Shown here: positions 1 through 8,058 of the stretch, one piece after another
Numbering within the stretch: position 1 is the stretch's first letter
How the letters are laid out: every line of letters begins with the position of its first letter
Virus record (IMG/VR): IMGVR_UViG_2585427776_000015
Span: 1-8,058 of that record
Origin: a virus
Lineage: Duplodnaviria; Heunggongvirae; Uroviricota; Caudoviricetes
Length of the DNA stretch: 8,058 nucleotides
Strand: one strand, 5' to 3'
Translations under genes and position numbers: made by a program
Notes under the pieces: generated by a model
Database searches by the model: none
What the model saw: the letters and a program-made list of their open reading frames with translations, nothing else
Told to the model about the DNA's origin: nothing

Positions 1-544
1 ATGGAAGTCAACAAAAAGCAGCTGGCTGACATTTTCGGTGCGAGTATCCGTACCATTCAGAACTGGCAGGAACAGGGAATGCCCGTTCTGCGAGGCGGTG
101 GCAAGGGTAATGAGGTGCTTTATGACTCTGCCGCCGTTATAAAATGGTATGCCGAAAGGGATGCTGAAATTGAGAACGAAAAGCTGCGCCGGGAGGTTGA
201 AGAACTGCGGCAGTCCAGCGAGGCAGATCTCCAGCCAGGGACTATTGAGTACGAACGCCATCGACTTACGCGTGCGCAGGCCGACGCACAGGAACTGAAG
301 AATGCCAGAGACTCCGCTGAAGTGGTGGAAACCGCATTCTGTACTTTCGTGTTGTCGCGGATCGCAGGTGAAATTGCCAGTATTCTCGACGGGATCCCCC
401 TGTCGGTGCAGCGGCGTTTTCCGGAACTGGAAAACCGACATGTTGATTTCCTGAAACGGGATATCATCAAAGCCATGAACAAAGCAGCCGCGCTGGATGA
501 ACTGATACCTTACCGAAATCGGTACGGATACCGCGAAAGAGCAG

Positions 545-552
<8 letters not shown>
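1..552 (+). CDS. nu1: Phage terminase small subunit, lambda gpNu1-like; last ~10 residues diverge (deletion junction)
   Basis: 183-aa ORF; first ~170 aa (MEVNKKQLADIFGASIRTIQNWQEQGMPV...KAMNKAAALDELIP) match lambda Nu1 as I recall it, including the N-terminal HTH region. The tail (YRNRYGYRERADL) is not Nu1-like. ATG is at window position 1. Confidence 0.8.
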
Positions 553-1748
<1,196 letters not shown>

Positions 1749-1759
1749 TGAGCCGCTGA

Positions 1760-2227
1760 TGCTTGAACCCGCCTATTGCACCACCAGATATTCCGGCAGG
1801 CTTCGTGGCTGTTTTCAACAGTGATGAGGCATCGTGGCATCTCGTTGAAGACCATCGGGGTAAAACGGTTTATGACGTGGCTTCCGGCGACGCGTTATTT
1901 ATTTCTGAACTCGGTCCGTTACCGGAAAATGTTACCTGGTTATCCCCGGAAGGGGAGTTTCAGAAGTGGAACGGCACAGCCTGGGTGAAGGATACGGAAG
2001 CAGAAAAACTGTTCCGGATCCGGGAGGCGGAAGAAACAAAAAACAGCCTGATGCAGGTAGCCAGTGAGCATATTGCGCCGCTTCAGGATGCTGCAGATCT
2101 GGAAATCGCAACGGAGGAAGAAACCTCGTTGCTTGAAGCCTGGAAGAAGTATCGGGTGTTGCTGAATCGTGTTGATACATCAACTGCACCTGATATTGAG
2201 TGGCCCGCAATCCCTGTTATGGAATAA
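1760..2227 (+). pseudogene. tfa: Tail fiber assembly protein (Tfa) C-terminal fragment with no credible native start
   Basis: Translation ...[88 protein letters not shown]...[11 protein letters not shown] matches the C-terminal ~150 aa of lambda Tfa from memory. The frame opens just after a stop at 1757-1759, and the only in-frame start is a TTG at 1763 with no RBS. Confidence 0.75.
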
Positions 2228-2587
2228 TAGTTTTGTGATATGCCGCAGAAACGTTATATGCAATAACGTGCTGCGGTTGGCTGATGTACTTTCGAGAGTG
2301 TATTGAATAATTTCCAACCGTCATTAATTTTATTTATTTTTTGTATGAGAGGATTTGAACCTCCGAGCCTCGACACCTTATGACAACGCGATATTGCCTT
2401 GATGACCGCCATGTGCCAAAATAACCAATTGATAAATAAGTTGATTTTAATTGGTTGGAAGCAAGTCAGGTCAAATTCAGCATTCCGCTCTCTGTATCGG
2501 ATAGTTAAATTTTTCTATAACTGATAGTAATATGTTAAAACTCACACAGATAAATTATCATTGCTCAACAAGTATAATGGAGTTCCC
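2228..2587 (+). promoter_or_regulatory. Non-coding, AT-rich leader and putative promoter region of the McrB-like operon; contains two palindromes
   Basis: 360 bp with no ORF. Interrupted palindrome at 2243-2276 (ccgcagaaacgttat / ataacgtgctgcgg). Inverted repeat AACCAATT (2423-2430) / AATTGGTT (2449-2456) around two direct TTGAT. GGAG at 2579-2582 sits 5 nt before GTG 2588. I cannot place the -35/-10 boxes reliably. Confidence 0.3.
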
Positions 2588-4543
2588 GTGGATACAGCAG
2601 AACATGATGGCAAGTTTGCTTGGGCTAGTTTTTATGAGGCTTTTGCCAACGCGTTACTGACTTGGCGAAATCGTAGAGATGAATTAGTCAAAGGTATTCA
2701 TCTAATTGCCCCGGGTGTGGAAGGAATGTCCCATCTGCAGGACAAATCTATTATGGGAGAGATCTTTCCCTTAAAAGACATTTGTCCGTTTACTACTATG
2801 GGCTTGTTCAATCGTAACTTGACCGACAGCAATCGCAAAATTATTGCTGCCAAGCTAGCGAATTTGTTGGGCGTGAACGAACCGATTCCTGACTCCTTTG
2901 CCGGAATCCCTCTGTTGAATAACCAAAAATCTTGGTTCTTTGGTTATGAAAAGTCACGCGACCCTAATGACATTGAATGCTTGTGGGAAATGTTCTCACA
3001 GGCAATGACCTTTGCGGATAACCAGAATACTAACTCTGCAGACTTCACTGCCGCATATGACATCGCTTCTACAGTAATGAATGTCGGTTGGAATCTCACC
3101 ATGGGGTTGTACTGGACCCGTCCTTGGTTCTACCCCACTTTAGATAGCCAGTCGCAGTATTACATTCAGACAGTGTTAAACATTAAGATCATTAAAAACG
3201 GGGCAAAAGGTCGCTGTAGTGGACAAAGTTACCTGAGTCTTATGCGGGCGCTGAACGAGGTCTTTACCCAACCAAACTATCCGGTTCATTCTTTCCCAGA
3301 ACTTTCCTTATCAGCGTGGAATACAGATCTTAGCCAGTCTAAAGATGAGGTGGCAAATAGAACGTGGAAAGCCTCTTTACTGAATAAAATTAAGGCGTTA
3401 TGCCTGAAAAAAAATGGCCCTTATTTCACTGCTTCGGAGTTGGAAGAAAACTACTTGGACGTTTTCAAGGTAGAGCATCCTGAGAGCAAAACTGTTACAA
3501 GCTCAATCTACTTTTATCTACAGAAACTATGCAATGATGATGAGTTAAAGTCCCTCGAGTCCGGAAATTATGAATACCTGAATTTTGAGAAAAACGAATC
3601 CCAGACGATAACTGAGGAAACTGTCGAAGAGAGTGCGCTGTCGCCAAAACTCACCCACGTTCCTTATGACATCAGTCATCTGGTGCAGGATGGCTGTTTC
3701 TTGGAAGAGGCTAAGATCCAACTCACACTTCAGCGCCTGATCGACAAGAAAAACCTGATATTACAAGGACCACCCGGAACTGGAAAAACTTGGTTAGCGC
3801 GACGTCTGGCGTACTGCTTGATGGGAGAAAAAGCACCTGAGCGTATTAGCGCGGTGCAATTTCACCCGAACCTCTCTTACGAAGACTTTATTCGCGGCTG
3901 GCGTCCAGGTAAAGAAGGGCAATTGACGCTAATTGATGGACCTTTTGTAAATGCAATCAAAACTGCAGTCAATAATCCTACCTCGAAATATGTGGTGATA
4001 ATTGAAGAGATTAATCGTGGCAATCCGGCGCAAATCTTCGGTGAAACACTCACGTTGATGGAAGCAGATAAACGCACGCCGACTGAGGCATTATCTCTTT
4101 CCTATCCTAAAAATGCTGATGAAAAAATATACATTCCTGAGAATCTATATATCATCGGTACGATGAATATTGCAGACCGCTCACTCGCACTACTTGACCT
4201 AGCGCTGCGCCGTCGTTTCGCGTTTATCGATCTAAAGCCAGCTTTTAATGACGCGTGGAGAAACTGGGTAAATTATAATTACGCAATTGATTTTGACATG
4301 TTAGCATTCATCAAATCTCGACTGACGGTATTAAACGATATGCTGGCAAAAGATGTTACCTTAGGACCACAGTTTTGTATCGGTCACAGCTATGTCACCC
4401 CAGCTATCGGCCAAAAAATCAACGATGCCCAGGCTTGGTATGAACAAGTCGTTGATACAGAGATCTGCCCTTTGCTCGCCGAATATTGGTTCGATGCTCC
4501 AAATAAAGTCGATGAAGCCAGAAAAGTGTTATTAGCAAAATGA
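2588..4543 (+). CDS. McrB-family AAA+ GTPase with an N-terminal ~380-390 aa region of unknown family (Type IV restriction motor / specificity subunit homolog)
   Basis: C-terminal ~270 aa carry Walker A GPPGTGKT (3766-3789), Walker B-like VVIIEEINR (3993-4019), the McrB signature MNxxDRS (MNIADRS, 4163-4183) and RRRF, and align throughout with E. coli McrB from memory (ILQGPPGVGKTFVARRLAY..., YIIGLMNTADRSLAVVDYALRRRF). The N-terminal region shows no similarity I can recognise. The open frame begins at TTG 2561 (no RBS); GTG 2588 is preferred because of the GGAG 5 nt upstream; the first in-frame ATG is about codon 56. Confidence 0.85.
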   Translation: MDTAEHDGKFAWASFYEAFANALLTWRNRRDELVKGIHLIAPGVEGMSHLQDKSIMGEIFPLKDICPFTTMGLFNRNLTDSNRKIIAAKLANLLGVNEPIPDSFAGIPLLNNQKSWFFGYEKSRDPNDIECLWEMFSQAMTFADNQNTNSADFTAAYDIASTVMNVGWNLTMGLYWTRPWFYPTLDSQSQYYIQTVLNIKIIKNGAKGRCSGQSYLSLMRALNEVFTQPNYPVHSFPELSLSAWNTDLSQSKDEVANRTWKASLLNKIKALCLKKNGPYFTASELEENYLDVFKVEHPESKTVTSSIYFYLQKLCNDDELKSLESGNYEYLNFEKNESQTITEETVEESALSPKLTHVPYDISHLVQDGCFLEEAKIQLTLQRLIDKKNLILQGPPGTGKTWLARRLAYCLMGEKAPERISAVQFHPNLSYEDFIRGWRPGKEGQLTLIDGPFVNAIKTAVNNPTSKYVVIIEEINRGNPAQIFGETLTLMEADKRTPTEALSLSYPKNADEKIYIPENLYIIGTMNIADRSLALLDLALRRRFAFIDLKPAFNDAWRNWVNYNYAIDFDMLAFIKSRLTVLNDMLAKDVTLGPQFCIGHSYVTPAIGQKINDAQAWYEQVVDTEICPLLAEYWFDAPNKVDEARKVLLAK

Positions 4544-5661
4544 CGACAATAACCGGGAGTGAGCAACATACAGCATCACGTATTCCCATGCGAAATATCT
4601 GGATGCTGATGCTGTACGCTTCAGATCTGTTTCGCCAGTTAGGGCGCAATCAGATCGCAGTAGAAGATAACCCAGCAGAAATCCCCGACCTGGTGGCGAC
4701 AATCCTCCTTCATGAGATTACGCTGCGCCGACGTCGCAATTTAAATATGGGATACCAAACTTGTCATGCGGCCCTGAACCGGGTGAGAGGGCGCATTGAC
4801 ATACTGTATACTGCCAGTCATCAACTGCTGGAACGGGGACAGGTTGCCTGCCATTTTCAAGACATAACCCTCAACACCCCCCGAAATCGCTATGTTCGCT
4901 GTGCGTTAGAACGTCTGGCCTCAATCATAGTGAAACCGTCTTTGGCGGCAGATTGCCATTTTATGGCAATATCACTTCGCCGTGAGGGGATAAATGGAGG
5001 ATATCCTGCCCCCCACGAATTACCCTCAGTGTGGCGTTTTGGACGCCATGATGCCGCAGATAAACCGATGGTCGATGCCGCACGATTAGCTTTTGAACTG
5101 CTGATGCCGACCGAAGATCAAGGCCAATATCTTTTACCTGCGCCCTCAAATAACCTTTACTGGATGAGAAGACTATTTGAAAAAGGTATCGCTGGCTTAT
5201 ATCGTGTACACCTTGACAAAACAACTTGGCAGGTCTCTGCAGGGAAAGAGCTGAAATGGGCGTTGAGCGATCAAAGTGCAGGTAGTGCAGAGATTTTCCC
5301 GACAATGAAGTCAGACATTATTCTGGAACACAAGACTGCCCAGCGGCGTATTATTATCGATACCAAATTTAATTCGATTCTGACAAAGGGTTGGCATCGG
5401 GAGCAATCACTACGTAATGGCTATATTTATCAGCTATATACCTACCTTAGAACACAGGAGAACAAGACGGATCCGCTTTCGCTCAATGCCGCTGGTCTTC
5501 TACTTCATCCAGCTGTTGGCTATATGCTTAATGAGTATGTTGTCACTCAGGGACATAAGATCCATTTTGCTACAGTAGATATGACGGTAGATGCTAAAGC
5601 AATTAAAAAACAATTGCTGGCAATAGCCCATGATTGTGCAGGAGTCGCGGTTGATGACTAA
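4540..5661 (+). CDS. McrC-family PD-(D/E)xK endonuclease subunit (373 aa), translationally coupled to the McrB-like gene
   Basis: Start ATG overlaps the upstream stop (ATGA at 4540-4543). N-terminus IPMRNIWMLMLYAS resembles E. coli McrC IPVRNIYYMLTYAW. Nuclease core SDIILEHK...RRIIIDTKFNS (D259 at 5314-5316; D274-T-K276 at 5359-5367) parallels McrC ETDITI...ILIVDAKYY. The following NGYIYQLYTYL resembles McrC QNLYQLMNYL. Confidence 0.85.
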   Translation: MTTITGSEQHTASRIPMRNIWMLMLYASDLFRQLGRNQIAVEDNPAEIPDLVATILLHEITLRRRRNLNMGYQTCHAALNRVRGRIDILYTASHQLLERGQVACHFQDITLNTPRNRYVRCALERLASIIVKPSLAADCHFMAISLRREGINGGYPAPHELPSVWRFGRHDAADKPMVDAARLAFELLMPTEDQGQYLLPAPSNNLYWMRRLFEKGIAGLYRVHLDKTTWQVSAGKELKWALSDQSAGSAEIFPTMKSDIILEHKTAQRRIIIDTKFNSILTKGWHREQSLRNGYIYQLYTYLRTQENKTDPLSLNAAGLLLHPAVGYMLNEYVVTQGHKIHFATVDMTVDAKAIKKQLLAIAHDCAGVAVDD

Positions 5662-6017
5662 CCATCCTATAGGGCACTGGCTGTAATATAATCAATAGTT
5701 TCAATTAAGTAGCTGTTATCCGTGCTTAGTCATCATATGACGCACCACGGTCTAATTTTCCTGCTCATACATTGATATATCCTTGTCGTGCCCGGAAAGT
5801 CGCAGTCCACTATGAGGTATACCGATTGCCAGCACCAAAAGCTTCTTTGTGATTATTATATCGGGGAATGCCTATTTTTTTAGTGACAATATCAGATAGC
5901 AATTAATAAGCGGTGCCGGTAATGGATGTTATGTTTAATGTATAGACACAGCCATCATAAACTAAACGTCTGTTGTTCGCTCATAACCGACATTTATCTC
6001 AGTTATGGAGGATAATT

Positions 6018-6098
6018 ATGTATGCAGATAATGGGGCAGACAGTCGTGGAGTAAACAAGGTTTTGCACTGCTTGGCGGCATCGTTATCTTATTTTTAA
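6018..6098 (+). CDS. Hypothetical 26-aa small protein (MYADNGADSRGVNKVLHCLAASLSYF), speculative
   Basis: Consensus Shine-Dalgarno GGAGG (6007-6011) sits 6 nt upstream of the ATG, inside otherwise ORF-free AT-rich DNA. The C-terminal half is hydrophobic. There is no homology evidence; the call rests on the RBS only. Confidence 0.2.
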   Translation: MYADNGADSRGVNKVLHCLAASLSYF

Positions 6099-6141
6099 TT
6101 ATGTGCCTCTTAACATAAGTTGGGACAAAACAGAGACACAT

Positions 6142-6173
6142 AAGGTCTCACAAAGGTCTGCAAGGCCTCACAT
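6142..6173. repeat. Three tandem imperfect ~10-bp direct repeats (AAGGTCTCACA / AAGGTCTGCA / AGGCCTCACA)
   Basis: Read directly from the sequence at 6142-6152, 6153-6162 and 6163-6172. Spacing is one helical turn, as expected for an iterated protein-binding site. Confidence 0.5.
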
Positions 6174-6361
6174 GTATTGAGATGTTAATAAAATGTAGAC
6201 TTGTAATTTGGATATAAATGGTAGAGAAAACCTTTCCCCAAAATAAAAACGAACGTCAATGAAATCAAACGGTTGAATAAAGTTAATTTTGGCTAATAAA
6301 AAGACAATAAAATAATTTTTATCATTAAATATCAATGACTTGAATTCATGGTTTTTATATA

Positions 6362-6526
6362 CTGCTGCGCCATATGGGTTGGACTGAAGCGGCTGACCTG
6401 ATTGTTAAAGGTATGGAAGGCGCAATCAATGCCAAGACCGTAACTTATGACTTCGAACGTCTGATGGAAGGCGCTAAGCTGCTGAAATGTTCAGAGTTTG
6501 GTGAAGCGATCATCGAAAACATGTAA
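6362..6526 (+). pseudogene. icdC: icd 3' fragment: last 54 codons of isocitrate dehydrogenase plus stop, the duplicated attachment region (icdC-like)
   Basis: In-frame translation [54 protein letters not shown] matches the Icd C-terminus from memory. Homology begins abruptly at 6362, after AT-rich non-icd DNA. 165 bp, no start codon and no upstream icd sequence. Confidence 0.85.
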
Positions 6527-6549
6527 TCTCTCCATGTGTTAAATATTGA

Positions 6550-6581
6550 AACGGGCGTATAACACGCCCGTTGTTTTATTT
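6550..6581 (+). terminator. Rho-independent terminator downstream of the icd 3' fragment
   Basis: 9-bp GC-rich stem (6550-6558 / 6564-6572, aacgggcgt..acgcccgtt) with a 5-nt loop, followed by a T-rich run (gttttattta), 24 nt after the icd stop. Confidence 0.6.
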
Positions 6582-6628
6582 ATGTGGATATTATTAATAG
6601 CATATCGAGCATATTTATATGAAGCCCA

Positions 6629-6952
6629 TTACTTGAGCCCATATGGGCATATTTTTATAATGCAACTATTATGTAAACATTTATTTGTTATTTTGCTTTC
6701 TCCTGGAGGACACTCTTGACTGCTTTTGAGTAAACTCCATAAATCCTTGTTGAATGGTGCGATGTGATAAATAGTAATAGGATATTCTTTATCCTTAAGG
6801 ATAATACCAGACTTAACCGGTGTAAATATACTGCCAGGAGGGAGAAATATAGTAGATTGATACCAGATGATCATTTTCATATTACCCCATATGGCTGAAA
6901 AAGATATACCACATGTAGGTTGAATTACCGTGTCAATTACTATCCACTTCAT
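6629..6952 (-). CDS. iraM: Anti-adaptor protein IraM-like (RssB inhibitor that stabilises RpoS), 107 aa
   Basis: 107-aa [46 protein letters not shown]... matches IraM (YcgW) in length and N-terminus as I recall it. Position and orientation, immediately after icdC and on the opposite strand, match the E. coli K-12 order icdC-iraM-ycgX. AT-rich gene with a long AT-rich upstream region. Confidence 0.7.
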
Positions 6953-7029
6953 TTGTTATGTCTTATCCCACGGTATTTAATATGGTTCATTAGGATGTTT
7001 ATTTCTTGATTTTGCATATGAGTATATTA

Positions 7030-7039
7030 CCCCCCCCCC
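7030..7039. repeat. C10 homopolymer followed by an A7 run, in the iraM-like upstream region
   Basis: Read directly: attaCCCCCCCCCCtcAAAAAAAt. It lies 78-87 bp upstream of the iraM-like start codon on the opposite strand. Confidence 0.9.
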
Positions 7040-7415
7040 TCAAAAAAATAAATTAATTAAAATGATGGCTTATATAAAATAAAATTTAAAGCAAGGAATC
7101 TCAATGGATGTTAAACAAAATGAGATTTTGTGAAAGCAATAAATTATTGACTTCGTTTTAGATTTGTTTAGCTATAATGTTATACATTCAAATGACTGAA
7201 CATCCTGTAATTAAAACATAGCCTTTATGCTACTTTGTGCCAATTTGCTAAACATTATGGTTGCCTTTTTATATAACGATAATAATGAATATAAGCATGA
7301 CATGAGAATAAGGTTTCAATTTTTGAGTTATATAGGAATGATTTAACCTGTTCCTGGCTAAAATACATATAACCGGATGATGACTAAACCAAAATACATG
7401 TGCGTTAAGTATTGA

Positions 7416-7447
7416 AACGGACGTGTGGCACGGCCGTTGTTTTTATA
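7416..7447 (+). terminator. Second, degenerate copy of the icd-terminator element: hairpin plus T-run with no + strand gene upstream
   Basis: Stem 7416-7425 / 7429-7438 (aacggacgtg..cacggccgtt, one mismatch) followed by gtttttata. The flanks (catgtgcgttaagtattgaaacgg...) are homologous to 6536-6585 (catgtgttaaatattgaaacgg...). Confidence 0.35.
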
Positions 7448-7653
7448 AATATGTTAACCGTTATAAAATAACGTATCAAAAGTCAAGTGATCACATTTCA
7501 AATATCAAGTTGATAGTATTAGTCTGGTGATTATTTATGGGTGACAATAAAAAGACAGTATTAATCATCCATAGAGATAGTCTCTGCACTTTTATTTCCA
7601 TTATGCTAATGCCTTACTGAATTATGAAGCATTTCTTAAGTATCCAACTTTAG

Positions 7654-8058
7654 CTAGATTAATGGTTTATTATTTTCTACATCTTCAATATATAAAAGCG
7701 TATTATCAATGGCGTAGTAACTGCGTTTGTTATGATTAACATCAGTAACCCACCGGAAAACGCCCGCGCCTGCCAGTGTTGAACAGTATTCCCGAAATGT
7801 AGATTTTCCGCAAATATGAAGCAATGCGGCCTCTTTTATTTTAGCAGGGTTCTTGGTCGTACTAACTTTTAACAGGTTCCTGGTTCCTCTTAATAACAAA
7901 ACCGTATCATCGTGAGTAATAATTCTGATGTTATCCGTAGCCAGATAATAAATGTAATGTGCAATACGGTGATGTTTTAATTCTGAATAAAACCAGGAGA
8001 AGTTTTGCTCTTTTCTCACTTGCTCAAACATCTTTTGAAAAACAACGACCTGATCCAT
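7654..8058 (-). CDS. ycgX: DUF1398-family protein, YcgX-like (134 aa); start codon at the window edge
   Basis: 134-aa ORF MDQVVVFQKMFEQVRKEQNFSWFYSELKHHRIAHYIYYLATDN...AGAGVFRWVTDV... resembles the E. coli YcgX/YbcV/YdfO (DUF1398) family as I recall it. The position next to iraM matches the K-12 order. ATG occupies 8056-8058, so the true start may lie beyond the window. Confidence 0.5.
   Translation of the reverse strand: MDQVVVFQKMFEQVRKEQNFSWFYSELKHHRIAHYIYYLATDNIRIITHDDTVLLLRGTRNLLKVSTTKNPAKIKEAALLHICGKSTFREYCSTLAGAGVFRWVTDVNHNKRSYYAIDNTLLYIEDVENNKPLI

What the first reader, a model, noticed from the sequence alone, without database searches (positions are those of the whole stretch)
2561..5661. 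Intact McrBC-like two-gene cassette with an unassigned N-terminal module, embedded in a dead prophage
Two translationally coupled genes (ATGA overlap at 4540-4543) encode an McrB-family GTPase (GPPGTGKT, MNIADRS, RRRF) and an McrC-family PD-(D/E)xK nuclease (SDIIL...IIIDTKF). In McrBC systems the McrB N-terminal domain is the DNA-modification reader that sets target specificity, and here that module is replaced by about 390 aa I cannot match to any family. The cassette is full-length while every flanking phage structural gene is truncated, which suggests it is maintained by selection as a defence or restriction system of unknown specificity.
Basis: partly seen in the sequence, partly recalled or inferred. 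Interest (0 to 1): 0.85.

Follow-up and report, generated by a model that had tools for sequence, protein, structure and literature searches.

The report
McrBC-type restriction cassette, uncharacterised DNA reader
This is an intact two-gene McrBC-family restriction system carried as cargo at the end of a decayed E. coli prophage; its DNA-reading head is not the usual methylcytosine reader but a widespread, catalogued and still untested domain (DUF8425) followed by a DpnI-like winged helix, so what it attacks is unknown.

Summary
Window 2588-4543 (start probably GTG 2588, not TTG 2561) and 4540-5661 encode a McrB-type AAA+ GTPase and a McrC nuclease joined by a conserved ATGA overlap. They sit at the attR (icd') end of a degraded lambdoid/e14-like prophage, in the slot where K-12 e14 carries mcrA.

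The cassette occurs in 317 of 5426 complete E. coli genomes. It is a portable module (Salmonella, Enterobacter) and is under purifying selection (dN/dS about 0.12 in every domain).

The "unassignable" N-terminus resolves into three parts:
- Pfam DUF8425 (residues 1-249).
- A long helix plus a DpnI_C-like winged helix (279-330).
- A disordered linker.

This NTD-wH-NTPase/McrC architecture was already noted, untested, by Helbrecht et al. 2024. The wH keeps only 1 of DpnI's 5 Gm6ATC-reading residues, which fits a Dam+ host.

Verdict: a real, probably functional Type IV system. It is an uncharacterised variant of a known kind, of moderate interest.

The parts
2492..2587 (+). Conserved upstream leader of the cassette. 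It contains GGAG (2579-2582) 5 nt before the GTG start. The promoter was not identified.
   Evidence: E. coli/Salmonella nucleotide homology (87%) begins at 2492 and ends at 5657. Sequence read. The consensus promoter scan found nothing convincing on the + strand here.
2588..4543 (+). mcrB-like gene (651 aa from GTG 2588; PGAP 'AAA family ATPase' WP_000379041.1).
2588..3334 (+). N-terminal domain, residues 1-249 = Pfam DUF8425 (PF28527). It is mostly alpha-helical. The most conserved stretch, NVGWNLTMGLYW (3080-3115) ... PTLD (3134-3145), resembles an HhH hairpin followed by the 'GPD' aspartate.
   Evidence: Pfam assignment. AF2 model pLDDT 93, pTM 0.91. Conservation. Weak HhH-GPD similarity.
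3335..3595 (+). Long connecting helix (residues 248-275) and DpnI_C-like winged helix (residues 279-330, window 3422-3577). The recognition helix is SSIYFYLQ (3500-3523).
3596..3691 (+). Low-confidence, acidic, poorly conserved linker (residues 337-368).
   Evidence: pLDDT below 50 for residues 337-358. Highest dN/dS of any segment, 0.29.
3692..4540 (+). McrB-type AAA+ GTPase domain plus lid (residues 369-651). Walker A 3767-3790, Walker B 3992-4018, NxxD signature MNIADRS 4163-4183, RRRF 4208-4219.
4540..4543 (+). ATGA stop/start overlap (translational coupling of mcrB-like and mcrC).
4540..5661 (+). mcrC (373 aa). It has the DUF2357-type N-terminal region plus a PD-(D/E)xK nuclease. The catalytic D...DxK motifs are at 5311-5325 (SDIIL) and 5350-5370 (IIIDTKF).
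5662..6359 (.). AT-rich, ORF-poor spacer between the cassette and attR. It belongs to the prophage side. It is not shared with K-12 e14 or with the Salmonella copy. Its role is unknown.
6360..6526 (+). attR / duplicated icd 3' fragment (icdC-like). Chromosomal homology to K-12 starts at 6360.

Best explanation
[quoted passage not shown] Inferred from the solved EcoKMcrBC mechanism: the McrB-like protein forms a GTP-hydrolysing AAA+ hexamer; McrC plugs into the ring, stimulates GTPase activity and cuts DNA with its PD-(D/E)xK site; the N-terminal modules decide which DNA is engaged. The winged helix most likely provides general or context-dependent duplex binding rather than Gm6ATC reading. DUF8425 is most likely the modification sensor, and my best guess is that it is a highly diverged HhH-GPD (Ogg/EndoIII-like) base-interrogating fold. 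The predicted targets are therefore non-host, probably hypermodified, bases in phage DNA, while host Dam and Dcm methylation is ignored. Shown here: gene integrity, family membership of the motor and the nuclease, the domain map, selection, portability and genomic position. Inferred: activity, target class, and the fold ancestry of DUF8425.
For: Motor and nuclease:
- McrB GTPase domain is 46.8% identical to K-12 McrB with all signature motifs.
- McrC passes the NCBIfam equivalog cut-off, and its catalytic D/D/K align with K-12.
- The ATGA overlap is conserved across genera.

Maintenance:
- dN/dS is 0.116 (DUF8425), 0.124 (wH), 0.107 (AAA+) and 0.156 (McrC) against Salmonella.
- 317 of 5426 complete E. 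coli genomes carry it, 289 nearly full length.
- The same two-gene module sits in unrelated loci in Salmonella and Enterobacter.

Defence context:
- It occupies the slot of the Type IV enzyme gene mcrA in e14.
- Sister prophages carry other defence-like cargo.

Reader:
- DUF8425 is almost always attached to McrB-type GTPases, sometimes in 2-3 tandem copies, and is combined with interchangeable restriction-type wH modules (DpnI_C, Mrr_N, HARE-HTH). This is the behaviour of a specificity domain.
- DpnI's wH contacts are E228, K229, R231, Q232 and Q235 (PMC3424567). In the E. coli protein the aligned residues are S, S, Y, F, Q.

Fold of DUF8425:
- The top 43 Foldseek PDB hits are all HhH-GPD glycosylases (best E 0.2, probability 0.63).
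- hhalign against a MutY/Nth profile gives P 0.013 and aligns the VGW hairpin to GVG and D186 to the catalytic D138.
- In a block-shuffle null, 1 of 120 shuffles reached the real score.
- An inactivated EndoIII/Ogg1 sensor of hypermodified DNA is reported to occur fused to McrB-like GTPase (PMC12191111).
Against: - No experiment exists for this family. One purification attempt on an NTD-wH-NTPase/McrC pair failed (PMC11037411).
- Pfam HhH-GPD/OGG models do not hit even at E up to 10.
- Single-sequence hhalign against Nth, MutY and AlkA was negative.
- I could not obtain END nuclease sequences. The link between DUF8425 and the published iEndoIII-McrB fusion is therefore an inference, not a test.
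- No promoter was identified.
- PADLOC 2.0 models do not recognise the pair as a system.
- Some E. coli copies are disrupted: an IS3 insertion in ML35 and partial mcrC remnants.
Confidence: 0.6

Rival explanations
1. It is an adenine-methylation (6mA)-dependent McrBC. The DpnI-like winged helix is the true sensor, as in the characterised wH-nuclease fusions, reading 6mA in a non-Dam context. DUF8425 would be an accessory domain.
Against: Only 1 of the 5 DpnI methyl-pocket/base-contact residues is retained; R231 and Q232 are replaced by Y and F. All enterobacterial hosts are Dam+. The wH is the dispensable, interchangeable module in the family: most DUF8425-McrB proteins lack it (2 of 104 top AAA+-bearing representatives matched it), and others carry Mrr_N or HARE-HTH instead. 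The authors themselves say only about 10% of wH fusions carry the GATC/6mA motif.
Confidence: 0.12
2. It is functionally a second EcoKMcrBC: a 5mC/5hmC-dependent enzyme whose different reader converges on the same class of targets.
For: The motor and nuclease are closest to EcoKMcrBC, and NCBI names McrC as the 5mC system protein. It replaces mcrA, a 5mC/5hmC enzyme, at the same prophage slot.
Against: Functional names here are transferred from the conserved subunits only.
Confidence: 0.15
3. DUF8425 is a catalytically active DNA glycosylase, so the system excises a modified base and the McrBC motor/nuclease acts on or next to the abasic site.
For: An acidic residue (D186; E in a few members) is conserved in at least 90% of members. 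It sits at the N-cap of a helix about 19 residues after the hairpin and aligns to MutY D138. Defence glycosylases exist (Brig1/Brig3).
Against: There is no HhH lysine (W-N in place of R-K). Fold similarity is weak. The published related sensors are described as inactivated. A nuclease partner makes excision unnecessary.
Confidence: 0.08
4. It is inert baggage: an intact-looking but unexpressed or non-functional remnant that survives by hitch-hiking at a prophage end.
For: No promoter was identified. Some genomes carry disrupted copies. There are no experimental data.
Against: dN/dS is about 0.12 over 1,000 codons with dS 0.5 against Salmonella. Catalytic motifs are intact. The coupling overlap and the 96-bp leader are conserved. 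The cassette remains while the surrounding prophage loses integrase and all morphogenesis genes.
Confidence: 0.05

Closest known systems
EcoKMcrBC (E. coli K-12 mcrB/mcrC; PDB 6hz4, 6ut6)
   Same: Two-gene operon with overlapping stop/start. McrB-type AAA+ GTPase with Walker A/B, the MNxxDRS signature, RRRF and a lid (46.8% identity over 282 aa). McrC with the aligned PD-(D/E)xK D/D/K.
   Different: The N-terminal reader is DUF8425 + helix + wH (about 368 aa) instead of the about 160-aa DUF3578/ADAM 5mC-flipping domain. McrC is only 24% identical. The location is prophage cargo at icd rather than the immigration control region. No counterpart of the internally initiated McrB-S product annotated for K-12 mcrB was looked for here.
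NTD-wH-NTPase / McrC-like pairs (Helbrecht et al. 2024, PMC11037411)
   Same: [quoted passage not shown]
   Different: That paper gives no characterisation (one failed purification). The E. coli wH lacks the Gm6ATC motif that defined the tested wH fusions. Whether their examples include this exact clade was not checked.
END nucleases and their inactivated EndoIII/Ogg1 (iEndoIII) sensor (bioRxiv 2025, PMC12191111)
   Same: A modification-dependent defence enzyme whose sensor is a glycosylase-derived HhH fold. The authors report the sensor also fused to McrB-like GTPase. DUF8425's only structural and profile similarities point to the same superfamily.
   Different: END enzymes are single-chain PLD or NucS-like nucleases. 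Homology between DUF8425 and the END C-terminal domain was not tested here. DUF8425 keeps a conserved acidic residue at the position of the catalytic Asp, whereas the END sensor is described as lacking catalytic residues.
R.DpnI C-terminal winged helix (PF17726; PDB 4esj/4kyw)
   Different: The recognition-helix residues E228/K229/R231/Q232 are replaced by S/S/Y/F. The Pfam score is below the gathering threshold (14.8 vs 23 bits). It is attached to a GTPase motor rather than a PD-(D/E)xK domain.
EcoKMcrA in prophage e14
   Same: The same genomic niche: the last cargo gene(s) between the pin-type invertase/tail-fibre region and attR in an icd-integrated element. Both are Type IV restriction functions.
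   Different: Unrelated proteins (McrA is a single-chain HNH enzyme with the NEco reader). There is no nucleotide homology left of attR.

Membership tests
McrB-type AAA+ GTPase | Walker A GxxGxGK[ST] | tested here: met
   GPPGTGKT at residues 394-401 (window 3767-3790).
McrB-type AAA+ GTPase | Walker B acidic pair followed by INR | tested here: met
   VVIIEEINR (K-12: FIIDEINR), a conservative D-to-E change.
McrB-type AAA+ GTPase | McrB signature NxxD motif (MNxxDRS) and the RRRF arginines | tested here: met
   MNIADRS and RRRF are aligned to K-12 MNTADRS and RRRF.
McrB-type AAA+ GTPase | Sequence homology of the motor domain to EcoK McrB | tested here: met
   E 5.7e-76 to 6hz4_A. 46.8% identity over 282 aa. 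NCBIfam NF008457 matches positions 176-452.
EcoK McrB equivalog (full-length, 5mC-specific) | Full-length match including the DUF3578/ADAM 5mC reader (NCBIfam cut-off 637 bits) | tested here: not met
   262.6 bits, motor only. No DUF3578 hit in Pfam.
McrB-type AAA+ GTPase | GTP-specific hydrolysis, hexamer formation, stimulation by McrC | not testable with these tools
   Biochemistry is required.
McrC | Family profile match above the curated threshold | tested here: met
   NF007277 355.3 bits vs cut-off 338. PF10117 E 4.5e-21.
McrC | PD-(D/E)xK catalytic D...D-x-K aligned to the K-12 'ETDITI ... IVDAKY' motif | tested here: met
   'kSDiil ... iiIDtKf' aligns with 'eTDitI ... ivDaKy'. K-12 residue numbers are from memory (D244/D257/K259).
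McrC | Encoded immediately downstream of McrB in one operon | tested here: met
   ATGA overlap, conserved in three genera.
Pfam DUF8425 (PF28527) | Profile match to the family | tested here: met
   Precomputed Pfam hit on the 99%-identical P0001 and on orthologues P0009/P0017. The model is absent from the local Pfam copy, so it was not re-scored.
DpnI_C winged helix (PF17726) | Profile match above the gathering score | tested here: not met
   14.8 bits vs 23, E 0.032, full-length profile coverage. Significant in relatives P0022/P0024/P0150 and flagged for P0017.
DpnI_C winged helix (PF17726) | Winged-helix fold closest to DpnI | tested here: met
DpnI-type Gm6ATC/6mApT readers | Recognition-helix residues E228, K229, R231, Q232, Q235 | tested here: not met
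   The aligned residues are S, S, Y, F, Q.
HhH-GPD DNA glycosylase superfamily / iEndoIII sensor | Fold similarity to Ogg/EndoIII/MutY | tested here: inconclusive
HhH-GPD DNA glycosylase superfamily / iEndoIII sensor | HhH hairpin plus a Gly/Pro-rich loop plus a conserved Asp about 20 residues downstream | tested here: inconclusive
   (G/N)VGW-NLTMGLYW-xRPWxxPTLD has the right spacing and secondary structure. hhalign aligns it to MutY GVG...D138 with P 0.013 and probability 3.3%. The empirical null gave 1 of 120. Pfam HhH-GPD gave no hit.
HhH-GPD DNA glycosylase superfamily / iEndoIII sensor | Direct sequence homology to END nuclease C-terminal domains | not tested
Type IV restriction / anti-phage defence system | Restriction of modified DNA or phage in vivo | not testable with these tools
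   PADLOC 2.0 HMMs give only generic AAA hits.

The most novel reading that the evidence does not exclude
DUF8425 is a glycosylase-derived (HhH-GPD/Ogg-EndoIII-like) base-interrogating module. This cassette would then be the McrBC-motor branch of the recently proposed END-type sensors. It would be a GTP-driven restriction machine, present in about 6% of complete E. coli genomes, that recognises a broad range of hypermodified phage bases (glucosyl-hmC, 7-deazaguanines and others) while ignoring host Dam/Dcm marks. Because the GPD-position acidic residue is conserved, it might even retain base-excision chemistry.
Probability: 0.35. Interest if true: 0.7.

Novelty: new variant of a known kind. 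Interest (0 to 1): 0.5.

Why it matters
McrBC is the textbook modification-dependent restriction enzyme, yet only a handful of its reader domains have known targets: DUF3578 for 5mC, YTH for 6mA, and the LlaJI B3-like domain.

DUF8425 appears to be one of the largest McrB-associated reader families. About 1,900 clusters at 50% identity match it, it is sometimes present in tandem, and it is combined with several restriction-type wH modules. It has no assigned function.

A copy sits in about 1 in 17 complete E. coli genomes, in the host where the full toolkit is available: BASEL and T-even modification mutants, and methylation-free strains. Determining its target would:
- assign a function to a large DUF;
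- test whether DNA-repair glycosylase folds were repeatedly recruited as sensors of hypermodified phage DNA;
- matter for phage-therapy host range and for cloning or transforming DNA into wild E. coli.

The locus also shows Type IV enzymes being swapped as cargo at one prophage slot (mcrA versus this cassette).

Tried and rejected
- Local Pfam, NCBIfam and PADLOC scans of the N-terminus gave no family, even at E up to 10. The reason is the age of the library, not absence of a family.
- phmmer of the wH segment against PDB sequences gave only noise. DpnI was reached only through a relative's wH.
- hhalign of the DUF8425 alignment against single Nth, MutY and AlkA sequences was not significant.
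- The profile built from a MutY/Nth database search was low in diversity (Neff about 2), because the hits were almost all enterobacterial MutY. This limited the profile-profile test.
- The AlphaFold-database Foldseek library was unavailable.
- I looked for DUF8425 attached to PLD nucleases (END-type) among short representatives and on plasmids and found none. I found truncated McrB proteins, HARE-HTH and DpnI_C fusions, and a Bacteroidales FRG-domain fusion.
- The phage database has no full-length relative, so I have no intact phage carrying the cassette.
- The E. coli W genome paper and the Brig3 paper were irrelevant.
- A tRNA-like string upstream (about 2340-2390, minus strand) is not called by ARAGORN.
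- The consensus promoter scan did not explain expression.
- I considered and rejected a CoCoNuT/RNA-targeting reading: the signature is NxxD, there are no coiled coils, and the nuclease is active.
- I considered and rejected an LlaJI-like methyltransferase-linked system: no methyltransferase lies adjacent in any context examined.


Full report
1. WHAT IS IN THE SEQUENCE

The window is E. coli chromosome at the right end of a prophage integrated in icd.
- The left 2.2 kb holds fragments of lambdoid packaging, portal and tail-fibre-assembly genes.
- From 6360 onward the sequence is 99.8% identical to K-12 downstream of e14: the icdC fragment, iraM and ycgX.
- Between them lie two long ORFs on the + strand, 2561-4543 and 4540-5661.
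- The sequence 'gcaaaATGAcgaca' confirms the four-base stop/start overlap at 4540-4543.
- The same ATGA junction is present in other E. coli alleles and in the Salmonella and Enterobacter copies. In Salmonella the internal Met that PGAP sometimes uses as the McrC start is a GTG (valine) codon, so the overlapping ATG is the conserved start.
- The first gene most likely starts at GTG 2588, not TTG 2561. A GGAG lies 5 nt upstream, PGAP uses this start, and orthologues are 650-651 aa.

All residue numbers below use the 651-aa protein.

2. MOTOR AND NUCLEASE ARE BONA FIDE McrBC PARTS

Residues 369-651 match the EcoK McrB GTPase domain.
- E 5.7e-76 to PDB 6hz4 and 46.8% identity over 282 aa.
- NCBIfam McrB positions 176-452 are matched, as are Pfam AAA_5 and the newer Pfam McrB_lid.
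- Motifs: Walker A GPPGTGKT, Walker B VVIIEEINR, the McrB-specific MNIADRS (NxxD) and RRRF.

The second protein is McrC.
- It passes the curated NCBIfam McrC equivalog threshold (355.3 vs 338 bits) and Pfam PF10117.
- It is only 24% identical to K-12 McrC.
- In the alignment to the solved McrC, 'SDIIL ... IIIDTKF' falls on the catalytic 'TDITI ... IVDAKY'.

The full-length McrB equivalog threshold is not met (262.6 vs 637 bits) because the K-12 reader domain is absent.

3. THE N-TERMINAL 368 RESIDUES ARE NOT UNASSIGNABLE

The local Pfam, NCBIfam and PADLOC copies gave nothing. The precomputed annotation of homologues shows PF28527 and PF28529, and a later call names them DUF8425 and McrB_lid.

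An AlphaFold2 model built on 95 homologues (pLDDT 85) divides the region into four parts:
- a compact, mostly helical domain (residues 1-247);
- a long helix (248-275);
- a winged helix (279-330);
- a disordered acidic linker (337-358).

3a. The winged helix
- By sequence the E. coli segment is sub-threshold for Pfam DpnI_C (14.8 bits, E 0.032, full profile coverage).
- Relatives are significant: E 1e-12 to 6e-8, and the 67-71%-identical Enterobacter orthologue is flagged.
- In DpnI the wH reads fully methylated Gm6ATC through E228, K229, R231, Q232 and Q235 of the recognition helix (PMC3424567).
- I recovered the DpnI sequence through a relative ('KEKIRQQLQILRDKE') and aligned the family. The E. 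coli, Salmonella, Pectobacterium and Enterobacter clade has S, S, Y, F/Y, Q at those positions.
- The fold is therefore DpnI-like but the Gm6ATC-reading residues are gone. That is what one expects in Dam+ hosts.
- Helbrecht et al. state that only about 10% of wH fusions keep the GATC/6mA motif and that the specificity of the rest is unclear.

3b. DUF8425
- A domain-only model is confident (pLDDT 93, pTM 0.91).
- The family is large: 1,935 clusters at 50% identity at E up to 1e-3, and 1,340 at E up to 1e-10.
- Among the 148 best representatives, 104 carry a McrB-type AAA+ domain downstream. Most of the rest are short fragments. Fourteen have two or three tandem DUF8425 copies, and many have an extra unassigned N-terminal extension of about 160 aa.
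- The module next to it is interchangeable: DpnI_C, Mrr_N (P0114) or HARE-HTH (P0139).
- A Bacteroidales plasmid protein joins a DUF8425-like domain to an FRG domain.
- This distribution is that of a specificity or sensor domain dedicated mainly to McrBC systems.

3c. Fold of DUF8425

No solved structure matches strongly, but what similarity there is points one way.
- Foldseek finds nothing significant (best E 0.2, probability 0.63, TM 0.2-0.36). However, the top 43 hits are all HhH-GPD glycosylases: SsOgg, OGG1, MjOgg, Tm1821 and MutY.
- The most conserved stretch, (G/N)VGW-NLTMGLYW-xRPWxxPTLD, lies on helix-hairpin-helix secondary structure. An acidic residue conserved in at least 90% of members (D186) sits at the N-cap of the next helix.
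- hhalign against single Nth, MutY and AlkA sequences was negative.
- hhalign against a MutY/Nth profile gave P 0.013 (probability 3.3%) over 137 columns. The hairpin aligned to GVG and D186 to the catalytic D138.
- In a block-shuffle null, 1 of 120 shuffles reached the real score: real 24.7, null 16.7 +/- 2.6.
- There is no HhH lysine.

I treat an HhH-GPD origin as a hypothesis at roughly even to slightly better odds, not as a finding.

4. WHAT THE LITERATURE ALREADY SAYS

- Helbrecht et al. [quoted passage not shown] They report one failed purification and no characterisation.
- The END-nuclease preprint (PMC12191111) shows that an inactivated EndoIII/Ogg1-like domain is the sensor that lets PLD and NucS-type nucleases restrict phages with many different hypermodified bases. 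It states that the same sensor is found fused to McrB-like GTPase.
- I could not obtain their sequences, so identity between that sensor and DUF8425 is inferred only.
- A full-text search for DUF8425, the RefSeq accession or 'wH-NTPase' finds nothing else.

5. GENOMIC BIOLOGY

Distribution
- The cassette (window 2200-5900) is in 317 of 5426 complete E. coli genomes. 289 are nearly full length, and almost all copies are chromosomal.
- Where examined, it lies at the attR end of icd-integrated prophage remnants of varying decay:
  - 730V1 has partial nohD and tail genes.
  - UK_Dog_Liverpool has int/xis but truncated replication genes and a pin-type recombinase pseudogene just upstream.
  - Strain 67-1 has an IS3-split integrase and no morphogenesis genes.
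- K-12 e14 has pinE-mcrA-icdC at the same place, and there is no nucleotide homology left of attR. Two unrelated Type IV restriction functions therefore occupy one cargo slot.
- The window's exact arrangement is not in any complete genome; the best match covers 95%.

Portability
- The unit conserved with Salmonella is 2492-5657 at 87% nucleotide identity.
- In Salmonella it sits in an island beside a NACHT-like giant protein.
- In Enterobacter it lies between housekeeping genes.

Selection
- dN/dS against Salmonella is 0.116 (DUF8425), 0.124 (helix+wH), 0.290 (linker), 0.107 (AAA+) and 0.156 (McrC), with dS about 0.4-0.5.
- Some copies are broken: an IS3 insertion in ML35 and partial mcrC remnants.

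6. MOST LIKELY MECHANISM

By homology with the solved EcoKMcrBC complex (established knowledge; PMC7680126 and PMC6344862 were listed):
- a hexameric GTPase ring engages DNA through its N-terminal readers;
- McrC inserts into the ring, stimulates GTP hydrolysis and cleaves.

- I infer that the diverged wH supplies duplex affinity. It is the dispensable, swappable part of the family and has lost DpnI's specificity residues.
- I infer that DUF8425 is the discriminating sensor. It is the invariant, sometimes multiplied part, and is under the same constraint as the motor.

Because the hosts are Dam+ and usually Dcm+, the target must be something other than those marks. Given the glycosylase-like hints and the END precedent, hypermodified phage bases are the leading candidate.

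Activity, target and fold ancestry are inferences. Integrity, family membership, domain map, selection and context are shown.

7. VERDICT

- This is an uncharacterised variant of a well-known kind of system. It is already catalogued as a DUF and mentioned in two papers, but nobody knows its target.
- It is common enough in E. coli and testable enough to be worth an experiment, but a specialist would not find its existence very surprising.
- Interest 0.5. The more novel reading (an Ogg/EndoIII-derived sensor on a McrBC motor, possibly broad-spectrum) gets probability 0.35.

Noticed in passing
window 1986-2184 (+): Full-length Rfam IS009 (RF02111) match, 220.9 bits against a gathering score of 117. 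It lies inside the tail-fibre-assembly gene remnant.
   Followed up: no
window about 2340-2390 (-): A string resembling the 3' half of a tRNA (…GTCATAAGGTGTCGAGGCTCGGAGGTTCAAATCCTC). ARAGORN calls no tRNA. It is shared with other E. coli carriers but lies outside the module conserved with Salmonella. It may be a relic attachment site or a phage tRNA fragment.
   Followed up: partly
window 5662-6359: About 700 bp of AT-rich, ORF-poor DNA between the mcrC stop and attR. It is absent from K-12 e14 and from the Salmonella copy of the cassette. Its content is unexplained.
   Followed up: partly
window 1-1774: The left part is a mosaic. Against strain 730V1 only 1-507 and 1774 onward align, so the tfa gene is chimeric or 5'-truncated here. 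No complete E. coli genome contains the whole 8-kb arrangement; the best match covers 95% (strain 74-2).
   Followed up: partly
window 4540 vs 4588; L002 14335, L013 22815: PGAP annotates McrC from the overlapping ATG (373 aa) in some genomes and from internal Met17 (357 aa) in others, although the DNA at the junction is identical. This is an annotation inconsistency.
   Followed up: yes
L001 6998-10407; L002 7044-8108; L013 13371-15799: Sister prophages at icd carry other defence-like cargo: an HD-domain protein plus a DUF4041 protein; a DGQHR-domain protein; a phosphoribosyltransferase-like protein plus a NADAR protein next to an MT-A70 methyltransferase pseudogene.
   Followed up: no
proteins P0121, P0122, P0123, P0134, P0212 and others: Some McrB homologues carry two or three tandem DUF8425 domains, and many have an additional conserved N-terminal extension of about 160 aa with no Pfam match.
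   Followed up: partly
L011 3998-5482 (Parabacteroides distasonis plasmid): A 494-aa 'FRG domain-containing protein' begins with a DUF8425-like domain (29% identity, E 8e-15).
   Followed up: partly
L008 10389-14426 (Salmonella): Directly downstream of the Salmonella cassette is a 1,345-aa protein with faint NACHT and DUF8371 hits. It may be another defence gene in the same island.
   Followed up: no

What the first reader, a model, noticed from the sequence alone, without database searches (positions are those of the whole stretch)
5662..6361. The cargo slot next to icdC holds McrBC-like genes where K-12 e14 carries mcrA
In E. coli K-12 the e14 element sits at icd, and its end adjacent to the icd 3' duplicate carries pinE and mcrA (an HNH Type IV restriction enzyme), with lit at the other end. 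Here the same topological position, between tail-fibre-assembly remnants and icdC, holds a different modification-dependent restriction homolog. That suggests this prophage end is an exchangeable defence-gene slot and may hold other novel cargo in related strains.
Basis: partly seen in the sequence, partly recalled or inferred. Interest (0 to 1): 0.6.

Follow-up and report, generated by a model that had tools for sequence, protein, structure and literature searches.

The report
Prophage cargo slot with McrBC-like genes
Next to the icd gene of E. coli, the non-essential end of a phage-21-like prophage carries an intact but uncharacterised McrBC-type restriction system; related strains carry a metal transporter or other genes in the same slot, which is a known kind of prophage cargo region.

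Summary
Window 5662-6361 is the non-coding stretch between an McrC-like gene and icdC. The locus is the icd attR junction, followed by iraM and ycgX.

The prophage is not e14. It is a decayed lambda-like prophage whose last 240 bp (6122-6361) are the phage 21 attP arm. The e14 arm in K-12 is unrelated, and the two elements share only attB.

Counts in 5,426 complete E. coli genomes:
- 1,466 have the phage-21-type arm at icdC.
- About 734 of these slots hold the phage-21 arrangement (sitABCD plus an ORF).
- About 294 hold sitABCD alone.
- About 290-300 hold this McrBC-like cassette.
- About 103 hold an HTH/acetyltransferase set.

So the slot is exchangeable, but most of its cargo is not defence. 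e14-type ends nearly always carry pinE-mcrA; one carries an acyltransferase and a GIY-YIG nuclease.

The cassette is a complete McrBC-family module whose McrB has a DUF8425 plus DpnI-like winged-helix sensor. This architecture has been noted in the literature but never characterised. It is an imported unit of about 3.2 kb (2480-5722) also found in seven other genera.

In passing: a 24-nt dyad motif (5968-5991) marks mosaic breakpoints in many prophages.

The parts
1..552 (+). Small terminase subunit gene (lambda Nu1 type); the left part of a decayed lambda-like prophage
   Evidence: Pfam Phage_Nu1 3.4e-100
680..1748 (+). Remnants of head genes: the end of terminase A (680-898), gpW (895-1101), and the 5' part of the lambda-family portal gene (1098-1748). 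Internal deletions join the portal gene to tfa.
   Evidence: Pfam GpA_nuclease, gpW and Phage_portal_2. Deletion end points come from blastn against the intact prophage L002: window 1502-1730 = L002 1-229, window 1728-1776 = L002 1208-1256, and window 1774 onward = L002 19547 onward.
1763..2227 (+). 3' part of the tail fibre assembly gene (tfa); the left border of the cargo slot
   Evidence: Pfam Caudo_TAP 1.5e-44. It corresponds to the 585-bp tfa of the intact prophage in NZ_AP027748.
2243..2278 (.). Palindromic hairpin just downstream of tfa. Cassette matches in other genomes start at 2228, 2245 or 2257.
   Evidence: Read from the sequence. The same 36 bp occur inside the slot of an e14-type prophage (L016 4715-4750, 91.7% identity).
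2480..5722 (+). Imported McrBC-family unit. This is the only part of the slot shared with other genera, at about 87% nucleotide identity.
   Evidence: blastn against loci from Salmonella, Pectobacterium, Citrobacter, Buttiauxella, Serratia, Erwinia and Lonsdalea. The left edge is at 2480 in 6 of 8 loci, and the right edge lies between 5655 and 5722.
2561..4543 (+). McrB-like subunit. Domains in order: DUF8425 (about residues 16-255), a DpnI-like winged helix (about 258-340), then the McrB AAA+ GTPase and lid (378-652). The start may be GTG at 2588, as in RefSeq (651 aa).
4540..5661 (+). McrC-like nuclease subunit. Its ATG overlaps the McrB stop codon (ATGA).
   Evidence: Pfam McrBC. NF007277 scores above its cutoff. 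In the alignment to EcoK McrC (6hz4_M), 'mksdiile...riiidtkf' aligns with 'metditi...ilivdaky'. By my own recollection, that stretch holds EcoK McrC's D...D-x-K nuclease residues.
5662..6361 (.). The interval of the finding: the non-coding right end of the prophage. It contains the 3' flank of the imported unit (up to about 5722), 245 bp found only with this cassette, slot backbone shared with phage 21 from 5968 onward, and then the attP arm.
5968..5991 (+). 24-nt dyad motif, GTCTGTTGTTCGCTCATAACCGAC. Similarity to phage 21 and 4A7 begins here.
   Evidence: One copy in the window against 0 expected. Alignment A4. The same motif follows the McrBC unit in other genera.
6018..6098 (+). 26-codon ORF with a GGAGG Shine-Dalgarno at 6007-6011. 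Its upstream region and start are similar to those of phage 21 CPT_21_32, a 51-aa putative membrane protein. It is probably a truncated remnant.
   Evidence: Sequence, alignment and phage 21 annotation
6122..6181 (-). 60-bp element that opens the shared arm. On the - strand it predicts a long hairpin followed by a short U run. It is also present next to attR of DLP12. Inferred to be a tI/sib-like terminator of the int transcript.
   Evidence: Terminator-like site. Fold energy -19.5 kcal/mol with z -1.6. Present at other loci in many genomes and in DLP12. Its position is like that of lambda tI, whose hairpin I read from the sequence.
6122..6361 (.). Phage-21-type attP P arm (the attR arm)
   Evidence: 91.7-93.7% identity to phage 21 (M61865, OL657228), 4A7, ev017 and other phages. 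Present next to icdC in 1,466 of 5,426 genomes.
6232..6243 (+). Arm-type integrase site, CTTTCCCCAAAA
   Evidence: Perfect match to the consensus YYTTCCCCAAAA annotated in phage 21
6363..6526 (+). icdC: the displaced original 3' end of icd, with the crossover region at its start
   Evidence: Identity with K-12 starts at 6363. Pfam Iso_dh.
6629..8058 (-). Host genes iraM (6629-6952) and ycgX (7654-8058)
   Evidence: 99.8% identity to K-12. DUF1398.

Best explanation
The interval is the right end of a decayed, phage-21-type lambdoid prophage inserted in icd.

Between the tail fibre assembly gene and the attP arm, this phage family has a non-essential stretch equivalent to the lambda b region. 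Foreign modules are inserted there. In this window the module is an imported two-gene McrBC-family Type IV restriction system with its own upstream region.

The likely mechanism is inferred from EcoKMcrBC. The McrB-like subunit would bind a modified base through its N-terminal DUF8425 plus winged-helix module. It would then assemble into a GTP-driven AAA+ ring. The ring would activate McrC, a PD-(D/E)xK nuclease, to cut incoming phage or plasmid DNA, which protects the lysogen and therefore the prophage.

The right border of the slot is fixed. The phage must keep its attP arm, including the arm-type Int site and probably a terminator for the int transcript.

Shown here: gene identities, attP arm identity, slot variability and module borders.
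Inferred: restriction activity, target, expression and the terminator role.
For: Locus and phage type:
-. An intact lambda-like prophage (J, lom, stf, tfa) carries the same cassette, arm and icdC in NZ_AP027748.

Slot variability in 5,426 genomes:
- 1,466 genomes have the phage-21-type arm.
- The cassette is in 289-301.
- The phage-21-type arrangement is in 734.
- The sitA-proximal class is in 294.
- The HTH/acetyltransferase class is in 103.
- The icd 3' end has about 1,900 extra copies. The 1,466 phage-21-type and 337 e14-type arms nearly account for them.

Generality of the slot:
- DLP12 has appY-ompT between a tfa remnant and the same 60-bp arm element.

Module:
- McrB AAA+ domain matches with E 5.7e-76, with Walker A GPPGTGKT and MNIADRS aligned.
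- McrC scores above the NCBIfam cutoff, and 'sdiile...iidtkf' aligns with EcoK McrC 'tditi...ivdaky'.
- Both ORFs are intact at 98.7% identity or more in about 290 genomes.
- The unit borders, 2480 and 5655-5722, reproduce across seven genera and unrelated contexts: CP4-like islands, and chromosomal sites next to GmrSD and ScoMcrA-like genes.

Sensor:
-.
Against: - No experiment exists for this subfamily. [quoted passage not shown]
- The window protein does not hit the DpnI_C HMM itself or DpnI by sequence. The winged-helix assignment rests on a predicted structure and on orthologues.
- PADLOC has no McrC hit for it.
- Other winged-helix nucleases are toxic in Dam+ E. coli. A Dam-GATC target would therefore kill this host, and the target remains unknown.
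- The prophage in the window is defective, so the cassette could be a relic. A few genomes have IS insertions or truncations in it (H19, H28, H39).
- No isolated phage in the INPHARED collection carries it.
- The terminator reading of 6122-6181 has weak fold support (z -1.6).
Confidence: 0.8

Rival explanations
1. One reading: this is the e14 element, and its defence slot has exchanged mcrA for McrBC-like genes by replacement within one element family.
For: The attB site is the same and the topological position next to icdC is the same. Both cargos are Type IV restriction homologues. An e14-type prophage with different cargo (acyltransferase plus GIY-YIG) does exist.
Against: The arms flanking icdC are unrelated. 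The window arm is that of phage 21. The structural genes are lambda-type, not e14-type. The 337 e14-type arms are joined to pinE-mcrA in 329 genomes and never, in the rows seen, to this cassette.
Confidence: 0.04
2. The cassette is a decaying passenger with no current function. It is kept only because the prophage remnant is fixed in some lineages.
For: The prophage in the window has lost most head and tail genes. Some genomes carry IS-disrupted or truncated copies. Much of the 290-genome count may reflect clonal inheritance.
Against: Both ORFs are full length. The motifs aligned with EcoKMcrB's Walker A and MNTADRS, and with the EcoK McrC stretch that I recall holds its nuclease residues, are conserved. 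The same unit is 93-96% identical across seven other genera in unrelated contexts, which indicates recent spread and selection. It is also present in an apparently intact prophage.
Confidence: 0.1
3. The system is a DpnI-like, Dam (G6mATC)-dependent restriction system, as the winged-helix domain suggests.
Against: By my own knowledge, E. coli and the other Enterobacterales hosts are Dam+. Other winged-helix nucleases reduce transformation 100-1,000-fold in Dam+ E. coli. The window protein itself does not reach the DpnI_C model.
Confidence: 0.05

Closest known systems
EcoKMcrBC (Type IV, GTP-dependent, modification-dependent restriction)
   Same: Two overlapping genes. The McrB AAA+ GTPase core matches with E 5.7e-76 (residues 378-652), with Walker A and MNxADRS aligned. 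The McrC partner aligns with the EcoK McrC stretch that I recall holds the D...D-x-K residues, and scores above the NCBIfam McrC cutoff.
   Different: The 160-residue 5mC-binding N-terminal domain of EcoKMcrB is replaced by about 370 residues (DUF8425 plus a winged helix). McrB scores 263 bits against the 637-bit equivalog cutoff. McrC gives only a weak direct match to EcoK McrC (59 bits, E 3.8e-15). It sits in a prophage rather than in the hsd-mrr immigration control region.
NTD-wH-NTPase/McrC-like putative Type IV systems (Front Microbiol 2024, PMC11037411)
   Same: [quoted passage not shown]
   Different: That class was defined only by sequence analysis and never characterised. Its proposed 6mA dependence fits poorly with residence in Dam+ E. 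coli.
Phage 21 and its relatives (4A7, ev017, NC-SV) integrated at icd
   Same: The attP arm, the arm-type site and the icd target are the same, and the lambda-like gene order is the same. The slot is the same one between the tail fibre genes and the arm.
   Different: Those phages carry sitABCD, with or without a 759-bp ORF, in the slot. This one carries the McrBC-like unit, inserted to the right of a segment (window 2259-2364) that in phage 21 lies on the other side of sitABCD.
e14 of E. coli K-12 (pinE-mcrA next to icdC)
   Same: The attB site in icd is the same. A Type IV restriction gene sits at the attR end.
   Different: The arm, the presumed integrase specificity, the virion genes and the nuclease family (McrA is HNH) all differ.
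Prophage cargo hotspots: the lambda b region and morons; P2/P4 defence hotspots (PMC9122126); dedicated cargo positions in E. coli mobile elements (PMC10121019)
   Same: A fixed position flanked by conserved phage functions, with content that differs between otherwise similar prophages.
   Different: Here the commonest cargo is a metal transporter rather than defence genes. DLP12 holds appY-ompT in the equivalent place.

Membership tests
McrBC family (Type IV restriction) | McrB-type AAA+ GTPase domain with Walker A and the MNxxDRS signature | tested here: met
   phmmer against 6hz4_A gives E 5.7e-76 over residues 378-652. GPPGTGKT and MNIADRS align with GPPGVGKT and MNTADRS. Pfam AAA_5 8e-27.
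McrBC family (Type IV restriction) | Adjacent McrC subunit with a PD-(D/E)xK nuclease motif | tested here: met
   Pfam McrBC 4.5e-21. NF007277 scores 355.3 bits against a cutoff of 338. 'sdiile...iidtkf' aligns with 'tditi...ivdaky' of 6hz4_M; that this stretch holds EcoK McrC's catalytic D, D and K is my recollection. The start codon overlaps the McrB stop codon.
McrBC family (Type IV restriction) | EcoKMcrB-type N-terminal 5mC-binding domain (equivalog of EcoK McrB) | tested here: not met
   NF008457 scores 262.6 bits against a cutoff of 637 and matches only residues 378-654. The N-terminal 378 residues have no hit in the local Pfam copy.
McrBC family (Type IV restriction) | GTP-dependent cleavage of modified DNA only | not testable with these tools
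   Requires biochemistry or phage challenge.
NTD-wH-NTPase/McrC-like class (PMC11037411) | [quoted passage not shown] | tested here: met
NTD-wH-NTPase/McrC-like class (PMC11037411) | Sequence-level match of the winged helix to Pfam DpnI_C | tested here: not met
   No hit for the window protein at E up to 10, and no DpnI match by phmmer. Orthologues at 66-83% identity do match; the hit is marked weak for Pectobacterium and unmarked for Enterobacter hormaechei.
NTD-wH-NTPase/McrC-like class (PMC11037411) | Dependence on N6-methyladenine | not testable with these tools
   There is only an indirect argument against a Dam-GATC target.
Phage-21-type integration module at icd | attP P arm homologous to phage 21, ending at the icd crossover region | tested here: met
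   Window 6122-6361 is 91.7% identical to M61865 and OL657228. Alignment A4. icdC starts at 6363.
Phage-21-type integration module at icd | Arm-type Int site YYTTCCCCAAAA | tested here: met
   Perfect match at 6232-6243. The consensus is taken from the phage 21 annotation.
Phage-21-type integration module at icd | Phage-21-type integrase and excisionase at the other prophage end | not tested
   The attL end lies outside the window and was not fetched for a cassette-bearing genome.
e14 element | e14 attR arm and e14 structural genes (baseplate J, ymfQ, stfP/tfaP, pinE) | tested here: not met
   The arms are unrelated. The window has lambda-type Nu1, gpW and portal genes, unlike e14.
Prophage defence hotspot in the sense of P2/P4 (PMC9122126) | Fixed position with variable content between conserved flanks | tested here: met
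   Four cargo classes lie behind one conserved arm.
Prophage defence hotspot in the sense of P2/P4 (PMC9122126) | Content is mostly anti-phage systems | tested here: not met
   About 70% of phage-21-type ends fall in the two sitABCD classes. All five inspected loci of those classes carry sitABCD.

The most novel reading that the evidence does not exclude
The 24-nt dyad motif GTCYGYTnnTCGCTCATARCnGAC (window 5968-5991) may be a dedicated junction site at which accessory cassettes are exchanged. The McrBC unit, other defence genes and metabolic genes would all be such cassettes. Exchange would occur between lambdoid prophages (the att-proximal slot and the P|nin border) and chromosomal islands of Enterobacterales. 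The motif could serve as a recombinase or nuclease target or as a minimal homology linker. This would give the 'exchangeable slot' a defined sequence mechanism, somewhat like integron attC sites.

A second, smaller possibility: the DUF8425-winged-helix McrBC recognises a phage DNA modification other than Dam 6mA or 5mC.
Probability: 0.15. Interest if true: 0.75.

Novelty: new member of a known kind. Interest (0 to 1): 0.3.

Why it matters
The result corrects a tempting analogy: e14 and this prophage share only their landing site, not their ends.

It gives a first census of what phage-21-type prophages carry next to icd in E. coli. Roughly 70% carry a metal-uptake operon, 20% carry an uncharacterised McrBC variant, and 7% carry an acetyltransferase set.

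The McrBC variant is present in about 5% of complete E. coli genomes and has spread recently through at least seven other genera. Its target is unknown and cannot be ordinary Dam methylation, so it is a reasonable candidate for a new Type IV specificity.

Beyond that, the slot itself is an instance of a well-known phenomenon.

Tried and rejected
- tRNA fragment at the left border: the stretch at 2340-2400 looked like a tRNA T-arm, but ARAGORN found nothing and Rfam gave only noise. I dropped the idea.
- Known RNA in the gap: Rfam on the whole window at E up to 1 gave only IS009 inside tfa and a spurious snoRNA. The svsR sRNA of the related NC-SV prophage lies at cI, not here.
- Origin of 5662-6121: a search against plasmids gave one weak 110-bp hit.
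- Phages carrying the cassette: none in the INPHARED collection by DNA or by protein. The IMG/VR hits are E. coli prophage predictions with the same locus.
- XerCD/dif-like reading of the motif: I considered it by eye and rejected it, because the right arm is not conserved.
- Motif as the start of a small gene (ATGAGCGA... on the opposite strand): rejected, because the ORFs are 3-79 aa long and unrelated after six codons.
- RNA hairpin covariation in the motif stem: weak and inconclusive.
- PADLOC: no McrC hit, and only generic 'REase_II' hits for the ATPase.
- H110, a distinct arm breakpoint, turned out to be an engineered K-12 strain with a construct at the phage 21 att site.
Full report
**1. 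What is in the window**

The window reads as follows:
- Small terminase Nu1 gene (1-552).
- The last part of terminase A (680-898).
- gpW (895-1101).
- The first half of a lambda-family portal gene (1098-1748).
- The 3' part of a tail fibre assembly gene (1763-2227).
- A 660-aa AAA+ protein (2561-4543).
- A 373-aa McrC-family protein (4540-5661).
- A 700-bp gap (5662-6361).
- A 50-codon end of isocitrate dehydrogenase (6374-6526).
- On the other strand, a 107-aa ORF (6629-6952) and a DUF1398 protein (7654-8058).

G+C falls from about 55% in the phage genes to 38-47% over the two restriction genes and to 35% in the gap.

From 6360 to the end, the window is 99.8% identical to E. coli K-12 icdC-iraM-ymgK-ymgL-ycgX. 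The locus is therefore the attR side of the icd integration site.

**2. The prophage is of phage 21 type, not e14**

I aligned the K-12 stretch with the window. There is no similarity until TGCTGCGCCATATGGG at window 6363, and from there the two are identical.

A search of phage records shows that window 6122-6361 is the arm next to the icd-like segment of phage 21. It is 91.7% identical to M61865 and to the complete genome OL657228. It is 93.7% identical to 4A7 and related phages.

The arm contains a perfect copy (6232-6243) of the arm-type site consensus annotated in phage 21.

In strain 2017.02.03CC the same cassette, arm and icdC sit at the end of an apparently complete lambda-like prophage. 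That prophage has capsid, tail, J, lom, side tail fibre and tfa genes. The window's copy has two internal deletions that join the portal gene to tfa.

It is published that phage 21 and e14 use the same attB with different integration specificities (Wang et al. 1997, cited in PMC12803456). The comparison with e14 is therefore one of position only.

**3. How variable is the slot?**

All counts below are among 5,426 complete E. coli genomes.

| Feature | Genomes |
|---|---|
| icd 3' end, chromosomal places in 5,414 genomes | 7,314 places, about 1,900 extra copies |
| Phage-21-type arm next to the icd fragment | 1,466 |
| e14-type arm | 337 |

Together the two arm types nearly account for all occupied sites.

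Behind the phage-21-type arm I found four classes:

| Cargo class | Genomes |
|---|---|
| Phage-21 arrangement: a 759-bp ORF and a small ORF | 734 |
| sitA close to the arm | 294 |
| This cassette | 289 (whole 4.1 kb) to 301 (the 700-bp gap) |
| HTH plus acetyltransferase, with IS66, ompT and a hydrolase further left | 103 |

- sitABCD was confirmed in phage 21, ev017 and IHE3034 for the first class.
- sitABCD was confirmed in 4A7 and OZ038535 for the second class.
- These four classes cover about 97% of the phage-21-type ends.

The e14-type arm is joined to pinE-mcrA in 329 of 337 genomes. In 308 of the 337, the arm is at least 99% identical to K-12, and many listed hits are laboratory K-12 derivatives. 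Strain PEC165 has an e14-type prophage with an acyltransferase and a GIY-YIG protein instead. It sits in tandem with a phage-21-type prophage.

DLP12 of K-12 shows the same layout at another att site: tfa remnant, appY, ompT, then the 60-bp arm element and attR.

The stretch between tfa and the attP arm is thus a general cargo region of lambdoid prophages. It holds defence genes in a minority of cases. This matches the known behaviour of the lambda b region and of morons. It also matches published statements that a given mobile element carries different cargo at dedicated positions (PMC10121019; PMC9122126).

**4. The cassette**

*McrB-like subunit, C-terminal part.*
- Residues 378-652 align with EcoKMcrB (E 5.7e-76).
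- Walker A (GPPGTGKT) and the MNxADRS motif are conserved.
- The protein fails the NCBIfam McrB equivalog cutoff (263 against 637 bits) because the N-terminal 370 residues are different.

*McrB-like subunit, N-terminal part.*
- These residues have no hit in the local Pfam copy.
- The precomputed domain string for the 99%-identical cluster representative and its relatives is DUF8425 (PF28527), McrB_lid (PF28529) and AAA_5.
- Orthologues at 66-83% identity add DpnI_C (PF17726).
- AlphaFold models built on 38-43 homologues are confident (pLDDT 83.5 for the full length and 88.6 for residues 1-355).
- The models show a helical domain (about residues 16-255) followed by a winged helix (about 258-340).
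- DUF8425 has no convincing structural relative.

*McrC-like subunit.*
- It passes the NCBIfam McrC cutoff.
- Its 'sdiile...iidtkf' aligns with the EcoK McrC stretch that, by my recollection, holds the catalytic D...D-x-K residues.
- Its ATG overlaps the McrB stop codon, as in the orthologues.

*Literature.* Exactly this architecture, 'NTD-wH-NTPase' paired with an McrC-like protein, was listed in a 2024 survey of winged-helix restriction enzymes. That survey said it remained unstudied after one failed purification (PMC11037411).

*Likely target.* Other winged-helix nucleases in that study were 100-1,000-fold toxic in Dam+ E. coli. This system lives in E. coli and in other Enterobacterales that I know to be Dam+. 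I therefore infer that its target is not ordinary Dam methylation. What it senses is unknown.

**5. Borders of the imported unit**

Only window 2480 to 5655-5722 is shared with other genera, at about 87% identity. Those genera are Salmonella, Pectobacterium, Citrobacter, Buttiauxella, Serratia, Erwinia and Lonsdalea.

Among themselves those copies are 93-96% identical over about 3.4 kb, despite unrelated surroundings:
- CP4-like integrative islands with RadC, an antirestriction protein, DUF932 and CbtA/CbeA.
- Plain chromosomal sites.

A more distant Enterobacter hormaechei copy (about 70% identity) sits near SymE, ScoMcrA-like and GmrSD genes.

The donor form extends further left into a glyoxalase-like gene remnant. 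That remnant holds a Chi sequence about 25 nt from the point where the E. coli copy begins.

Inside the E. coli slot the remaining pieces are local backbone:
- 2228-2278, a hairpin after tfa, also occurs in the PEC165 e14-type slot.
- 2259-2364 also occurs in phage 21, but on the far side of sitABCD.
- A 57-bp piece of the tfa 3' end (window 2108-2164) survives in phage 21 just before sitD.

sitABCD and the McrBC unit were therefore inserted at different points of one ancestral backbone.

**6. Anatomy of 5662-6361**

| Coordinates | Content |
|---|---|
| 5662-5722 | 3' flank of the imported unit, with a degraded copy of the hairpin that follows McrC in the donors |
| 5723-5967 | 245 bp seen only with this cassette |
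| 5968-5991 | 24-nt dyad motif (section 7) |
| 6018-6098 | 26-codon ORF with a good Shine-Dalgarno. Its upstream region resembles that of a 51-aa phage 21 ORF. It looks truncated. |
| 6122-6181 | 60-bp element that starts the arm |
| 6182-6361 | A+T-rich arm with the arm-type site |

The 60-bp element:
- is shared by all cargo classes;
- is present at other loci in many genomes, including DLP12 attR;
- predicts a long hairpin followed by a short U run on the - strand.

By position it resembles lambda tI/sib, which lies 150-190 bp from the lambda core (sequence). That analogy rests on my reading, and the fold z-score is only -1.6.

**7. A junction motif, noticed in passing**

*Where it occurs.*
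- The sequence GTCYGYTnnTCGCTCATARCnGAC is where similarity between the window and phage 21, 4A7 and OZ038535 begins.
- It follows the McrBC unit in Pectobacterium, Citrobacter (a variant), Buttiauxella, Erwinia and Lonsdalea, after which those sequences diverge.
- It lies left of the unit in Buttiauxella and Serratia.
- The window has one copy against 0 expected.

*How widespread it is.*
- The three positions not fixed by the pattern are GAC in 88% of these, which completes a 7-bp dyad.

*What it is not.*
- ORFs that would start at the ATGAGCGA on the other strand are 3-79 aa long and unrelated, so it is not coding.
- Rfam has nothing matching it.
- A literature search by sequence found nothing.

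*What lies next to it.*
- The flanking genes are a mix of accessory genes: GNAT acetyltransferases, defence reverse transcriptases, ArsC, SRAP, CbtA, AIPR and APH.
- Conserved phage genes also flank it. Lambda P ends 5-25 nt from the motif in 11 contexts, and integrases flank it in 4.
- Pairs of direct copies 1-3.5 kb apart bracket single cassettes in several loci.

*Breakpoint test.* In an all-against-all comparison of 96 contexts, 61 pairs share only one flank at the motif and 30 pairs share both. Control cuts 100-150 nt away give 0-15 one-sided pairs. Many of the one-sided pairs may come from the P|nin group.

*Reading.* The motif marks mosaic breakpoints. The data do not tell whether it is a protein target, a repeat that offers minimal homology, or an RNA element.

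**8. Verdict**

The element is not e14, the slot is not a defence slot in particular, and the general idea is established.

The cassette is a new, intact and fairly common member of an uncharacterised McrBC subclass. The junction motif is the least expected thing found here and deserves its own follow-up.

Noticed in passing
window 5968-5991; also L003 6853-6876, L031 9633-9656 and 13166-13189, L013 11136-11159, L034 13160-13183 and 15221-15244, L035 13170-13193: A 24-nt dyad motif, GTCYGYTnnTCGCTCATARCnGAC, sits at mosaic breakpoints. It occurs in the icd slot, after the McrBC unit in other genera, 5-25 nt after the lambda P gene, and between single accessory or defence cassettes. It has at least 92 distinct contexts in IMG/VR. 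It is not coding, not in Rfam, and was not found in the literature by sequence.
   Followed up: partly
window 2480-5722; L010, L013, L029, L031-L035: The McrBC-like unit is 93-96% identical over about 3.4 kb among seven genera in unrelated contexts. Those copies carry a glyoxalase-like gene remnant and a Chi site at the left end. The E. coli copy is 87% identical and is cut about 25 nt past the Chi site.
   Followed up: partly
window 6122-6181; L019 3001-3060: A 60-bp hairpin-forming element opens the phage-21-type arm. It is also found next to attR of DLP12, after appY-ompT, and at other loci in many E. coli genomes. In phage 21 it is annotated as the 3' end of a 51-aa ORF. It may be a tI/sib-like terminator.
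   Followed up: partly
L016 (NZ_CM168018, strain PEC165): An e14-type prophage carries an acyltransferase and a LEM-3-like GIY-YIG protein instead of pinE-mcrA. It lies in tandem with a phage-21-type prophage, with an icd fragment between the two.
   Followed up: no
window 2243-2278; L016 4715-4750: A 36-bp palindrome just after tfa is shared at 91.7% identity with the cargo slot of the e14-type prophage of PEC165, between its two cargo genes.
   Followed up: no
window 1986-2184: A full-length Rfam IS009 match (220.9 bits, E 7.5e-55) lies inside the tail fibre assembly gene.
   Followed up: no
window 506-1776: The prophage is defective. Most of terminase A is missing, and two deletions join the portal gene to a 49-bp piece and then to tfa. 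Related genomes have similar but not identical decay; no complete genome holds the whole window (best: 95% coverage, strain 74-2).
   Followed up: partly
window 4540 and 2561/2588: RefSeq annotates McrC from a later start (357 aa) and the ATPase as 651 aa from a GTG. The ATGA overlap at 4540, and the 377-383-aa McrC of orthologues that also overlap the McrB stop codon, favour the longer McrC.
   Followed up: partly
window 6018-6098: A 26-codon ORF with a GGAGG Shine-Dalgarno. Its upstream region and first codons resemble a 51-aa putative membrane protein of phage 21 (CPT_21_32). It is probably a truncated remnant.
   Followed up: no
L008 (NZ_CP174268): An engineered K-12 derivative carries luxR and other foreign genes at the phage 21 att site inside icd, upstream of e14. 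It explains an odd arm breakpoint in the search results.
   Followed up: yes

Follow-up and report, generated by a model that had tools for sequence, protein, structure and literature searches.

Genes and features at the right end of the prophage

The 8,058-nucleotide stretch of DNA analysed here, referred to below as the window, forms the right-hand end of a cryptic prophage of the phage-21/e14 kind that sits in icd. A pair of McrBC-like defence genes is followed in it by a spacer of 712 bp (5662-6373) and by icdC, and the native icd terminator lies at 6550-6572, 3′ of the icdC fragment (Table 1). The spacer is 100% identical to several E. coli chromosomes. RefSeq annotation of strain 504239 gives the order lambdoid remnant, AAA ATPase and McrC, spacer, icdC and iraM, the lambdoid remnant being scrambled and made up of a porin, quuD, ylcG and a tail-fibre assembly fragment. 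Scanning the full window against Rfam, with E values of up to 1, returned nothing in 5600-6400; the sole confident Rfam match in the window is IS009, at 1986-2184.

Table 1. Features of the window discussed in the text, in window coordinates.
Feature	Position	Strand	Basis or remark
McrBC-like defence cargo: McrB-like AAA ATPase and McrC	2588..5661	+	RefSeq annotation; Pfam McrBC, AAA_5, McrB_lid
Conserved non-coding element of ~200 bp, from McrC to the module	5795..5990	.	overlaps the module start by its final ~25 bp
Diverged copy of the ~208-bp att-proximal module	5976..6180	.	homologous to lambda 27,320-27,530, phage 21 (M61865) and KW21 L013:4857-5064
Shine-Dalgarno-like GGAGG	6007..6011	+	G6010 is the minority allele; the commoner form is GGAAG
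26-codon ORF, MYADNGADSRGVNKVLHCLAASLSYF then TAA	6018..6098	+	direct reading, ORF list
Frame +1 tail, ...WDKTETHKVSQRSARPHMY then stop	6103..6180	+	C-terminal codons of the family 50-aa ORF; frameshifted from the 26-codon ORF
17-bp hairpin (6136-6175) then CUCUGUUUUGUCCC (6122-6135)	6122..6175	-	folds, pairing, SfII annotation
attR arm of an icd-integrating phage-21-type prophage	6181..6373	.	arm common to many cargo types
icdC, displaced isocitrate dehydrogenase 3′ end, attR core side	6374..6526	+	annotation, ORF list

The McrBC-like pair occupies the moron or defence cargo slot of icd prophages of the e14/phage-21 kind. K-12 e14 carries mcrA at the equivalent position, and in other strains the same slot holds sitABCD, DUF3800 or DUF2971/DUF4236 genes. 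This likeness describes the neighbourhood only; the short ORF under study, introduced below, falls in a conserved module to the right of the slot. When the right ~250 bp of the spacer, which start at ~6108 and so take in the tail of the module besides the attR arm, are used as a query, ~1,468 E. coli records match at 91-96% identity, with any cargo. The left ~450 bp of the spacer, including the ORF, are found in ~305-308 genomes, always with McrBC-like genes. This arm is also present in phage 21, where it separates the module from the icd′ segment. The e14 prophage of K-12 was considered as a comparator for the ORF and rejected, as its arm sequence differs and its alignment beyond the icd core is poor.

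Between McrC and the module lies a conserved non-coding element of which copies, 76-79% identical, occur on a plasmid of Erwinia billingiae and in a tRNA-Leu defence island of E. coli. A search for a conserved ORF in this element gave none, and no convincing structure was found on either strand with the only three sequence types available, a set to which wider scans added no further types. BLASTN searches with 5662-6125 gave no match in phages and a single match in plasmids, the Erwinia one, which covers the upstream element only.

The 26-codon frame and its start site

Direct reading of the spacer gives GGAGG at 6007-6011, the six nucleotides ATAATT at 6012-6017 and ATG at 6018-6020, from which 26 sense codons run to a TAA at 6096-6098, in agreement with the ORF list. 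The same frame in the list also opens with a TTG at 5973, giving 41 aa. The motif, its spacing and the length of the frame had been reported in a first-pass annotation made from the sequence alone, and all of them are present as described there. That annotation had further held such an initiation site to be unlikely by chance in DNA of about 30% GC, and neither part of this statement survives measurement. Local windows around the ORF have a GC content of 35-37%. On both strands of the window, GGAGG-N4-9-ATG occurs once, where 1.21 ± 1.10 occurrences are expected from dinucleotide-preserving shuffles of the window (n = 200), and at least one occurrence is seen in 137 of the 200 shuffles. For the 712-bp spacer alone, a region chosen post hoc, the corresponding P value is ~0.06, falling to ~0.02 if at least 20 codons are also demanded.

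The C-terminal half of the peptide had been described as hydrophobic. The stretch in question, VLHCLAASLSYF, has 12 residues, His, two Ser and Tyr among them, and is shorter than the hydrophobic segment of ~18 residues or more taken as the criterion for the membrane span of a type I toxin. An exact-sequence look-up of the 26-aa product returned one gene call, made by JGI/IMG and left without a name. Neither this peptide nor the 53-aa, 50-aa and lambda 53-aa peptides discussed below match any entry of Pfam, NCBIfam or PHROGs. Among these peptides, one PHROG match at E = 0.15 was disregarded. A full-text literature search for the peptide strings matched no papers, and none of the strings turned up in the supplementary data of the Ribo-seq paper on small genes of O157 Sakai. 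At the level of RNA, the plus-strand fold of 5990-6110 is not better than that of shuffled sequences (z-score -0.5), for which reason sequestration of the Shine-Dalgarno motif or an attenuator was rejected, and no alternative terminator/antiterminator pairing was found.

A diverged copy of the lambdoid att-proximal module

Alignment with the icd prophages of Nissle 1917 and KW21 extends the similarity of the right part of the spacer leftwards past ~6108, to ~5976, at lower identity. When the 208-bp KW21 copy is used as a query, nearly all of 80 IMG/VR prophage loci match it over just ~208 bp; to the left of the match their DNA is unrelated, and farther to the right it differs from locus to locus. 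In the phage collection the same query matches phage 21 (M61865) with 88% identity over 205 nt, lambda (J02459, 27,320-27,464) with 83% identity over the first 140 nt, and SfI, SfII and SfIV over the last 60 nt. Only this better-preserved copy, used as the query, brought out the link to lambda and phage 21. Lambda, phage 21 and SfII agree in the placement of the module, with accessory genes on one side, the att arm on the other, and attP between the module and int. The window copy has McrC to its left, and the icd-type arm and icdC to its right.

Conservation is uneven along the window copy. The leader (5965-6020) is 80-84% identical to the module family, and the interior (6021-6107) is weakly but significantly lambda-like, with an alignment score of 53 against 30.7 ± 4.7 for shuffled sequences, 0 of 1000 of which reach it. 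To the right of 6107 the window shows 94% identity to KW21, which points to a recombination breakpoint inside the module. At the positions homologous to GGAGG, other copies read GGCGG (lambda), GGTAG, GGCAG or GGTGG.

The module contains an ORF in many of its copies, annotated as “hypothetical protein” on ~1,000 contigs (examples are ALL87028.1 and UniRef A0A0J2BMF9_ECOLX, of 50 aa, and, for lambda 27,372-27,533, ACT29871.1, of 53 aa). ATG 6018 aligns base for base with lambda 27,372, the first ATG of the 53-codon ORF of lambda, and the icd prophages of Nissle 1917 and KW21 hold an intact ORF of 50-51 codons in this stretch, for example MLGGESMKEKKTAAPFVVTFIFIGYASRNTRWDKTETHKVSQRSARPHMY. With this family the window shares the start position, the location between cargo and att arm, and the last 19 codons, WDKTETHKVSQRSARPHMY, which are found at 6121-6180 in frame +1 of the window. 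The first 26 residues, however, have no protein identity to the family. Relative to lambda the window carries changes of +4, -1 and -1 nt before the hydrophobic part, a net change of +2, and as a result of these indels frame 0 departs from the lambda frame at about codon 7. Frame +2 of the window, which has no start codon, reads GGIVILFLIMCLLT and then a stop, and is homologous to ITAIFLLVMQVVV of lambda. The 26-codon ORF is thus a broken module copy read out of frame. A scan of genome contigs with the family alignment gave one partial locus.

The right third of the module also holds a hairpin on the opposite strand, and folding the copies of the window, KW21, phage 21 and SfII gives it energies between -17 and -24 kcal/mol. 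In a set of 16 distinct sequences, 93.8% of the hairpin cells are paired, and seven pairs vary, on one side only, every change being wobble-compatible. The structure is assigned to the minus-strand RNA, because several of its pairs are G-U there and would be A-C mismatches on the plus strand. A covariation test on the 16 sequences found the pairing kept and the shuffles not exceeded; when lambda-type copies are added, one compensatory pair (U-A to C-G) appears, in two sequences. The depositors of SfII annotated the homologous stretch as a “putative rho-independent terminator” downstream of int, and a simple scan of the window places a minus-strand terminator-like site at 6149-6133. The same scan gave no promoter-like site on the minus strand of 5500-6600. 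The int gene of phage 21 lies ~460 nt upstream on the hairpin strand, across the icd′ segment and attP.

In lambda, the hairpin of tI/sib lies across attP from int and terminates PI transcripts, and in read-through PL transcripts sib is an RNase III site that destabilises int mRNA. The module is like tI/sib in that the minus-strand hairpin and U-tract of the window lie beyond the att arm from the int of the excised phage, in that the homologous stretch of SfII is annotated as a terminator after int, and in that the left 140 nt of the module are similar to the lambda DNA just past tI. It is unlike tI/sib in that the tI hairpin of lambda itself (~27,543-27,578) is a different sequence, which sits between attP and the lambda copy of the module hairpin (~27,475-27,509), and in that the window site, in a decayed and integrated prophage, is uncoupled from any int gene. 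By analogy with lambda, termination and RNase III processing might take place at the module hairpin, which we regard as a candidate intrinsic terminator or sib-like site for the int transcripts of the excised phage. The hairpin and its U-tract are the best-supported candidate for a functional part of the module.

Allelic variation, coding status and interpretation

Alleles of the ORF were examined in six sampled genomes, 98.0-99.6% identical to the window, and counted from the identity bands of short probes over the 308 complete E. coli genomes that carry the segment. All six of the sampled relatives differ from the window at position 6010, where they have A (GGAAG); in this alignment GGAGG is confined to the lineage of the window. 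A 60-nt probe (5981-6040) is identical to the window in 44 of the 308 genomes and mismatched in the other 264. Three of the six relatives carry C6071A, which turns codon 18 from TGC into TGA. A 66-nt probe (6041-6106) is identical in 269 genomes and variant in 39, and none of the 308 differs from a 47-nt probe (6072-6118); since the former varies and the latter does not, the variation is confined to 6041-6071. From these counts we estimate that ~14% of carriers have GGAGG and 26 codons and, extrapolating from the sampled genomes, that ~73% would have GGAAG and 26 codons and ~13% GGAAG and a 17-codon stump. Among the sampled genomes the nonsense allele is seen solely on the GGAAG background. 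One metagenome contig (L151) is frameshifted by an additional T at 6061-6064. The ORF and its initiation signals are thus not kept intact among close relatives.

A further allele concerns the run of T at 6092-6096, which has five T in all 308 complete genomes and four in none. A database protein of 53 aa (P0045) is the 26-codon ORF fused to the frame +1 tail, and comes from two independent short-read assemblies that have T4 rather than T5 at 6092-6096, both of them with GGAGG. The T4 allele opens a 53-codon frame that ends at the stop codon of the module family, and an intact 53-codon version may therefore exist or once have existed. In the family search and the exact-sequence look-up, no protein-level homologues came to light outside the same locus; P0045, which is that locus with a T run one nucleotide shorter, was the only form in which the family search returned the peptide.

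Our preferred reading, which we hold to be probably correct, is that the 26-codon ORF is not a gene and represents an incidental frame in a diverged copy of the att-proximal module. In lambda-like phages the module lies between accessory cargo genes and the attachment-site arm, under a constraint that presumably acts on nucleic acid and not on protein. GGAGG differs by a single base from the commoner GGAAG, and indels shift the window from the family frame after ~6 codons, with a stop at codon 27. In the excised phage the hairpin would lie downstream of int, across attP, in an arrangement like that of lambda tI/sib; in the integrated and decayed prophage it would be parted from int and idle. 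If McrBC transcripts read through, ribosomes might occasionally initiate at the GGAGG and ATG, without consequence. The ORF appears to be unconstrained because GGAGG is a minority allele among carriers, because nonsense and frameshift alleles circulate, because the combination of Shine-Dalgarno motif and ATG is at chance level in the window, and because the family searches gave no match and the same strand has no gene downstream. Nor do the copies of the module keep one reading frame, as set out below. Several observations count against this reading. Within the spacer, a Shine-Dalgarno motif with 6-nt spacing and at least 20 codons is uncommon (P ~0.02, as above); GGAGG together with T4 in two assemblies gives a 53-codon frame; phage-21-type copies show a modest synonymous excess (20 against 13.8, in a biased sample); and the covariation of the hairpin is weak.

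Alternatively, though we consider this unlikely, the module ORF may be a true gene for a small membrane protein in lambda, phage 21 and other prophages, and the window copy a pseudogene of it, with the 26-codon frame as its leftover 5′ end. The gene would specify, in 43-53 codons, a protein with basic ends (VKEKK at the N-terminus) and a short hydrophobic segment between them, and the window copy would have lost it through indels. In favour of this, most phage-21-type copies keep the ORF unbroken, it has been called as “hypothetical protein” on the contigs mentioned above, and frame +2 of the window retains hydrophobic GFALLGGIVILFLIMCLL, homologous to lambda ITAIFLLVMQVVV. Among 27 phage-21-type haplotypes, a sample gathered through peptide patterns and hence biased toward intact frames, there are 20 synonymous changes where 13.8 are expected, 31 non-synonymous changes and one nonsense change; 24 of the 52 changes are at third codon positions, and the signal is confined to the hydrophobic first half. 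Comparison between module types, however, argues against a conserved protein. A 2-nt indel separates lambda-type from phage-21-type copies, and beyond it the two types translate homologous DNA, TGGYTATGCARGTCGTA, in different frames. Where the frame is shared, five of the six codons that differ are non-synonymous, and third positions show no excess of changes. The products of L105-type and L133-type copies are different again. A W43-stop allele, found on 960 contigs against 996 with the full-length form, is as common as the latter. ATGs are present upstream in all three frames, so any indel is automatically rescued and “repair” of the N-terminus comes free. In addition, the tail of the ORF coincides with the opposite-strand hairpin, and neither family models nor the literature search for peptide strings gave a match. 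The record of phage DN1 labels this span, which there belongs to lambda-derived DNA, as “antisense RNA” and not as a CDS.

On this evidence it is improbable that the family ORF is a real protein gene. Somewhat less probable again is the fuller proposal that lambdoid phages, lambda among them (27,372-27,533, beside sib/attP), have in this module a true but not yet annotated gene for a small membrane protein, and that the 26-codon ORF is a very recent frameshift allele of it. If this proposal were true, the window would stem from a lineage in which the gene had been re-framed, the T4 allele giving 53 codons with a perfect Shine-Dalgarno motif and the family stop codon kept.

A functional, lineage-specific peptide, whether membrane-active, toxic or an accessory of McrBC, translated through GGAGG from the 3′ part of the McrBC transcript, is very unlikely. 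The motif is perfect and its spacing ideal, read-through is plausible given that no plus-strand terminator-like site was found between McrC and the ORF, and in E. coli the segment always accompanies McrBC cargo. The GGAGG allele is nevertheless present in only 44 of the 308 genomes, codon 18 is a nonsense codon in ~39 of them, a frameshift variant exists, the hydrophobic stretch has only 12 residues, and homologues were recovered from the same locus only; the sequence itself derives from a module that accompanies unrelated cargo in other phages. A type I toxin was considered separately. The ORF resembles Hok, Ldr, Ibs, TisB and ShoB in being a small prophage or intergenic frame with a partly hydrophobic product and a terminator-like hairpin nearby on the opposite strand. 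It differs from them in having no segment of transmembrane length, in not being conserved, in the absence of matches to Rfam antitoxin RNAs or toxin families, and apparently in the lack of a conserved antisense promoter, none having been found in 5500-6600. A type I toxin was rejected on the length of the hydrophobic segment, the apparent lack of such a promoter and the family searches. An upstream ORF or leader peptide controlling a downstream gene, or transcription across the junction of prophage and host, can practically be set aside: a short intergenic ORF with a strong initiation site would suit it, but on the same strand only the start-less icdC fragment and then the icd terminator (6550-6572) lie downstream, no alternative terminator/antiterminator pairing accompanies the poor fold of 5990-6110, and the ORF is not conserved.

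These results bear on the remaining proposals of the first-pass annotation. It had called the ORF an orphan, a description that no longer applies now that DNA homologues have been found in lambda, phage 21 and many prophages. It had offered a membrane-active peptide or toxin, a regulatory leader, or the remnant 5′ end of a deleted phage gene as explanations. The first finds no support, given the minority status of the Shine-Dalgarno allele, the circulating nonsense and frameshift variants, and a hydrophobic run of just 12 residues without a family match, and neither does the second, given what lies downstream on the same strand. The third comes closest to the truth. ATG 6018 is indeed homologous to the start of a hypothetical ORF of 50-53 codons, found at the same place in lambda, phage 21 and many prophages; the break, however, came about by indels and divergence (net +2 nt relative to lambda) and not by a deletion, and it is doubtful that the ancestral 50-53-codon ORF was a protein gene.

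With the preferred reading, that of an incidental frame in a diverged module copy, a false lead is removed from the list of gene candidates, and the ORF holds nothing new. The case shows how a single-base change from GGAAG to GGAGG in decaying phage DNA can mimic a convincing start site. It also draws attention to a family ORF that is called on roughly a thousand contigs and whose coding status is doubtful. The neighbourhood is of a known kind, an accessory-gene slot at the end of a prophage beside an att-proximal, terminator-like hairpin. The ~208-bp module with its conserved hairpin is common to lambda, phage 21, SfII and prophages of varied integration sites, and marks the right-hand border of a slot in which defence and other accessory genes are exchanged.

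The att-proximal module and its similarity change

The att-proximal module is a lambdoid segment of about 208 bp, of which the window carries a copy at 5976-6180. Compared with the KW21 prophage (L013), the window is 94% identical rightwards of 6108 and much less similar leftwards, an abrupt shift relative to the icd prophages. Because identity to other icd prophages changes sharply at this point, comparison of the sequences indicates a recombination breakpoint within the module at approximately 6108, i.e. 10 nt past the stop codon of the 26-codon ORF (start codon at 6018) proposed in the first-pass annotation. That ORF is overlapped by a longer frame on the opposite strand (see table). Minus-strand ORFs are also present in the module copies of KW21, Nissle and lambda, varying in frame and length, and across module copies they look like by-products of composition rather than genes.

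Features of the window and contents of the accessory-gene slot
Feature	Location	Strand	Remarks
IS009 (RF02111)	1986-2184	+	full-length Rfam match; 220.9 bits, gathering score 117
McrBC-like pair	2588-5661		slot content in the window
Element without conserved ORF	5795-5990		about 200 bp; between McrC and the lambdoid module
41-codon ORF	6016-6141	-	overlaps the 26-codon ORF
mcrA			slot content in K-12 e14
sitABCD			slot content in Nissle 1917 and FDAARGOS_1252
DUF3800, DUF2971 and DUF4236 genes			slot content in KW21

The family ORF in lambda and its variants

At the module position, lambda carries a 53-codon member of the family of hypothetical ORFs (MHAGCGEVVKEKKSAASFDITAIFLLVMQ...), at 27,372-27,533 (1653-1814 of L096, a segment of J02459). 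It is not annotated in J02459, some records give it as "hypothetical protein", and the record of phage DN1 (L097), in its lambda-derived part, has this span at 1553-1714 under the label "ncRNA, antisense RNA". Two kinds of shortened version occur. A TGG-to-TGA stop allele at W43 cuts the family ORF to 42 codons and has a similar frequency to the full-length form (960 and 996 contigs, respectively); carriers include the IMG/VR loci L029-L033, L129, L131 and L137, among others, as well as cluster 2 of the exact-sequence look-up of family products. In some prophages (FDAARGOS_1252 (L014) at about 4930-4990, and L093-L095), a deletion of about 85 bp has removed the ORF's start together with its first half, with the leader and hairpin end of the module kept.

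The accessory-gene slot and the adjoining element

The tail-fibre genes and the module bound a slot whose accessory gene content varies between strains (the window, KW21, FDAARGOS_1252, L012 and L003; see table). The McrB-like protein of the window also matches DUF8425 and, weakly, nSTAND3. Only three sequence types were found of the element that follows McrC. Copies with 76-79% identity occur in E. coli within a tRNA-Leu defence island, adjoining restriction-endonuclease genes, and on a conjugative plasmid of Erwinia billingiae, immediately after a serine recombinase and AAA-ATPase pair. In these relatives the element opens with a GC-rich hairpin, GAGCCCTCGCGGGGGCTC, which is degenerate in the window. 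The element's final 25 bp or so (GTCYGC..TCGCTCA) overlap the beginning of the lambdoid module.

Rearrangement of the prophage

In the annotated E. coli locus matching the window (L001), no integrase is found within 8 kb upstream of the McrC-icdC spacer. By the annotation of L001, window positions 1-2227 hold a tail-fibre assembly fragment abutted by a porin gene, quuD (a Q-type antiterminator) and ylcG, and lysis genes lie inverted upstream. The IS009 match falls within the tail-fibre assembly ORF (1763-2227). The prophage is a heavily rearranged, cryptic remnant.

Follow-up and report, generated by a model that had tools for sequence, protein, structure and literature searches.

A displaced icd 3' end at the very probable right attachment site of a defective phage-21-type prophage

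The DNA analysed here, a stretch of 8,058 nucleotides referred to as the window, carries the end of the isocitrate dehydrogenase gene icd between phage-like genes and bacterial backbone. This raises the question of which element left the fragment there, whether it is a host or a phage copy, and at which base phage DNA gives way to host DNA. That e14 and phage 21 insert into icd and themselves supply a replacement for its 3' end has been described since 1989–1997, and the feature is ordinary and already known. The att sites of phage 21 and e14 were reportedly treated by Hill in 1989 and Wang in 1997. Comparison of the sequence with phage, prophage and unoccupied host genomes makes it almost certain that window 6108–6579 is the attR of a defective lambdoid prophage that sits in icd and uses the phage 21 integration system. 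The features on which this reading draws are listed below.

2588–5661, plus strand: McrB-like GTPase and McrC, prophage cargo (Pfam AAA_5 and McrBC)
6108–6362, plus strand: P arm of a phage-21-type attP, 255 bp, the phage-derived left half of the proposed attR (colinear blastn with phage 21)
6232–6243, plus strand: putative arm-type Int-binding dodecamer CTTTCCCCAAAA (consensus YYTTCCCCAAAA), the single exact consensus match in the window
6363–6372, plus strand: TGCTGCGCCA, the shortest perfect attL/attR repeat and an upper bound on the crossover (from strain 504239, which has an attR 100% identical to that of the window)
6363–6526, plus strand: displaced host icd 3' end (icd nt 1088–1251, ...LRHMGW...IIENM plus stop), equivalent to the K-12 pseudogene icdC
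6363–6579, plus strand: full stretch duplicated by the 21-type phage, an imperfect direct repeat with attL (alignments diverge after ...GTTTTAT)
6550–6582, plus strand: native icd intrinsic terminator, a 9-bp G+C-rich stem (6550–6572) then a T run (terminator scan)
6629–6952, minus strand: iraM, the first backbone gene right of attR (ORF list; annotated iraM in K-12 and relatives)

The icd fragment, its limits and its allele

Nucleotides 1088–1251 of K-12 icd align with window 6363–6526 at 92.7% identity (E 7e-67), a match of 164 nt that includes the stop codon. Translation of 6350–6526 places this stop at 6524–6526, as an initial annotation of the window had stated. The Pfam Iso_dh profile is matched at positions 301–348 of 348, its last 48 positions, and short-word blastn and tblastn over the whole window found no other significant Icd similarity. 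Given the alignment E-value, the sole Icd match and the terminal position of the Pfam match, the fragment is real, beyond chance and restricted to the extreme 3' end of the gene. PGAP calls the same stretch in relatives a partial isocitrate dehydrogenase lacking the N-terminus. The initial annotation had described a 165-bp icd duplicate; the duplication stands but the length does not, as 164 nt lie within icd and the stretch shared with the phage is 217 bp.

The junction had been placed at 6361/6362, and its sharpness is borne out while its position moves one base to the right. Aligned with K-12 icd, with icdC and with both prophage ends of a close relative, the window shows uninterrupted icd identity from T6363 (TGCTGCGCCA...). 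Host DNA therefore begins at 6363 and the junction is 6362/6363. Bases 6361–6362 are AC where icd has GA. Because base 6362 is C rather than the A of icd, the first L of the peptide LLRHMGW, at whose position Icd has M, belongs to the phage arm and not to Icd. Two independent comparisons agree on this base. With window 6108–6662 as the query, the unoccupied-site genomes H111 and H112, in which icd is followed by annotated iraM and there is a single match place, align at 100% from query position 256 (window 6363). On a relative's attL side, the alignment of free phage genomes starts at query position 85 (L003 3234), which pairs with the same window base. The PGAP pseudogene start at 6359 is a protein-level extension. 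Short-word blastn and tblastn found no icd homology upstream of 6363, in keeping with the earlier description of non-icd DNA before the junction. That description also called this DNA AT-rich; base composition shows no step and both sides are AT-rich, so it was dropped as a marker and homology marks the junction instead.

A sigma-70-like motif (ATGACT-17-TATACT) at 6335–6363 on the plus strand straddles this junction. Eleven nt further downstream is ATG 6374, the start of a 50-aa in-frame icd' ORF without a Shine-Dalgarno sequence. A weak promoter-like site could in principle drive a 50-aa Icd C-terminal peptide. However, promoter-consensus matches number seven in the region against a mean of 6.5 in shuffled sequence, so the match is not evidence of expression. 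Rfam was searched for sRNAs in the neighbourhood of the junction, C0293/svsR of icd prophages being one example, and gave nothing at 5600–6700.

The allele of the fragment indicates where it came from. Window 6363–6579 is identical to K-12 icdC and its flank at 217 of 217 positions, and window 6360–8058 is colinear with K-12 icdC-iraM-ymgK-ymgL-ycgX at 99.8% identity. The identity over the fragment is thus 100% to icdC against 92.7% to functional icd, two of the comparisons that the initial annotation had proposed. Relative to functional K-12 icd there are 12 coding SNPs, of which two are non-synonymous (both D to E), and the two D/E differences noted earlier are visible in the alignment. The published difference between icdA and icd+, the e14-lysogen and the restored allele, consists of the same 12 SNPs with two D to E changes (PMC4759930; PMC13626634). 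The same 3' end is found at 100% in the intact icd of unoccupied strains (H107; also H111 and H112), and again in the e14-free K-12 derivative H98, where the match consists of two joined pieces. As the window is identical to icdC and to icd of unoccupied strains, and as its difference from K-12 icd is the published one, these alignments identify the window allele (E...E) as the native chromosomal one and the K-12 'reference' terminus (D...D) as e14-borne. The fragment had been viewed as an alternative icd 3' allele. It does differ from K-12, but it is the native form, and it is the K-12 terminus that e14 supplied.

The fragment might instead be a phage-borne copy of icd, for example one derived from attP in a second tandem prophage. 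Phage 21 carries its P arm and icd-like segment in the same order, and the layout of the window up to 6579 is attP-like. However, the 217 positions that match the host allele without exception differ from phage copies at 11–19 positions, and the sequence beyond 6579 leads to iraM, not to arm sites and int. A phage-borne origin is hence barely credible. The fragment is the host allele and continues into iraM, which accords with the earlier proposal that a displaced host copy lies at the far end of the prophage.

The duplicated stretch extends past the gene itself. Window 6363–6579 matches the attL of a relative (L003 3234–3450) at 94.9% over 217 bp, and homology between phage and host ends abruptly at 6579/6580. 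The 53 nt beyond the stop codon hold the icd terminator (fold energy −15.3 kcal/mol, z −3.7), so the phage replaces the terminator together with the coding tail. Phage-borne copies retain an equivalent hairpin, and at this point a terminator is annotated in the phage 21 record. The e14 copy of this 3' UTR has 17 mismatches in 53 nt versus 2–6 for 21-type copies, and its hairpin still forms. In strain 504239 the loop of the phage-borne terminator is reverse-complemented relative to that of the host (GCGTGTTATACGC vs. GCGTATAACACGC; L005 5229–5269 vs. window 6545–6585). The stem is unchanged and both loop versions fold equally well, and the difference looks like a hairpin-loop inversion. To the right, iraM is missing beside icd' in some occupied strains, which have a 126-nt hypothetical ORF instead (L007 7503–7628, L008 7489–7614, L009 7248–7373). 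Variation therefore extends to the backbone beside attR.

The phage arm and the opposite prophage end

The left flank of the fragment points to the type of element. Window 6108–6579 matches phage 21 (OL657228, L004 4746–5217) at 90.7% overall, with the P arm alone (6108–6362 vs. L004 4746–4999) at ~92% by eye. In phage 21 this arm sits directly upstream of an annotated 'ICDH-like' pseudogene. Sequence comparison found no e14 or icd similarity in window 6108–6362.

The arm also contains the putative arm-type site at 6232–6243. An identical dodecamer occurs at the same P-arm position in phage 21 (L004 4870) and in a relative (L003 27130), and three more copies lie beside int in phage 21 and in the L003 attL. 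The phage 21 record annotates the three int-side dodecamers as attP subsites with the consensus YYTTCCCCAAAA. The single dodecamer lies 131 bp left of the core and the other three ~230–266 bp right of it in phage 21. Wang et al. in 1997 (J Bacteriol 179:5705) reportedly showed that phage 21 needs an unusually large attP of ~370–420 bp, bounded by the outer dodecamers, and the observed spacing fits this size. Degenerate arm-type sites with two mismatches were also considered. Eight were found where 3.1 were expected, a marginal excess given that 2 of 200 shuffles gave as many, and only one of them, overlapping the exact site, falls within the att region. The exact site alone is credible. A terminator-like hairpin on the minus strand (6149–6133) lies just inside the P arm. 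The ~450 bp of AT-rich DNA that separate the mcrC stop from the P-arm homology (5662–6107) contain no ORF longer than 41 aa and have no match in phage 21.

The left end of the prophage lies outside the 8-kb window, and the best complete genome of the collection covers 95% of the window in three pieces, with none matching it in full, so icd, int and attL of the source genome are deduced from relatives. Three of these (74-2, 504239 and B-1109) match the attR at 100% over 6363–6579 and the cargo at ~99–99.7%. Their gene order is rluE, icd, 21-type int and xis, lambdoid early, replication and lysis genes, packaging remnants, the McrBC-like pair, icd' and iraM. The B-1109 stretch begins inside int, and the adjacency of icd and int rests on 74-2 and 504239, where icd and icd' have the same orientation ~22–24 kb apart. 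A full-length icd beside a 21-type integrase in these two strains upholds the earlier proposal that the phage integrates into icd and brings a replacement 3' end.

A right end of an e14-family element, as found in K-12, would account for part of these data. From the icd' fragment rightwards the sequence is identical to K-12 icdC and flank, and e14 uses the same attB. Against this, no e14 similarity exists left of 6363, where the phage 21 P arm matches instead, and base 6362 is the C of phage 21 rather than the A of e14. The integration genes of the relatives point the same way. On the attL side, a relative matches phage 21 int-xis-attP at 98.6% DNA identity, with the match beginning at the base equivalent to window 6363, whereas the relatives' integrase is 60% identical to IntE at the protein level. 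Since the left flank matches the phage 21 P arm without e14 similarity, the element is of the phage 21 type and not e14, to which we assign next to no probability.

Comparison of the two prophage ends narrows the site of exchange. attL and attR differ at 11–15 of 217 positions. The perfect repeat between them is 67 bp in 74-2, whereas in 504239 it is 10 bp (TGCTGCGCCA), followed by 15 scattered mismatches. The e14 pair of K-12 shares the same 10 bp plus the preceding A, an 11-bp repeat that has been published for e14 (PMC4759930). The initial annotation had left the core repeat to be found, and strain 504239 supplies it. As the perfect repeat in this strain is 10 bp, strand exchange would be confined to 6363–6372, if no later changes have occurred. 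The mismatches and the short repeat are as expected of a copy brought by the phage with exchange at its 5' edge.

A mechanism consistent with these ends can be proposed. The attP would consist, in order, of the P arm with one arm-type site, the core, the 217-bp imitation of the icd end with its terminator, three arm-type sites and int. This would be a lambda-type tyrosine-recombinase site with a P' arm stretched by ~220 bp to hold the tail of the target gene. The tyrosine integrase would exchange strands between attP and icd within TGCTGCGCCA (icd nt 1088–1097). After integration, host icd would read at attL into the phage-borne 3' end and terminator, and the displaced host tail would be left at attR. 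With icd functional at attL, the cell would thus keep its isocitrate dehydrogenase. Excision would be expected to regenerate full-length Icd, as does an in-silico join of icd nt 1–1087 of 74-2 to window 6363–6526, which gives a full-length Icd ORF. Unoccupied strains (H107) carry this sequence at 100% identity. That Int-mediated strand exchange is the cause we infer from published work on phage 21 and e14.

It could also be that the attR is an orphan, left by a prophage that was rearranged or lost its left part, with no attL partner at icd and no means of ever being rejoined. The morphogenesis genes are reduced to fragments, the relatives carry different deletions and one has an IS3 element inside int. 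However, int and xis are at the left end in all three relatives, with icd beside int in two. Furthermore, 21-type attL and attR are found in similar numbers of complete E. coli genomes, with attL in 1680 of 5426 and attR (P arm plus icd') in 1461 of 5426. An orphan attR is consequently very improbable, if slightly less so than the other alternatives, and an attR with its partner at icd is strongly preferred. By these counts, ~27–31% of the 5,426 genomes carry a 21-type element at icd. The attR together with its particular left neighbourhood (window 5800–7000) is found in 303 of 5426. A synthetic attB query gave 5386 genomes at 80% coverage, a count without discriminating power, since 86% of the query is already accounted for by attL, and single-piece matches were used instead. 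In 504239, int is split by the IS3-family insertion (L001 709–1404 / L005 5324–7779). Since this element interrupts int, the 504239 copy is probably locked in place, though its attR is identical to that of the window.

Cargo, decay and relation to known elements

Just inside attR the prophage carries a McrBC-like module. McrC meets the NCBIfam equivalog model at 355 bits against a cut-off of 338. The McrB-like protein matches E. coli McrB (PDB 6ut6) at E 1e-75 over the C-terminal GTPase domain only (residues 369–652), and neither Pfam nor NCBIfam has a family that matches its first ~370 residues. PADLOC gave no McrC match, and its only assignments for the McrB-like protein were generic models of AAA proteins or restriction enzymes. 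None of the 50,697 phage records contains the module.

The module lies in a slot, bounded by tfa (or pin) and the P arm, whose content differs among icd-integrating elements (window 2365–6107; L002 15847–16680; L009 4284–6173; L004 1–3083; L007; L008). It holds the McrBC-like pair here, mcrA in K-12 e14, a DUF262 protein in an e14-like element of strain A42, and sitABCD in phage 21, AREA_486 and GN04171. The DUF262 protein is presumably GmrSD-like. Modification-dependent restriction would thus be the apparent role of three of the four cargo types, for DUF262 only presumably so. It is conceivable, though rather unlikely, that the slot is a recurrent landing place for type IV restriction and that the N-terminal domain of the McrB-like protein recognises a modification other than the EcoKMcrBC target.

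The morphogenesis region of the prophage (window 1–2227) survives in fragments. These are nu1 (1–552), a C-terminal piece of the terminase large subunit (680–898), gpW (895–1101) and the first 216 aa of the portal (1098–1748), after which a tail fibre assembly gene (1763–2227) follows almost at once. The deletions found here in relatives are different ones, which indicates independent decay. The only Rfam match, to IS009 (RF02111) at 1986–2184 on the plus strand, is strong, with 220.9 bits against a gathering threshold of 117, and lies wholly inside the tail fibre assembly (tfa) ORF.

Among known elements, phage 21 (M61865, OL657228) is the closest parallel, sharing the P arm at ~92%, the dodecamer, the start of icd homology and the 217-bp extent with its terminator. 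Relatives of the window carry int and xis near-identical to those of phage 21. In contrast to phage 21, the window prophage is a decayed remnant, its tfa-to-P-arm slot holds the McrBC-like module in place of sitABCD, and its icd segment is the host allele of an attR rather than that of the phage. The K-12 e14 attR, icdC (b4519), has the same host fragment, right flank and attB position. It follows the same logic, in which the phage supplies the 3' end and the displaced copy lies beside iraM (PMC4759930; PMC13626634). However, e14 has an unrelated left flank, an integrase 60% identical and a far more diverged copy of the 3' UTR. The NC-SV prophage of E. coli NC101, which is likened to the window prophage by description only, differs in being described as intact.

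The NCBI annotation pipeline already flags the fragment as a partial isocitrate dehydrogenase pseudogene. For annotation it is useful to have the right-hand prophage limit at a single base step, 6362/6363, and the integration system identified as phage-21-type. Where the icd 3' allele differs between strains, the last 164 nt reflect prophage history and not evolution of the enzyme. The origin of this allele bears on icd-based typing and on how 'parallel synonymous mutations' in evolution experiments are read (PMC13626634).

Follow-up and report, generated by a model that had tools for sequence, protein, structure and literature searches.

A decaying second copy of the icd terminator suggests that iraM entered Escherichia coli with an element integrated at icd

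The icd–ycgX interval and its repeat pair

The window analyzed here is a stretch of 8,058 nucleotides (IMG/VR virus record IMGVR_UViG_2585427776_000015, positions 1–8,058), most of which (1–6358, + strand) is the right part of a defective lambdoid/e14-like prophage that sits in icd. According to Pfam and to RefSeq annotation, the latter being that of the identical region in strain Z1323CEC0018, this part carries Nu1, a portal fragment, a tail-fibre assembly gene, and an AAA_5 ATPase and McrC restriction-like pair. Alignment to prophage-free genomes begins only at about 6360–6368, and the prophage is the latest integration at icd. On its attR side lies a displaced, icdC-like pseudogene (6359–6526, + strand; open reading frame at 6374–6526) that comprises the last ~55 codons of icd and the stop codon, is 92–94% identical to icd 3' ends elsewhere, and is labeled in RefSeq as an incomplete isocitrate/isopropylmalate dehydrogenase without its N-terminus. 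The icd stop that a first-pass annotation had placed before the first of two terminator-like segments is thus present, as the end of this displaced fragment at the right end of the prophage and not of an intact gene. That segment, copy 1, follows a pseudogene fragment in K-12 as well. In the strain of the window a newer prophage has integrated in icd again, so that copy 1, together with its icd fragment, has been displaced in turn.

Copy 1 (T1), the icd terminator, occupies 6535–6577 (+ strand), with a hairpin at 6550–6572 and a T-run. The cassette body that follows (6578–7400, − strand) contains iraM (6629–6952, −), its upstream region with a poly-C tract of variable length (7030–7039), and the small gene ymgK (7211–7255, −). 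In E. coli, IraM acts under PhoP control as one of the anti-adaptors that stabilize RpoS, the sigma factor of the general stress response. The body ends at copy 2 (T2; 7401–7443, +), the probable relic of a decayed icd terminator, in which a hairpin remnant with an A.G mismatch (7416–7438) precedes the T-run. Next comes the right flank R (7444–7493, +), common to cassette-bearing genomes and to those with an empty site, and then ymgL (7491–7601, −) and ycgX (7654–8058, −; DUF1398 according to Pfam), which are the conserved neighbors on the far side of the cassette. As iraM, ymgK, ymgL, and ycgX all lie on the − strand, it had been noted correctly that no + strand gene stands upstream of copy 2. 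An Rfam scan of the whole window gave no match at either copy; it returned IS009 at 1986–2184 and one sub-threshold snoRNA match.

A repeat search of the window returned the two copies as a direct repeat (6535–6577 and 7401–7443) of 43 nt with 84% identity (36/43) and a spacing of 866, six of the seven differences being transitions. Local alignment of the copy-1 region with the rest of the window scored 53, against 21.2 ± 2.3 for 300 dinucleotide shuffles, and the likeness reaches ~15 nt 5' of the stem (GTTAA[A/G]TATTGAA) and includes the T-run. The context that the two segments had been said to share is therefore real, and the homology found outside the hairpin by pairwise alignment is more than that of a generic terminator alone. 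Both segments do combine a hairpin and a T-run in AT-rich DNA, and short two-copy repeats often arise by chance; nevertheless, chance likeness or the generic resemblance of intrinsic terminators can be given practically no credence, as the score lies ~14 sd above the shuffles, the identity continues across the 15 nt 5' of the stem, the cassette is absent exactly between the copies in 1036 genomes, and intermediate variants of copy 2 that are close to copy 1 occur elsewhere. Shuffles, empty-site genomes, and intermediates together refute this explanation.

Two other candidates were also rejected. A transposon or IS target-site duplication does not fit a 43-nt repeat at 84% identity or a cassette without transposase or terminal inverted repeats. 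A dispersed, REP/BIME-like repeat does not agree with the inspected matches, which lie directly after the icd 3' end, or with the copy-2 type, which is confined to the iraM context; among the matches listed and inspected in Escherichia, Shigella, and Citrobacter, every terminator match is directly 3' of icd. True IS insertions at the locus look quite different, with IS10 in the loop of copy 2 and IS200 after the T-run.

Copy 1 and copy 2 as terminators

At copy 1, a terminator scan found a hairpin with a 9-bp stem (6 G-C pairs) and a 5-nt loop, followed by GTTTTATTT. The fold reaches −23.3 kcal/mol over 64 nt (z = −5.0; 0/200 shuffles equally stable), so that copy 1 has the G+C-rich stem-loop, the U-run, and the stability above composition of an intrinsic terminator. 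The identical hairpin occurs after icd in empty-site E. coli and on phage-21-type and some e14-type prophages. In Citrobacter amalonaticus, the same 26-nt hairpin follows a native icd whose 3' end is only 82% identical to that of the window, which argues that T1 is the native terminator. Across 82 distinct variants of the post-icd hairpin, judged by eye and by MFE, the outer AACGGG/CCCGTT is kept and the inner stem covaries (for example, GAGCC...GGCTC, GAACC...GGTTC, and GCGT...ACGC); 92 distinct 62-nt post-icd stretches have MFEs of −16.0 to −28.8 kcal/mol. Supplementary file 1 of a K-12 Term-seq study gives the primary icd 3' end as 1196422/3, at the e14-borne homolog of this hairpin (PMC7815308). 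On sequence grounds, copy 1 is the standard icd terminator of Escherichia and Citrobacter, and, with the iraM stop ~55 nt upstream of it on the − strand, it may act bidirectionally.

The claim that each segment can form a GC-rich hairpin followed by a T-run holds for copy 1 and only weakly for copy 2, which has kept the T-run and has a mismatched stem. The stem of copy 2 (5 + 4 bp, 3-nt loop) is split by the internal A.G mismatch, and a scan with the terminator consensus detects only a version with a 5-bp stem. Its fold of −13.7 kcal/mol (z = −0.2) is equaled by 79/200 shuffles; since copy 2 folds no better than shuffles, the description as a GC-rich hairpin is weak for it. The 62-nt stretches that contain copy 2 reach −13.7 kcal/mol in the window and −11.4 kcal/mol in S. 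flexneri, compared with the post-icd range given above. All copy-2 counterparts have TTAAGTATTG, where every icd-adjacent copy has A. The stem lesions differ by lineage: the window has the A.G mismatch and loop changes, and S. flexneri and the long island described below have one mismatch each. In three of the four lineages compared, copy 2 has stem-breaking substitutions, none of them compensated; strain KE55 has a copy-2 counterpart with an intact stem, and other lineages hold intermediate variants nearly identical to copy 1.

It is conceivable that copy 2 has been kept for a function, either as a − strand terminator of ycgX-ymgL that shields the iraM promoter or as the 3' end of an unannotated + strand RNA, in which case its having arisen by duplication would come second to what it does now. 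On the − strand, copy 2 follows the ymgL stop by ~50 nt; all copy-2 variants compared have kept the outer stem AACGG/CCGTT along with the T-run, and K-12 makes both the ymgL and the ymgK protein (PMC6001520). Moreover, in empty-site genomes the single terminator stands between the convergent icd and ymgL-ycgX and may therefore serve both strands. However, the uncompensated lesions argue against such a role, as do the unremarkable + strand fold of the window's copy 2 and its weak − strand fold of −10.5 kcal/mol (z = −1.5), with a poor U-tract (UUUCAAUACUU). Among the 3' ends listed in the tables of the Term-seq study, which may be incomplete and span few growth conditions, none falls at K-12 12115xx-12125xx (PMC7815308). 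We regard retention for function as distinctly improbable.

The iraM interval in other genomes

The iraM cassette is present in 3849 of 5426 complete E. coli genomes. Another 1036 are empty: one terminator joins the icd 3' end to flank R, and exactly 866 bp, corresponding to the cassette body plus copy 2, are absent. A long form of 6.5 kb occurs in 19/5426, and ~520/5426 genomes, inspected in part, fall outside the three main classes. The two copies thus bound exactly the segment by which genomes with and without iraM differ, and no genome without iraM but with both copies was found among the handful of configurations inspected individually. CFT073 is among the strains without iraM (PMC4045071). 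Cassette-bearing and empty alleles differ by only 2.6–3.6% in the flank, and in an NJ tree of the flank they form sister clades, neither nested in the other, so that the direction of change, loss or gain, is something we infer and the tree does not show. We favor the view that the empty genomes lost the cassette rather than never had it; the direct repeats probably mediated its precise loss in about one-fifth of E. coli genomes.

The opposite polarity, in which the empty site is ancestral, would have an 866-bp cassette inserted at the terminator through site-specific or illegitimate recombination, by a crossover in the shared CCGTTGTTTT T-run, with the cassette's own diverged terminator-like sequence becoming copy 2. 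The single terminator of empty sites consists of the copy-1 body and the right flank of copy 2, which is what a crossover at the repeat's 3' end would give. Furthermore, Citrobacter and other genera have icd, a terminator, and a DUF1398 gene in this order with no iraM, which makes this arrangement the older state for the family. A scan of species-representative genomes with the pattern AACGGNCGNNNNNNNCGNCCGTTGTT listed mostly chance matches in G+C-rich genomes and gave ~10 useful loci. A DUF1398 gene adjoins icd in Citrobacter sp. and other genera, and one Citrobacter sp., the only genome reached through YcgX and BluR homologs that gave the icd–ycgX interval, has one terminator and an IS200 remnant. 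The closest outgroups, E. albertii, E. fergusonii, and the cryptic Escherichia clades, lie outside the sample at this locus, and no attR side from E. albertii was among the matches listed from the pattern scan. Three candidate outgroup loci were discarded, namely the YcgX relative of E. albertii (a prophage paralog), that of Escherichia sp. E10V10 (at another locus), and bluR of C. freundii (not adjoining icd).

Against an ancestral empty site stand the known icd integrases, which reportedly cross over inside icd, and a search of phage and viral contigs, which yielded copy-2-type hairpins solely in the iraM context, in prophage calls that extend into the iraM flank of the host. The long island is a further objection. 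From left to right it reads icd, T1, GGTTATCAAAATTTTATCAAAAC, a 455-aa ORF, an IS5 fragment, trkG, iraM, and a ymgB-like gene; next come gctATCAAGAATATGTtAA, to be set beside ATCATCAAGAATATGTAA at the end of icd, then a spacer, the hairpin AACGGGCATATAACACGCCCGTT, a flank resembling R, and ycgX. After the left copy, GGTTATCAAAATTTTATCAAAAC represents arm sites that match e14-type attL regions, and the last ~15 nt of the icd coding sequence precede the copy-2 counterpart; the arm sites and the icd remnant place the boundary of the original duplication inside icd rather than at the terminator. When the icd 3' end was compared by self-BLAST with the island's right end, the match was 77.6% over 67 nt (E = 1e-8); the stretch ATCAAGAATATGT lies upstream of the right-hand copy. 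We therefore consider it unlikely that the empty site is the ancestral state within E. coli.

How the long and short alleles are related matters for the reading of copy 2, because in the window lineage no icd remnant precedes it and the link to icd holds only if the long allele is homologous. Local alignment against shuffles detected no similarity to icd coding sequence ahead of copy 2 in the window (p ~0.95); icd coding sequence at both ends of the element was found only in the long allele, and there as a truncated relic. The long-island iraM has 82% nucleotide identity to that of the window, and iraM and the segment from R to ycgX are about equally diverged between the two alleles (18% each). 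Immediately left of copy 2, homology between short and long alleles is moderately significant (p = 0.01). The icd remnant would have been lost from the window lineage through a ~225-nt difference according to local alignment, which is favored, or through a 29-nt deletion according to an earlier global alignment. The long allele, ~18% diverged, may instead descend from a related element that integrated independently.

The flank, too, shows a likeness to phage DNA. Positions 7451–7493 resemble the integrase arm-site region of e14-type prophages (TTATCAAAA repeats), with a local alignment score of 32 versus 16 ± 3 for the null (p ~0.0005–0.001) and a similar result from blastn, and show no similarity to the phage-21-type arm by local alignment (p = 0.46). 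No arm-type sites follow copy 1 in the window. Annotation and Pfam indicate no integrase, excisionase, or structural phage gene in the long island, whose 455-aa ORF has no relative in viral contigs and no match in Pfam or PADLOC, and no integrase or excisionase is annotated or detectable in the short cassette. With none of these genes in either island, the designation e14-type rests on the arm-site-like repeats and the architecture.

A probable integration origin of iraM and its second terminator

Phages that integrate at icd supply the model for this architecture. In phage-21-type prophages, the icd 3' end is followed by the exact T1, TTCCCCAAAAC repeats, and then int; in e14-type prophages, it is followed by T1 or a covarying hairpin and then by TTATCAAAA repeats. 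The same two patterns recur in 82 distinct post-icd sequences from IMG/VR. The crossover of e14 and phage 21 lies inside icd, presumably near 6360–6380 of the window, so that the suggestion that copy 2 might be an att core is not upheld. As for iraM itself, its relatives with 55–73% amino acid identity are cargo genes of Stx2 and other lambdoid prophages, and precomputed annotation assigns IraM and these prophage relatives to one family (Pfam PF11183, PmrD-like).

Taken together, the repeat, the empty sites, the long island, the decay of copy 2, and the phage carriage of IraM relatives point to copy 2 as the old icd terminator, displaced to the right end of a now degraded e14-type temperate element that carried iraM into the icd 3' end of an E. 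coli ancestor. We consider this origin probable. Phages of this kind recombine inside icd and bring a substitute icd 3' end and terminator. These become the working end of the gene, which here would be the line leading to copy 1, and the icd 3' end and terminator already resident are shifted to the far (attR) end of the element. As the element decayed, its integrase and phage genes would be lost and the displaced icd fragment deleted, leaving most strains with an 866-bp cassette between the terminator copies that holds iraM with its promoter region and ymgK. Copy 1 would remain under selection as a terminator, and copy 2, which no longer terminates icd, would gather mutations. The repeat, the exact polymorphism, the long island with its arm sites and icd remnant, and the carriage of terminator copies and iraM relatives by phages are observed, whereas we infer the order of these events, a common origin for the short and long islands, and, for the empty-site genomes, loss as opposed to primary absence. 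The idea of copy 2 as what is left of an older icd 3' end thus gains support from the homology beyond the hairpin, the empty sites, and the icd remnant of the long allele; likewise, an earlier integration at icd as the source of the iraM interval is supported by the exact 866-bp polymorphism and by the arm sites and icd remnant in 19 genomes.

The closest known parallel is icdC/attR of e14 in K-12, which shares the target and the exchange whereby the phage gives an icd 3' end and terminator and the resident end is displaced; window positions 6359–6577 are such a displaced set. Copy 2 differs in that it would stem from a much older event, with the icd coding part gone in the window lineage, its hairpin decaying, and the iraM element shrunk to 866 bp without int/xis. 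Furthermore, iraM lies outside the annotated e14, although one paper places it loosely "on e14" (PMC4045071). Islands flanked by repeats of a tRNA or gene 3' end are similar in having an imperfect repeat of the target 3' end at both ends, exact presence or absence, and the possibility of precise loss. Here, however, the surviving repeat is a non-coding terminator downstream of the target, without the crossover core, and the island's cargo is one domesticated regulator. IraL, encoded on the potB island of UPEC CFT073, and the IraM-like genes of Stx and lambdoid prophages share the PF11183 family and are likewise small, oppositely oriented cargo on mobile or formerly mobile DNA. Unlike iraM, neither stands beside icd or has terminator repeats: IraL is on another island, and the prophage genes lie in the phage late region between Q/stx and nanS-p/lysis.

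The process is a known one, of which this locus is a tidy case; the result does not overturn current understanding and is evolutionary archaeology of modest reach. It would provide a concrete origin for iraM as cargo of an e14-type element integrated in icd, explain the clean absence of iraM from about one-fifth of E. coli, including such B2 strains as CFT073 and the type strain, and correct the loose statement that iraM is on e14. In addition, icd-targeting phages are shown to carry the icd terminator besides the icd 3' end, and the locus offers a natural pair of the same terminator in which one copy is under selection and the other has been released. More speculatively, at least three generations of scars left by icd-targeting phages may lie downstream of icd: the prophage now in place; copy 1 together with the iraM cassette; and an older layer made up of copy 2, the e14-type arm-site relic (7451–7493), ymgL, and the phage-type ycgX. 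On this tentative reading, which we hold to be possible though doubtful, iraM is still a cassette that the terminator repeats can delete precisely, and its expression may be switched by the poly-C tract. If it is true, repeated integration at one gene would have built a stress and biofilm regulatory neighborhood of E. coli.

The iraM interval and its flanking repeat

The window is E. coli chromosome, with 99.9% identity to strain Z1323CEC0018. Its larger part (1-6358) is the right part of a defective, heavily deleted lambdoid/e14-like prophage, comprising Nu1 (1-552), a portal fragment (1098-1748), a tail-fibre assembly gene (1763-2227), an AAA_5 ATPase gene (2561-4543) and an overlapping McrC-family gene (4540-5661). 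Whereas e14 of K-12 carries pin and mcrA in that place, this prophage holds a McrBC-like restriction pair as cargo. An Rfam match to IS009 (RF02111) lies within the tail-fibre assembly gene (1986-2184; 220.9 bits, E = 7.5e-55). The first-pass annotation had spoken of icd at the next position; what stands there is only a displaced icd 3' fragment (6359-6526). Annotated on the minus strand are iraM (6629-6952), ymgK (7211-7255), ymgL (7491-7601) and ycgX (7654-8058).

A repeat search of the window returned a direct repeat of 43 nt with 84% identity, its copies 866 bp apart: copy 1 at 6535-6577 and copy 2 at 7401-7443. The copy-1 region aligned locally to the rest of the window with a score of 53 (shuffles, 21.2 ± 2.3), bearing out the claim that two related elements bracket iraM; transitions account for six of the seven differences. 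Since the identity extends some 15 nt beyond the stem on its 5' side, the pairwise alignment proposed earlier shows a likeness that is not limited to a generic hairpin. Each copy had also been credited with a GC-rich hairpin and a T-run. Copy 1 has both, and its hairpin of 9 bp with six G-C pairs is strong and terminator-like (-23.3 kcal/mol; z = -5.0). Copy 2 has kept the T-run, but an A.G mismatch without compensation interrupts its stem, and its fold is no more stable than that of shuffled sequence (-13.7 kcal/mol; z = -0.2). A search of the window for icd coding similarity ahead of copy 2 found none.

The icd terminator and the phages that copy it

The 26-nt hairpin of copy 1 also lies 3' of icd in prophage-free E. 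coli and after native icd in Citrobacter amalonaticus, whose icd 3' end is 82% identical to that of the window. Both e14 and phage 21 integrate in icd and substitute its 3' end, with an icdC pseudogene. In icd-integrating prophages, a duplicate of this terminator stands between the replacement icd 3' end and the integrase arm sites. In the phage-21 type, represented by phage 21 itself and by elements of E. coli MA11, O157:H7 and E. albertii, the duplicate matches copy 1 exactly and leads into TTCCCCAAAAC repeats and int; in the e14 type it is either copy 1 or a hairpin that covaries (AACGGGAGCGTAATGCTTCCGTT), and TTATCAAAA repeats come next. The same two arm families recur among 82 distinct post-icd sequences from viral contigs, in which the inner stems of the hairpins covary by host. 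In K-12 Term-seq, the supplement entries place the primary icd 3' end at the e14-borne hairpin (PMC7815308 supplement). Given this 3' end and the recurrence of the hairpin after icd in hosts and phages, the copy-1 element is very probably the icd terminator, copied by icd-targeting phages.

Several neighbouring observations concern the same site. Among the matches listed, Shigella flexneri SFBU0723 (L034, L087, L098) has three copies of the icd 3' end plus terminator within some 90 kb that surround the record start; two have an iraM-type flank and one an e14-type arm, a pattern that suggests tandem or duplicated elements at icd. An IS200-family element directly follows the icd-terminator T-run in E. 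coli RIVM_C037791 (L280 490-1225) and in a Citrobacter sp. (L265 6600-7160), with an identical junction, cccgtttttt followed by gtgcacagaaaa; the 3' edge of the terminator looks like a preferred IS200 target. In RIVM_C037791, an empty-site strain (see below), the terminator loop is also inverted (L280 487-512), AACGGGCGTGTTATACGCCCGTT being the reverse complement of the usual hairpin between unchanged flanks.

Presence and absence of the iraM cassette and the probable decay of copy 2

Window 6300-7700 is covered to 80% or more in 3849 of 5426 complete E. coli genomes. An empty site occurs in 1036 of the 5426, including the type strain ATCC 11775: a lone terminator bearing the copy-1 hairpin comes after the icd 3' end and is joined directly to the window's post-copy-2 sequence (TATAAATATGTTAACCGTTATAAAATAACG...), then ymgL and ycgX. 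Exactly 866 bp are absent, and iraM is thus present or missing precisely between the copies. CFT073 has been described as lacking iraM (PMC4045071). The refuting case named in the first-pass annotation, iraM gone and both copies kept, was not found among the configurations inspected individually, which took in part of the roughly 520 genomes outside the three main classes. The remaining configurations inspected had IS insertions or had lost the whole region behind a phage-21-type prophage. In one strain (L004 7060-8400), an IS10-like element (ISVsa5) lies within the copy-2 loop with a 9-bp target duplication, CGTGTGGCA; this strain also has IS2 in ycgX and more IS copies in bluR.

A rare larger iraM-bearing variant at the same site, the long island, was found via YcgX homologues in 19 complete genomes. 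In window orientation, icd and the copy-1 hairpin lead into a left junction of e14 type, GTCTTTTGTTAGCCTGCTAACGGTTATCAAAATTTTATCAAAAC. Beyond it come an ORF of unknown family (455 aa), an IS5 fragment and trkG, then an iraM homologue (82% nucleotide identity) and a ymgB/ariR-like gene, and at the right end gctATCAAGAATATGTtAA, a spacer, the hairpin AACGGGCATATAACACGCCCGTT, a flank like that after copy 2 (R), ymgL and ycgX. At this end ATCAAGAATATGT matches the last icd codons (ATCATCAAGAATATGTAA), self-BLAST aligns this right end with the icd 3' end (77.6% over 67 nt, E = 1e-8), and window 7405-8058 is 80.8% identical to the region. The long island thus has the remains to be expected of an e14-type icd insertion: its left would be the working icd end brought by the phage, followed by arm sites, and its right the old icd end, cut short but still with its terminator. 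The 866-bp short cassette resembles a more strongly reduced form of the island, having no icd remnant, no ymgB-like gene and none of the ~4.8 kb that runs from the arm sites to trkG; homology between the short and long alleles runs to about 10 nt from copy 2 (p = 0.01). The exact polymorphism and the ends of the long island support the proposal that the iraM interval stems from an earlier icd integration.

Between R and ycgX (557-615 bp), the long allele differs by 18-19% from both cassette-bearing and empty alleles, and iraM differs by 18% between short and long alleles. As island and flank diverged together, the comparison favours a single ancient insertion over two independent ones. The G in TTAAGTATTG, common to the right-hand copies of window and long island where every icd-adjacent copy has A, also points to one insertion. 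Empty-site genomes have the copy-1 state at this position, the one that recombination between the repeats would leave if it retained the left copy. Their R-to-ycgX stretch differs by 2.6-3.6% from that of cassette-bearing alleles, about the diversity among the latter. In an NJ tree, which is no proof of direction, the empty alleles are a single group (87% bootstrap) whose sister is the cassette-bearing alleles (57%), and one loss event would be enough to explain it. In other genera, icd, terminator and a DUF1398 gene without iraM represent the older state. For the direction of the polymorphism we infer loss, with a moderate preference over primary absence.

Copy 2 was compared across four lineages. 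The stem is intact with two loop changes in strain KE55 (AACGGGCGTATGGCACGCCCGTT), has one mismatch in S. flexneri (AACGGGCGTATGGCACACCCGTT) and one in the long-island counterpart, and in the window and K-12 type (AACGGACGTGTGGCACGGCCGTT) has one pair turned into A.G by substitution on both sides; compensation is absent throughout. The 62-nt stretches with copy 2 (-13.7 kcal/mol in the window, -11.4 in S. flexneri) fall outside the range of 92 distinct post-icd stretches of that length (-16.0 to -28.8 kcal/mol). This is the state expected of a terminator that no longer has a function to serve. Copy 2 might instead be maintained as a terminator for ycgX-ymgL, an idea kept alive because it lies some 50 nt beyond the ymgL stop; the probability is low, as the uncompensated lesions and folds weaker than all post-icd stretches argue against it. 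The Term-seq entries listed for K-12, from few conditions, include no 3' end near either copy (PMC7815308 supplement). The decay of copy 2 and the icd remnant before the right-hand copy of the long island agree with the suggestion that copy 2 is a relic of an older icd 3' end; that it is an att core does not hold.

Origin of iraM and a possible older layer

All IraM relatives found are from Escherichia. Diverged relatives (55-73% amino acid identity) belong to lambdoid prophages, in which they are encoded on the strand opposite to their neighbours, with Q or stx2AB at one side and the nanS-p/lysis genes at the other; this is typical phage cargo. In many Stx2 phages such a gene comes right after stx2AB, in opposite orientation (L130 3501-3827, phage 2851; L256-L258), mostly unannotated in deposited records. 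Upstream of the iraM start by about 80 nt is a run of 10 C (7030-7039), then TCAAAAAAA; its length is 3, 4, 8, 9 or 10 among the fetched loci, and 8, 9 or 10 between otherwise near-identical alleles, which may reflect strand slippage in the iraM promoter region or sequencing error at the homopolymer.

R (7451-7493), which stands after copy 2 and after the single terminator of empty-site genomes, scores 32 against the e14-type arm region (16 ± 3 expected; p about 0.0005-0.001), its three degenerate TTATCAAAA units being spaced as they are there, and does not resemble the phage-21 arm (p = 0.46). YcgX-family genes are phage cargo in E. albertii too. Judging from these likenesses, copy 2, R, ymgL and ycgX may mark the left boundary of an e14-type relic that is older still, or e14 may instead have captured this chromosomal stretch.

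Across Enterobacteriaceae, icd-targeting prophages in IMG/VR contigs (loci L139-L252) represent three or more arm-site families (TTATCAAAA, TTCCCCAAAAC and TCTGCAAAAC), every one with a host-matched icd 3' end and terminator; these contigs would be a ready data set on how attP-borne gene ends track hosts. iraM has been described as horizontally acquired and, loosely, "on e14" (PMC4045071). The literature searched, with incomplete coverage, contained no description of the terminator repeats around iraM, the exact presence/absence polymorphism or the long island. The iraM locus is best read as a degraded integrated element, marked by the duplicated 3' end of its target.

What the first reader, a model, noticed from the sequence alone, without database searches (positions are those of the whole stretch)
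7021..7050. C10/A7 homopolymer pair in the upstream region of the iraM-like gene: possible slipped-strand switch or assembly-error hotspot
A run of ten C followed by seven A lies 78-96 bp upstream of the iraM-like start codon on the opposite strand, within the likely promoter or 5' UTR. Homopolymers of this length are prone to slipped-strand mispairing, so length changes could alter promoter spacing and modulate an RpoS-stabilising anti-adaptor. It is also the kind of tract where sequencing errors accumulate.
Basis: partly seen in the sequence, partly recalled or inferred. Interest (0 to 1): 0.35.

Follow-up and report, generated by a model that had tools for sequence, protein, structure and literature searches.

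The report
Hypervariable poly-C tract upstream of iraM
The C10 run upstream of the E. coli RpoS-stabiliser gene iraM is a real slippage-prone microsatellite, 6 to 13 C long among otherwise identical strains, but nothing found here shows that its length switches or tunes the gene.

Summary
C10 lies at 7030-7039 and A7 at 7042-7048, which is 78-96 nt upstream of the ATG of an iraM identical to the K-12 gene. C10 is far beyond chance; A7 is not.

Tract length varies among relatives. In 5,426 complete E. coli genomes, the K-12-type flank carries C6 (3), C7 (~140), C8 (~600, including MG1655), C9 (~270), C10 (~125), C11 (~55), C12 (25) and C13 (at least 2). One identical 1,050-bp flank haplotype carries C7 to C10. 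Lineages with an interrupted run (CCCCTTC) are almost invariant.

Most of the variation is real. Clones and repeat assemblies agree, short-read metagenome contigs show it too, DH5alpha and DHB4 have C7, and a published MG1655 evolution line fixed +C at this site.

A switch is not supported. The conserved PhoP-box-like sites and the best -10 candidate lie upstream, so the tract is probably in the 5' leader (the start site was not found in accessible papers). Predicted SD/AUG accessibility does not change from G4 to G13. PhoP control is reported in K-12 (C8 in MG1655) and in Shigella flexneri, whose one genome read here has the interrupted allele.

Verdict: an ordinary, probably near-neutral mononucleotide microsatellite.

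The parts
7030..7039 (.). Uninterrupted poly(C) run, C10 on the + strand and G10 on the iraM sense strand. This is the hypervariable mononucleotide microsatellite.
   Evidence: Searches give the coordinates. Searches show C6-C13 among genomes with identical flanks. One search shows four lengths on one 1,050-bp haplotype. One search reports +C at MG1655 position 1,212,080 in a laboratory-evolved population.
7042..7048 (.). A7 run (T7 on the iraM sense strand), separated from the C run by TC. It is not hypervariable and is expected by chance in this AT-rich spacer.
   Evidence: One search gives the coordinates. In some searches, A7 is constant in the K-12-type sequences apart from one with a substitution (L058); other lineages have A5-A8. 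One search shows that 45% of shuffles have an A/T run of 7 or more.
6629..6952 (-). iraM (ycgW), the anti-adaptor that protects RpoS from RssB/ClpXP. It is the gene downstream of the tract.
   Evidence: One search lists the ORF. Searches give the RefSeq annotation WP_001295666.1, 'anti-adapter protein IraM'.
7101..7117 (-). PhoP-box-like direct repeat TGTTTA-ACATC-CATTGA in the iraM orientation (3 mismatches to KGTTTA-N5-KGTTTA). Candidate promoter-proximal PhoP site. Inferred, not demonstrated.
   Evidence: One search found the site. In one search it is identical in the K-12-type and B1-type sequences, and the first half-site is kept in the most divergent alleles. Such matches are not enriched over shuffles (38 against 26.8 +/- 5.5).
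7154..7170 (+). Second PhoP-box-like site, CGTTTTAGATTTGTTTA (2 mismatches), in the opposite orientation. It is invariant in all nine sequences aligned. Candidate distal PhoP site. Inferred.
   Evidence: A paper quoted says the iraM promoter has two PhoP sites, but it gives no coordinates.
7083..7088 (-). Candidate -10 hexamer TAAATT, 12 nt downstream of the PhoP-box-like site and conserved in all aligned alleles. It would place the start site near 7070-7076 and the tract about +28..+47 in a leader of about 120 nt. Inferred.
   Evidence: Sequence and alignment. The consensus scan gives an overlapping prediction: TTGAGA-17-TATTTT at 7104-7076 on the - strand.
7211..7255 (-). ymgK small ORF (14 aa), upstream of and co-oriented with iraM. 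Context only.
   Evidence: Searches give the annotation; one search gives the translation MFSKLAQSSIKAMF*.

Best explanation
The tract is a mononucleotide microsatellite. It is an uninterrupted poly(dC).poly(dG) run that, in the K-12-type (probably phylogroup A) allele of the iraM upstream region, has passed the length at which replication slippage becomes frequent. It gains and loses single C:G pairs by slipped-strand mispairing that escapes mismatch repair.

The rate is far above the local substitution rate, so strains with identical flanks differ. It is low enough that a clone keeps one length over years.

The run probably arose when a point change removed the T interruption from a CCCCCTCC-type sequence. 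The interrupted allele is exactly as long as the modal C8 allele.

The tract most likely lies in the transcribed 5' leader of iraM, downstream of a PhoP-dependent promoter. Its length variation is most likely neutral or nearly so for iraM expression. It is not a programmed on/off switch.

Shown: the polymorphism, its dependence on an uninterrupted run, clonal stability, and change in laboratory lineages. Inferred: the slippage mechanism, the position relative to the transcription start, the origin by loss of the interruption, and neutrality.
For: Length spectrum. Exact-match queries of 71-77 nt against 5,426 complete genomes gave raw >=99% counts of C6 20, C7 157, C8 618, C9 285, C10 146, C11 78 and C12 51. 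About 17-26 of each count are partial matches; the listed full-length perfect rows number 3 for C6 and 25 for C12. The distribution is unimodal and right-skewed, as expected for stepwise slippage. C13 was verified in strain L73.

Rate well above substitution. Thirteen sequences share one identical 1,050-bp flank haplotype and carry C7, C8, C9 and C10. The window equals TW11681 over 4000-7100 except for C10 against C9.

Dependence on an uninterrupted run. CCCCTTC-A6 is exact in 1,615 of 1,922 matching records. It is invariant across 14 distinct flank haplotypes, differing by up to 45 positions, among the loci read. The adjacent A7 does not vary in the K-12-type group.

Real rather than artefact. 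Repeat assemblies and clonal sets agree:
- E. coli HS, two records, both C11.
- Ec-050, the parent record plus five derivatives labelled T0, T5 and T20, all C11.
- Four MRSN isolates, all C11.
- ESY001-003 and two WCHEC isolates, all C12.
- MRE162 sub-strains from the UK, France and Norway, same aligned span.
Metagenome contigs also show C7 (3), C8 (10), C9 (8) and C10 (1).

Change in the laboratory. MG1655 has C8, while DH5alpha and DHB4 have C7. NEB 5-alpha, HST04, C3026 and ER1709 have C7 by aligned span. A silver-adapted MG1655 population carries '+C, 1,212,080, intergenic (-77/+623) iraM/ycgX' at frequency 1.0.

Against a switch.
- No acceptable -35/-10 pair brackets the tract.
- The conserved PhoP-box-like sites and TAAATT lie upstream.
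- The spacer next to the tract tolerates several bp of indels, including a 7-bp insertion, in other lineages.
- Predicted SD and AUG accessibility is 0.68 and 0.92 for every length from G4 to G13.
- iraM is PhoP-induced in E. coli K-12 (MG1655 has C8). ycgW is PhoPQ-dependent in S. flexneri 301 (ratio 0.09). The S. flexneri genome read here has C4TTC.
Against: - The transcription start site and the footprinted PhoP sites could not be read. Eguchi 2011 and Battesti 2012 are not held, so 'leader' is an inference. PhoP-box-like matches are not enriched over shuffles.
- No expression data exist for different tract lengths, so neutrality is not shown.
- The counts come from assemblies. Some long-read assemblies may miscount homopolymers.
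- The collection is biased towards laboratory K-12 and clinical clones, so allele frequencies are not population frequencies.
- The S. flexneri genome I read (SFBU0723) is not strain 301, which was used in the expression study.
- No phylogeny was built, so the number of independent changes is not known.
Confidence: 0.7

Rival explanations
1. Tuning knob or contingency locus. Tract length changes iraM expression, either by altering the spacing or helical phase between PhoP or H-NS sites and the core promoter, or by changing a G-rich leader. Slippage would then give lineages heritable, reversible differences in IraM and therefore in RpoS level.
For: The tract is hypermutable. It sits 78-87 nt from the ATG of a dose-sensitive regulator: iraM is the most PhoQ-responsive PhoP target, and its over-expression costs fitness through RpoS. 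A third PhoP-box-like match (6996-7012, +) lies between the tract and the ATG. If that were a real site, the tract would separate two PhoP sites. A TAATAT hexamer directly follows the G run on the sense strand. One evolved population fixed +C.
Against: - No -35-like hexamer lies 16-18 nt upstream of TAATAT or TATACT for any observed length (my reading of the sequence; one search lists no such promoter).
- The 6996-7012 match is altered in the B1-type allele (TGTTCA...TTATTT), the allele carried by the S. flexneri genome read here. PhoPQ dependence is reported for S. flexneri 301.
- Other lineages tolerate several bp of indels, including a 7-bp insertion, at the same place.
- Lengths are stable within clones.
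- The length distribution is smooth and unimodal, without preferred phases.
- Predicted RNA structure is unaffected.
- The +C line also carried strongly selected mutations (cusS, ompR, rho, fur), so hitch-hiking is the simpler reading.
Confidence: 0.17
2. Artefact. The apparent length variation, including the window's C10, comes from homopolymer miscalls in sequencing or assembly rather than from biology.
For: Homopolymers of 8 or more are a known weak point of long-read and some short-read pipelines (general knowledge). The window differs from its nearest relative over 3.1 kb only by one C. One record labelled MG1655 (NZ_CP010442.1) appears to have C7 while another MG1655 record has C8.
Against: - Independent assemblies of the same strain or clone agree.
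- Three separately sequenced DH5alpha-type genomes all give C7.
- Metagenome contigs show the same spread.
- An Illumina resequencing study called +C at frequency 1.0 in one population only.
- The spread covers eight lengths, well beyond +/-1 errors.
Confidence: 0.05
3. Functional G-rich element whose exact length does not matter. Examples would be a rigid G:C block that interrupts H-NS spreading over this AT-rich region, or a leader element bound by a factor. The run would be kept by selection while its length drifts.
For: The spacer is H-NS-associated and 29.5% G+C. Every lineage keeps a C-rich patch (4-6 C with T interruptions) at this position.
Against: The patch is the least conserved part of the upstream region in sequence and length. 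No known motif or RNA family matches it. No data link it to H-NS.
Confidence: 0.08

Closest known systems
Polymorphic mononucleotide simple-sequence repeats in non-coding E. coli DNA, as surveyed and used for strain typing by Gur-Arie et al. 2000 and Diamant et al. 2004. Cited from memory; neither paper could be opened here. I recall, unverified, that a locus named ycgW, the old name of iraM, was among them.
   Same: Intergenic homopolymer of 7 or more bases, length-polymorphic between strains with conserved flanks, changing in single-base steps, with no demonstrated function.
   Different: Nothing essential. The present data add the scale (C6-C13 over about 1,250 complete genomes), the contrast with interrupted alleles, and the changes inside the K-12 laboratory pedigree.
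Promoter homopolymer phase variation: the Bordetella pertussis fim2/fim3 C-stretch between the BvgA site and the -10, the Neisseria meningitidis porA poly-G and opc poly-C between -35 and -10, and the Mycoplasma hyorhinis vlp poly-A (established literature, from memory).
   Same: A long G:C homopolymer upstream of a regulated gene, near binding sites for a two-component response regulator, and changing length by slippage.
   Different: In those systems the tract lies inside the core promoter or between activator site and -10, switching is frequent within a culture, and length gives on/off or graded expression. Here no core promoter brackets the tract, the likely promoter is upstream of it, clones are length-stable, and no expression effect is known.
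Homopolymer indel hotspots in E. coli mutation-accumulation and laboratory-evolution experiments, where indel rate rises steeply with run length and mismatch repair suppresses it (for example Lee et al. 2012, from memory).
   Same: Single-base gain or loss in a run of 8 or more. One such event at this very site is listed in a breseq table.
   Different: Those studies describe the genome-wide rule. This is one of the longer G:C runs, in a natural-population setting.

Membership tests
Neutral mononucleotide microsatellite (slippage-prone SSR) | Uninterrupted homopolymer above the slippage threshold (about 7-8 nt) | tested here: met
   C10 at 7030-7039; C6-C13 in relatives.
Neutral mononucleotide microsatellite (slippage-prone SSR) | Length polymorphism in single-unit steps among sequences whose flanks are identical | tested here: met
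   One 1,050-bp haplotype carries C7, C8, C9 and C10. The window and TW11681 are identical over 3.1 kb except C10 against C9.
Neutral mononucleotide microsatellite (slippage-prone SSR) | Interrupted versions of the same tract are stable | tested here: met
   CCCCTTC-A6 is exact in 1,615 of 1,922 records and invariant across 14 distinct flank haplotypes.
Neutral mononucleotide microsatellite (slippage-prone SSR) | No effect of length on phenotype | not testable with these tools
   Indirect evidence only: predicted SD/AUG accessibility is unchanged, and PhoP control is reported in K-12 and in S. flexneri 301, whose species representative read here has the C4TTC allele.
Simple-sequence contingency locus (promoter phase variation) | Hypermutable repeat tract | tested here: met
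   As above.
Simple-sequence contingency locus (promoter phase variation) | Tract located between -35 and -10, or between activator site and -10, so that length sets promoter geometry | tested here: inconclusive
   No sigma-70-like pair brackets it. The conserved PhoP-box-like sites and TAAATT lie upstream, which would put the tract in the leader.
Simple-sequence contingency locus (promoter phase variation) | High-frequency, reversible switching within a clonal population | tested here: inconclusive
   Assemblies of clonal sets share one length, which argues against very high rates. Consensus assemblies cannot show minority variants; read-level data are needed.
Simple-sequence contingency locus (promoter phase variation) | Different lengths give different expression states | not testable with these tools
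   The accessible literature holds no expression data by tract length.
Sequencing or assembly artefact | Length calls disagree between independent assemblies of one strain and do not follow clonal relationships | tested here: not met
   HS twice C11, six Ec-050 records C11, four MRSN isolates C11, three DH5alpha-type genomes C7, three MRE162 sub-strains with equal span. One possible exception is an 'MG1655' record with C7.

The most novel reading that the evidence does not exclude
The poly-C tract could be an evolutionary tuning knob for the general stress response. Single-base slippage in the iraM promoter or leader would shift PhoP- or H-NS-controlled IraM output. That would give commensal K-12-type E. 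coli lineages a reversible, mutation-cheap way to reset RpoS levels, alongside the well-known rpoS polymorphism. It would be a rare case of a simple-sequence contingency locus in E. coli.
Probability: 0.12. Interest if true: 0.6.

Novelty: new member of a known kind. Interest (0 to 1): 0.27.

Why it matters
As it stands the tract has three practical uses.
- It is a caution for variant calling, because +/-1 C calls at iraM -77 are to be expected.
- It is a useful fast-evolving marker within K-12-type (probably phylogroup A) E. coli and within K-12 laboratory pedigrees.
- It is a clean natural example that removing an interruption turns a stable C-rich patch into a microsatellite.

It would matter more if length affected IraM. 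iraM is the most PhoQ-responsive PhoP target, and its over-expression is costly through RpoS. A heritable, reversible modifier of its output would link slippage to variation in the general stress response. That is testable with a handful of isogenic reporters.

Tried and rejected
- **Start site and PhoP footprints.** Eguchi 2011 (PMC3067605) and Battesti 2012 (PMC3347191) are not held. Other iraM papers give no coordinates.
- **SSR-typing literature.** Gur-Arie 2000 and Diamant 2004 are not held, and keyword searches found nothing. My recollection that ycgW was a typing locus stays unverified.
- **A wasted literature search.** A six-term search with min_terms=2 returned only unrelated papers, and 'iraM' plus 'homopolymer' returned only polymer chemistry.
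- **Promoter-spacer idea.** I looked for a -35 hexamer 16-18 nt upstream of TAATAT (7029-7024) or TATACT for G7-G13. Only T-rich 3-of-6 matches turned up, and the scan tool reports no promoter spanning the tract. I rejected it as the leading model.
- **RNA-switch idea.** I folded the putative leader with G4-G13. The G run pairs only weakly (0.27-0.50), and SD/AUG accessibility is constant. Rejected.
- **Known RNA families.** Only sub-threshold chance hits.
- **PhoP-box scan.** Matches are not enriched over shuffles, so the sites rest on conservation and geometry only.
- **Identity-band counts.** The >=99% band over-counts by about 17-26 partial matches (seen). The counts were corrected, not discarded.
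- **Aligned spans in the 3.1-kb search.** These are only approximate for tract length, because other indels occur. For example NZ_CP053787.1 has a span of 3,102 yet C12.

Full report
**1. Where we are**

The window is the icd/e14 attachment region of E. coli.
- Positions 1-2230 hold fragments of a degraded lambdoid prophage.
- Positions 2561-5661 hold an McrB-like AAA ATPase and McrC.
- Positions 6374-6526 hold the displaced icd 3' end, followed by its terminator.
- iraM is at 6629-6952 on the - strand. Its product is identical to K-12 IraM, WP_001295666.1.
- The small ORFs ymgK (7211-7255) and ymgL (7491-7601) follow, then ycgX (7654-8058).

The iraM-ycgX spacer is 29.5% G+C. A genomic SELEX study lists it as H-NS-associated.

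**2. The observation**

The + strand reads GAGTATATTA-C10-TC-A7-TAAATT. C10 is at 7030-7039 and A7 at 7042-7048.

C10 is the only G/C run longer than 6 in the window. Its iid expectation is 0.004 for the window and about 8e-6 for the spacer, and it appeared in none of 20,000 shuffles. A7 is what an AT-rich spacer gives by chance: 0.61 such runs are expected, and 45% of shuffles have one. The notable object is therefore the C run alone.

**3. Is the length variable among relatives?**

Yes, strikingly. The 248 bp upstream of iraM occur in 3,707 of 5,426 complete E. coli genomes. An alignment of nine representatives shows identical flanks carrying C7, C8 (K-12 MG1655), C9 and C10. More distant alleles carry interrupted versions: CCCCCTC, CCCCTTC and CTCCCC.

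I then queried the collection with 71-77-nt sequences that differ only in the number of C. At that length one mismatch or gap drops identity below 99%.

| Allele | Raw >=99% count | Corrected estimate |
|---|---|---|
| C6 | 20 | 3 |
| C7 | 157 | ~140 |
| C8 | 618 | ~600 |
| C9 | 285 | ~270 |
| C10 | 146 | ~125 |
| C11 | 78 | ~55 (at least 40 listed) |
| C12 | 51 | 25 |
| C13 | not queried | at least 2 |

The row listings show that about 17-26 of each raw count are partial perfect matches. Only 3 full-length perfect rows were listed for C6 and 25 for C12, which is the basis for the corrected column. One C13 genome, strain L73, was verified directly. The distribution is unimodal and right-skewed, as a stepwise slippage process would give.

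**4. Rate relative to substitutions, and the role of interruptions**

I read 77 copies of the region: 63 metagenome contigs, 3 loci from species-representative genomes, 10 loci from complete genomes, and the window. Thirteen of these copies share one identical 1,050-bp flank haplotype and carry C7, C8, C9 and C10. Counting the metagenome contigs alone, the K-12-type flank shows C7 (3), C8 (10), C9 (8) and C10 (1), plus two copies of CCCCCTCC.

The interrupted allele behaves differently. CCCCTTC-A6 is invariant across 14 distinct flank haplotypes that differ by up to 45 positions. It is exact in 1,615 of 1,922 matching complete-genome records. The neighbouring A7 does not vary within the K-12-type group.

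Hypervariability is thus a property of the uninterrupted G:C run, as expected for slipped-strand mispairing. CCCCCTCC is exactly as long as the modal C8. That suggests (an inference) that the microsatellite was born when a single T-to-C change removed the interruption.

**5. Real variation or sequencing error?**

Mostly real. Independent assemblies and clonal sets agree.
- E. coli HS appears twice, both C11.
- The Ec-050 parent record and five derivatives labelled T0, T5 and T20 are all C11.
- Four MRSN isolates are C11.
- ESY001-003 and two WCHEC isolates are C12.
- MRE162 sub-strains kept in the UK, France and Norway have the same aligned span.

The tract also differs inside the K-12 laboratory pedigree. 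MG1655 has C8, while DH5alpha and DHB4 have C7 (verified). NEB 5-alpha, HST04, C3026 and ER1709 have C7 by aligned span.

A published resequencing table of silver-adapted MG1655 populations lists '+C, 1,212,080, intergenic (-77/+623), iraM/ycgX, frequency 1.000'. Position -77 is the base next to the run, which is where an aligner left-places an insertion. The text says that population SAM7 uniquely fixed three intergenic mutations.

The caveat stands for any single genome. Over window positions 4000-7100, the closest complete genome (TW11681) differs from the window only in this tract, C9 against C10. The window's own count could be a true +1 or an error.

**6. Where is the tract relative to the iraM promoter?**

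I could not open the papers that mapped PhoP binding or H-NS control. What follows is inference.

iraM is strongly PhoP-dependent. One study measured about 20-fold induction by osmotic upshift. Another reports 12-fold induction in an mgrB deletion and about 1,000-fold in a hyperactive PhoQ mutant. That paper also states that the promoter has two PhoP sites, one strong and one weak, without giving coordinates.

A PhoP-box scan gave three candidates in the spacer:
- 7117-7101 (-), TGTTTA-ACATC-CATTGA;
- 7154-7170 (+), CGTTTTAGATTTGTTTA;
- 6996-7012 (+), TGTTTATTTCTTGATTT.

Such matches are not enriched over shuffles (38 against 26.8 +/- 5.5). The first two are unchanged between the K-12-type and the B1-type allele, the allele carried by the S. 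flexneri genome read here. The third is altered there, to TGTTCA...TTATTT.

Twelve nt downstream of the first box lies TAAATT (7088-7083), which is conserved in all aligned alleles. This is the usual geometry of PhoP-activated promoters (box, about 12 nt, then -10; from memory of Kato 1999 and Minagawa 2003). The consensus scan gives an overlapping prediction, TTGAGA-17-TATTTT at 7104-7076.

Either reading puts the start near 7070-7076. The tract would then lie at about +28..+47 of a leader of roughly 120 nt.

The alternative is that the G run forms the spacer of a promoter using TAATAT (7029-7024). That has no acceptable -35 at any observed length (my reading of the sequence; one search lists no such promoter).

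**7. Would length matter in a leader?**

I folded the putative leader with G4 to G13. The predicted unpaired probability of the SD region stays at 0.68 and of the AUG at 0.92 for every length. The G run itself is only weakly paired, 0.27-0.50. No Rfam family matches the region.

Other lineages tolerate several bp of indels, including a 7-bp insertion, right next to the tract. PhoPQ dependence of ycgW (iraM) is also reported for Shigella flexneri 301, with a delta-phoPQ/wild-type ratio of 0.09. The S. flexneri genome I read carries the short interrupted allele. A long run is therefore not needed for PhoP control, and exact spacing here seems unconstrained.

**8. Conclusion**

The tract is a genuine, unusually long and highly polymorphic mononucleotide microsatellite. 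It lies in the probable 5' leader of iraM. It changes by slippage quickly enough to distinguish strains with identical flanks and even laboratory sub-lines. It is stable within clones.

I found no evidence that it acts as a switch. Its 'slippage-prone' reading is supported, its 'promoter-spacing switch' reading is not, and its 'error hotspot' caveat applies to individual calls but not to the pattern.

The closest known kind is the polymorphic intergenic mononucleotide SSR of E. coli. From memory, such loci were used for strain typing and may have included a locus named ycgW; I could not verify this.

The tract resembles promoter homopolymer phase variation (Bordetella fim, Neisseria porA and opc) only in being a G:C run near a response-regulator-controlled promoter. 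The defining features of that class were either inconclusive or untestable here.

The residual interesting possibility is a tuning knob for IraM and RpoS. I rate it at about 0.12, and a small set of isogenic reporters would test it directly.

Noticed in passing
window 6535-6577 and 7401-7443: Two copies (84% identical, 866 bp apart) of the icd 3' terminator region bracket iraM and ymgK. The second copy also scores as a terminator-like hairpin. This looks like the scar of an older insertion at the icd 3' end, so iraM itself may sit on an ancient integrated element flanked by att-like duplications.
   Followed up: partly
window 2561-5661 (+): A 660-aa McrB-like AAA ATPase and a 373-aa McrC sit next to the icd remnant, in the place that mcrA occupies in the K-12 e14 element. 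289 complete genomes hold at least 80% of window 4000-7100, which runs from the 3' end of the ATPase gene through mcrC to the iraM upstream region.
   Followed up: partly
window 1-2230: Heavily deleted lambdoid prophage. Identified from memory of phage lambda proteins: Nu1-like small terminase (1-552), a short large-terminase C-terminal remnant (680-898), gpW-like (895-1101), the N-terminal 216 aa of a portal (1098-1748), joined directly to a tail-fibre assembly gene (1763-2227). TW11681 matches the window only from about 1774 onward and has different phage genes upstream.
   Followed up: no
L010 and L011 (Shigella flexneri SFBU0723, CP182557.1): The same chromosome yielded two loci holding the iraM upstream region. 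They are 98.4% identical over 5.6 kb (80 mismatches, 10 gaps), which suggests a diverged duplication of the icd-iraM region in that genome.
   Followed up: no
summary (region equivalent to window 6953-7200): Eight of the 3,728 places matching the iraM upstream region lie on records classed as plasmids. One search found five for the B1-type allele. I did not examine them.
   Followed up: no
L007/L008, aligned next to window ~7055: The most divergent iraM upstream alleles carry a 7-bp insertion (AATTAAA or AATCAAA) directly beside the tract, which looks like a duplication of the neighbouring AATTAAA. The segment between the tract and the putative promoter is therefore indel-tolerant.
   Followed up: partly
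NZ_CP010442.1 (record labelled K-12 MG1655), equivalent of window 7030-7039: By aligned span this 'MG1655' record has C7, whereas another MG1655 record (NZ_CP184745.1) has C8. This is either a sub-line difference or a homopolymer miscall.
   Followed up: no
window 7600-7628 (-): The promoter-like site TTCATA-17-CATAAT, just downstream of ycgX, matches the 'constitutive promoter' that a genomic SELEX study assigns to the iraM-ycgX spacer. It lies about 650 bp upstream of iraM and more plausibly serves ymgL.
   Followed up: no
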